Assembly: GCA_943704425.1 (NCBI GenBank)
Contig: CALSCP010000905.1
Coordinates: 62,001-126,000 of the forward strand
Direction of reading: 5' to 3'
DNA: 64,000 bases
Source: Ministeria vibrans ATCC 50519
Taxonomy: Eukaryota; Protista; Filasterea
Position numbers and translations under genes: made by a program. The stretch's first letter is position 1. Every line of letters starts with the position of its first letter. This document shows, one piece after another, positions 1 to 64,000 of this stretch. Under the pieces are notes generated by a model. That model worked only from the letters and a program-made list of their open reading frames with translations, was not told the origin of the DNA and did not search any database.

Positions 1-3000
1 AGATTGATGGGCGCGCCGGATGGGGTCGCGCCAAACGCACCAGCAGTGCCCCAGGTGGCATTACTCGCACCAAATCCCAAGCTGTGGCAGGCAATTTGCG
101 CATTGACTCCTTGCTGATAGACGGCTCGAGGGGTGCCCCAACCTGCGTTGCAAACTGTTCCCCATACATTGTCGACAAACATCTCCAGACGACCCTGCCA
201 TGGCACATCGCCACCCACAAGACGCAACGTGCCAACAGCACCAAACGTGACGACAGGCCCAAAGTGGGTTGTCTGTGGCAGAATGGTTGTTGGCTGCACA
301 CGATCGGCCGTGAACAATTGACCAGCACACCGAATGGCTGCATCGTTGCTGTGGTCACAGTCGTGGTCACCAATCGGGTTGTGTTCACAGGTTGCCAAAC
401 CTTGTTCGTAGCCATTGCATCGGACTTCGTCAAGCCAAATTGGAACAGTGGTAGGCAGTTCAGGGAACGGATTGGGCTGAAGAAGCACGGCCGCGGTCGC
501 TGGCATTCCAAGTTGATAACACACAATCTGTGCGAAGCGCTCCGCAACGACCGTACTGCCAAAATCGGCACAGACGGTACCCCACTTGCCCTGGTAGACC
601 ACCTCAACGGTGCCCTCAGACAACGTGCTCCCACGAACGAGACGCACCGATCCTTCCACAAGCGTGGGAGCCGCCTCGTTGGCAGCTGTGGTGGGCACAG
701 CGATCATCAGAGCACTGGTGGTATCTACGCCCGTTTCAAATTGACCACCGCACTGGATGGCCACCGAGTCGCTCACTTCGCATCCAGATTGGTTCAAATG
801 AGCACACTGCAAAACGTTCCATTCGTCTCCGGCACAGCTCAAAGCGCCGATACTCACAAAAGTGGCGGACGGCATTCCAAAGAGTGACTCGGCCGAGGGC
901 GTCGTCAAACGACCAAACACCGACACGGCTGTGCTTGGCAATCCCATTTGTATGCAAGCAACACGCGCATTTTCCATATTTATCACCGCTCCTGTCGTCG
1001 GACTCAGCCAGCCGTTGTCGCAAACGGCGCCCCAGAATCCCTGAAAAAGAATTTCAAGGTAGCCAGCGCTGCTGTTGGTACCACCCACAAGACGCACTGT
1101 GCCCGCGGGAATGTCTACTACGGGCGCCACGCTTGTCTCTACCGCGACTTCCGTCGTCTGTGCAAAGACGCCTTGGGTCTCCACAACGCCTGCACAGCGA
1201 AGGCCCACCACTTCGCCAAGGGTACAGTCCGACTGGCCTACGGGCGCATGACTGCACTGTGCCAATACGTTCGTCTCGGTGCCACTGCACACCAGATCAT
1301 CCAGGACAAAGGGAGGCGGAACAGCAAAGGGCTGCGGAAACTGAGATTCGACAAAGGCCGTGGGAGATGAGGTAGGCAAACCCATAGAGGCGCACACGGC
1401 GCGTGCGGTGCCACGACTCGCTTGTGAAGATGAGAAGCCAGCGTCGTCGCACACATAGCCCCACTCGCCGCTGAGCGACATTTGCAAGAGACCTTCCAGG
1501 TCTGACTCGCAGCCCACAAGGCGAAATGTGCCATCAGGTGCGCTGGTTACAAGAGAGGGCACCACGCTACTTGCAGCACACGTTCCAACAGGAACACCGC
1601 TTGCCTCAACCGTGGCATTCTCACAGCGTAGAGCTACATCATCAGCATGTGTACACGCACCAGGACCCACAGAGTAGGAGCAATCAAACAGCGTGCCTTC
1701 GTCGCCTTGGCAATTTAGCGTCGCTACCTGAACGGGACCATCGTGGACCGAGGCAAAAGGATCGGCCGCCACAACTGTGGCACCACTAAAATCCAGGCCC
1801 ATTTGGCGGCACGCCACTTGCGGTGCCGCCGAACCCGCGCCCCAGCCATCCTTACACACCGTGCCCCACTCCGCATTGACAACAATCTGCAAAAGACCCT
1901 CGGCCTTTGAGAGACCGCCCACAAGACGAAGTGAACCGGGACTGCTTGTGGTCGACAGGGTCACCATCGTTGACTGAGGACCAGGCATGATCGTTGTCAA
2001 CGCATCGGTGTCAGCGCCACAGAAAAGACCCACGTCCTGCGCATGACTACAGCTTCCCGCTCCCGTCACATGCGTGCACGCCAACAGACTCGTNNNNNNN
2101 NNNNNNNNNNNNNNNNNNNNNNNNNNNNNNNNNNNNNNNNNNNNNNNNNNNNNNNNNNNNNNNNNNNNNNNNNNNNNNNNNNNNNNNNNNNNNNNNNNNN
2201 NNNNNNNNNNNNNNNNNNNNNNNNNNNNNNNNNNNNNNNNNNNNNNNNNNNNNNNNNNNNNNNNNNNNNNNNNNNNNNNNNNNNNNNNNNNNNNNNNNNN
2301 NNNNNNNNNNNNNNNNNNNNNNNNNNNNNNNNNNNNNNNNNNNNNNNNNNNNNNNNNNNNNNNNNNNNNNNNNNNNNNNNNNNNNNNNNNNNNNNNNNNN
2401 NNNNNNNNNNNNNNNNNNNNNNNNNNNNNNNNNNNNNNNNNNNNNNNNNNNNNNNNNNNNNNNNNNNNNNNNNNNNNNNNNNNNNNNNNNNNNNNNNNNN
2501 NNNNNNNNNNNNNNNNNNNNNNNNNNNNNNNNNNNNNNNNNNNNNNNNNNNNNNNNNNNNNNNNNNNNNNNNNNNNNNNNNNNNNNNNNNNNNNNNNNNN
2601 NNNNNNNNNNNACGTGCCACCCACGAGACGAACAGAGCCGGCTACGGCGGTTGAAATGGATTCCGGTGTGAGCTGAGTTGTCGTAGCTAGAGACGTGGCC
2701 TCATTGACGGGGCCATTTCCAGAACAAAACAGACCCACATCTTGAGTGTGTGAGCAACTTCCAGGACCTGGAGAGTGCGGACAATCCCAGAGGGTTGTTT
2801 CGGAGCCCGAACATTGCAGCGAGGAGAGCTGAATTGGACCTCTGTTGGCCAAAGGGACTGTGGGCATGGGTACGACAAGAGGACTGCCGTCGGGAAGTCC
2901 CATCTGGAGACAGGCAATAGACGGCGCACGTGAGCTCAATTCCCAGCCTGAGGCGTCGCAAACGGTTCCCCACACACCATTGGAGAACACTTGCAGAAGC

Positions 3001-3891
3001 CCATTGTTTTCTGAGGTTCCGCCCACGAGTCGAAGGGAGCCAGTCGTTGTCAACGTGCTCTGAGAGGCCTCCGGCTCGACAACAGCAGAATTTGTGGGCT
3101 CCAGAGCAAATAAAACTGTGCTCTCGTCGGGCGAGTGGCTCGCAATCGTCGCAGAGGGAAGCTCACAGCGGACTCCGACGAGGTCGGTCGCCTCGCAATC
3201 GCCCGGTTGTGTGTGCGAACAGTCGACGAGGCGCTGCTCCATCCCAGTACACTCAACAGCTTTGTAAGCTGGCGTCACCACAGAGCCAAGAACAGCGGGA
3301 AGTGGGTCGGTCGCTGCGGGGGCAGCATAGCCGAGTTGACGACAGGCAACACTGACGTTGGTGACGTTGAAAGGCGACGCTGTCCACGACGCACGGCACA
3401 CCGGCGCCCAAGTGCCCCCAATGATCACTTCAACCCGGCCAGATTGCGCGTCCACACCGTCGGCCAGGCGCAACGAGAAGTCAGGTTCGGCTCCAGTCGG
3501 CGGAGACGGCGCGACCGCAGTGCACAGCACGGCGGCAAACGTCTGCGCGTCGCTGGGCGAGCACGTACCGGCGGACACGGTGTGGGCGCAGTCCGACAGC
3601 CTCACCTCACTCCCATCGCACTGGAAGTTGCTGAGAGTCGCGCTGAGGACAAACGGCTGCGGCGACGACGGCACAAGCGCGGCCGGGACGCTGCGCGCGG
3701 CCGAGAAGGGTAGGCCGAGTTCGCGACAGACGACGATTGCGTCTGTGTCGCTCCAGCCGTCGTTGCAGATCGCCCCCGTGGTCGGGAAGGGTCCGCTGAG
3801 GTCGAATGTGGTCACGACACCCAGCGACCCCGGCAGGATTGCATTGAAGGCACCGACAGCGTTGACAACAACCGCAAAACCGAAAATCACC
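1..3891 (-). CDS. Secreted or surface protein with at least 9 tandem SRCR (scavenger receptor cysteine-rich) domains; 3' end runs off the window; start codon unresolved
   Basis: Manual minus-strand translation gives a signal-like VIFGFAVVVNAVGA followed by repeated SRCR signatures: LRLADGVDAQSGRVEVIIGGTWAPVC...ACRQLGY, LRLVGGTSENNGLLQVFSNGVWGTVCD, RLVGGTNSSAGYLEILFQGFWGAVCDNGW, LRLVGGDVPWQGRLEMFVDNVWGTVCN. N gap at 2094-2611. Absent from the ORF track, probably because there is no stop in the window. Confidence 0.92.
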
Positions 3892-4821
3892 CTAGGCCGC
3901 AAAAAGGAAAGAAAAAAATGAATAAAGTTTGATGAGAGTGATTTTTTGTTTGTTTTATATATAATTGTATCGTTATATTAAAAAGAGCTGGAACACGTCT
4001 CATGACATATTCGGTGGCAAAATAATAAACATTGGCACGGCAGCAACCCCAACGCCGGTTATGATTTTTGTATATTTGTTATGAATGATAATATTATGAA
4101 CAATATTCACTTCATCCACAGCAGTCCCAAGGGTTTCCGCTGAACGGTTCGACAGAGCACGTAATAAAATTTTCACCATTGCTAGCCGCTAGGCATCACA
4201 CTGGCCAAACGTCTGTCGCACTGCCAAATTTTTAATTTTGTTGGTGCGAAAATTGACTCTCTCTCTCTTTGGGTTTCGGTCAAAACGAAATAAACTGCGC
4301 GATATATCGCCTGGGGTTAGAACGACACATAGGGTGTTGACCAATGGTTATTGTCGTCTGTTGGCCCTGGTCTGGGTCTCGCTAGTGCGCTGTGTGGCTG
4401 ACGGGACGAGATACTCTGGAAGAAGTCAATTCGAACCTCATTAAAAATGCAGCAACACTAAAGCCGGCGAGCGGCAAGTCTACACCCCTCATGAAACACG
4501 TAGTCTGAGTAAATATAACACCCCTTGGAAGCGTTAAAAAAGTGAAACCCACAATAAGAGGCAAACCCACAAAAGAAAAATTATGTTTCCGTTTGTATAT
4601 CCAACCATTTGTGGGAGTTGACCACGCCAAGGACCCGCAAGAAGGTGCCTGCACGCGGTACGGTGTAAGAGGAGTATTAAACTCCTGTATGAATGGCTAT
4701 CGGGCATGGAGGTGCCCATGTTCTGCACTTGTGTGTGTGTCCCGTGGTTGGAAAATGGCCCACAAACAGAACACAAACAATCGCTCTGCGTGCCCTACGC
4801 CCTACGCCGTCGTTGCTTCGT

Positions 4822-5400
4822 CAAACCCGGCTGGCAGCCACACTAGATTTAGTAGAAGACTTAGATTTCGAGTTGATGGCAATAATGGGGGAGGAGAGGA
4901 GGTGAGTTTGGGAAAAGAGGGATGACTTGCAGAACATTGCGGGTTTCATCGTTGGGTGTACCCTGTGCCATCCCCACTTTCCTCCGCCCTGCTGATCAGA
5001 TTTATTCTTCTTCACCTCTTCCAATATTGCAAGGTACGCTGCGTAATACTGTTTGCTAGAGAAGAGGAGGGCGGGAGGATAGAGGGAGGGCTTGGAGAGA
5101 GGTGGAGAGAATGAAGGTCTACCGTTTCTCTACTTCCGACTTCTTTGATGTGTGAGGGCGTTGTGTTTGATGTACCATATGGATGATCTGCATGTAACTA
5201 ACCCCGGCTCTCAGTTGCTCAGCGAGGCCGAGTATTGAGACGAATAAACTCATAAAGTTTGAAGTGTAACAAACGAACCACAAACCCGCAAACTCGTCTG
5301 CAACAATTTTCCTCAATGCAACAGCTGTTTGCGCGGCTGCTCCCCTCCATCCTCTCTCATCAGAGACGTGGCAAGATATCTATGGACTATGAGCTCCTTT
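4822..5400 (-). other. Possible small spliced gene or gene relic of unknown function
   Basis: An intron-like segment (gtagac...polypyrimidine...ctctag, about 5056-5121) joins QLRAGVSYMQIIHMVH...EKR to KQYYAAYLAILEEVKK in frame. No recognisable homology and no clear start. Confidence 0.25.
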
Positions 5401-5779
5401 CGGGGCATTTTCATGTAGCATGCTCTGTTTTGTTTTGTGTGAAACTGGGGGTTTCGGACTTGAACAATCATAAAAATTAATAATAATAATATAATAATAA
5501 TAATAATAATAATATATTATTATTGAGTTCCATTGTTATGAAAGTACGTGTGCGTGCGTGTGCCATATAAGACTACTAATAGAGCTAGAGTGTGAATGTG
5601 TCTTTCGGTTTACAAAGTCGTTGTTGAGAAAATGCTGTGCAACTCTCCATAATAATAATAATTTTTTAATAATTTTAATAATAATAATAATTATTATAAT
5701 TATAGTCACATTAAAAATTATACTATTTGTCTGGTGAGTGCAATATACTCATTCGTTCTTCTTCCACGTTTAGTCTAGA

Positions 5780-8700
5780 ATGATCTCGACGCTTCTTCTT
5801 GTGGTCATCTGCTTGGGTCGCGAAGTAGCGGCTCAATACTACTACAAACCGTATGCAAAGCACCCGTCAAACAACAGAGCCTTTTGCATCTTCTTTAATT
5901 TTTTATCCTTTAAGATCTGTCGATGGAGTTTGCTCGTCCAATTACTGCGAATATCGATACAGGTGATTTACCAAAAAAATGTTCATAACAATAATATTAT
6001 TATTATCATTATAATAATGATTTTTTTTTCTTCCTAGTCAAACTCTTTGTTTGTACTGTCCTACGTACGGCACTGGCTCAACCTACTGCGACGACTGTCC
6101 AGCGGGATACTACAACAATCCCAATCGGTGCTATTGCACAGCAACACAAGCGGGATACGTAATAATTATGAGAAAATTGTAGTTGATAAGGAGTTGATAA
6201 TAATTCCAATTTTTGAAATTTCCCTTTTGTGCTTTTGGTAGTACTCAACCGGTACAGGCATTCGATATGCCTGCTCGACTTGTCCTTACGGAGTTTCTAA
6301 AGGTGAACAACACAAAATTTACTGTAATTAAACTGATCCCACATCTGTTTCATTTTCTCACTCAGCGTGCACTTCGACCACAAATACCGTTTGCAACCCG
6401 ATTAGCTACTACAAAGCGTATATAATAGTGCCAATATAACGCCCCGATAACCATTACTGACTTATTGTTTTTGTGTACTCTCATTTCAGGTCAACTGAGG
6501 GCATTTGCAATTCCTACCCAAACTTTTGCGAATATCGATCAAGGTCAGTTGATAGTAATAATAATAATTATTATTATTAATGATCGCGGCTTATAAATGA
6601 ATTATTATTAATAATTATATCTTTAATCCTGTCTGATGGACACAGCCAAACTTTGTGTCTCAACTGCGGCTACTATGGAAGCGGGTAAGCGGAGTACTAA
6701 TTATTAATTTATAATTATTCCAATAATAATAAAAATATTATTCTTATTTTACCTAGGAGCACTTACTGTGATAATTGTCCTCCCGGATACCGCGACAATG
6801 GCAACCGGTGCAACTGCGTTGCTTGCTCGGCGGGCCAGGTATTCAAGACAAAAGTTCAACAAGACACTCTAATTGTCTCACGTCATTCATTTTGTACAGT
6901 ACTCCACTGGCACGGGTGTCTGCTACGCCTGGACCAACTGTGTGGCGGGTAGCACCTACCAGACAACCGCGCCGTCGGCTACGCAGAATCGCGTGTGTGC
7001 CGCCTGCACCAATTGTGGAGCTCAAGGTGTACAGACAGGTTTGATGCATACATAAACAGAATAGTTAGAATAGAAATAATTTTAATACGCTTGAAATGCT
7101 TTTGCGCAGCATGCACGACCACTACCAACACCGTGTGCCTACCGACGTCTTACAACAAAGGGTATGCATATGTCAGATTTAAGCGTGTACACTGAAATTC
7201 ACACTCTTGCTTATTGTAGAACGGTGGATGGTGTGTGCAAGGCGAACCATTGCGAATACACCGCATCGTACGACATCTTTACCCGCCGGAGTTTTGCGTT
7301 TCTCATTTTTTTTTTGAAATAGACAAACACTGTGTCTCAACTGTGGATACTACGGCACTTCGACGAGTACGACTGTCTCAAGCACTCTCTCGTCGCTCAA
7401 ATCACCGTCTCATCAAGCTTTTCTTTTCTTTTGTCTTTTTGTGTCTCTTTGCAAACACACAATACAACAGCGTACTGCACGAACTGCCCTGCAGGATACC
7501 GCAACAATGGCAACCGGTGCAACTGCGTTGCTTGCTCGGCGGGCCAGGTATTCAAGACAAAAGTTCAACAAGACACTCTAATTGTCTCACGTCATTCATT
7601 TTGTGCAGTACTCCACTGGCACGGGTGTCTGCTACGCCTGGACCAACTGTGTGGCGGGTAGCACCTACCAGACAACTGCGCCGTCGGCTACGCAGAATCG
7701 CGTGTGTGNNNNNNNNNNNNNNNNNNNNNNNNNNNNNNNNNNNNNNNNNNNNNNNNNNNNNNNNNNNNNNNNNNNNNNNNNNNNNNNNNNNNNNNNNNNN
7801 NNNNNCATTTTGTGCAGTACTCCACTGGCACGGGTGTCTGCTACGCCTGGACCAACTGTGTGGCGGGTAGCACCTACCAGACAACTGCGCCGTCGGCTAC
7901 GCAGAATCGCGTGTGTACCGCCTGTACAGCGTGCGCTACGGGCGTGACCACAGGTAATGCTCATTTACACGATACTAAGACATCGTAAATATTATATTAA
8001 TAATTATAAATTATTATGCCTCCTTCTTCGTATGTTTGTTTTCTTCTTCTTATATTCTTAGCGTGCACAACCACAAAAGATACCGTGTGCAACGGTTGTC
8101 GCAAAGGATACTGTCTGGGTACCACAAATTATGGGACCTATGAGCCCTACTACTACAAGTACGTCTTTGCAAAAGCCTATTATTATTTTTCTATTATCAA
8201 TTTATATAAATTAATAATTATTTTTGTTTTGTTTTTATTATTATTGTTTTTGTTATTATTGTTTTTATTATTATTGTTTTTATTGTTTTTATTATTATTA
8301 TTATAATAATTATTATTATTATTCTTTATGACTCCCGACTTTTTTGAATTCATAGTTACGGTACCGGGACATGCCTTTCATGTGCTCAATACGGCGACAC
8401 CTACTGCAATGTTTGTTCACCGGGCTATGGCACTTCGAACACGGACTACTGCAACTGTCTCGCGTGCGGCCCTGGCAAGCGTTCGCTCAGCAACATTTGC
8501 CAGGCGTGTCCAGCGGGCACGTTCAGTACAGGAGCGGCAAACACGGCGTGTGCCACTTGGCGTACATGTGCCGCTGGGACATATCAGTCGGTGGCACCAA
8601 CGGCTTCGCGTGATCGCACGTGCTCCAGCTGCACTACATGCACATCGACACAGTATCTTGTCACGGCATGCACTGCCACTGCTAATGCAGTCTGCGCCGC

Positions 8701-11700
8701 TTGTGGCGGAGCCTGCGCGGCGGGAACATATCTTTCGCGTGCATGCTCCTCCACTGCCAATCGCCTCTGCTCGCTCTGTACAACGTGTGTGTCGGGAAGT
8801 CAATACGAGACTCGTGCTTGCACTGCGACTCAAAACCGACTGTGCTCTGCGTGCTCGCCGACCTCGTGCGGTGCCAACACCTACCAAACCACTGCGTGTA
8901 CTCCCACGACCAACCGTGTTTGTTCCACTTGTCGCACAACCTGTGCCGCGGGGACGTACGAATCCACAGCGTGCACCAGCACAACCAACCGTGTGTGTAC
9001 TACATGCACTGCTGCATGCAGTGGAAACACCTACCAAACCACTGCGTGTACTGCAACAACCAAGTAAGCGAACCTTTTTGATCAATTTCCATACTAATTT
9101 ATTTACACTGCAACAACAATAATAAGCATAATAATAATAATAATAACATTTGATATAAATTATTTTATTATTATCATTATTATTGTTGTTCTTATTATTA
9201 TAATTATATAATTCATGTCTCACTCGCCATTATTTCTTGTGTGTTTCCTCTCAATTTCAGTCGTGTGTGCAAAACATGCACTGCGTGTGCGTCAAACCAG
9301 TACCAAACGCGAGCTTGTAGTAGCACACTCAATCGACTGTGTGCTCTCTGTGGTGGCACCTGCGGAGCTGGAACCTACTTGAGCTCAGCGTGCACTGCGA
9401 CCGCGGATCGGTAAGGAATTCACGCCCGACCGCAAACAAGACAATTACTTTCTTCTTATCCTATTTTTTTTTTTTGACGTTTCTTTCTTCAAGGGTGTGT
9501 TCCTCATGCACTACGTGCTCCTCCACGCAGTACCAAACGACCGCGTGCAGTGCCACGCAAAATCGCATCTGCGCTACTTGCAGAACGTGTGTAACGGGAC
9601 AGTATCAAACATCCGCTTGCTCTCTCACTGCCAATCGCGTGTGTGCTACATGCTCTACTTGTACCTCTTTGCAGTACCAGACAAGTGACTGCACGGCCAC
9701 AGCAAATCGCGTTTGCGCCACCTGCTCGGTTTGCACAAGCGGCACCTACCAAACGGTCGCCTGTGGTGGCACCCAAAATCGCGTGTGCAAAGCTTGCCGT
9801 ATTGCCTGCACGTCGGGCACGTACGAGAGTGCCTCGTGTACCGCCACAAGCGACCGAGTCTGCTCCACATGCCGTACCTGCGCGGTTGGAACCTACGAGA
9901 CCACCGCGTGTACCGCGAGCACAAACCGCGTGTGTTCTTCCTGTCAGGCCACGTGCGCCAGCGGTACCTACGAGTCAACCGCCTGCACATCCACCTCGAA
10001 CCGTGTTTGCTCCACCTGTCGAGCCACTTGTACTGCCGGCTTCTACGAGTCGACCGCTTGCACGGCAACCACAAATCGAGTGTGCTCCTCATGCATTGCT
10101 TGTGCTAGCGGTCAGTATCAGTCTGTTGCATGCTCCGCAACCCAAAATCGAGTGTGTCTACCTTGCCGCAGTGCTTGCACCGCAGGTACCTACGAGTCAA
10201 CAACATGTTCGTCGACAACCAACCGTGTGTGCTCCACTTGTCGTGGTCCTTGCACTGCGGGCACGTACCAGGTGATCGGGTGCACCCCGACAACGAATCT
10301 GTACTGTGCCTCGTGTCGTTCGTCATGTGGTGCAAACACATATGAGTCGACGGCGTGCACTGCCACGTCGAACCGGGTATGCTCTACCTGCACTGCCGCC
10401 TGTGGTGCAGGTACCTTCGAAACCACTGCCTGTACAGCAACGACAAATCGGGTCTGCACTTCGTGTCGAGCGCCTTGCGGTACGGGCACGTACGAATCGA
10501 CAAGCTGTTCTGCCAGTTCCAACCGTGTGTGCACGTCATGTCGCAGTGCATGCGCAAGTGGCACATACGAAAGCACAGCGTGCACTGCAACCACCAATCG
10601 AGTCTGCTCCAGCTGTAAAACATGCATGGTGGGTCAATTTGCAGCCACTGCATGTACTTCCACCTCTGATACGGTCTGCCAAGGCTGCAGGGCGGCGTGC
10701 TCTGGCGAATATTACGAGTCGACCGCTTGCACAATCTCCTCCAATCGAGTGTGCTCACCGTGCTTGGCCTCTTGTGTTGGAGAGAAATATGAGACGCGCG
10801 CATGCACTTCGACCACAAATCGCGTTTGTACAACATGTACAAGTGAGTGCAGCGGCGAGACGTACGAGACGACGGCATGTTCGAGCACTGTCAATCGCGT
10901 GTGCAGCGCATGTCGAGCCAAATGTGCGACGGGCTATTTTGAGGCGCGCGGATGCACTTCCCTGCTCGACCGTGTCTGCCAAAAGTGCTCCGCTTGCGCA
11001 GCCGGCTACAGTATTCGCGTGGGAACTTGTACAGGCAGTATCGACGCCACTTGCGACGATGTGGCCTCACCCGTCTTCACGTCGTGTCCCTCCAATGTGG
11101 CCGGTGTCACAAACGTGGGCGCCACCGGTACGGTGACATGGGTCGCGCCGGTCGCAACGGATAACTCGGGATCCTCACCGACTATCACTGGCACTGCGAC
11201 TTCGGGTTCGACAAAGTTTCCTCTTGGCTCAACAGGCGTTTCTTTTGTCGCCATCGATGCCGCTGGAAACTCGGCCACTTGTTCATTTACTGTGACTATT
11301 TCAGACAACGTTAAACCTGTGATTAGCGGCTGTCCCTCGTCACGAACGCTAAACACATCACCGGGCGCCAACACAGGCACTGCCTCGTGGACTGCACCCA
11401 CCGCGACCGACAACATTGCAGTGACGTCGCTCACCAGCACGCACTCGTCGGGCTCTGCGTTCCCCGTGTCCGCACCCACAACGGTGACATACACTGCAGT
11501 TGACGCCGCCGGCAACACCGCCACCTGTTCCTTCCCTGNNNNNNNNNNNNNNNNNNNNNNNNNNNNNNNNNNNNNNNNNNNNNNNNNNNNNNNNNNNNNN
11601 NNNNNNNNNNNNNNNNNNNNNNNNNNNNNNNNNNNNNNNNNNNNNNNNNNNNNNNNNNNNNNNNNNNNNNNNNNNNNNNNNNNNNNNNNNNNNNNNNNNN

Positions 11701-14700
11701 NNNNNNNNNNNNNNNNNNNNNNNNNNNNNNNNNNNNNNNNNNNNNNNNNNNNNNNNNNNNNNNNNNNNNNNNNNNNNNNNNNNNNNNNNNNNNNNNNNNA
11801 GCCAACGGTGACGTGTCCGGCCAACATTGCATTGACATCGCAGTCCAACGGCGGTCCCACATCGTCGGTTGCGACCTGGTCTCCCATTGCAACCACAGAC
11901 AACTCGGGCGGTGTCGTGACGGTTACAAGCACATTCGCGAGCGGGGATGCATTTCCTGTCAACGTCCAGACGACAGTGGTTGTAAGCGCCGCCGATCCCT
12001 CTGGAAACGTACAGAGCTGCTCGTTTACCGTAACGGTTGTGGATAATCACCCGCCGGTCATTGAAAACTGTCCAAGCGATCTGTCGGTTGGAACTGACGC
12101 GCAGAACTACTGTTTTGCCGAGTGGGAGGCACCTACGGCATCCGACAACGTGGGAATTGACCGTGTCACTGCGTCCGCAACCTCGGGGTCAACGCGTTTT
12201 GCGCTGGGTGTTAGTGGTGTGCTGATCACCTTTGTTGACGTGAACGAACTAAGTAGCTCGTGCACTTTCAACGTCCTCTGTAACGACAATGCAACGCCTG
12301 TGATCAGCGATTGCCCCGCAGCCCAGTCAATCAACACATCGCCGGGCGCCAACACAGGCACTGCCTCATGGACTGCACCCACCGCGACCGACAACATTGC
12401 AGTGACGTCGCTCACCAGCACGCACTCGCCGGGCTCTGCGTTCCCCGTGTCCGCACCCACAACGGTGACATACACTGCAGTTGACGCCGCCGGCAACACC
12501 GCCACCTGTTCCTTTGNNNNNNNNNNNNNNNNNNNNNNNNNNNNNNNNNNNNNNNNNNNNNNNNNNNNNNNNNNNNNNNNNNNNNNNNNNNNNNNNNNNN
12601 NCGCGGTGGCTCTGAGTGTGGCGACGGCCACGGACAACGTCGGAGTGACGGCCGTGACGAGTGACACTGCGTCGCCAGCGACACTGCCAATTGGCACGAC
12701 GACCATCACCAACACGGCGACTGATGCGGCGGGCCACGCCACATCGTGCACGTACACGGTGACGGTGGTCGACGACGAGAAGCCAACGGTGACGTGTCCG
12801 GCCAGTTGGAGTGTCCCTACAGATATCGACAAGCCAAATGCAGTCGTCACCTTTGCCTGGGCGGCGTTGGACAATGATGCGATAGCTTCTACATCCGCAA
12901 CACCCCCTTCGGGTTCAGTGTTCCCCCTGCACGCCTCCACGGTGAATATTGTTGCAGTTGACACCTCTGGCAATTCTCAAGCCTGCTCCTTTGTGGTGAC
13001 CGTTGAAGATACCCAACGTCCCGATGTGACCAACTGCCCCGAGTCGGTGACGTTGTCAACGGATGTCGGTTTGCCCTCCCGACACGTTCCCATCACGCCG
13101 CCGACCATGTCAGACAATGTTGGTGTCGTGGAAAGTGGTGTTCTGGGTCGCCCCGTCAATGATACATTCCCTCTTGGCTCAACAACAGTCTCCTACGCTC
13201 CCATCGATGCAGCCAGCAACGTCAACAATTCGTGTGTTTTTGTGGTGACCATTGAAGACCGCGAGTCGCCCAAGTTCCCCGCCGGCTGTCCCTCCAACAT
13301 CACCTTGAACACCGATGAAGGTGTTTCGTACGTAGCCAGCGTCCCTTTCAGCACGCCCGCCACGCAGGACAACGTCGCTGTCACGTCCATCACACCGTCC
13401 ATTGCGAGCGGCTCACGGTTTGATTTTGGCACGACCAGTGTCGAGTTTGTTGTCAGTGATGCGGCAGGAAACCAGCAAAGCTGTAGCTTTGCTGTGACCG
13501 TGCTGGACGCGGAGAAACCTTCGATTACTTGTCCCGCCAATATTTTCGTCGACACTGACGTGGGTGTGAACACCAAGGCGGTGAGCTGGGTGCTTCAAAC
13601 CAGCGACAACGTGGCCATGGCGTCGACATCGTCGACTCCCTCGCCAGGCACCATCTTTGACGTAGGACTCACGGTGGTGAACGCCATGGCAATGGACACA
13701 TCAGGCAACAGCGCGAGTTGTTCGTTCCTTGTCACGGTTGCCGACGTTGAGAAACCCACGGTGAGCGGCTGTCCTAAAACTCCCGTGATCCAGATTAGCA
13801 CGAGTGATGCAAGCACCAACGGCAGTGCTGTGACGTGGAGCCCACCGACTGCAGTTGACAACGATGCCATTGCGAGCGCTCAAGTGTCAGCACAGCCCGG
13901 CAGTCACTTCCCAATTGGCACATCAGGCGTGACGTATACCTGGGTGGACCTCAGCGGCAACCGAGCAGTCTGTTCTTTTGAGGTGATTGTCTACGACACT
14001 CACGCGCCCGTCTTTGCAAACTGCCCCACGACAGACTATGTCTTGCTGATCACCAACAGCTCGTCGAGCACCCATCTCTTTGAGGTGCCCAACGTGATCG
14101 CCGAGGATAACACCAACAGTACGCTTTCGTATAACTTTGCACCACACAACTCGGGCGAGCTCGTGGCCCTACCACTCGGCGTGACGCTGTTCAACATTTC
14201 GGCCAATGATGATGATGGCAACACTGCCTGGTGTGTGTTCCGCGTGGACGTCCGCGACCGAGCACCGCCCATCGTGGTCTGTCCACCTTCACAAGTGAAT
14301 GTGACTTCAACGTCGGACGCAAGTGAGACGACTGCGGTGGCCTCGTGGACCGCAGCGACGGCAACCGACAACGACGGTACTCCGCCTGTTCGCACGTCCA
14401 CGCACGAGAGCGGCGATGCCTTTCCCTTGGGTGTCACCAACGTCGTGACGCGCTTTACCGATCTCGCGCAAAACGAAGCTTCGTGTCACATTGTCGTTAC
14501 CGTCTTGGACACGCATGCGCCCGAGTTCACATCGTGCCCCGTCTCGTTCTCACAGGCGACCGATGCCTCGCTCAACACTGCAATCGTGTCATGGTCACAA
14601 GCAACGGCAACCGACAACTCGGGGGTGCTGACGGTGAGCTCGACACACGTACCGGACACAACGTTTGCTCTTGGTCCCACCACTGTCGTGTATACTGCAG

Positions 14701-17477
14701 TGGACGCCGCGGGAACAGTTGCAACGTGTTCGTTCGTTGTGACAGTTGAAGATCGCGAAAATCCGGTGGTGCTCTTCTGCCCGCAAGACATCACGACCAC
14801 CTCGAAGGCGAACGGCGACGATACCTCGAGCACTGTCACCTACACGAGCCCCTCTTTTGCCGACAATGTCGGCGTTGTCTCGGTGAGCCAGACGCACACG
14901 AGCAACGACTCATTTCCACTGGGGCTGTCCACTGTGACCTACATAGCAGCGGATGCGGCCGGCAATCAAGCGATGTGCTCGTTTGCCGTGATTGTTGTCG
15001 ATACGCACGCGCCCGTGTTCACCTTTTGTCCGCTCACGATCCAAATCCCGACGGATCTTCACATGGACACGGCTTCCTTCCTGTGGCCTCTGCCCACGGT
15101 CAGCGACAACGACGCGGTGGTGTCCCTTTCTGCAGTGGACTACCCCGAGCCCAGCGGGATCTTTCCTCTTGGTCAGTCTCCTGTGGTGTACGTTGCTGTT
15201 GACCGGTCGGGCAACACTGCCTCGTGTAGCTTTGTGGTGGAGGTATTTGATGACGAACCCCCTCGATTTGTGGCATGCCCCGGAGCTATTACGGCTCTCT
15301 CCACATCAGACGCGGACACCCAGGGAGCACAAGTGACGTGGGATGTTCGGGCAACCGACAACGTCGAACTTGCAACATTGACCGTCTTCCCGCCCATGAC
15401 CACGACCTTTTCCATTGGCACGACGGCAGTTACAGCGATCGCTGTTGACACTGCAAGCTTGACAACCACGTGCGAGTGGACCGTGTCCATTCTGGATTCG
15501 CATGCACCAGTGTGGGCAAACTGTCCCAAAGACATTGCGGTGGACAATGATCTAGGCGGTATCGTAGCCAACGTCACTTGGCCAGCGCCCACGGTCGCTG
15601 ACAATGTTGCGGTGGCGGAGACTCGTCTCACGCCGAGCTCTTCGGTGTTTTCGCCGGGTACCACTGCAGTGGTCTACTGGGCCGTTGACGACGCTGGCAA
15701 CGAGGCTCTCTGTCAGTTTACAGTGACGGTGACGTTGGTGAACCATGCCCCCGTCTTCGTGACAAACTCGGACGCCTTCTCGGTCGACGAGAACGCTCCC
15801 GGTGGACAGATACTGACAGGCTCGCCTGTGATTGCAACCGACGTTGACTTTAACCAGGAGCTGCTTTTCTCGATCACCGGCGGATTGGGCGCGAGCGCCT
15901 TTTCAGTGGACCAGCGCACGGGCGCTCTGCAGGTGAGCGGCATTGCGGATCTCGACTACGAGGTGCAATCGCAGTACGTCATTGAGTTGACCGTGACCGA
16001 CAATGGGCTTCCCGCGCCACAGGCAGCCTCCAAAACCTTTACCATTGATCTGGTCAACGTCAACGATGCGCCTGTACTCACTTTCAGTCGCGATATTGCC
16101 TTTGACTATGCTGCCACCCACACGAACATGCTTGTGGCGACGGCAACCATGTTCGATGAAGACGGGCCGCACAAGCAAGAGCTTCTTCTTGAACTCGAAG
16201 GACCAGATGCAACGCGCTTTGTGCTGAACGTGACGTCAAACAATGCCGGGCATGTCACTGCCCCCGCGCGACTGCCCATTGGCGAGTACCGTTTGGAGGC
16301 GTCGTTGACTGACGTGCCTGTTCGCTCCGACTGGCTTCCCATCTCGGTGCAGAAGCACGTTACCGTGGCGGTGCGCGCGAGCATCAAACTGGGTGCCGAG
16401 CTGACCGAGAATGACTGTGCTGCTGTGCTTCATGCCGATACCAATGCCACTTTTGCACTGCCGCTCCTTGAACAGTTCTATGCGACACTTGGCCTGCCAC
16501 CTGGCTCCATTGACGCCGTCGAGGTGCTTTGTGGGGCACAACGCCGTCGCGCTGGCGCCAACGAGCCACCAGTTGTTGTCCTCAATCTGCCAGTGCTCCC
16601 GTCTCCTGTGGACATGTCGCCGGAAGCCCTTTCGGCGCTTCTTCAAAATGCCGTGAGCAATGGCACGTCTCCCTTCTTCAACAGCACGTTTGTGACCGAC
16701 CCAAGCCAGATCCGGCTCTTCTTCATAAGCTCCACAGCGCCCGCGGCAGCATCGTCGTCGTCGTCGTCGGCGTCGGTGAGCATTGGCATTGGCGCAGGAG
16801 TCGGCGTAGCCATTGTGCTGGTCGTTGTGATCCTACTTGTCTATCGCCACGGCCGAACAACCAAGTACAGCAGTCGGTCGGCCGCGAGCACGCACCAGTC
16901 GCTGGCGGGCTACCCAAGCACCTCTTCGACTGCTGCAGGTGGCTCCAAGCCCGTCGAGGGACTGGGCGCGTATCTACTGCAGGAGCATGGTCTTGAGATT
17001 GATACGGGCGACGTTGAAGACTTTGTGGCGAGTCCAAAGACGGGCCATGAGGTTGGCGAGATGGATGACGACTTCTTCATGGAGCCTGACGTGTGGCGCA
17101 CCGTGACGGCGTCCAAGGCGTCGTCGCACTCGTCGTTCTGGGTAAACCCCATCCTGTTCCTCGACGACGCGCCCGTGGGCGAGTCCACCGAGCTCTCCTC
17201 CTTCGACGCAGCGCCCGTCGGATCCCATCTCACGCGACGCGCCACGCTGCTCGAGTCGTTGAGCAAGTCGGGCTCGCTCTTCCTCGGCAACGATTTCCCC
17301 GCCACTCGCACTGCCAACGACGACGACGCCGACGACGCCACCCATGCCGCCTACCCCAACCACCCCGACCACAGCGACACCGACGACGATGACAACTTCC
17401 TGGCCGACGACGACGACGACGACGACGCCGAGGATCCCAACTTTCTCGTCGACGACGACGACGACGACCAGCTCTAG
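5780..17477 (+). CDS. Giant type I transmembrane protein (>3000 aa): signal peptide, 4 N-terminal Cys/Tyr-rich modules, about 30 TNFR-like Cys repeats, about 19 HYR domains, cadherin repeat(s), TM helix, acidic cytoplasmic tail
   Basis: MISTLLLVVICLGREVAA signal at 5780. Many small GT-AG exons at 5780-8160. CxxCxxxCxxGxYExxxCTxxxNRVC repeats at 8355-11060. HYR repeats (PxxxxCP...ATDN...FPxGxTxVxYxAxDxxGN..xCxFxVxV) at 11060-15740. Cadherin domain NHAPVF...SVDENA...ATDVD...LDYE...VTDNG...VNVNDAP at 15740-16075. TM IGIGAGVGVAIVLVVVILLVY at about 16780-16845. Stop at 17477. Confidence 0.9.
6790..7918 (+). repeat. Near-identical intragenic duplication of exon-intron-exon block (6790-7000, 7495-7708, partial 7806-7918)
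   Basis: Near-identical sequence including the intron 'gtattcaagacaaaagttcaacaagacactctaattgtctcacgtcattcatttt'. The third copy flanks an N gap. Confidence 0.85.
11353..12514 (+). repeat. Near-identical duplicated HYR-coding segment (11353-11533 and 12334-12514)
   Basis: The NTSPGANTGTASWTAPTATDNIAVTSLTSTHS..GSAFPVSAPTTVTYTAVDAAGNTATCSF unit occurs twice, near-identical at the nucleotide level. Each copy is followed by an N gap. Confidence 0.9.
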
Positions 17478-17666
17478 TCGTCCATCGAGCTATATTGCTT
17501 TTTCTTTCAAAAAAAAAACTTAATAAGAAAAAAATTGAATAAAACTGTTTTTTGTTGTTGTTTATCATTATTAATTTTTTTATTAAAATAAATTATTATT
17601 TTTAATAATTATTTATTTTTATTATTATAATTATTTACAATTCGATAGTTTATGTTCATAGTCGAC

Positions 17667-18845
17667 CTATAATGCAATGAGAACCTCGGTTGCCACGCGA
17701 TGCGACGGGGACTCGACAGTGTCTTCGGTCGCCCACAGTGCCACGGCCGAGCGCAGCTGAGTGTGTGCAGTGTCGTGCATCAATGCACGCACTCTCTCAC
17801 GTCCCAACGACGCACACACGCGGCGCACGAGCCGAAGCAACCGCTCGCCCAGCACGTCATTTGCAAGGCGCTTACTCTCCGTCAGTATCTCCGCAATCAG
17901 TCTTGCGCTCTCCGTGTTCACCAATTCACTGTGGTGTCGCCCGTACAGCTGCGAGAGTAACATCAGTGAGATGCTCGCCGAGTCCGCCACGCGCGTCGCC
18001 TGCCCACAATGGACCAGTCGCAACAAAGTGCCCATCACACGCGTCAGTGGTCGCCCTTGCATCAGCGCCTCCTCTGCGCGCTCACTTGCAGTCAGCTCGC
18101 TCGTCTTAGTTCGCGTTGTTTCTTTTAGTGCACCCCGAACCAATCGCGCAATGTCCTCCAGTACACCCTGTGTCAGTCGCAGTGGTCCTTCTACTGCCGT
18201 CAGCACCCCCTTCTCTGCTCCCAAGCCAACGGCAACGTACTCAATCGCAGTTGCACACGCACCGGCAAGCGGCGCACGCACATGCTCCCCATCCCACCCA
18301 ATGGCAATCAGTGTCTCACAGACCAGTTCCAGAACACCCTCTGAGGTCGTTGTCTCAGGCTTCCCCACCAGCTCCACGAGTCGCTTCACCACCGCCGTAT
18401 GATCATCTGTCCCTACCTGTGGCCTGCGCTCAGGCAGTGTGTGCTGCACAACCACCGAGAGAACCCTCACTGCCCGCTGTACCAGCACAGGCCCTCCCTC
18501 TTCCTCTGCCACAAGTACACTCAGTACGGGGAACAGTCGCATCGCGTATTTTTCACACACTCGCTCCATCAAATCCTATAAAATATTAAAATCAAAGAGT
18601 TAACGTTGCATCAGCGTAAAACATTATGCATCACAATTATCGAGTAAAAGGTACTTGTCGGAGGGCAATCGAGAGCAAATCAGCAAAGCAGGAGAGAACC
18701 AAAAAGCGAATGTCACTGACCGCCAGACGTCGAGCAGGAGCGTCACTATCGTGCACCACTAGGTCCGCACGTTCCAATACGCCCAGAAGACGTGTCATTA
18801 GCGCCTGGAGCTGTGGCTCTGATACATTTGGAATGCACTACACAT

Positions 18846-18929
<84 letters not shown>

Positions 18930-21900
18930 ATCAACATTGATAACACTGGCACGATTAATAACAGTAAAAAATTATTTTCTTAAAAACTTTTCTTACGGAG
19001 ATATAACTCTCAATGAGAGTCACGAGTGCACGGAAGAGGGATGCGGTCGTAGCGGGACCAATCACGTTAATGGCAACCACAGATTCTTGAGGGGGTGCAC
19101 TACGTCGGTCGGCTGAAGCGGTGGCGGCAAAGAGAGAGAGGAGGGGCTCGAGAATGCTGGAGGGAAGCAGGTCGGGTGCGGAGGGCTCGTGGAGGAGGAG
19201 GTGATACTGGCGTGGGGTGGCTGTAAGGGCGGATGTGAGCAGGGCGAAGAGGTCGGCGCACTCGCGCAGGTCTTTTTGTCGCGCCAGATTCGCGTGACGA
19301 CGCCCCACAAGCGCACGCAGAGCCGCCAGTAAGTGTTGTGCGCTCGTGTAGAACTCACTGCGAAGGGTCTCGACACAGTAGCGGTGACAGCGCTTTATGT
19401 AGAGCTGCTCGTGATCTAGAACATTACTTGCGGCTGTGGGGCAGGCACAATCAATGGCCGAAGTGAGGTGTGCAAGACCGCCTTGTCGGGCGAACGTGGC
19501 CAGAGCCACTGCGGGCGACAGATGACACATGCGCGCTACTGCCACAAGTGCCTTGCCACGCACCACCTGCTCCGCTGTTGTTGATGCGATTGCAGAAGTT
19601 GAGCTGCGCTGTGTTGTTGCGACAGACATGAGTGTGTTCAACAGGGCCACATCGCCAAAGAGTGCCTGTTGTACTCGCTTGAGTGCGCTACTGCTGCTCT
19701 CATTCAGAGGCACCAGTGTCAAAAGGAGCGAGAGACACGCCTGCCGTGCCACAAGATGCGCGTCACGCAGACCCTGTGCAAGTGCTGATGTGCTGGCGGC
19801 TGCCTTATCAAACACGCCCACTGCAACGGCCGAGCGAGCAGTGGCGAGACGTGCCAGTGCAACCATCGCACTTGCACATGTGCTGTGTTCCTTTCGATAG
19901 GTCTGCCACAGTGCCAACGCCACGGCGCTCGTGCACAGTCGTGTTTGCACAAGATTGTGGGCCGTCGCGTGCACTGACACATTGGCAATGGTGTGCACTG
20001 CGGCACGACGCACATGGGGTTCTTCGTGGGAGCCGAGCGCACGAATGACAATGGTAAAGGCGCCGTCAGGTGGCTGGACAGTTCCGTCGCCATCCACATT
20101 GCGAGTGACTGTGTAGAACAGTAGTTCGCCTAGAGCTGGCATGGCAGTGCGTTTGACCGCAATAGGCTGTGTCTGCAGTCGCAGCAGGTCCATGAGCGTC
20201 GCAAATACTGTGGGCACATTGAAGGCAACGCCGAGCTCGGGAGATTGACGCACCACAAGACCAACAATGTGCGCAGCGGTGGCGCGTACGTCAATAGACG
20301 CTTCACGTTTCAACAGGGGACACAGCTGTTGAGCAATAAGCGGTGTCTGCGCAAGCACAGCAACACACGTTGTGTGTGAACAGAGCGACTCAAGGTAGCG
20401 CGCACAGGCGACACGCGCGCGCTCAGACTCGCCGTCACGACCAGAAAGAGCACGTAGGACTCGCTCGAGGTGTTGTGTGGTGTTTTCAGGCGACTCACTC
20501 GCGAGTTTTGTGGCGGTGGTGGGACGAAACGGAAGATGAGCCTTATGCGGCGATTTGGACGGGGATGTGGTGACAATGGGAGAGATGATAGAGTCAGTTG
20601 AATGGTAAGCGTCAAAGTCCATCTGAATGGCGGGTGCAGCTGCGTTGTCGCTGTGAGGCGCACTCTGGGGCTCGCGAGAGGACGGCTGTACATGTGCTAC
20701 AGTTGATGCAATATCGTCATGAGCGGTTGTAGGGTGCTGCCTTGAATCGACGTCGAATGAGGGTGCTGAAGTAGCGCGTGTGGCGTGGTTGCTGCTGAGA
20801 GTGATGGTCTCTGAACCACTGGCGAGGTGACGTTGATTGACGGCTGCAAGGACCGCGGCGCGGCCGAGTTGCCCATGTTGCACGAGTCGCGTGCGTTCGC
20901 GATCGTCAGCGGGTTTAGTAGCCTCCGTTCGTGGTGCATTAACAGCTTGCAGAATTGATGAAGATGAAGGGTTCACTTCAAGGGTCGTCTCTTCGATTGG
21001 CATTGTACTGCTGCTTGCCACAGCTGCCCGTGCAGCCTCCATCACCCTTTCATAGTCACTGTCGTCACTTGAGACATCTCCTTCCTTCTCTTCATTAGCT
21101 ATGCCGTCGTCGACGTCACTCTCCTCTGCCTTTGAGGTGGGCAAAGCAGCAACAATTCGCCAGGGAGATGAGCGATGCATTGAGCCCACACTGGGCGGTC
21201 GTCGCTCGCCGTCCTCGACAGGCCCATCCAGCTCATGATCACGCTCGCTACATGTTCTCGGCCTCCATACTTTACCGGCTTCTTCGAATTCCTCATCAAT
21301 ATCGTCGTCTGAGCGCATTTGCAGTGTGCCAACCAATCCGCCCGCCAGCGCGGCCGACGCACGGACGGACGCGTAGACCAAATGCGAGTGGTTCGCGTCA
21401 AACACTGCCGCTACGGCCTCCGCAAGTGCCTCTGCCTCGTCTCCACCCTCACCCTCAGCCTCACTCTCGTCGTCGTCGTCGTCGCAGTCGTCGTCATCGT
21501 TCTCCTGGTGCCCATCGCGACGCAGTGAGCCAAACGAGACGCATGAGAGGTCAACAATGTGCTCGTCCCGCTGTAGACCTTCTTCTTCCTCTTCCGCACC
21601 AGCTGCAAGCGTCTCATCTTGATCTTGATGCGCGTCCACCGATTCATCAACCTCAAGCTCAAGGCGCTCTTCTCGTCGTGGGTAGTGGACTGTTCGGTGC
21701 TCTTCGGCAATGTCAAGAGAATCACAGAGCAGTGGTGTGTCTTCGCCCCAAACGCGGTGCGTCGCAATCTCAGGCCAAGTGGCGCGTTCACTTGGGTCTT
21801 TAATAAGAAGTCGTTGCAGCAGATCACGCATGGCCTCGCTTGCATTCTCAGGCGGCTCATATTCGCCCGTGAGCGTCGCCAGCACCATTTCGTCATGGGT

Positions 21901-22698
21901 ACCGCCACCAAAGGGGGCGGTGCCCGTCAGCATTTCGTGCACGACCACACCAAATGCCCACGTCTCTGCCGCCACCGTGTACATGCCTTGCGCATGAAAA
22001 AGCTCTGGTGCAGTATACTGGACGTGTGATGAGCGCGCTCGCGGCGGAGTCATGATTCCGTCCTCCAGAAAAATCTTTGCAATGAACCAAAAGTTAGGAC
22101 ATTATCATTTCAAGGTTCGTTTTAATTTGGTCATGTTTCAAAAAATGATTACACCTGTGCTTCGTACCGCTCTGGTGAGGTCGCACCACTTGAGACCTCC
22201 AAGGGCATCGCACAAGATGTTTGTCGGATCCACGTTGGCCAGGAGGACGCTCATGGAGCAGGCATGGACCAGGGCCGAGGCAATGTCGCGAGCAAATGCA
22301 ATGGCTGTCGCCTCGGGCAACGGACCGTCTTGCTCTAAAAGTGCTTGCAGCGTCCCGCCGCTGCACAGTTCGCTCACTGTCCATATGTGTTGTTGGGTTT
22401 CATGCCATTCATACAGCTGGGCAATACGTGCCGAGTTTGACACTGAGTGACAGAGGACAGTTTGAAAAAAAATGATCAACAGCTCTCCTGGTAGCTTACA
22501 CGTAGCGCGCGACACGACCGTCTGCGAGACGTGATGAAAAAGGACCTCTTGAGCTCGCGCTGAGCGTTCAACAAGGTCTCGGCGATCTTTATCGACGGAC
22601 TTGACACACACATACTCAATGGTGTGTTTCTCGCGTCCACGGTACGCCACCGTGCCCGCTCCTCGCCCGCACTCTCCGTAGATGATGTACCGGTCCAT
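17667..22698 (-). CDS. ULK4: ULK4/RUNKEL-like pseudokinase with C-terminal HEAT/ARM repeats
   Basis: MDRYIIYGECGRGAGTVAYRGREKHTIEYVCVKSVDK, YEWHETQQHIWTVSELCSGGTL, YTAPELF, LLIKDPSERATWPEIATHRVW, and the HEAT region ALGELLFY. Multi-exon. Confidence 0.9.
18848..18923. repeat. (CA)n microsatellite in a ULK4 intron
   Basis: Direct dinucleotide run; similar runs at 25462-25535 and 26523-26557. Confidence 0.95.
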
Positions 22699-22904
22699 AC
22701 AGGATCTATCTTGCGCACTACAGATATGCGATAGTGCGAAGGTTGGAAGAAAGTGTGAATTCACTCACTGAATTGTGAAAGTGATCGGAATCATTCAGAC
22801 AATTTTTGATCTTTTGTTTTTAGTCCCACCGCCCTCTCTCTTTCTCTCTCTGCCTCTCTCTTATCGCTCCACCAGTTACACCTTGCCTTCACTCCAGTGC
22901 TCCA

Positions 22905-23100
22905 ATGCCGCGCCCCTCCTCCCTGGTTGCCATTGTGGCGCTGTTTGTGTCGCTGACTCTCTCAGCGGCCGTCTCGCCGCCCCCGGGCGAGTCTGTGGTT
23001 CCCGTGCCCGACGATCCCTACGTCAATCGGTACTACATCTTTCTACTCTGCTTGCCGTACCCTTTCTCTTCAACCGTCTGTCACTTTTTTGTGACCGCAG

Positions 23101-23159
<59 letters not shown>

Positions 23160-24891
23160 TGAACTCACAGGCAAAAACTTCGCAGTCAGCGTGGCATGAA
23201 TCTGATCAAGGTGAAGGAGTATCCTCTGGCCATCCCCTTTCTGGAGGAGACAGTGCGCCAAGTGCCTACCAGCTCGCGTGCTCTCAACGACCTGGGCGTC
23301 GTTCTGTGGCGTTTCGACGATCGAGTGGTGCGAGGAAAAAGAACAAACAAAAACGCATCGCTGTCGTACGCTCAGGCGCGCCTCGTTTACACTCGTCTCT
23401 CCGTTGCCTATGCAGGGTGCTCGAAAGGCCTTTGAGAAGGCGCTAGCGCTGAACCCGGACAACGACAAGGCGCGGCGTAACATGCGACACTTGAACGAGA
23501 CGTATATGGGTGGACAGGGGGAGCGTGTCGAAGAGGACGAGTACGAGCCGGAGGTGTGGGCGATGGACGGGGTCTCGACGCGATCGTCGGGCCGGCATCG
23601 TCGCACGCCTCGCCAGGTTGAGCACAGGGTGGAACAGCTGCCGCAGCTGACACTTGTCGAGTTGGAGGACGGCGAGGGCAAACCGCTGGACAACGGGTAC
23701 ACCAAAGGCCTGACCATGTTTGGGCTGCAGGGTGCCATGGACGCCTGGCCGCATCCTATTGGGTCGGCCATTACGCTTGAGTACCTGCGCGAGAACCACG
23801 GTCACGAGATTGTCGACTACTATCCGGTGGGTGCGCAGTTTCAGTCGAAACCTGACACGCACCCCTACCGCATCGCCATGCGCGACGCCATCGACATGAT
23901 GCTATTCAACTACAGCTTTTACGAGCCACACAACGTGGGCACATACTTTCACTGGAACATGCTGGTCGAGGACGTAGCGGCGCTCAATGTGCGTCTGGGC
24001 GGTCGTCTGCCGAGCATGTTCAGTCGCGACCTGGACGCCCTGCGCATCTGCTTCGACAACGACCAGTCGGCCATGGAAGATATGATGTACGCCGAGCACT
24101 GGACCATGCTGCTTGTAGCGTCCCGTGGCGCCGGCATGTTCATGCACACCGACTACCTGCGCACCAGCTCATGGCAGGCGCAGCTGCTGGGCCGCAAGCG
24201 CTGGCACCTGTGCTACCCCAACCAGACCGAGTTCATGTACTCGGCGGGCGACTGGAGCGGCTTTGATCCTGACTATGACAACGTATTATGCAGTGGTGTG
24301 AATTGTGATTCTATTGCATGTGTATGCATGCATGTGTGTTTGTCTGTGTGTTTTCTTCTTCTTCTTTTTCTTTTCTTGTGATTTGTGTGTGTGTGTGTGT
24401 GTGCGTGTATGATTTCTTGTGTGAGTGGGGTGTGTCATTGTGTGTGTGTGTGTGTGTGATTTGACTTTCTCTCTCACACTCTTCTTTTTCTTACTTTTAC
24501 TGTGCCAGTTTCCGAGGTTGCGTGATGCGACCTGTTACCAGCACGATGTACGTGAGGGCGAGATGTTCTACTATCCCGCAGTAAGTTACACGAGAGAAGG
24601 AATCGAATCGTTAATAATTGATAAAGAGAAGAGCAATTTAGAGCACATTAATAATTATTATTATCATTATAGGACACATGGCACCAGACAGTCAACATTG
24701 ACCCGATCAACATTGCATACAGTGCGTCTGTTGTCGACCACAACAACTGGCGCGACATCCACGAGGCGTTTGTAGGGCGCTGCACACGCGACTCCAATAC
24801 CTACCAGCAGACCACCTGCGATATCCTTCCCGCATGCTATGAGAGATGGGAACGTCATTTTGAGGGACATGCTCAGAACGACGAGCTCTGA
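22905..24891 (+). CDS. ER-luminal TPR plus JmjC (2OG/Fe oxygenase) protein with signal peptide and C-terminal NDEL
   Basis: Signal MPRPSSLVAIVALFVSLTLSAA. TPR ALNDLGVVLW...ARKAFEKALALNPDNDKARRNM. JmjC GAGMFMHTD...WQAQLLGRKRWHL...EGEMFYYPA|DTWHQT with the HxD...H triad. Spliced last exon ends HAQNDEL*. Confidence 0.85.
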
Positions 24892-24952
24892 TGATATAAT
24901 ATAATATACTTAGCGAATGAGAGAAAGTGCATTATGTGCATAATCTTTATTA

Positions 24953-25461
24953 TTATTGTTGTTTACGGTAGTAATTTGCGGGAACAAATGGCATTTTTGT
25001 GACGGTGGCAGAGTAGAATTTGTTGCGAATGTTAACACGAAGCGTGGAGCCGATTTTGGAGTGTGCCGGAGAAACATAGGCCATTGCGATGTTACGAGCG
25101 AGAGAGGGCGATGGGCCGCCACTGGTGATGGTCCCTGTACGGATACGTGTGAGACGTTCGCGCGTGATAATTAAGTGATTCGTGTGGGTGTGTGTGTACC
25201 GATTGCGTTTTGGTCGTCGTCTGCGCCAAACACTTCAGCGTGCTCTATTAGGGTTGGGGTTAGAGTTGGAGGTCGCGCTTGGCATTAGGGTTGGGGGACA
25301 GAACACTCAATCTCACTCATTAATGTTGTGTTCGCCTATGAGCCAGCGCAGGCGTTCGGNNNNNNNNNNNNNNNNNNNNNNNNNNNNNNNNNNNNNNNNN
25401 NNNNNNNNNNNNNNNNNNNNNNNNNNNNNNNNNNNNNNNNNNNNNNNNNNNNNNNNNNNNN

Positions 25462-25537
<76 letters not shown>

Positions 25538-26516
25538 TTATCTCGTACGTCGGGCGGGTGGACCTCCCTTGTCCAACAGCAGTCCAACTCTAACACGCTG
25601 CACAAGACTCTTTGTCTCCATCTCCTCCCACACGCGCGCACACCCCAAAAACGCGTCCGGGCTCTTTGCTTTCTTCTTGTGCGCCCCAACTGTCCACAGC
25701 AGTCGCGCCTCATTGGGTGTCGTCTGCTCGTCCAGATCATTACCATACAGACACATACCAGCCTCCAGCCGCAGCGTGTCTCGTGCCCCCAGTCCCGCCA
25801 TCATAACCTCCCCTCCACTCTCCTCAAGCAGTCGTGTTGTCACTGCCTCCGCCGCCTCACTCTCCATTGAAATCTACGGACCGAAGATCAATTATTATTA
25901 TTACTTTTTTGTTTGTTGTTTTGATTTTTTTTTTTGATTTTGTGTTTTCACTTCAAATCCATCTTCGCCCGTGTACCCACATCGCGTCACTCGGCAACCT
26001 TCAACTCCGGCAATTGTCATCACTATATGCGCATGTACACAGGTGAACATTTGTGGGGTTTCGTCCTATTGCTATGTGTACCGTCCGATTCAAAGAACCC
26101 AATGGAACGGAGGTCTTTGTTTGTGTGCTTTGCAAGTTGTTCCGCTGCTTTGGGTCCCTGCAGCGCAATCAGTCCATTCTCAATCACAGACACGTTCACT
26201 TGCAGTCCTTGCGCCAACACAAGTTGTTCCTATACCACCAAAGGTTGTTAAAACTAAGTCTGTAGTCCTTCCAGGAAGGAGGGCGTACCATCAGATGGGC
26301 CATGTCCTTGTCGGCACACGCCGCATTGAGCACGCAGTACAGATGGTCGCCTGCATTGGTCACAACCATGTCGTCCAGGATGCCGCCAGTCTCGCGCATC
26401 AGCAGGGTGAGCTGTCCCGTCGACGGCGCAAGGCAGTCCACATCGGCAACCACAAGCCGGTTGAGGTACTTGACACGATCCGCTCCACCAATGCTACTCC
26501 AAAACGAATTATTGTC

Positions 26517-26558
<42 letters not shown>

Positions 26559-27008
26559 GCTTTTACCGAACTTGCAGCATATGCGACACGTCAAAAATCG
26601 ACGCAGCGTTTCGCGTGTGGTGGTGCACCTTGGTCGTGCCGTCGGCGCCGTACTGGAAGGGCATGGCGTAACCTGCAAAGGGGACCATCTTGGCATGCAG
26701 GCGTGTGTGTAGATCGTGAAGGGGCGTGTGTTTAAGCTATTGGAGCGGAGGGGGACGGTCAGCGGATGACTTGCGTTAAAAGAGCATTGTTTGCGTGAAT
26801 TCACGTCCTCCTCAACGCACACGGCACCATTTCCATTGAATACACACCCATTGGCAACCCAGACAGACGCTGACCAGCAAACGGACTTCCCAAGTTCAGT
26901 TTTTCATTCTTTTCGTACCGGCTCATCGGAAAGAAAGCGCACTATGGCGGTCACAGCCACAGGTTGCACATGACGCAAGGCTGGGAGACGTTTCAAGGCG
27001 CTCAGCAT
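24953..27008 (-). CDS. AMT: Mitochondrial aminomethyltransferase (glycine cleavage system T protein)
   Basis: Transit peptide [12 protein letters not shown]; TPLHDLH...[57 protein letters not shown]...[15 protein letters not shown]. Confidence 0.96.
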
Positions 27009-27353
27009 CGCAATTATTAAAGTTTTATGATCGAATAAGTCGATTATCGAAACTGTTATGATAAATGACAACAGTGTATAAAAAAAAATTGCATACGTCT
27101 CTGTCTGACGTGATATGTCATACATGATGCGTCATACGTTGGTCGTTGGAAGAGAAGTTGGTCTTCGATAATGATTTTGGAGAGGATTGCATCACCGCAA
27201 AACAACTTGTGATTTCTTTTTTTTTGATTTTTGATTTTTCAAAATATTAAAAATAATCAAAATTCAAAAATTTCTCTTCTCTACAACTAAAGGAACCACA
27301 CAAACCTAAAAACTTTTGTGGTGTGTCAGCGTTGTACAGAACCTCACACCCTA

Positions 27354-30225
<2,872 letters not shown>

Positions 30226-30494
30226 TTGCAGTGTGTGAGTCAGTGTATGTGTGTGTGTGTGCGTGTGCGTGTGTGTTTAGTCTGATTATCCTTTGAGTGT
30301 GTGTGTGTCGCAAAGGAATACCCCCCCCCCCCCCCCAAATGAGAAGAGCCAAACCCCATAAAAATGAAAAAAATCAACGAAGATGACAAAAAAATAAACG
30401 ATTAGAATCACAATTAGGAATCGAGTAGTATTATATTTTTTATTATTAGTACATTATATTGTACTTTACATGGAATGAAAGTGTTATTTCTTTC

Positions 30495-31465
30495 TCATCT
30501 CGAGTCGGCGAGATCCAACAAACGATGCGCGAGAGAGTCATTGCGGGACTGAAGGTGAGTAATCAGGTCAGCCTGACGTTCAATGAGGAGTGTTGTGAAG
30601 TTATCGTCGGCTGAGTACGGAACGAGTGCGGGCGAGTGTGTGCTGAGAGAGGCACTAGCGAGTTGGGAGGCAAGCGCCATGTTGTTGGCCGGGCGATGCT
30701 GCTGCTGCTGTTGTTGTTGTTGTTGGAGGTGGGTGCTGTCGACAACGTGGAGGGCGTCGGGAGCAGACGGTGTGCGGTTGAAGTCAGTCAGTCGATCTAC
30801 GTATATTAGGGTAAAGTTTAGTTTTGTTATTTTGTTTTTAGTTTTTCTTGAATTACAAAGGTAAAATATGACACTTGAGACGCACACGAGAAATTCGACA
30901 GTGACGACAATTTGAAGGACGTTGAGGCGACTGAGGGTGGATGCGGGGCGCACTGGCTCCACTATGCAAGTATGAAAGGTTAACGAATATAATAATTGTG
31001 TTGCTGTTTATGTGGTGTGTGTGTGCTTACTTAAGACTGACACCGCCAGAAGGATGGCGTTGCCTCCCGAGAGGGCGGCAAACGGGATTTTGCGAATGGC
31101 GCGAGTCTTTCGGTAGAAACTCAAATAGCCATTGTGTCGCGAAACGCTGTTGAGAATTTGAAAATGGCCATTGTGACAAGAGGGGAGACGAGAGAGGACG
31201 CTTACCGGTGGTTGTACTGCATGACGCGATTGAGAAGAGCAACGGCGGCCCAGACAAAGGCGTGCAGCAAGCAGAGGAGCGGGAAGGGCGGGTCGCTGTT
31301 GATGCGAGTGAACGTCGTGCGGATGGGACACCAAACGACCACCTCCACGGCAACGAAGATGACAATCTCCATGACGGCGAGCCAGACATTGGGAATACGC
31401 TGGTACTGCGCAAAGGACACGCGCCCGGCGACGCTGTCCAAGGCGACAGACGCTTCCGCACTCAT
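30495..31465 (-). CDS. TMEM192: TMEM192-like lysosomal membrane protein
   Basis: Spliced exons give RVMQYNH|SVSRHNGYLSFYRKTRAIRKIPFAALSGGNAILL, VEFLVCVSSVIFY, FNRTPSAPD, and LIERQADLITHLQSRNDSLAHRLL, matching the TMEM192 pattern. Confidence 0.85.
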
Positions 31466-32022
31466 TCGTAAGGACGAGGGAGAGTGCGAGACGGACAGAC
31501 AGACAGACAGAGAGGGAGAGAGAGTGTGTGTGTGTGAGAGTGAGTGAGTGAGAGTAGAGATGGGATGTGTATGTGTGAGTGTGTGGGTGAGTGAGGGGGA
31601 CAACGATGAGAGAGAAAATAATAAAATTTAGTCGGCGATCACACTGAACCTTTTAACACCTTTTTCAACTGTATGAAGCGCTCCCGTTGATTTTTGTCTC
31701 ACTTGGCTGCAAGTGCTGCGACTTTGGTGTTTAAATTCAAATGTGAAGCGAGTGTGTGTGAAACGAGTGCTGTTCAAGCGTTTCATAATATCAGCTGATA
31801 GAGAGCTGTACCGCTCCACTCGATCAAAATTCTCAAGTTAACATCTTACGATGATAACGATGATTGGTTCTGATTGTAATAATAATTATTATTATATCAA
31901 TAATAATTACTACTATTATTATTAATAATATTATATTTATACAACGGCCAGTGGAGAAATTCCTCAAGAAAAACTCTCTGGGACACACAAACTTGGGTGT
32001 TTCTTCTGCAGGTCTCAGGCGA

Positions 32023-32423
32023 CTATACGTCAGGGAAGGGCAGCTTGCGTATGACACAGTCTTCCTTGGCAAGCCGCACCGCGTCGCGCATGATCCGACC
32101 AAAGTCCCCCAGATGCATTGTGGTGCTCGACTGTTCCGCACTGTACACGCGGTGACGCTGCGTCAGGTTCGCGTGCGGGTTTTGCCTATAATATTCATCA
32201 CAATAATTTGTTTAGGGTATGCTTCTGTGACTATGGCTTGTTTTCTTTCTTTTCTTCTTGAACGTTGTTGCACACACACATACGTATCAAAACACAATTG
32301 TTGACGATATAACGAGTCATCTTATCTCACCAGAAAATGTAGGGAGCTCCGCCTTTGCGTCGACACGTCAGTAAGCGACCAAAACTAAAGGATTGAGACA
32401 CACAATTAAAAGCCACACACACA

Positions 32424-32512
<89 letters not shown>

Positions 32513-33934
32513 GGGAGACACACGCACCCACACAAAAATCCACCCATACTAATAATTCTTACTTTCTGATGTTCAAATACTTCTGGTCATACGGGGCAAT
32601 TTGGACGGCAGTGGCGCAGGGGGGCAGGTAGAATCCATTGGTGAGACCGGCGCCGTTGACGCCAAAGAGGACGGTAAGCGAGCTCATTGTGTCAACTTGT
32701 TGCGCAAACGCCATTGTTTCAAAATGAAGCAGTTCAGCCTATAGACGTACTTGAGATGCAGGAGACACACACACATGCACTTTTTCTCTTTCTTTCTTGT
32801 GTACCTTCAGCTTGAGCGTGTTCTCTATGTAGTCGACGAGCTCTTGTTCATTAAGGAGCAGGCGAGTGTCACCTCCACGACTGACAATGCCCACTTTGAG
32901 GTGCGGGGCGGGCAACAGGGGCTCATGGACGCCCAGACTCCAGCGCATGAACCGACTGAAGCGCTCCATGAAACCATTTTGCTCATTGCCCGTCTCGGCT
33001 GAGCCCCCCTGTGTTCCTGCGGGAGTCTGGTCGATGCTGCCAATAATGGCGCGTCGAAAACACACTGTGCCGTTGGGTGGGAGTGGGTCGAGCCACTCGG
33101 AGGTCGTGAGGGGCCGTGGGGGCACGTGGCCGCGCAGGGCGTGCAGCTGTGTCTGCCAGTACGGCGCAATGGGCCCTGCGCGCGGCTTGAACGCGTCCGT
33201 GTTCCACGTGACGGAGGGTAGGTGGGTGTGTCGGTCAAAGGAGTCGACGACGGCCGGGATGAGGAGGGCCTGGGGGCGTGCGAGTGCGTCGATCGGGAGC
33301 AAATTGAGTCGCTCGTACATGTAGAAAATTGCCATGAGTGTGTCGGTGTGCCTAAGAAGAGTGCGAGTGAGCACAGGTAAGGGGTATGTCGTTCCACGTA
33401 CATGTGCCAGTTGTTAGCGCCGCCACGGTACGCAATGGAAGCCACGAGGGCGAGATCGTCGATAGTTTGCGAACAGGTCGCAGGCAACTCGCTGGCCGTC
33501 TCGATGCGAAACTTGACCTTGGCGAGCCTGTCGAGGCGCTCCGTGGGCGGCGAAAGGTTGTATTCGACCTCTGGCGACGCGGTGACGACGAATGTGCCGT
33601 CTTTGCGGAGGACAAGGGACGTAATCTCGCAGAGGGTGCCCGGCAGTTTGGCGTGCGAGCGACAGTCGACCTGCGACGGCGGCAGGGCGTTCACAGCGGC
33701 AATGGGCGCGTCGCGTTTGGCGTTGATAGCAGGGTCCTCAACAATGGGAGGCACGGTAGCCGTGTGGAGGATGGGGGGCGGCGGAGGGCGCTGATTTTTG
33801 GCAATAGGCACATCATCCGACTGGCTCTGATCTCCGACCGGCTGACTCGCCAGACGCACCATTGAGCCCAGGATAACGAGACCGACGATGAGGAGGAGCA
33901 GAATCAAGCTCTTGTTCCATCGGATGACGGCCAT
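32023..33934 (-). CDS. Type II membrane glycosyltransferase family 61 (EOGT/POMGNT2-like)
   Basis: N-terminal TM anchor and Pro-rich stem; [40 protein letters not shown]...[17 protein letters not shown]...VQIAPY. Last exon ends KLPFPDV*. Confidence 0.85.
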
Positions 33935-34073
33935 TGCAAATAGTTAATAGACTGGATGGTTGATCAGAGAGACTGAGACTGAGAGAGAGAGAGAGAGCGA
34001 GAGAGAGTCGTATGCATAGCACCACAATGCGTGAGATTAGTACTTCTCACTGAATTCACACAAATTTCAAGTC

Positions 34074-34844
34074 ATGAGCGAACCGTGGGATCGCGTCGCG
34101 GTGGCGGCCGGTCGTGCGTACGCGTCCAACATGGAGCTGATGATGTCGGAGACGGGCGAACGATGCCGGACGGATCCGCCAAGTGAGATTGGCGCTTGTT
34201 TTGCATTGGGCGCCAACGGAAAGATTGTGTGTCGCTTTCCTACAGCCGATGGAGAGCCATGTCGGTCACAGGGGTTTGTGGGCGAGGGTGTGGGGAAACA
34301 CTTTACCATGCACCATCCCACGAGCAAGCACCGACTCGTCTGTGTCGTCTGCAATTCGTATGTTGGTGGGAACAACCTCAAACGTCACGTTGCTTCACAC
34401 CACAGCAACACATTCACAGCCACCGTCATGGAACGCAGTCCGTTGGAGGACGGAGGGTGGAAGACGGTCTACCTGCGAGAGGTGCGTGCGGCATTGGAGC
34501 GCGACGGAGAAGAGGAGGACGTTGAGGGAGAAGTGGCGAAGGTGTTTGGTCGTGGCGAGTTCGAGCGAGTCCCAATGGGATTTGTGACTTGGTTGGCAAT
34601 GGCACGAGGCGAGAAGGAGGATGAGGAGGACACGAGTGTGTTTGAGATGCTGGGGAATGGCAAGGTGCGATGTCGGTGTCGACTTGTGGACGGACGAGTG
34701 TGTGCTGGACTGGGATTTGCGCCTGAGTGGGTGGGGCATCATTTCTCGGGGTGCCATCCTCGGAGTGTGTTCCGCGTCAACTGTGTGATGTGCAAGGAGG
34801 ATGTAGCATCAAACAGAAACGCGTTTAAGCGCCACCTGCTGCAA
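34074..34844 (+). CDS. Protein with two tandem double C2H2-like zinc-finger modules (truncated by gap)
   Basis: CRFPTADGEPC...HFTMHH...CVVC...LKRHVASHH and CRLVDGRVC...HFSGCH...CVMC...FKRHL, each preceded by an FxxxxNGK(I/V) motif. Confidence 0.7.
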
Positions 34845-35838
34845 NNNNNNNNNNNNNNNNNNNNNNNNNNNNNNNNNNNNNNNNNNNNNNNNNNNNNNNN
34901 NNNNNNNNNNNNNNNNNNNNNNNNNNNNNNNNNNNNNNNNNNNNNNNNNNNNNNNNNNNNNNNNNNNNNNNNNNNNNNNNNNNNNNNNNNNNNNNNNNNN
35001 NNNNNNNNNNNNNNNNNNNNNNNNNNNNNNNNNNNNNNNNNNNNNNNNNNNNNNNNNNNNNNNNNNNNNNNNNNNNNNNNNNNNNNNNNNNNNNNNNNNN
35101 NNNNNNNNNNNNNNNNNNNNNNNNNNNNNNNNNNNNNNNNNNNNNNNNNNNNNNNNNNNNNNNNNNNNNNNNNNNNNNNNNNNNNNNNNNNNNNNNNNNN
35201 NNNNNNNNNNNNNNNNNNNNNNNNNNNNNNNNNNNNNNNNNNNNNNNNNNNNNNNNNNNNNNNNNNNNNNNNNNNNNNNNNNNNNNNNNNNNNNNNNNNN
35301 NNNNNNNNNNNNNNNNNNNNNNNNNNNNNNNNNNNNNNNNNNNNNNNNNNNNNNNNNNNNNNNNNNNNNNNNNNNNNNNNNNNNNNNNNNNNNNNNNNNN
35401 NNNNNNNNNNNNNNNNNNNNNNNNNNNNNNNNNNNNNNNNNNNNNNNNNNNNNNNNNNNNNNNNNNNNNNNNNNNNNNNNNNNNNNNNNNNNNNNNNNNN
35501 NNNNNNNNNNNNNNNNNNNNNNNNNNNNNNNNNNNNNNNNNNNNNNNNNNNNNNNNNNNNNNNNNNNNNNNNNNNNNNNNNNNNNNNNNNNNNNNNNNNN
35601 NNNNNNNNNNNNNNNNNNNNNNNNNNNNNNNNNNNNNNNNNNNNNNNNNNNNNNNNNNNNNNNNNNNNNNNNNNNNNNNNNNNNNNNNNNNNNNNNNNNN
35701 NNNNNNNNNNNNNNNNNNNNNNNNNNNNNNNNNNNNNNNNNNNNNNNNNNNNNNNNNNNNNNNNNNNNNNNNNNNNNNNNNNNNNNNNNNNNNNNNNNNN
35801 NNNNNNNNNNNNNNNNNNNNNNNNNNNNNNNNNNNNNC

Positions 35839-35889
<51 letters not shown>

Positions 35890-35909
35890 TTCACACACTC
35901 CTTCCGCAG

Positions 35910-36271
35910 ATACCTCCAGCTACACCTCGCCGACAACACAACACAGGCGCTCGAGCCGGCGCTCACACTTGCCCTGGAGTTCATGGAGCGCGCGCTGAGC
36001 GACGACACAGCGCGCGTCCTCCTGCACTGTGCGGCCGGCGCATCACGCTCGGCCTCTGTCGCCATCTGCTGGCGGATGGCCACCAAGGGTACCCATCCAC
36101 CGCTGCTGGTGTGTTCGTCGTGTGTTGGCACCTCATCTTCTTTGTTGTGTGGCAGGGGAGAGCTTTGAAGAGGCGCTCCAGCACTGCCAGCGCCAAAGAC
36201 GAGCAGTCAATCCCAATCCGGGGTTTGTCGAGCAGCTTCGCAAAAGAGGGACTGCAACGACCGGCGACTGA
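35910..36271 (+). CDS. Dual-specificity protein phosphatase, C-terminal exons
   Basis: YLQLHLADNTTQAL...VLLHCAAGASRSASV (HCxxGxSRS), one intron, then EEALQHCQRQRRAVNPNPGFVEQL. 5' part lies in the N gap. Confidence 0.9.
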
Positions 36272-36356
36272 TACAAATATTATATTATTATGTTGTGTAG
36301 TACAAAGAGCGTCATGTGTATAATGATTGTAACAATAAAAATAAATTGAGGACGCA

Positions 36357-39300
36357 CTATTTTGAATGAGGAGAGTTGGCAAGAATGGAAAGCCCCTCAT
36401 CGACAATACTCGTGTTGTTGCTATTGTTCTGTTGTGCTGGGTAGAGCATCTCTCGTCGCGATTGTGACGATGCAGAGCCGGTGCGATCCCATTGTTTTCT
36501 CTAAGTGAGAGAAGGCGAGAAAGAAAGGAGAGAGGAAACAAACAAGAAAGGAAGAGTGTGAGAAGGGAAAGAGGAAGAAGACAGAAAAAAGTGCGTAAGT
36601 GAATGTAACAATGTGCGTCAGTGAAAGAAACAAAGTGCGTAAGTGAAATAACGCGTAAGAGGAAGAAAAAAAAGTGCGTCAGTGAAGGAAACAAAGTGCG
36701 TAAGCGAAACAACACGTAAGAGAAAGAAACAAAGTGCGTAAGTGAAGGAAACAAAATGTGTAAGTGAAAGTAATAAAGTGTGTGCAAATATTCCGTCTTT
36801 ACCTTTTCTCCAGTGTGAAATTTCATACTGGCATAGGTGTCATCAAGACCGGTACTAAGTCCCAGAGTGCCCGCATCAACAGGAACGCGTTTGGTGCGCA
36901 CTGAGGAGACAGCCGGAGGAGGATGCGCAGCAGAAGGAAGCGTGAGGGACGACTGGCGGTGGTGGCGCACTGGGTGAGCCATTGGGTGAGCCGTAGGATG
37001 TGCCATAGGATACTGCTGTACTTGTGTGTGCTCGACTGCTTTGCGAGCTGTTATCGCCTCTTGGAGTTTGGACTGTTCGCGTTGCAGCTGCTCACGAACC
37101 CGCGTGAGCTGATCCATCACACGAGACGTCTCAGTCACGCGATCATCGGCCATTGCATAGTGTGCGCTCTCATTCCCATACAACTGACCCTGTTGCTGAT
37201 GGAGTCGAATCAGTCGCTCTTCTTCGTCCACACGCGCCACTGCTTCCGCGCGCAGTCGTCGGCGTCGTCGCTCCGCCTCCACTTCACGCGAAAATGAATC
37301 GTCCACTCGAACACCAACTCCGACAACACTTCTCTCAGAGGGAACAGACCGTGCAGCAGACGATGGACGAGAAGAAGACGGAACACTCCTAACAGATGAG
37401 AATTGAGGCACAGCAGAAAAAGCAGCAGAGGAGGGAAGAGGAGAGTGCACAACCGACTGTGACTGTGGCTGTGGCTGTGGCTGTGGCTGTGGCTGTGGCT
37501 GTGGCTGTGGCTGTGACTGTTGCGTCTCCTGTTGCGCCGCCTCTCTTTGTTTGCGCTGCACTTCTTCTCGTTCCGCTCTCTGTTTACGTTTCATCTCCAA
37601 CACCTAACAACACACACACACACACACACAGACAGACACACATTCAGTCTCTCTCTTTCTATCTCTTTCACGCATACTCTCACTCGCTACCGTGAGTGTG
37701 CGTGTTTCTTCTTTTTATATATATATACCTTTTCCTGCTCGCGTGTGACTGCATTCGACCGCTCTTCCGCCTCGCGTTGCTTTGCTCGTTCCTTTTCTTT
37801 TTCCTTCTCCCTCTCTTTCTCATACGCCTCTTTGATTGCCTTCTGCTCCCGCTCAATCCGCTCCATTTCTGCCTTCTCTTCTCGGCGCTTCTCCTCCTTT
37901 AGCCTTTCCCGTTCCCTCTCTCGCTCCCGAATTTGCGCTCGCAGTGCCTCCTGGTACTCCACCTGAGCCCGCCGCTTTGCCTCCTCCACACTCACTACCC
38001 CACCACTACCATTCATTCCCATGGCAACGGGTCCCGCATCTGCACTCATGGCTGCTGTCGGTGCCACAGTAGCCCCTGTGCCCCCACTAGCCATGTCTGT
38101 CGCCGTTGCCGTGCGCACATACACAGCCTGGCCCGTGCGTCCGTCGCGTCGTGGTGCGCCACAGCCCGGCTGTCCAAATGGGTTGTACTGCGCTGCCTCT
38201 GCATCCTTCGCTGCGTTGTAAGCTCGCTCTGCTTCGCGCTCCGCCGCCTCACGTGCCTTCTTCTCCAGCATCTGCAATACGTAAAAATAATTGGGTGAGC
38301 GCGAGGATGAGTGAGCGTGGGACCTACTTGTTGCTGGAGTTGTTCGGCGTAGGAGAGTTTGCTGTCGTCGGAGCGTGGAAATTGGGGCTGAATGGGCTGT
38401 GGGGCACTGACCATGGGGGCCCATTGGGCAGTGGTGGGGGGTACAATCATGGGCACAGTGGGTTTTGTTGTTGTTATCGGCGCTGGTGGTGCCTGTTGGG
38501 CAACGAAGGCGATTGACGGGGGAGGCGGCTGGACCGGCGTGGTTGGTGTGTGGGTTGGAGTGGAGAAGCCGCTCGATTGGCGACGTCGCACGTTGGTGAC
38601 GACGCGTCCTTGTGTGTCGCGTAATGGTGCTCCTGCTCCACCGCGACCAAAAGGAAAATAGTCGCCACTGGCGGCACTAGCGGCTGCGGCTGCGGCGTCG
38701 TCTATCATCTGTTGCCGTGTTCGCGTTTGAGGTTGCTGTTGTTGCGAGTGAACCTGCCGTGGTTGGGAGTGGATGATCTTAAAGGATGGCGGTGGGTCGT
38801 CGTCGTGGGCAAAGACAGTCGATGTTTGGGCGGCAATGGCGGCGGCACGACAGGGTCGCATCATGTAGTTGTCGCCCGAACGATACAGGTTCTCTTCGGC
38901 GCGTCGGCTCGCTACCATCTCGTTGTAGGTCGCAGGCGTGGCGGGAGGTGGTGGGTTCATGATTGACCCAGGTTGGGAAGAGGCCGGGGCGGATGACATG
39001 GCCTGTGCAGTCTGTTGTGCGGGGCGAGATGAGTGAGGCTCGTTTGAAAACAAAACGCCTTACCGTTGCTCCTTGCTGCAACAAGTCGGCACGCTCTCGC
39101 TCGATCTCAGCCTTCTGGAAAGAGTGCAGAGAGTGGTTTAATGGACGTGCGAGAGGATGTTGGTGGAAAGGGAGGTGAAGGAGGGCGGAGACGGGGGTGA
39201 TGCGATTCAAAATGACAGTTGGTTGCTGGGGGTGACGAGATAAAATATGGGGTGGAACGAGGGTAATGCTGAAGGAAGGGAAGAAAGGTGTGATTGGGAG

Positions 39301-39369
39301 AAACATGACAGGGCGGAGGAGGACGTTGGGAGCCCTTACTTGGTTGGCGATAAAGGTGTCAAGATCCAT
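36357..39369 (-). CDS. CSPP1: CSPP1-like centrosome/cilium protein (CCDC66-type coiled region)
   Basis: MDLDTFIANQ|KAEIERERADL N-terminus; two motifs YFPFGRGGAGAPLRD and YNPFGQPGCGAPRRD; YAEQLQQQ and YQEALRAQIRERE...EEK coiled coil. Confidence 0.75.
36588..36790. repeat. Degenerate ~22-bp minisatellite in the last CSPP1 intron
   Basis: Repeated aaagtgcgtaagtgaaggaaac-like units. Confidence 0.8.
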
Positions 39370-39927
39370 CTCGCTCTCTTTCTCTCTCTCTCTTCACAGC
39401 TCACTTGACTTGCACAATCTATGATCAGAAAAGGTGTTTGTATCCTATGACTCCTTGATTATCAGATTTTGGAGAGTAGAAGAAACGGCGATGAAGTGCA
39501 AAAAAGTTATGAGTATTGAGTAGGCTACACTTCTAATCATCCATGATCCAATCACCAGTGATTCTGAGGAACATGAATTGAACGCCCTGCGTGATAAATC
39601 ACAAACCACTACGTCTATCAGTTCTCACTACTCACTAGGTCTCATATGTGCACCTCCCTGAGAGACCACATCGAATGAAAGTATCCATGAGTGTCTGCAT
39701 GCATAATGCGTAATACTATTATAATATGTTGTTAAACTAAGCTCAATAAACTGTGTCAAATCACTCACTCACTCACTCGTGTTTCTTCTTTTCTCTTTGT
39801 CTGGTAAAAGTGGCAGTGGACAAATAATAATATGATATAAAATTGAAAATAATTATGTGGGATAAAAGAATTAACTTCGTCGTTCACTATCATCAAATCA
39901 TCGCTCTCCTTCTCTCTCCTCACTTGC

Positions 39928-42900
39928 TCACTTCTCTCCGCGCTTCGACGTCACCTTATTCCCAATCGACAGGGCAATTCCCTTGAAAACAAAAAGACAC
40001 ACACACACACACACACACACGCAAAAGTCAATATCTGGTTTCTCGTTGCTTTTTCCCACACTCACCTGAGTCTTTGCACGAATTCGCATGTGACCCATAA
40101 TCTTCCCATCGGCCAATCGTTCCAGACTCACATTCGCCAGTGCATCCTCACCAAAGATAGTCTACAGCAACAGCAACAAAAAATACCGATGAGAGATATT
40201 CACATGCACTTCGTTGCAAATTGACACACTTACGCGCGCAAAGAGATTGGCAGCAAGGAACTCACAGTCACCGGCAAGCATACTCTCGGGAGTGAGACAT
40301 GCCATGTTGGTAGCCTGGAGCAGACTCTGCAGCTGCTCGTACAACGTCTTGCCCGTCGACTCGACAATGACAAGGTTCTCCCATTCGTTCTCCTGCCACA
40401 GGTCACGGAACTCGGTGATGGAACAGTGCGCCGGCTCAAGGTAGTCCATCACGTCAATCTGAATGTCGTTGAGCACCACAATGTTACGATCGCTCGTAGA
40501 CCCCACAATCTATAGAGGCACACTAAGTTTAGAAACAAACGGCGACAACTACGTTTCTTTTCCACTTCTTACGTCGTAAACAATGTTTCCAAAGATAGCA
40601 CCCATCTCGATAGAGCTGACTTTGACTGTTGCCTTGATGTTGAGGAAGTCGTGTGGCGCCAGTGTCTGTGGCTGCGGTCGCTCCGACAGCTTCAAATCGC
40701 CTCGCGTGGCCATTTCCAGTGTCAGTCCCTACGAAACAGGAAAAGACAATTCGCAGATGAGCCAATATTGCCTTATGGTGTTGTTTATGTACTGACCTGA
40801 AGCGTGTCTGCAGTCTGGTTCACGACGAGCACATCGAGCAGAATGTCGTACTGGTTGACGTTGACGTATGCCTCAGCGTACACCGGATCAGAGAAACCCG
40901 TCAGTTGCAGAACCTACAATGAAATACTATTAAAACACACTCCCTCTTTGCACTCTCCCTCTCTCAGTCGTACGCGTGAAAGAGTGGTCGTGTCCGCCTT
41001 GTCCGCACGACCACCCGACTCGCCGGTGGCACGCAGCAGCGACTCCGCAAACTCATCGACACCGCCCTCATCGCGCTTCATGAGCTGCTGAATGGCAATA
41101 CAGTCGTCGGGATGCACGTCCACCACCACACGCTTTTCACCCGCAAGTGCACCTGATTCGCCATCGCTGTTTTTCTTGGCAGCCTCCTGGGCCGTCAGCA
41201 TTGCCGAGAAGGCCTCGCTGCACGACAAACAGAACATGGTTGCAATGCGCTCGCCGTCAGCATCACTTGTGCTTGTCAGAACCGAGGCACACACGCGCAG
41301 ACGGTACAGACTGTCTTCATCAATGCGTGACTTGGGCAACCCACTTGTACCTATCAAAAAAAATCAACAGATCAATTCCATTCAATTCATTCATTTTTTT
41401 ATATACCCAAGTGCATGACAGAGGCAATGACAGAGAGTGCCTCGGCGGCAAATCGGTTGCCCTCGGCAGCGGGAGCCACAGTGCGGTACTGAGTGGCAAT
41501 CTTGGTAAGGGTTGTGGCGAGGACGGCACCCGTAAAGAAGTCGCCATCGAGCAGAAGCTTGCGCAGCGGCGGATGTTGCTTGACGTCCGAAAGAAGTCCG
41601 CCGTGGTGGTGCGTCGACGCGGTGGGACGCATGGTCATGGCACTCTGCGTGATGTAAGTGCCGTCAGGTCCAATGAGGGTGCGCGCGGACTGCACGGGGG
41701 CCGCAGAGGAAGCGGAGGTGGGATCGTCTTCGCCGTTGACGGCTGCGGCAGCCTTGAGCTCCGCGTCGACAATGGGGAGAGTACCAATGGAGGCTCTGAT
41801 GGCGGCCATGATGTCGGCAACACCCGTGGCAGTCATTTCGCAGTACTCGCCGCAGATCCAGAGAGCGGCGCGCATCACGTCGCCTTTGCGCATGCGCTGG
41901 AAGCTCTCAAGGAGCTTCTCCATGACCGTGGGACGCATTCCTTCAAAACGCGCCATGACCTCACGCACAAAGCGGATCACATCCACCGACGAGTTGGACT
42001 TGTTCACTGCCAGGTGGTCCTGCGACGGCGCAGCCGTCTCATCCTCATCGTCACCCAAAAAATCCATCAGCAACGGCACGACAGCCGCAGCAACGTCGGG
42101 GAATCGCACGCCACACGTGTGCAGCGCACGCACCAGTGCCTGTCGGTACTCGCCCACTTTGTCTAAACAAAGAGAAACGACGTGATGAGCACGCTTGAAT
42201 ACATTCCCATTTTTTTCTTCTCGTTCTCCATACCGAAACTGTCGCTACCGTGGGTCTTACTGACCTCTTTCTTGAGCACCTGCACGACTTCGTCGACATT
42301 GCGGGGGGTCACCAGACGCATCACGACATCAAGAGTCTTCTTGCGCACTTCCACGTCGGATGCAGCCAACAGACGCATCACATCCATGGTCATTTCCTAA
42401 GAGGGAGAAGGATGAGTAAGACCACTCGTAGTAGACATTGGCTTACCTGAAGAGCGCGTTCGAGAGAGGGCTCATGGAGAAGATCAATGAGTCGATCCAA
42501 CACAATGAGTTTCACATTGTTATCGCTCTCTTTGATGATCAAATCAATGTACGCCTAAGTCGAAAAAAAAAAACAAGTCAGTCCTAGTATCGTATAGTTT
42601 TTTTTCTCACTCTCTCCATCACTCAGTTTCTTTCTGCCTAACCCCCCCCCTCTTTGTCATTCTAGCTCTTACCTGAGCGGACGCTTTGACCGCAGTTGGA
42701 GCATGTGAGATGCTGACGAGGGTCTTTGCGGCTTCGTAGCGCACAGCGGCACTGGAGGACTGCACAAGCTGGTAGACGACGCGGATGAACCGACCGCGTT
42801 CTTGAGGGTTCGCACGGCACACCTATTTAAAAATATATAGTAAGCACGGTCATTCTGACAGTGTGTTGTTCCAACTCTGACTTTGTAGATGAGTTCGACA

Positions 42901-44612
42901 ATGACAAGTTGCATGATGTCACTGAAGGTGTTCAGCTGATCGACGCAGGAGATAAGGTAGTCGAGGGCACGCTGCTGATCGACGTGGACGAGCATCATAA
43001 AGGCGTTGCGCTTGCATGAGGGGTCCTGCTCGGCAATGAGGAAGTTATGGACGAGCTCGGGTGCGTCGGGAATGAGCGTCTCTGTGTGTTTGAAGATGGT
43101 GAAGATGGCAAGGACGGCGTTGCGGCGCACGTAAGGGTGGCGGTGCTCAAGGCACTCGCGAATGCTTGGCATGACCGGCTCGAGCAACTCGGGCTGCTTG
43201 AGCTTGCACAGAAAGCGCAGTGTAGCGCCACGCACAAACTCATTGGGGTGCAGCAGGTCTTTGCGGTAGGCGTCGCACACAAGAATCATTTCGTGCAGCA
43301 ACTTGCCCTGCGCATCCGTCTTTGGTACCAGTTCCCAGTAGATCAGGAGCAGTTTCTTGATCATGTGATCCTGCATCAAGAGAAAGAGATTGTGGAGAAG
43401 AAAGAAACAAAGTGATCGAGAGGATCAGAGGAGAAAGAAACAAAGTAATAGAGAGGATCAGAGGAGAAAGAAACAAAGTAATAGAGAGATAGAGAAAGAA
43501 AAACAAAATAATAAAGAGAAGAAAGAGGGGAGCGTGTGTGGGTGTGTGGAAGGGAAAGGATGAATTAAAAGTCAATCCGTAAGAGTGAATCAAACATTCA
43601 ACACAACACACACAAACAAGACCACACAACAACAACAACAACAATAATAATAATAATAAGAAAGAGCAAGTCGCGGCGCACACACACATACACACACATA
43701 CATACCTTGCAGGGCATGACAAAGCGAATGACAGACATGAGCGTGGTGGGAAACTTCTCGCCGTTGATCATAAGCTGAATGAGTGTCTTGAGTGCCATTC
43801 GCTTCACTTCCTCCTTGGGAGACTCAAAGTCCTTCTTGAGCTGTTGCTCCGAGGGTGCGTCGCCGTCAAGCGCGACGTTCATAAGCGTGTAACAGGGCGG
43901 AGCGGCAGCTGAGTGGTGACGAGAGGAGAGAGAGAAAAAAAAAATATATTATTATATCATAACTGTCTTTCAAACGGTCAACGAAGATAATATCGACACA
44001 TCGGGGGCGGGGCATGTGGATATCTCAACGCGTCTGGTTCACATGGGGACACGGCCAGGCGAGCAGCGATGCGTGGCAGCTCCAACACGACAAGATAAAA
44101 AAAAAAAAAAAAAAAAAAAAACGAGAGACGTTTTGGCAAACGCACTTAGGAAAAAAAAAGGAGGAGAGGAAGAGCGCATCAGATGGTACGATGGAGAGAA
44201 GTGAAGAGAGGGCGAGAGAGGAGAGGAGAGGGAATGGACGGTGGGCGTTTGGGAGAGAAGACGATTGACGAGAGGAGTGGAACACTTTTTCAAGAATAAA
44301 CCGCTCAACGAGGGCTCAATAGAGCCACATGAGAGAGAAAGGGGAGAACGAGCGAAGGGGGGCATGTTGGTGGATGGGTTGGGAGCGCAGAGGCGAGGCG
44401 AGGAGGGCGGTGGAGCGCAGTTGGTCGACGCACGTCTCTCCGGACAAGCCAGACGATCAGCTGAGGGCAGCGAGGCGGGGAGGCAGCACACCCAGACTAG
44501 GCTGAGACTGCAGCATGCCGAAGAGTGGGGTGCCATGAAAAACGAACCAGAGCGGATGCACAATGATAAGCCCATTTTTTGGTCAACGTTAACGTCAATC
44601 CTGCTTACCCAT
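39928..44612 (-). CDS. COPB1: Coatomer subunit beta
   Basis: ATG G|intron|[12 protein letters not shown]; [94 protein letters not shown]. Confidence 0.98.
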
Positions 44613-44825
44613 GGCGTCAAGTCGACTGCGCAAAGGAAATGCAATGTACACAAAGGGACGAAGAAAAGAATGAGAAAACTGAAAAGAAAAAGAAAAAGAT
44701 ACGATTGGCGATTAACAAATAATAACGATTGTGACTGCTTTAGATAAAACAGTCTTCATTGGGTCTTCATTGGCGAATACAGTCTCAGGTAACACAGTAA
44801 ATGTTACGGTTCAGGATGATTCTAG

Positions 44826-45129
44826 TCAATCCACTTGCCACTACAGAGAAAAAAAAGAGAGAGGCAGAGCGGAAGAGAGAACGAGTGAGAGACGAATCAT
44901 ATGCATATCATATGTCGGTAAGTTCTTACCCGCATTGCTCCTGTGTTGCCTCTTGACGCGATTTCTGCCGCCTCTTGAGCCTTGGCTGCCTTGGCCTGTC
45001 TTCTGGCAAGTCCCTGTGGATCCTTGATGCCCCGCTGACTCGCAGCCGTCGCTCTTTCTTCAGCGGCCTTTCTCGCCCTCTCACGCCTCTCCTCGGCCAA
45101 CGGCGTGCGCTCCTCGTCAGTGCCACCGC
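44826..45129 (-). CDS. SVIP: Small VCP/p97-interacting protein; 5' end lost at gap
   Basis: EERRERARKAAEERATAASQRGIKDPQ (VIM-like R-x5-AA-x2-R) and spliced C-terminus GAMR|WQVD*. Confidence 0.75.
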
Positions 45130-45149
45130 NNNNNNTATTACTTACAATC

Positions 45150-48099
45150 ATGTCATTTGTCAAAAAACTCAAACGGCGCAGCGCCATAGCGGCCGCGGCG
45201 TCTGCCGCTGCTGCGGCCGAGAGCGAGCTTCGCGAAGATCGTTTCGAACGAAACTTACAAGGTCCCATCACATCCCATCCCATCACGGCCCTTCCGCCTC
45301 TGACGCACGCTGTGTAGAGTTCTCCTTCCTTGAGAGCTCCACAGGTCGCCTTGAAGCGGCCATCGAGGGCTTTCTGACGGCGACAGAGGAGATGGCAAAA
45401 AGCACAGCAAAACTTGGCGATGAGTTCCTCGCCAACTTCCACGGGACGCCTCTGTGGGAGCTGTGCATCCGGGAGCATGTAGTGCTGGACCAGCTGCGCC
45501 AAGAACAACTAAAGCTGTCCAAGTATATGAAGCAGACGGTAAGTTTGTGTGTTCTTAACTTCATTCCCATATTTCCTTGTCGTTTTCTTTTTTCTCTTTT
45601 TCCCCTCTCCTTCTCATTTCTCATTCTTTGTAGGTTCTTGCGCCCATTGCATACTTTACGTCACTCATCGACGAGCCGCGCCAGCTGATGACGGAGTGTA
45701 TGGCGCTCAAGAAGGGGGACATGGCGTCAAGCGACGCACTCAGTCGGCTTACGGCCAAACAGACTGACTTTGACGCACTGGTGACGCGCCTGCGCGAGCG
45801 ACGCGTCCAAACGGTCGGGCCGTGTGTGCCGCTCTTTATGCAAGGCAAAATGGAACTGCTTCGAGCCAGTCTTGGCGTCGTCTCGCCCTTTTGCGATGAA
45901 TTTGTCTCTCGTTGCGACTTCCTTCGCGAGGACACCCAGTCCAAAGCCGTCTCGCACGCCACCATCGACTGGCTCTCGGCTGCCAGTGGGGTTTCACGCG
46001 AACCCGATGGCAACACTCTGATGGGTTCTCGACAACCGCACGAGCATCACATTGATTCGTTCACGACAACTCCTGGCGGTATTCATCGACGCCGTGTGCT
46101 CACCGATGCCGACTTGAACGACCTCATTTCCCTTCAGAAGAACAAACGCCTATCCTCCTCTTCCTCATCATCTAACAACAGCAACAACAACAGTCGCAGC
46201 AGCATCAGCAACAAGGTGCTGTTACCACCAAACGAAATGGACTCACGCAAGCGCTCGTCGAGCTCTCATCGTCTCGAGAAAATGCGCTCACTCGACGCAA
46301 AGCTTCGCGAGGAAATCCACCTGTTCTGCACACGTCTCGACGCCCTTGACGGACCTCCCCAGCACCCACATACGCATGAAATTCGCACGGGGTTTGCATA
46401 CAATGTGGCTGGAATGGATTTGGCGTTGCGTGACTGTGTCAGTGATGGGGAGCGCAAACTGGCAGTGCAGTTGTTTGCACAGTCGCTCAACGATCGCACT
46501 GTGATGAAGGCACGACTGGCAACGGATCTTCCACGGCAGCGCATGACCATTGGCACACGGTCGTTTGCACCGGTCGTCTCCGACCGAGAGCGCACTGCCA
46601 ATGCTCAGGCGAAGGTGCGTGCGGCGTGGGCACTGCTCGCCGAGCACAACGCAGCCCTTGTAAGTGCATCCGAGTCTAACCATAGACAAAGCGCCGCTCT
46701 CGATCACTATCTTGTCTCACTGCTTCACGAGGCAACCACCTCGGTTGCCCTCAACTCGTGCCGTGTGGCCCTTCAGCTTCTTGTGGGTCTACGTGACATT
46801 GTCTATGTGCGTCCTCTCTCGTACGATCCCACAGTGCGCACTGATCTGCAGTTTGACGGTCCCACTGCGCATCTTACCGTCACCATGGCATGGGAACTTA
46901 CCGAAGACGCGCGCCAGAATGCCGCCGTTGGCCGCCCTACCGACGCCAAGAGCCCCACAGCCCCACTCGCCATGTACGACACTTCCTTCTCTCTCTCGTC
47001 CAACCTGGAGCACTACCTTCGTCTTCACTCCGAATCCACTACGCCACTGAGTCGAAGCAGTAGTTTCAACTGCGTTACCACAGCTGGCAGCAGCAGCAGC
47101 AGCAGCAGCATCAGCAGCAGCAGCACGCCCAGCGCCGCCTCCACCTTTCTCCTTGCAGCCGTCGACGGACTTCCCATCGTGCGCATCACTCGTCGCCACC
47201 AGCGCACAAACCCACTTCACGAGCAAGAGATGCTCACTCAACTGCGCGCCTCCGAAACTTCCACTACCCCGATTCCCGTCGCCTCCTATGCTACCGCAGT
47301 GCGTCGCTCCTTTGAGTCTGACTCCAACGATGAAAGCAACAGCAACGCCAACCGCGACTCGCCTGTCTTCTCCCCTCCCACACAGCCTCGCCCCTCCCTC
47401 CTTCCTTCCCCAATCCTTCCTTTCTCCTCTTCCTCCACATCAATATCCTCCGCTGACATTGTTGCCTTTTCCGCTTCCCTTCCAATGTCCACTACCTTCC
47501 CAACAACAGCCCATGTCCCGCAACCACAGTCACAGTCACAGCCACAGTCACAGTCACAGCCACAGTCACAGTCACATTCACAATCACAGTCACAGTCACA
47601 GTCACAATCACAGTCACAGCCACAGTCACAGTCACAATCACAGTCACAGCCACAACCACAGCCACAGCTACAACTACAGTCACAGCTACAGCTACAGTCA
47701 CAACCACAGTCACAACCACAGTCACAGCCACAGCTACAGGCTCCCTTTGCAACCATTCCCCTTCCCGCTCCCTTCAATCCTCTCTCGGCCCTTCCCATGT
47801 TTCAACCGCACACTGCCCCTCCTCCACCCTTCCCTGCCTCTACCACTCCCTCCTCCCTTCCCGCCTTTGACTCTCTCCCTCCACTCCCCACCTCTCTCCC
47901 TCAATCCGCCACAATCCACACTCCAATCGACCCTATGCAGCTGCTCTTCACCTCCATACCCGCTCCAACTCCCTCTCCTCCCGCAACAAGCACAACTCCG
48001 ACATCATCCGTCAATGTCGCCTTGCGTGACATTCTCGAGGCCCCCATCGACCAAATACCCTCCATTTCATCCATTCAGTTGCGCGAATCCTTTGAATAA
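45150..48099 (+). CDS. Uncharacterised protein: N-terminal helical (BAR-like) domain, unknown central domain, QS/Pro-rich tail
   Basis: Three exons join in frame. EDRFERNLQ|EFSFLESSTGRL...EEMAKSTAKLGDEF...YMKQT|VLAPIAYF resembles BAR helices. Long exon runs to TAA at 48099. Confidence 0.55.
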
Positions 48100-48212
48100 G
48101 AATTGCGAATCCTTTGATAATATTTAGTATGATAATTGTACAAGCACATGATTATTCATTAATAATTTGTTATTAGTACTTCTTTGCAAACTGTAACGAG
48201 TAACGCACTCCA

Positions 48213-51200
48213 ATGCCTGTCGGCCTGGGAAACGCACAGCGCAAGATCTGCCTGATCCTGTACGCGCTGGGCGGCGAGCAGTCCGGCGTGCCCGTTTCCG
48301 CAGTGCGTCTCGAAAAGGAGCTCCTCGAACGATTCAAACTGCGCCTCAAAACGCTCAACGGGATCTTGCGCCACGAAGGCAAAGACACCGTTGAGAGACA
48401 GTCGACGGATCTCTTTGTGGTACGCCTCGGAAGCCGCACAATGCCCATTTCCATCGAATTCACCGAAACGAATTTCTTTTTTGTATCATTTCTCTGAAAC
48501 AGACATCGGGCTCTACGACTGCCACGACGTACACACTAACACCCGAGGGTGTCGCCGTTGCCCTGCGGGCCCTTGCGAAGGAGAAGAACCCCAAGCTCGC
48601 AATGCAGAAGAAGAATATCGCGGGACTGTTCGCAATGGCAGACAGCACAAGCACAGGCGCAAACGCAAACCCAAACGCAAACTCAAACGCGAACGCAGAC
48701 GCAGACGCAGACGCAGACACAGACGCAGACGCAGACGCAGACGCACACTCGGCGCCATCGACGGCCGCGCCGACCCCGCCGACATTGTCGCGAGACGACG
48801 CGGCTCAATTGCAGCGTGCGGGTAGCGCTGACGCAGCAACCAGCGGCAGTGCTAGCGGGAGCATGACAACAGTCGACGCTGCTGCTGCTGCTGCTGCTTC
48901 TTCTTCTTCTTCTTCTTCTTCTTCAGCCACAGTTCCATTTCTCACGCGTGCCAGTAGTAATTCTTCTCCGACACCTGTTGCCACAGCACCCACTTCCGGT
49001 GCAATCCCGACCACCTCAACCGCAGTCCCGTTTCTCACACGTGCTGGTAGTACTCCTTCTTCTACTACACCTGTTGCCGCAGCACCAACGGCCGACAAGT
49101 CTCCCAAGGAAAAGACCAAGGCGACAAAGGAAAAGCCAGCCAAGCTGAAACGCAAGGACTCCACCTCAATACTTATGGAAAAGGCGCTCTACATGCTACA
49201 GCGAAACCTCACAGGCTCATCGACAGTGCAATCGATGGAGCGCACCCTGTCCCGCAACACTCATCTGGCACAGGTTATCCCGGCTATTGCAAAACACTAC
49301 GGCTCCTTCCAGAACTTCTTGATGCTCCACGGCGACAAGGAATTCACTATAGAGGAGCCGTCCAAGCGCGTCCGTGTCAACGTTACCCCACACCGTCTCT
49401 TCCGTCGTGTTTTCTCGCACCTTTTTGTCTATGGTGGTCCCGAACGCGACCCCATTTCCGTCAAACACGTCTTTGGCGTTGTCTTCAACGAAATGAGTGA
49501 CTTGCGCCCCTTTGCCCGCTCCGAAGTCGACCAAATCGCCTTCCTCCAGAAACACCCTTTTATCTTCCACCTCTCCGCCAACAACACCGCCGTTGCGCTC
49601 ACGCGCACTGCCATTGCCCAACGCGATCCCAAAGTCTTCTCCACTGCCATTACACCGTCCGCATCTTCCAAACCCACCGCGGCGACACCGGCATCAACAA
49701 AAATAGCTGCAGTAGCAGGAGTACCAGCGGTACAAGCGGCACCAGCAGCAGCGACTCCCGTTGTTGCCCTCGAGACCACCAGGGAACTCTCCTTCTCCCC
49801 TCCTCCGCCAAAGCCGCACTTTCCCCCTTCGATCAAACCCGTGTCATCTTCTACTATCGCCACCACATCTTCTACTTCCACTACAACTACTACAACTACT
49901 CCACCACCACCCCACCCACTTGTACCCTCTTCTTCCTCTCCCACGCAGCCACAGTCACAGTCTCAACCACCACCAGGCGTTGTTGTTATCGACTCTCTCT
50001 CTGCATCTCGTACTAAAAGCAACACAAGAAACCCCCCATTATTCTGCCATCTGTCTCAAAACGGGTTTCTTTCTTCTTTTTTTCTTTTTCAGGCCAAATT
50101 GTGCACGAGCACCTTCTCAAAAGCACTCGGGTGACACTGTCGTACACGATAGCCCCACACCACAACACCTCTACTACAGCTTCTGCAGTCCCGTGTTTGG
50201 CCGCCGTGCACGTTGGTGTCGACCACACCAACACTGTCTATGTCTTTGATGTGCTCTCCTGCGGTCGTTGTCTCTTTGTCAATGATAATTCGGGTGGGGC
50301 ACTCTCTCTTCTATTGGCTTCATCTCAAGTTGTACGTTTCATCTTTATACCATGGCATGTTGGTGGTGTGTACTCACACATTGTTGTGGGCGTTGCAGGT
50401 TAAAATCGTCCACGACTGTCGAGCACTGTCGCATATGCTTTTCTACACATATGCCACGGTGCTTCGCTGTGTCTTTGACACCCAAATCGCCCACCATTTT
50501 ACTCAACTCTGCCCACCAGATTCACCCACCACACAAACCAATCTCGCCATGAATACCACAACAACAACAACAACAACAACAGCAACAACTAGTAGTAGTA
50601 GTAGTAGTACTACTGTTGCTGGTGCATCCAATCCTGACGCCGTTCTTGATCCTCTGCTGGATTTCTATTCGACACTCTCTGCGTATACACTCAAAAGGGG
50701 GAACACATATTTCTCCCATATTTTTCCACGCACACACACACACACTGACTCTCCCTCCCTTTCATTTATTCTCTGATAGGCATGGAATGAGCAGTTCGGC
50801 TGAGCAACTGCGCATCATTGACTCCGAGTGCGACAGTGACCCTCTAATGTGGCTCAAACGTCCTTTTTCCATCGCACTACTCAAAAGGATTCGTCTAGAA
50901 ATGCTCATTACGGTACACACACTTCTACCAAGTTACTGTTGTATACCAAAAATATGTTTAATTCATGCCAATCGTGCAAACCCTAACAATCATTCGCTCA
51001 TTTCTTTAATAATCAGTCGGTCGTCCATTCATTTCTCCACAACCGTTATTTCACTCATTCATATTATAGCTCTTTCACACTGCTTACTTCCCCTCTGCTT
51101 GCTTACCCACAATCTATCGCTTAGACTTCCCTTTACAACTGGCTACACCCCTTTGCGTCTCTTCATCGCGACGCATTTGATCTCTGGTGCGATCGCCATT

Positions 51201-51729
51201 TGAACCTCAACAGAAAATTTGAAGTAACCTCCCCCCGAAAAAAAAAGATTAGGTTTCAAATACTTTTTTTTGGCACAATGTCTGTTTTGTGCAATAGGAA
51301 TTCTTTGTGTCGTTGCGACTGTTTGAGGGCGAATCTATCGTGTTGCCGTATTCAGAGGATCTTTCAACTCAAAACACTTTGGAAATGGCGCAATCAGCCT
51401 TTCAACACTCAATTGACCGTTTGAAACAGGTTGGAAATCACACAACCAGAATCGTTTCAAACTTAACGCTTGCTTGCATTTATTTCTTTCTCCTTCAGAT
51501 TCTTCCAAATGCTCTGTCTGACTCTCTTGATCATCTCGAGCCAAATTGTGTTGAGCAGGTCACACAAACACACCCTCAATTACCAATCCTAATTTTGGTC
51601 GTATTTCGTGTAGAATCTGATGAAGATTGTGATGAAAAATGGCTCCACGACAAAACTTATTTTGAGAACAAACGACGCAAACGAGTAAGATATTAAAAAT
51701 AATAATAATAGAAAAATAAATGTATGTAT

Positions 51730-51775
<46 letters not shown>

Positions 51776-51812
51776 TTATAATATTATAATTATTTTTATA
51801 ATAATAATAATA

Positions 51813-51853
<41 letters not shown>

Positions 51854-53213
51854 CATTAATAGTTATAATAATAATTATTATTATTATTATTATTATTTTC
51901 ATCATTATTAATTTTATTATTCTCCTTATCGTACTGGTTGTTCCATTTAGGTTTAGTATATCAGCTCGTTCATTGGATGAAGGAGGTGTATTTACGCAAG
52001 AGACACTGCGGAGTGTGCGGGATAATCCGGTGGTCTTGGGCGCACGCACTGGCACAGCGGGCACCAGTCGTGTGTTGCACATCAACGGGACTCTCCATAC
52101 CATTCAGGTGTGACGGCTTTCTTTGTTGACTTTCTCCCTCCTGTTTCTCTCTCACACATATCCATCTCTGTAGTCGGCTGAGTTTGCCAATGGAACCATT
52201 CAGAGTCTGACCATTCTGATACAGCGTTGGATTCATCAAACGTCGCAGATTGTGTGTGATCATCTCGTTCCGTCTGTGCGTCCACAGTCAACCGACTCCA
52301 TTCTTATTTGCGGCGCTCCACTCAGCGGCAAAACCACTCTGTACACCGCACAACATCAGCAATGACGTACATTCACCTAAAAAAAACGCTCATTCCCCGT
52401 CTCTTGTTTAGTCTTCGCGATCTTGTACGCTCCGTTTCGTCGCAAGCAGGCGCAGCGCTGCGCGACACGTGCATCATTGACACGCTGGGCACTCTCTGTG
52501 GGGATGCGCACCCTCACCCCTTTTGTGAAAATGTCGCTTCCGTCGTTCAGGTCACAGCGCCCGAAAACCAACCGAAGGTTAGCAAATGTCGCACATGTCA
52601 CACCACACGGCTGCTCTTTTTGTAACCCCACCTATGCTTTTGTTTACTTTGTTTCGTTAGGCGATTCGCAATTTGCTCAGCTCTCAAGCGCCGCACACTC
52701 TCATTGTCGGCTCAGTGTTGACGCACGAAGATGTGTCTGCACTCTGTGCGGCACGTCAGAAAGGAATCAGAGTCATTGCGATTGTGCCCGTCGACACACT
52801 GTAAGTGTATCTGCCGCATGTTTTTCTCACTCAACGCATCACAAACTATGATTAGATACCGTTTGGCTCACACAGCTGTATACCATCCTCTGCTGGGTCT
52901 CTCTGTTACATCCTCTTCCATCACTCCTCCTCCCCCTACGCAACTGCGCCAGACAGGCTCTGTCCTCTTCAACACGGTTGTACAAACTCTTTCCCCCAAT
53001 CGAGCCAGTACGATTCACAATCAAGAAAGAAAGACCTGACTGTCGTTGTTTTTCTCTTTTTTTTTCGATAAACTAGTTGTCATGAGTCCCTTTGCGCTTT
53101 ACCTCTCATCGCTCATTCTCAACACTTCATGCACTGCCGAATTACGTGTGAACAAACCCCAACTCTCACTTGTTGAATGTACCGGTGTTTCAGTGGGCCC
53201 TGAACAACAATAA
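48213..53213 (+). CDS. Fusion protein: three winged-helix/LOTUS-like domains, EXD1/Egalitarian-type 3'-5' exonuclease-like domain (inactive) and ycf45/SpoIIIAA-like P-loop domain
   Basis: 15 GT-AG exons join in frame: 48213-48419, 48503-50009, 50093-50331, 50399-50682, 50780-50912, 51125-51223, 51298-51429, 51499-51558, 51614-51684, 51951/51957-52107, 52174-52340, 52412-52577, 52661-52800, 52856-53007, 53077-53213. Motifs: YVFDVL, KIVHDCR, VFDTQIAH, WLKRPFS, INGTLHTI, SILICGAPLSGKTTLLRD, IIDT...GDAHPHP. Confidence 0.75.
51731..51897. repeat. (TAA)n/(TTA)n microsatellite intron, including head-to-head inverted arrays
   Basis: Direct trinucleotide runs; a similar array lies at 55722-55812. Confidence 0.95.
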
Positions 53214-53264
53214 GAAAATAAAAATCTAATACAGATTTTGAAACCCAAAATAATCGTGCTAGCT

Positions 53265-55744
53265 TCAATTGGTGAAATCGTGATCCGTGTGAAGATCAAG
53301 CGAGTCGATGACGGTTCCATTAAACGAGTCGATGAGAGACCAGCGCATATCAGTGGAATTGAATATGTCAACGCGACCGTACGCGTACACCTGCAGAAGA
53401 GAGAGAACACGCGCGTATAAATGGAAGGATGCAACAAAAAAAAAACATTGTTTGTTTTTTGGTGTGGTACAGTTGGGAAGCGAACAAGGGACCAGTCCTC
53501 TTTGTAGTAATTGGGAGTGTCAAAAGCAATGCCAGCAGTGCCCACCGTGATGTGGACAGTCGCCTGGGGCTGGCCGGTTGCCTGTGATTCGCGACATGTG
53601 TTGTTGTACACAGGACAAGTGCGCTCATAGCTGAAGTCAAAGAGAATGCAATCGAGTGAGAGATAGTAAATATATATATATATGTAAAAAAAACGAGAGA
53701 TAGAGGGAAAGGAAGAGAAAATTATGTGTGTACGAGTGGTAATGGCCGGCGGTAAACACATCCACATTATACTGCTGCAGGAGATCGCCAATGATGCCCT
53801 GGAGTGCAACGGCAACATTGAAATCACTTTTGTCCTACAGAAAAAGAAAGAACGAGAGAGAAAAAAAAAAAAAAAGAAGAAGAAGACGTAACAAAATGCA
53901 AAATGGAGGAAAAACAGAAGGATGAATGAGTACGATTGTAGTTCAAAGGATAGGAGATACTGTCGTACTGCTTCCGAGCAATACACAGGTCGGTGTGCAC
54001 CCATAAAGAGCCAAGGAGTCACAGAGCGATCCACGGACTAACAGATACAGAAACAGTGTGTGTGTGTGTGTGGTATCAATATTTTTGTTTTTGTGCTTGT
54101 TTACCTTGAGATCATTTTCAAGCCAGGCTCGCTGAGCAGAGCCAACTTCAAGCGAATGCTCAATGGAAATAACAATGTAATGCACCGATTGTTTCTGACC
54201 GAGAGTTTTACAAAAAATGTGAGAGGAAAGAAAATAGCACTCTTAATTATTGGAAAACTGTGAAACGTACCTCAAAAGAATACCAAAACAGTGAGTTTCC
54301 AGTGTCAGGCACATGAAATCGATTGAACATCTTAAATCAGAGAGAGAGATACAAAGTGATAGAGAGAGAAAGAAAGAAACAAAGAGAGAGAGAAAAATAT
54401 GAGAAAAAACGGAAATATGTTATAATCATACCGGAACAGCACATTCGCCATCAGAGTCATCACCCATGTCACCCCAACCGGGATGGTAGCTATGAAGAGG
54501 AGCGGAAGATGAGTGGTGAGAGGGAGATGATTTTACACCAAGCTCCTCGGGTTGAGCTCGGGTTAGGGTTAGGGTTACGCTAAACGGGCCATATGAGCTG
54601 CTCTTACCCGTTGTCAGTGGGTGCTCCAGAGGGATCCTTGCCCTTTCCGCCCTTCAAGTGATCATATTCGTGGTTTCCAATCGAAACCAAGTCTGCAATA
54701 AAGAAGGAGACGTTAAATTCCGTACTAGAGACTTGTTTTTGGTTCTGACAGGGAATTTTGGAAGCAATTGGATAAATTGTGTCAAAAAACACATCCCACT
54801 TCAGCGCAGTGTTTCGCGCATACGAAATGTCCCCCTCATGCACAATAAACTACAAAAAACACCCAATATTAGCAATATGACTTATTTGTATCTTCCTTAT
54901 TTGTACCTCTGGTGGATTTTGACCTGTTTTGAGTTCGCGCTTCTCAATCTGTGAGACGAGTGCCTGTGCGCCCGGTCCGTACGACTGTGTCTCGTGGATT
55001 GCACACGACGCACAGAATTCCTTGGCCGTTCCCATATCTATTCATAAAAAAAACACACACACACACCAAAGACATCAGATTGTTGCTTTTCCCTTTTTTT
55101 CTTCCTTTTCTTTGTACCAGCGTAAATGAGAAAAGAAAAAGGTTTTGACGGATCTTCGGTGGCCGTTTGAAAGGTCTCAGGGGCCGTCCAAAGGTCATCG
55201 GCTCCTGCGACATAAGTGTACACCTGAAAGACAATTAATGATATGTGGGAGATTCTATTTAAGTATGTACAATATACCTCTCCGGGTTTGAGACCAGTCA
55301 GTAGAACGTCGTGGATCCAGCCTGGAGGCACCCATGCCACGTCGTTGATTGGTGAAGCCTAAAATAACAATAAGACGAAATATTATTACTTGAGAGTGTG
55401 CCACTGAGTCGTACTTCACAGAGATCCTCTTGCGAATAGGTTTTCGACGTGCCCTGCGCCATCTGGTCCATCTCGCCATTCAGTCCAAAACGCACGGTTG
55501 GAGGACTCTCGGGGCGGCCCGAGACCCACATGACGCGCATTTCAGAGGGATTGGCAGTCAGGGCAATGTGCAGTTGTGTGGGTTCAAGATTTCCATGCAC
55601 AAACGTCACTGGCGGCGAAATGGCCAATGGAGACGACATGTGGGTTTTGGCAGTACTAGGGTAGTACCAGAATGTGCTAAACAAACCGAAAAACGAAAAG
55701 TATAGATTATTAAGAAAACTATAACAATAATAATAATAATAATA

Positions 55745-55812
<68 letters not shown>

Positions 55813-56250
55813 GGGTTCAAATATTTATGAAAATAATGTTGAATTTGAACTTGCACAAAAGAGGTCTTACTAATTGTCCAGGCGCATGTTGTACAGCTTC
55901 ACCTTCAAGCTCCCGGACCCCTTTTCGACGGAAGAGCCCGGCTGATCATACGCGGAATTCTGTGGTGTTGAAAAAAAAGACAAACGTAAAAACATAACAA
56001 ACGACAAAAAATGGCTTGCTGGAGGCGCAGAAGGGCGGGACGGGGCCAGAGGATGTACCTTGTAGGCCACATAGGTGCTCCCACCCGTCCAGATGCCAAT
56101 CCAGTCGGCGGCATTGGCGCTGGACACGCCGGACCAGGAGAAGGTCACTTCGTCGCCACTGTGCGCCACCTGCGACGGAGTCACCGTCAGCACAGGGTCC
56201 CCAAGGGCGCCCGCACACCACAGAGTTGCAAGCAGAGCAAGAGTACGCAT
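53265..56250 (-). CDS. Secreted purple acid phosphatase (PAP/NPP type with N-terminal Fn3-like domains)
   Basis: Signal MRTLALLATLWCAGALG; DWIGIW; PTQLHIALT...MRVMW; all five metal motifs are present: YA|DMG, GDISYA, GNHEYD, GAHRP, AGHYH|SYERTCP. Confidence 0.93.
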
Positions 56251-56527
56251 TGGAAAAGAGATGATTAAAAATGATTTATTATATTTATTATCAAAAGTCA
56301 ATAATAATTGAACAGAGCCATAATAATAAAAATCATGAAGATGGTGAGGATCACAACAGCACATCACGATACAGAGCCTCAATCCGAAGATTCAGAGCAC
56401 TGAGAGCAGTCAACAGTCACGGTACGGACTGGCGGGACTGCTAGCGTCTTAGATTTTGATAATCAAGACCATTTCTTAAGTAATGGCCAATGCAATATTA
56501 GTATCATTTGTATGAACAAGTTTTCAC

Positions 56528-57768
56528 TCATCGCCGACGGTTGGGCTGATAGGGCGCCAGAAAGCGCTCGAGTAGGTCTTTGTGATGGATTTTCCCCTCA
56601 GACGACATAACCCAGAATAGCGAACGGCCATCTACTCGCAGCGGAATGTACCCATTGACATCTGACACAAAGAAGAGACAATTAGCGCGCGAGGTTCTGT
56701 CTAACTCTCTCTCACGTGTGTTTCTTTATGTCTCTCAATCTCTTTGACTCTGTCTCTCTCTACNNNNNNNNNNNNNNNNNNNNNNNNNNNNNNNNNNNNN
56801 NNNNNNNNNNNNNNNNNNNNNNNNNNNNNNNNNNNNNNNNNNNNNNNNNNNNNNNNNNTTCTGTTTCTTTCTCCCTCCCCTCAATCACTGTATTTCTCTC
56901 TCTATCACTTTGTTTCTTTCTCCTCTCTCACACTTTGTTTCTTTCTCCTCTCTCTCACGTTGTTTCTTTCTCCTCTCTCTCTCTCTCTCTCGCGTTTTCT
57001 TCTCACCTAAGGGTCTCATTCGACGGACAAAGTTGGCCGGCACAATAACTGACTTTTTGCCAAAGACAGAGAAGGATTCAATGTGGAAACAGGGAGGTCG
57101 GCGTGTCCCAAGGAAAGTCAGTCTCCGAATGTGCCTTTGGGGAATGAAATACACACCCGCACAGACTGCAGCAATCATGCCCACCGCCATCACGGTGTAC
57201 AAGTAACGATCGGGAACGGGTCCAGTGGCTATCCTGCAATAGAGACAGGAGATGAAGGTTGAGGAATGAACCCATTATCGTCATTCATTCGGTTGAGACG
57301 AGTGCTCAAGTCACGTACAATGCGGTGTCTTTCTTGGTCAGCGGATCCGTGAATGCAACGTAGCCATAGTAACTCCTACACCAACGAGAAGCAATCAGTC
57401 CACTTGGGGAAGCAAGAAAGAGCGAGAGACGAGAGAGAGCGAGCGTACCAGAAGATGAGCTGCGATGCGGCAAGGCCGAGCACGGCGCGTCCAAACCACG
57501 GACGCTCGTGCGAGTACAGCAGCACGTCGCCGACGTCAATGGATGTTTTCAGCTTGGTTACGGGGGCTCGCGTCTGAGGAGGGCGCCATTGAGGGGCAAC
57601 GGGCCGGGCTGTGGCGGTTTTGGTTCGGGTCAACGTTCGCACTACACTCGGGAGAACAGTGCGACACCGAAAAAATCGCAGGAGCCTAAATTTGTAGAGT
57701 GGGACAAAGGCGCATAACAAAAGAATTCAATTGTACGTCAGAGAAGCGACATCGACGTACACACTCAT
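56528..57768 (-). CDS. TMEM223: TMEM223-like mitochondrial inner membrane protein
   Basis: MSV|LLRFFR transit peptide; DVLLYSHERPWFGRAVLGLAASQLIFW; second TM followed by RHIRRLTFL; last exon YIPLRVDGRSLFWVMSSEGKI. Confidence 0.8.
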
Positions 57769-57839
57769 AATGTTTGTTCGGTGAATAAAAACTGATATTT
57801 TTATAATTATTTAACTCTCTTCACTCTCACTTGCCTGCA

Positions 57840-58996
57840 ATGTCGCACCCCCCGGCGATATATGTGAAGAACAGCGACGACGACGAGGATGATGATGACG
57901 AGGCGCCTCTGTTGGCGCTTGATGTGACTCCTCAATCGCCTCAGACGACGAGTCGTGCTCGAAACGCAATTGCGACTCGCTCTCCCCGACACATTGCGAC
58001 GGACAGTACAAAAGCACACGGCGCAGCCCGACGACAACCGGTGTTACGGTCACCCATAGCCCCGACGCGCGACGACGCCGGCGACGACGACGACGACGAC
58101 TCGGATTTAATGCTGTCGACTCTCGACAAGGCGCGCTCGCGGACCCCACGCTCCGTCAAGACGGTCGATGACATCGAGGAAGTCTCGGAAGAAGACGAAG
58201 AAGAGGATGGGGAGGAGGAGGAGGGAGCGGATGAAGAGGACAATGACTTCTCGTTGTTAGGGACGCGCGCAACTGTAGCAGCCCCCTTTTCGGTAGATGC
58301 TAAAGTTCATGGCTTCAGCGACGACTACGAGGAGGAGTCTGAAGAAGGCGACTACGAGCGGGAGCAGTGCCAACTAAAGAGCAGTGATACGACGAAGAAG
58401 ACAAAGAAGAGGCGTCGACCGAGTAGCGACGACTCTGACGACGAAAAGATGCTGGACGGTGACCTGGACGGGTTTGTGGTAAACACACAGGACATGCCTG
58501 TTTCGACGACAACAACGACGATGGCAACACCAACGTCGACTATGAAATTGCGAACGCCTGCACCGTTGCCGCCGCAAATGATTCTCCGTGTGCCAAACGC
58601 GTTTGCTGCGACTCGCGCGGACGACGGCTGCTGCTACCTCTATCGTATTAACAACGAAGAACAGCTGGAATGGTATCAGGCGATTGCATCGCGTTCTACT
58701 TTGCCCTTTGAGTACTACTGTGCTACCGGCGAGTTCTACACAGAGGACACGGCGGCCCTAACCACGCCTATCATTGCGACGCATGTGATGCCGCGTCAAG
58801 GTATGGACGTGGTGGTCCTGCCAATTCCACTGCGCGACCAAATTCAACCGCAAGTGAACCTGCCCAAGGAGTACTTTTTTTACGAAGTGGGTGATGGCAG
58901 CGACGCGGAAAATAGCGAGGAGAACCTTGAGGAGGCAGAAGAGGAAGAAGAGGAAGGAGAAGAAGAAGAAGATGGGAGGAAGGGCAAGATCAATGC

Positions 58997-59039
<43 letters not shown>

Positions 59040-60535
59040 GACGACGATGATGATGAGCCGCTGAGTCAAATGGTGGGTGCTCGGCAGCGTGGTACGAGGA
59101 AACGGCGGACGAGACGAGTCGAGGCGAGTAGTAGTAGTAGTAGTAGTAGTGATGACGAGGAAGAAAAGGAAGCTGAAGTGGTTGTGAAGGCGAGGGCAAA
59201 ACGGTTGCGAGGCATCGAGCAGAGTGACGAAGATGAAGAAGAAGAAGGGGAGGAGAAGTGTACCGCTGCAGCAAGGCGGGTTGGAAAGAGGAATGTAGCG
59301 GCTGTAGCCAAAGGGCGCAAGCAGACGAAGAAGAAAAGGCGACGTGTGGAACAGGAGGAGGATGAAGATGACGACGATGATCTTGCGTCGTTTGTAGTGG
59401 ACGACGACGACGATGATGATGACGATGGTGTGCTGGAGAACGAGAGTGAGTACCCTGTTCCACAGTGGCGAGAACAAATGGGAATGCACGGTGGAAACCC
59501 CGAGCGAGAAGTCGCTGCAATGCGGTCTCACTTGTGCAGAGGCATAGAAGAGGTACGTAGCTGTTCTGTGTCGTGTTTTTTTGGATTTTTTTTTTCAATG
59601 TTAAATGATTGGTTTCTGACACGGTGATTACGTATATTCATCCCGTACAGGATTTTCTTGTGTTTCTGGAGTACACGATGAATGAGACTGTCGCGCCCGA
59701 CTTTGCACGATCAGTGCCATTCGCAAGCAAACCCTATTTTATACCGAGCGTGAAACGTGTTCTGGCCCGACTGGAGATGCAGAAGCAGCAGCTGGCGAGT
59801 TCACTGGTGTGGCGACCGGAGTTTATCAAAGCATTGGGAAGCTATGGAGTGTTGGTGAAGGAACGAGCGGGACGCAAGGAAATCGGAAAGGCTGAGTGTG
59901 GTGCGTGTGCGCGACCGAAGAAGAATGAGCGTGCGAGCTGGTGTTTGCATTTGATGCGGAAGAATGGGCGGGAGGAAAAGAAGAAGCAGACGAAAAAGAA
60001 GAAGGAGGAGAAGAAGCCAGCGGTGGACCAGAGAGTCACTCGTGGAGCACATTTGAAGCAGCAGAATACGACGAAGAGAATGGTAAAGGATTCGTTTGCG
60101 TTTGAGGGTACGGATGACGATGAGGCGCGTGAGACGGATTCCGTGGTGGTGATCCTTGATGAGAGAGAAGGAGAAGAGAAGGAGAAGGAGGAGGAGGAGG
60201 GTGATGATAATAATAATGATGATGATGATGATGATGATGATGATAATAATAATAATAATAATGACAAGGAGGAGGAACGAGGCAGTGCACAAGTCACGTT
60301 CAATGTGGGTGATTTGTGTGCCAAGCGCGCCGAGTGCTTTCATGGTTTGCATCATTTTTCACAAACTCTGCGTGCACACTGTTCTCGTCGCGTTGCTATC
60401 GAGTCAAAGACACTCGAACCGTGTGAACGTGTGGATCGCTGTCTGAATGACGAGCATTTTGTGAAGAGGGCCAAGAAGCTTTGGGGTGATGTGTTAGCAA
60501 ACGCCGAAAAGCTCTATGGCAAGAAGAGGCGCTAA
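57840..60535 (+). CDS. Acidic nuclear protein with C-terminal DUF4211 (CCDC82-like)
   Basis: Long D/E tracts and NLS-like basic clusters. After one intron: SSLVWRPEFIKAL...CGAC...FNVGDLCAKRAECFHGLHHF. Confidence 0.75.
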
Positions 60536-60702
60536 GTCCCGCACTCCCGCTTCCCAAATGAAACATGTATGTGTTTAGTAACTTGTATTTATAATGTGCG
60601 TCTATAACTTTCGGTCAGTCAGTCAGGTGTCGAAGGAATGAGACAAACAATCGTAACAAAAAAATAATATACTATACACATTCATAACAATTTCGGTACA
60701 GG

Positions 60703-61096
60703 TTACTTGGTACGTCGGACGAAAGCTCCAACGTCACGCATGAGCTCCGCTTTAATGTCTTGGGGTACTGATTCTGCGGGAAGAAGAGGATAAGGCGAGT
60801 GTGCTCTCAGTTTTGAGCGGTACCTCTCGACAAAACACCAATCTCCTTCATAAGCACGTCCACGCTACAGTTGGTGATGCCACGCTCAAGAATCAACTCA
60901 CGACAGCGATCTTTGAGCGAGTCGGCCCACTCGGACGACCGCAATCGAGCAGCAAGTCGTTCTTTGATTCTACACAAACGAAAAAGTTGCTCAGGAGGGT
61001 GTTTTCGATTTCAAGCTGATGCGCGCACCGTTCTCTTTCTCCACTGTCAACCAGCTCGCGGCTAATCTTTGCGCGCAGAAGATCCTCGTCCGCCAT
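60703..61096 (-). CDS. ENY2: ENY2/Sus1 (SAGA/TREX-2 subunit)
   Basis: Three exons: MADEDLLRAKISRELVDSGERER|IKERLAARLRSSEWADSLKDRCRELILERG...SR|ESVPQDIKAELMRDVGAFV. Confidence 0.9.
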
Positions 61097-61253
61097 AAGG
61101 GAATGAATTAATTTGAAAAAGTCAAAGGACAAAGGACAAAGACTCAAAGCGTCAAGAGCGATCATTAATGAGCTATGATTTGAGTTTAGAGTTTTGACTT
61201 TTCACAATTCACATTTCACATTTCATATATTTTGACTCACTCTATAGCTTATC

Positions 61254-63358
61254 ATGGGTGGATTTGTGGCAGTTGGACCGGAAGAATGTCTGGTGGTGTC
61301 AGGTAAGAACTTACGAGAAAGAGAGGAGGAAAAATATCGAAATGGGCGTTGAATCGCTTCTTCACGTCACCTCTCTTGCTCATCTGGGATTGCGTGTTAA
61401 TATGATGACGGGGAAGGGCTGTTTTGGGAGTCCACACGTTCTTGGTTACGGGAAAATCTCTTTTTGTTCGGGTTTTTGTCGCATTTCCTGTGTTTCCCGC
61501 TGTCCAACGCTCCCCCGGTGCCCTACCAACTATTGACAAGTACACAGAGAGGGTCGTGTGACTCTTCTGGCGTGCCAATGTCGTTTTAGGGGTTGGACTG
61601 AGAATTTTTGCTCTTTTTCTCGTAATTCTCTGGTTCATGGCCACGTCTCGTTTCACGATGTGCCGCTGTGCCTTAGAAGGACTCCCGTGCACGCTAGTGC
61701 AATGACTCGCGTGCAAGAGCGAGTTGTTTTTTTTTTGATGGTCAATCGATCGTTTTTTCTGCTGCGAAGAATTCGACTTTGTCGCCTGTGCTGGACGCGT
61801 CCTGCTTGTTGAACCGCGTCTACGGGTGGTGCGGAGCATATTTGCCCCCAACTCCGACAGACCAAGGGCATATGTGGTGTTTGTCAACGACAGTGCGTTT
61901 TTTTTCTTTTTTTTTCGTTTTGTCTTTCTCTTTTTCGCATTATTATTATTATATTTTTTTTTGGTTTGTGGAGCGGCACAGCAGCAGACTGCGTGGCTGC
62001 ACGTCGACTGGTGTATACTGTTTGAGATTGGAAATGCGGCACTGACTTGGTGTGGTTTGGCTTGGGTGGTGCAGGAATGGGCAACTCCCGCTCCAAGGTC
62101 ATTGTTGGCGGACGGGCCTTTGTCTGGCCCGTCATCCAGAAGGCCCAGACCATGTCGCTGAACGTCATGACACTGCCTATTCTCTCGCCGAAGGTATGGA
62201 TGAGCCGGTGCGTCCACAAGCAGTGTCTGTGCGAGCGCCTAACGGGTTGTGTGTTTGTTTGTTGTTTTGTTTGCATTGTCTAGGTGTACACTCGTGATGG
62301 TGTTTCCATTTCCGTATCGGGTGTGGCACAGGTCAAGATTGAGGCACAGGTTGAAGAGATGCTTCGTAACGCTCTGCAGCAGTTTCTTGGAAAGACGCCC
62401 TCTCAGGTAAGGAGAAGAGGAGGAGCGAAAGGGGCAGCTGTAAATCCAGTATGTGCGCTTTTGTATGTGTAGGTGCAAAAAGTGGCGCACGAGACACTCG
62501 AAGGGCACCAACGTGCGATCATGGGCACCATGACTGTGGAGGAGATTTTCCAGGACCGCAAGAAGTTTGCCGAGGCAGTGTTCCAGGTGGCATCTACGGA
62601 TCTGTCCAACATGGGCATTAGCATCATTTCATACACAATCAAGGATGTCAGTGACGACGAAGGTCCGTTTTTTATGTGTGTATGTGTACGTGTGTGTCTG
62701 TGATTATATATATATATATGTGTGTGTGGTTGTATATATCTCTTTCTTTGTATAATATATATATAATTATATATATATTTATATTTATGTGTGTGTGTGT
62801 GTGTGTGCTGACTCTTCGTCTCTCTGTTCCGTCTGTTCAGGCTATCTGCTTGCGCTGGGCATGAAGCGCACAGCAGAGGTCAAGCGCGACGCAGCCGTTG
62901 CAGAGGCCAACTCCAAGAGGGACGCTGGTATCAAGCAGGCGGAGGCGGAGCTGCGCGAGAAGACGGCCAAATTTGAAAACGACACAAAGGTACTAACGTA
63001 TTCATGTATTGAATGGGGTCGTGCGTGTGGGGTTATTTTTGCACGTGTGGTGAGTGTGTAGAACATGTGTAGTGAATTAGTGTGCGTGTGGTGAGTATGG
63101 TTGGCATGCATGTGTGGTGAATGTGTATGTGTGTCTTTGACTCATTCTTACGTGTTTGTGTGCGCGTGTAATGTTGATAGATTGCTGAGGCTGAGCGTGA
63201 CTTTGAGCTGAAGAAGGCCAAGTACGATGAGCAGGTGCAGGAGAAAAAGGCAGATGCGCAGTTGGCGTACCAACTGCAGTCGGCGAAGCAGCAGCAGCTT
63301 ATTGTGGCCGAAGAGATTGAACAAGTTGTGGTGACCCGCAAGAAGGAGATTGAGGTAT

Positions 63359-63413
<55 letters not shown>

Positions 63414-63918
63414 TTGCTTTTTTTGTCTTGATTTGCTTGGCTGTTGCTGTCATTGTCTCTCCTCTCTGTCACACGCTTTCCCCCTTCCTCTCCGTGTCGT
63501 ACTCTCTGTCATCAAATCTTATTGGTTGTTGTCTTTTGTTAGGTGATGAACCAAGAGATTGCGCGTCGCGAACGTGAACTGGAGGCAACGGTGAAGAAGC
63601 CTGCAATGGCTGAGCGATACCGCATTGAAACGACCGCACAGGGTGAAAAGACAAAGGTAAACGCGCAATTTAAGCACGGGTCACTACAGCATCATACTGA
63701 CACACGTACACTCACACACATTGGTTAGGTGATTCTTGAGGCTGAAGCCAAGAGCGAGGCAGTGCGTTCGCGTGCCGATGCCGAGGCCTTTACCATCCGC
63801 GAGAAGGCGGCAGCCGACGCCGAACAAATGCAAAAGAAGGCTGAGGCCTTTGGTGAATACCAGGATGCAGCCATGATCGACATGATCCTCCAGACGCTCC
63901 CCAAGATTGTCGCAGAGG
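61254..63918 (+). CDS. FLOT: Flotillin (SPFH); continues past the window end
   Basis: [90 protein letters not shown]...LPKIVAE. Confidence 0.97.
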
Positions 63919-64000
63919 TAACCTCACACCATGTTATTCCTAATAATAATAATTATTATTATTGTTTTATTTTTAAATTAATATCATTTTAATATGCATA

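What the first reader, a model, noticed from the sequence alone, without database searches (positions are those of the whole stretch)
48213..53213. Hidden 15-exon fusion: LOTUS/winged-helix array, Egalitarian/EXD1 pseudonuclease and ycf45/SpoIIIAA-type P-loop NTPase
Seen: the ORF track shows only fragments, but canonical splicing gives one continuous frame. It has a wHTH-like N-terminus (TYTLTPEG wing) and two LOTUS/Egalitarian-like helical units (YGSFQNFLMLH..EFTI; IAFLQKHPFIFHL). An EXD1/Egalitarian-type exonuclease fold follows (KIVHDCR, VFDTQIAH, WLKRP), then a region colinear with ycf45/SpoIIIAA (IDRLKQILP, LMKIVM, GTLHTI, GAPLSGKTTLLRD, IIDT...GDAHPHP, RQKGIRVIA). Known: Egalitarian and EXD1 are animal RNA adaptors (dynein/BicD mRNA transport; piRNA biogenesis), while ycf45-type ATPases are bacterial/plastid-type and poorly characterised. 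Inference: a nucleotide-binding RNA adaptor or granule scaffold in a probably unicellular holozoan, possibly an ancestral or alternative form of the Egalitarian/EXD1 module. I recall exonuclease-ycf45 fusions among unannotated protist and fungal proteins but cannot confirm this.
Basis: partly seen in the sequence, partly recalled or inferred. Interest (0 to 1): 0.85.

Follow-up and report, generated by a model that had tools for sequence, protein, structure and literature searches.

The report
Egalitarian-like exonuclease–ATPase double pseudoenzyme gene
This is a real, expressed 15-exon gene of a marine opisthokont protist whose 1216-residue protein joins an Egalitarian/EXD1-type exonuclease-like domain to a SpoIIIAA/ycf45-type P-loop domain. 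Both domains have lost their catalytic residues, while intact sister genes in the same genome keep theirs.

Summary
Spliced, polyadenylated RNA-type contigs from two studies show 13 of the 14 GT..AG coding introns directly. The fourteenth (51685-51950) follows from contig-length arithmetic. The result is one 3651-nt frame (1216 aa) from ATG 48213 to TAA 53213. The TAA at 51686 is intronic.

Searched exon by exon, the gene belongs to a catalogued but unstudied eukaryotic family. That family fuses a 3'-5' exonuclease (PF01612) to a SpoIIIAA/ycf45 ATPase (PF19568). Colinear exon matches to a family model sum to 32-34 bits, against at most 5.5 in 300 shuffles.

The same genome has two sister genes with intact motifs, on contigs C2679 and C2085. 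The family's exonuclease is closest, among solved structures, to Drosophila Egalitarian (E=8.6e-37). Window exon 4 alone finds Egalitarian and EXD1 first.

In the window gene all five DEDDy positions are substituted. In the ATPase part the Walker B Asp-Glu pair has become Gly-Ser, and Walker A is kept.

The LOTUS/winged-helix reading of exon 2 stays below threshold (WH_Egal E=0.024).

The non-catalytic RNA-binding or regulatory role is inference. The scan also noted this gene in two other first-reader notes, which agree.

The parts
48177..48419 (+). Exon 1. ATG at 48213, 69 codons, the putative first half of an N-terminal wHTH. A 5'UTR intron 48127-48176 is spliced in X3 and retained in X1.
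   Evidence: joints 48126>48177 and 48418>48502 (cut +1).. No Pfam hit.
48503..50009 (+). Exon 2 (1507 nt). It starts with TYTLTPEG, then runs through Ala/Asn/Asp and Ser/Thr/Pro-rich low-complexity stretches. Two putative winged-helix/LOTUS-like units lie at 49133-49375 and 49376-49642.
   Evidence: pieces (X3 record 15: 48935-50009, then 50093). WH_Egal PF23713 E=0.024 on unit B. Atlas first hit is a WHD_Egal cluster, score 0.89, 180 shared features. No hit in 1.84 billion representatives.
50093..50331 (+). Exon 3, the start of the exonuclease-like domain. The ExoI Asp-x-Glu is absent: the first 34 residues hold no Asp and one Glu.
   Evidence: Family model positions 350-390, 3.0 bits. Sequence.
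50399..50682 (+). Exon 4, the ExoII region VKIVHDCRAL...VFDTQIAH. The catalytic Asp is replaced by Leu. A Thr/Ser-rich loop insertion follows.
   Evidence: The top PDB hits are Egalitarian 9uju_C (E=1.1e-3) and EXD1 5fiq (E=3.6e-3). Family model positions 393-428, 10 bits.
50780..50912 (+). Exon 5, SDPLMWLKRP and the ExoIII region. YAAxD has become RIRLE (Tyr to Arg, Asp to Glu).
   Evidence: Alignment to the family and the C2679 paralogue. tblastn to the paralogue E=7e-4.
51125..51223 (+). Exon 6, a linker after the exonuclease-like domain.
   Evidence: Joints 50911>51124 (cut +1) and 51223>51298 in X1, X3 and X5.
51298..51429 (+). Exon 7, a linker that ends in IDRLKQ.
   Evidence: Joints.
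51499..51558 (+). Exon 8, ILPNALSDSL. It matches the family's 'LPksLadaL' at the start of the ycf45-like module.
   Evidence: family model positions 601-612. The match is weak but colinear.
51614..51684 (+). Exon 9, NLMKIVMKNGSTTKL, which corresponds to the family's 'vvDvGr' strand. The TAA at 51686 is intronic.
   Evidence: (family model positions 627-635).
51685..51950 (+). Intron 9 (266 nt, GC about 0.23). It is filled with AAT/ATT microsatellite. A second AG at 51955-56 would give an in-frame alternative acceptor at 51957.
   Evidence: Contig-length arithmetic favours acceptor 51951.
51951..52107 (+). Exon 10, ...LHINGTLHTIQ, which corresponds to the family's 'tLHRIS' motif.
   Evidence: hhalign places it at A1 columns 673-681, E=0.18.
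52174..52340 (+). Exon 11, ending in the intact Walker A motif GAPLSGKT.
   Evidence: Family model positions 691-737, 9.7-11.2 bits. tblastn to the C2085 paralogue E=2.8e-4.
52412..52577 (+). Exon 12, CIIDTLGTLCGDAHPHP. This is the family's 'VVDTSNEIAGDG..H' motif with Ser-Asn-Glu lost.
   Evidence: hhalign to A1 columns 749-771, E=0.058..
52661..52800 (+). Exon 13, the Walker B region. The family has 'VlVvDElgt'; here it reads TLIVGSVLT, so the Asp-Glu pair is lost. RQKGIRVIA follows.
   Evidence: Family model positions 797-830, 9.3-11.8 bits. tblastn to the C2085 paralogue E=0.003.
52856..53007 (+). Exon 14, the C-terminal part of the ATPase-like module (HPLLGLSV, SVLFNTVVQ). No significant match.
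   Evidence: Joints. hhalign finds nothing. Colinearity is judged by eye only.
53077..53250 (+). Exon 15. The stop TAA is at 53211-53213 and the poly(A) site at about 53250.
   Evidence: joint 53007>53077 and a loose A-run behind 53250 in X3.

Best explanation
Shown:
- Window 48213-53213 (+) is one transcribed, spliced and polyadenylated gene of 15 coding exons that encodes 1216 residues.
- It is a divergent paralogue of a eukaryotic family that fuses an Egalitarian-type DEDDy 3'-5' exonuclease domain to a SpoIIIAA/ycf45-type P-loop ATPase. Short helical N-terminal units precede the exonuclease.
- The same genome holds one intact full-architecture sister gene (contig C2679) and one intact sister gene without the exonuclease (contig C2085).
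- In the window gene the exonuclease-like domain has lost all five DEDDy positions. ExoI Asp and Glu are absent. ExoII Asp is Leu, as in EXD1. ExoIII Tyr is Arg and ExoIII Asp is Glu.
- The ATPase-like domain keeps Walker A (GAPLSGKT). Walker B Asp-Glu has become Gly-Ser, and the family's DTSNEIAGDG and ARR motifs are degraded.

Inferred:
- The protein cannot cut RNA or hydrolyse NTP.
- It probably acts as a non-catalytic RNA-binding or regulatory subunit. The exonuclease-like domain and the putative winged-helix units would hold RNA, as in Egalitarian and EXD1.
- The P-loop module may still bind nucleotide or co-assemble with the intact sister ATPases. SpoIIIAA-type ATPases are taken to work as oligomers, on general knowledge that was not tested here.
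For: Gene model.

Family membership:
- A model built from 10 fusion proteins hits exons 3, 4, 5, 8, 9, 11, 12 and 13 in strict colinear order.
- The colinear chain scores 32.0-33.7 bits, against a maximum of 5.5 in 300 shuffles.
- hhalign places exons 10 and 12 in register.

Paralogues:
- PF01612 and PF19568 hit the same strand of C2679.
- C2085 has PF19568 without the exonuclease.
- Each paralogue has an intron just after GKTTLL, 4 nt from the window's exon 11/12 junction.

Egalitarian link:
- Exon 4 finds Egalitarian and EXD1 as the first PDB hits.
- The family profile hits Egalitarian at E=8.6e-37, ahead of T. brucei RNase D (1e-24), RRP6 and EXD1.

Lost residues: using the Egalitarian catalytic numbering from bioRxiv 10.1101/2025.08.03.668247.

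Constraint: the frame is open across 14 introns, and the three exonic variants seen (49615, 52472, 52744) all fall on third codon positions and are synonymous (my reading).

Precedent: Egalitarian binds RNA with its catalytic residues mutated, and EXD1 is an inactive RNA-binding exonuclease fold (same preprint; PMC13186709).
Against: - Pfam models PF01612 and PF19568 do not reach E<=1 on any single window exon, and they miss the locus in the six-frame genome search. Membership therefore rests on a home-made family model and on short exons.
- The winged-helix/LOTUS units are below threshold. They have no detectable relatives: none in 1.84 billion representative proteins at E<=0.001, and no PDB match beyond one chance-level hit at E=2.1. 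They show no similarity to the paralogues' N-termini.
- No RNA-binding, oligomerisation or nucleotide-binding data exist.
- Only three polymorphisms support purifying selection.
- No ortholog from another species was found, so conservation of the degenerate state cannot be judged.
Confidence: 0.7

Rival explanations
1. The protein is a dynein/BicD-type mRNA transport adaptor, or a piRNA-like granule scaffold, that works as animal Egalitarian or EXD1 does.
For: The exonuclease-like domain is most similar to Egalitarian and EXD1. There is a sub-threshold WH_Egal signal. The architecture parallels Egalitarian's three wHTH domains plus ExoHD (PMC13186709).
Against: The six-frame genome search found no BicD (PF09730) and no WH_Egal hit, although the genome is fragmented and such a blank is weak. 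Egalitarian has no ATPase module. The N-terminal units show no sequence similarity to Egalitarian's. The sister genes point to an enzyme family, not a transport adaptor.
Confidence: 0.1
2. The P-loop module is still an active NTPase or nucleotide switch that uses non-canonical catalytic residues. Only the nuclease is dead, and the protein is a working motor or remodeller on RNA.
For: Walker A, GAPLSGKT, is intact and followed by the family's TLLRD. Several family motifs are partly kept: IIDT, GDA.H and RQKGIRVIA.
Against: Walker B Asp-Glu has become Gly-Ser. The SNE of DTSNEIAGDG, the ARR motif and the ATAHG motif are all lost (and the sequence).
Confidence: 0.12
3. The gene is a redundant duplicate drifting towards loss. 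It is transcribed but has no function of its own.
For: Divergence from the paralogues is extreme, both active sites are lost, low-complexity insertions are long, and no ortholog was detected elsewhere.
Against: A 1216-codon frame stays open across 14 correctly spliced introns. The transcript is polyadenylated and seen in two studies. All three observed exonic variants are synonymous. Walker A and many structural motifs are kept.
Confidence: 0.08

Closest known systems
Unnamed eukaryotic exonuclease-SpoIIIAA/ycf45 fusion family. Examples are P0002, P0006, P0008, P0009, P0012, P0014 and P0067. It also includes an ESM Atlas cluster, mostly oomycete, that carries PF19568, PF00004 and PF01612, and the paralogue on contig C2679 of this genome.
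   Same: The domain order is the same: N-terminal helical units, an Egalitarian-type exonuclease fold, a linker with 'LPxxL', and a SpoIIIAA-type P-loop module. Matches are colinear exon by exon, and an intron lies next to the Walker A motif.
   Different: All DEDDy residues, Walker B and other ATPase motifs are lost. An extra N-terminal region and about 400 residues of low-complexity sequence are added. The N-terminal units are not alignable. The protein is 1216 aa, against about 620-1125 aa in the family.
Drosophila Egalitarian (PDB 9rvy, 9uju; PMC13186709)
   Same: It is the closest solved relative of the exonuclease-like domain. Exon 4, VKIVHDCR..VFDTQIAH, aligns with Egalitarian's IKVIHDCR..VFDTQAAH. 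Winged-helix units precede the exonuclease fold in both. Egalitarian's RNA binding does not need catalysis.
   Different: Egalitarian keeps D561, E563, D621, Y704 and D708, and it has a tetrahelical domain after the ExoHD. It has no ATPase module. It binds BicD and dynein light chain, and no BicD was found in this genome.
EXD1 (Bombyx mori, PDB 5fiq/5fis)
   Same: It has an inactive exonuclease fold. The ExoII Asp is replaced by Leu in both (HDCRKL in EXD1, HDCRAL here). It is the second-best PDB hit of exon 4.
   Different: EXD1 is a small animal piRNA-pathway protein without winged-helix units or an ATPase. The family profile scores it far below Egalitarian (6.5e-9 against 8.6e-37).
Bacterial and plastid Ycf45 / R3H-SpoIIIAA ATPases (PF01424 + PF19568 + PF25516), for example P0015-P0060
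   Same: The P-loop module has the same motif order: LHRIS, RVGR, GxxGxGKTTLLR, VDTSNEIAGDG, Walker B and ATAHG. A nucleic-acid-binding domain is attached to the ATPase.
   Different: The attached domain there is R3H, not an exonuclease fold. Those proteins keep their catalytic motifs. The function is unknown in either case, and no solved structure matched the ATPase part.

Membership tests
Exonuclease-SpoIIIAA/ycf45 fusion family (unnamed) | Colinear sequence similarity across both modules | tested here: met
   Exons 3, 4, 5, 8, 9, 11, 12 and 13 hit family-model positions 350, 393, 471, 601, 627, 691, 741 and 797 in order. The chain scores 32-34 bits, against at most 5.5 in 300 shuffles.
Exonuclease-SpoIIIAA/ycf45 fusion family (unnamed) | Both modules lie in one polypeptide | tested here: met
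   Single RNA contigs in X1, X3 and X5 run from exon 4 to the poly(A) tail, and X3 record 15 links exons 2 to 4.
DEDDy 3'-5' exonuclease, Egalitarian/EXD1 type (PF01612) | Pfam model match above the cut-off | tested here: not met
   PF01612 gave no hit at E<=1 on exons 3 to 5, and the locus is absent from the six-frame PF01612 hits. The exons are short (44-94 aa) and the joined protein was not searched.
DEDDy 3'-5' exonuclease, Egalitarian/EXD1 type (PF01612) | Sequence similarity to solved Egalitarian and EXD1 exonuclease domains | tested here: met
   For exon 4, Egalitarian (E=1.1e-3) and EXD1 (E=3.6e-3) are the first hits among 177,635 PDB sequences. The family profile hits Egalitarian at 8.6e-37.
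DEDDy 3'-5' exonuclease, Egalitarian/EXD1 type (PF01612) | Catalytic Asp, Glu, Asp, Tyr and Asp | tested here: not met
   ExoI: there is no Asp-x-Glu in exon 3. ExoII: Egalitarian D621 aligns with Leu. ExoIII: YAAxD has become RIRLE.
SpoIIIAA/ycf45 ATPase (PF19568) | Pfam model match above the cut-off | tested here: not met
   No hit at E<=1 on any of the exon pieces tested, including exons 10 to 13. The locus is not among the six-frame PF19568 hits, while both paralogues are.
SpoIIIAA/ycf45 ATPase (PF19568) | Walker A P-loop | tested here: met
   GAPLSGKTT aligns with the family's GpPGsGKTT.
SpoIIIAA/ycf45 ATPase (PF19568) | Walker B hhhhDE and the DTSNEIAGDG and ATAHG motifs | tested here: not met
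   TLIVGSVLT stands against the family's evlVvDElgt. IIDTLGTLCGDA stands against VVDtSnEiAGDG. IAIVPVD stands against vAtahg (and the sequence).
LOTUS/OST-HTH (PF12872) or Egalitarian winged helix (PF23713) | Profile match above the cut-off | tested here: not met
   PF23713 scores 15.6 bits, E=0.024, against a cut-off of 27, on 49376-49642 only. PF12872 gives no hit. The genome-wide six-frame search with PF23713 is blank.
LOTUS/OST-HTH (PF12872) or Egalitarian winged helix (PF23713) | Winged helix-turn-helix fold | tested here: inconclusive
   The single-sequence AlphaFold model has pLDDT 47, with helices and one hairpin in unit A. The N-terminus of the paralogue model is also below 50. The Atlas first hit is a WHD_Egal cluster at 0.89 with 180 shared features, which is a lead only.
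Egalitarian-BicD transport adaptor | A BicD partner and a BicD or dynein light-chain binding region | tested here: inconclusive
   No PF09730 match in the genome by six-frame search, but the controls were also blank and the genome is fragmented. Binding motifs were not tested.

The most novel reading that the evidence does not exclude
The winged-helix plus ExoHD module of animal Egalitarian descends from an older, widespread eukaryotic protein in which the same module is fused to a SpoIIIAA/ycf45-type ATPase. This fusion is seen in oomycetes and in this opisthokont. On this reading animals lost the ATPase. This unicellular lineage kept an active copy and also evolved a double pseudoenzyme copy that binds RNA or regulates its active sisters without catalysis.
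Probability: 0.3. Interest if true: 0.75.

Novelty: new variant of a known kind. Interest (0 to 1): 0.6.

Why it matters
Egalitarian is a leading model for how motors select mRNAs, and its origin outside animals is not described in the papers I could search. This locus shows that its exonuclease-homology domain belongs to a broader eukaryotic family that is fused to a SpoIIIAA/ycf45-type ATPase of unknown function.

One genome offers a natural series: an active full fusion, an ATPase-only form, and a doubly inactivated form. That series makes two questions testable. What does the ycf45-type ATPase do on RNA? And how did an RNA enzyme become a non-catalytic RNA adaptor?

The locus is also a clear case where ORF-level annotation hides a 1216-residue protein.

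Tried and rejected
- Exon-wise Pfam gave only a weak WH_Egal hit.
- phmmer of the exon 2 winged-helix region against 1.84 billion representatives gave 0 hits, not even the gene itself.
- A JGI metagenome scan with the same region was blank.
- The PDB search of that region gave only a chance hit. Exons 3 and 5 against the PDB gave nothing useful.
- The single-sequence AlphaFold model of 49133-49642 had pLDDT 47, so no fold search was run on it.
- The AlphaFold model of the C2679 paralogue, made with a 9-sequence alignment, was confident only for the exonuclease domain. Foldseek on it cannot separate Egalitarian from RNase D and RRP6.
- phmmer of the window's N-terminal units against the family N-termini gave nothing significant.
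- hhalign of exon 14 gave nothing.
- HSP90 loci for taxon placement were full of N runs, so PABP was used instead.
- Literature searches for ycf45 or SpoIIIAA together with exonuclease gave 0 papers.
- I rejected two separate genes with a stop at 51686, because the contigs read through. I rejected a second genomic copy, because the gene is single-copy.
- All searches used exon references.

Full report
**Observation**

The ORF list shows only fragments between 48213 and 53213. GC content drops to 0.23 around 51500-52000.

I laid Logan contigs of four public runs on 48100-53300. Three runs from two studies behave as cDNA: X1 and X3 from study P1, and X5 from study P2. They carry GT..AG joints at the following places:
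- 48419>48503, 50331>50399, 50682>50780 and 50912>51125
- 51223>51298, 51429>51499, 51558>51614 and 52107>52174
- 52340>52412, 52577>52661, 52800>52856 and 53007>53077

The pieces of X3 record 15 add 50009>50093. An A-run follows 53250. The DNA run X10 has none of these joints.

The joint over the AAT-repeat intron (51684>51951) is not listed, because repeats were skipped. In X5 record 19, however, exactly 289 nt lie between the pieces that end at 51426 and start at 52172. X1 record 4 gives the matching figure. This fits exons 51499-51558, 51614-51684 and 51951-52107, and it excludes acceptor 51957.

All 14 introns are GT..AG. The exon lengths sum to 3651 nt. Each in-frame piece is free of stops, and the six split codons are sense codons. 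The TAA at 51686 is intronic.

Two stretches of coding repeat, 48642-48934 and 50548-50625, are not bridged by any contig. Continuity there rests on the open frame alone.

**How the protein was searched**

Everything below is exon by exon, by reference.

**What it is**

Pfam on single exons gave only a weak WH_Egal hit. The decisive lead came from searching the window's own genome (G000, 29.7 Mb).
- PF19568 (Spore_III_AA) and PF01612 (3'-5' exonuclease) both hit the same strand of contig C2679, about 1 kb apart.
- PF19568 also hits contig C2085.

Reading those loci gave two sister genes:
- **C2679** encodes two short helical N-terminal units and an exonuclease with intact VDCEG, HDVRAD and YAAMDV. 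It then carries a ycf45-type module with GPPGVGKTTLL and Walker B VIVIDEV.
- **C2085** encodes one such N-terminal unit and the same ATPase module, but no exonuclease.

A database search from the C2679 ORF and then from its best hit P0002 found a family of PF01612 + PF19568 fusion proteins from JGI and Logan assemblies. It also found the bacterial R3H-SpoIIIAA proteins. The ESM Atlas returned a cluster with the same fusion, mostly from oomycetes.

I built a model from ten fusion proteins and searched the 15 window exon pieces separately.

| Window exon | Family-model positions | Score |
|---|---|---|
| 3 | 350-390 | 3.0 bits |
| 4 | 393-428 | 10.0 bits |
| 5 | 471-478 | below zero (weak) |
| 8 | 601-612 | below zero (weak) |
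| 9 | 627-635 | below zero (weak) |
| 11 | 691-737 | 9.7 bits |
| 12 | 741-771 | -0.1 bits |
| 13 | 797-830 | 9.3 bits |

The order is perfectly colinear. The best of 315 shuffled or reversed controls scored 1.2 bits. The best colinear chain scores 32.0 bits, or 33.7 bits with the paralogues added. The maximum in 300 whole-gene shuffles was 5.5. hhalign places exon 10 (LHINGTLHTI against tLHRI) and exon 12 (IIDTLGTLCGDA against VVDtSnEiAGDG) in register.

Both paralogues have an intron directly after GKTTLL. The window's exon 11/12 junction lies 4 nt upstream of that point. The gene is single-copy. I conclude that it is a divergent third member of this family.

**The Egalitarian connection**

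Exon 4 alone, searched against all PDB sequences, finds Drosophila Egalitarian (E=1.1e-3) and Bombyx EXD1 (E=3.6e-3) as its first hits. A profile of the family (alignment A1) ranks the solved structures as follows:
- Egalitarian, E=8.6e-37
- T. brucei RNase D, 1e-24
- RRP6, 2.5e-13
- EXD1, 6.5e-9
- Mut-7/Nibbler, 2.7e-5

By structure alone the paralogue's exonuclease domain does not separate these groups. The ATPase part has no solved relative.

Recent papers describe Egalitarian as three LOTUS-like winged-helix 'Egl domains', an exonuclease-homology domain and a helical adjacent domain (PMC13186709). Its catalytic D561, E563, D621, Y704 and D708 are intact but dispensable for RNA binding and function (bioRxiv 10.1101/2025.08.03.668247).

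**Catalytic state**

In the exonuclease-like domain:
- Egalitarian D621 aligns with Leu in the window protein (HDCRAL). EXD1 has the same change (HDCRKL).
- The first 34 residues of exon 3, where Asp-x-Glu should lie, contain no Asp.
- The ExoIII motif YAAxD reads RIRLE.

In the ATPase module:
- Walker A is intact (GAPLSGKT).
- Walker B Asp-Glu has become Gly-Ser.
- The family's DTSNEIAGDG, ARR and ATAHG motifs are degraded.

Both modules therefore look catalytically dead. This agrees with two other first-reader notes of this scan (s1-764122 and s1-765539).

**The N-terminal units**

- The second unit (49376-49642) scores WH_Egal E=0.024, 15.6 bits, against a cut-off of 27.
- The Atlas's first hit for 49133-49642 is a WHD_Egal cluster at 0.89 with 180 shared features. 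OST-HTH clusters come lower in the list.
- There is no PF12872 hit and no PDB hit.
- There is no relative among 1.84 billion representatives or in JGI metagenomes.
- There is no similarity to the paralogues' N-termini.
- The AlphaFold models are unreliable there.
- The split N-terminal wHTH (exon 1 plus the start of exon 2) cannot be tested without joining exons.

**Host**

The window also encodes a 2712-aa protein with 17 HYR domains, TNFR repeats and a cadherin domain, and a PABP. The PABP's best full-length matches, at 53% identity or less, are animal, fungal and Sphaeroforma proteins and the EukProt entry 'Opistho-2'. Seawater runs hold small parts of the locus. The host is therefore an opisthokont, and a marine unicellular holozoan is plausible. 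I do not name it.

**Mechanism**

Shown: one mRNA, family membership, the loss of catalytic residues and the retention of the P-loop.

Inferred: the protein is a non-catalytic RNA-binding or regulatory member of the family. It may bind nucleotide and may assemble with its intact sisters.

Evidence for constraint is the open 1216-codon frame across 14 introns, expression in two studies, and three exonic variants that are all synonymous. A BicD/dynein adaptor role is not supported, since no BicD was found, although that blank is weak.

**Novelty**

The domains are known, and databases already hold the fusion under automatic names. I found no paper on it. A 2009 paper lists YCF45 homologs in Phytophthora and Naegleria and none in Monosiga (PMC3087521).

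Two things appear to be undescribed: the doubly inactivated paralogue, and the specific link between this family and Egalitarian's exonuclease domain.

Noticed in passing
G000:C2679 (L012:4804-7426, minus strand): This is the sister gene with intact motifs. It has two N-terminal helical units, a DEDDy exonuclease (PF01612, E=1.5e-14) and a SpoIIIAA/ycf45 ATPase (PF19568, E=5e-9). One intron follows GKTTLL. A run of N follows its 3' end.
   Followed up: yes
G000:C2085 (L013:3398-5149, plus strand): A second sister gene. It has one N-terminal helical unit plus an intact ycf45-type ATPase and no exonuclease domain. Its intron position after GKTTLL is the same as in C2679.
   Followed up: partly
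window 53236-53250: The gene's poly(A) site is at about 53250. T-runs that end before 53236 in X1 and X5 suggest that the convergent minus-strand gene (ORF 53099-54034) is polyadenylated there. The two 3' ends would then overlap by about 15 nt.
   Followed up: no
window 48127-48176: A 50-nt GT..AG intron in the 5'UTR is spliced in X3 but retained in an X1 contig. That contig runs on upstream towards the neighbouring gene, which ends at 48099.
   Followed up: no
window 51685-51957: This intron is almost wholly AAT/ATT microsatellite. Two AG acceptors lie 6 nt apart (exon starts at 51951 and 51957), and both are in frame. The contigs use 51951.
   Followed up: partly
window 9339-17477 (+): A 2712-aa open frame with 17 HYR domains, TNFR cysteine-rich repeats and one cadherin domain. 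This combination is typical of unicellular relatives of animals.
   Followed up: no
window 49133-49642: The exhaustive search of 1.84 billion representatives returned no hit at all, not even the window's own ORF, although the paralogue's ORF is in the related collection (P0001). The blank may partly reflect what the library holds.
   Followed up: no
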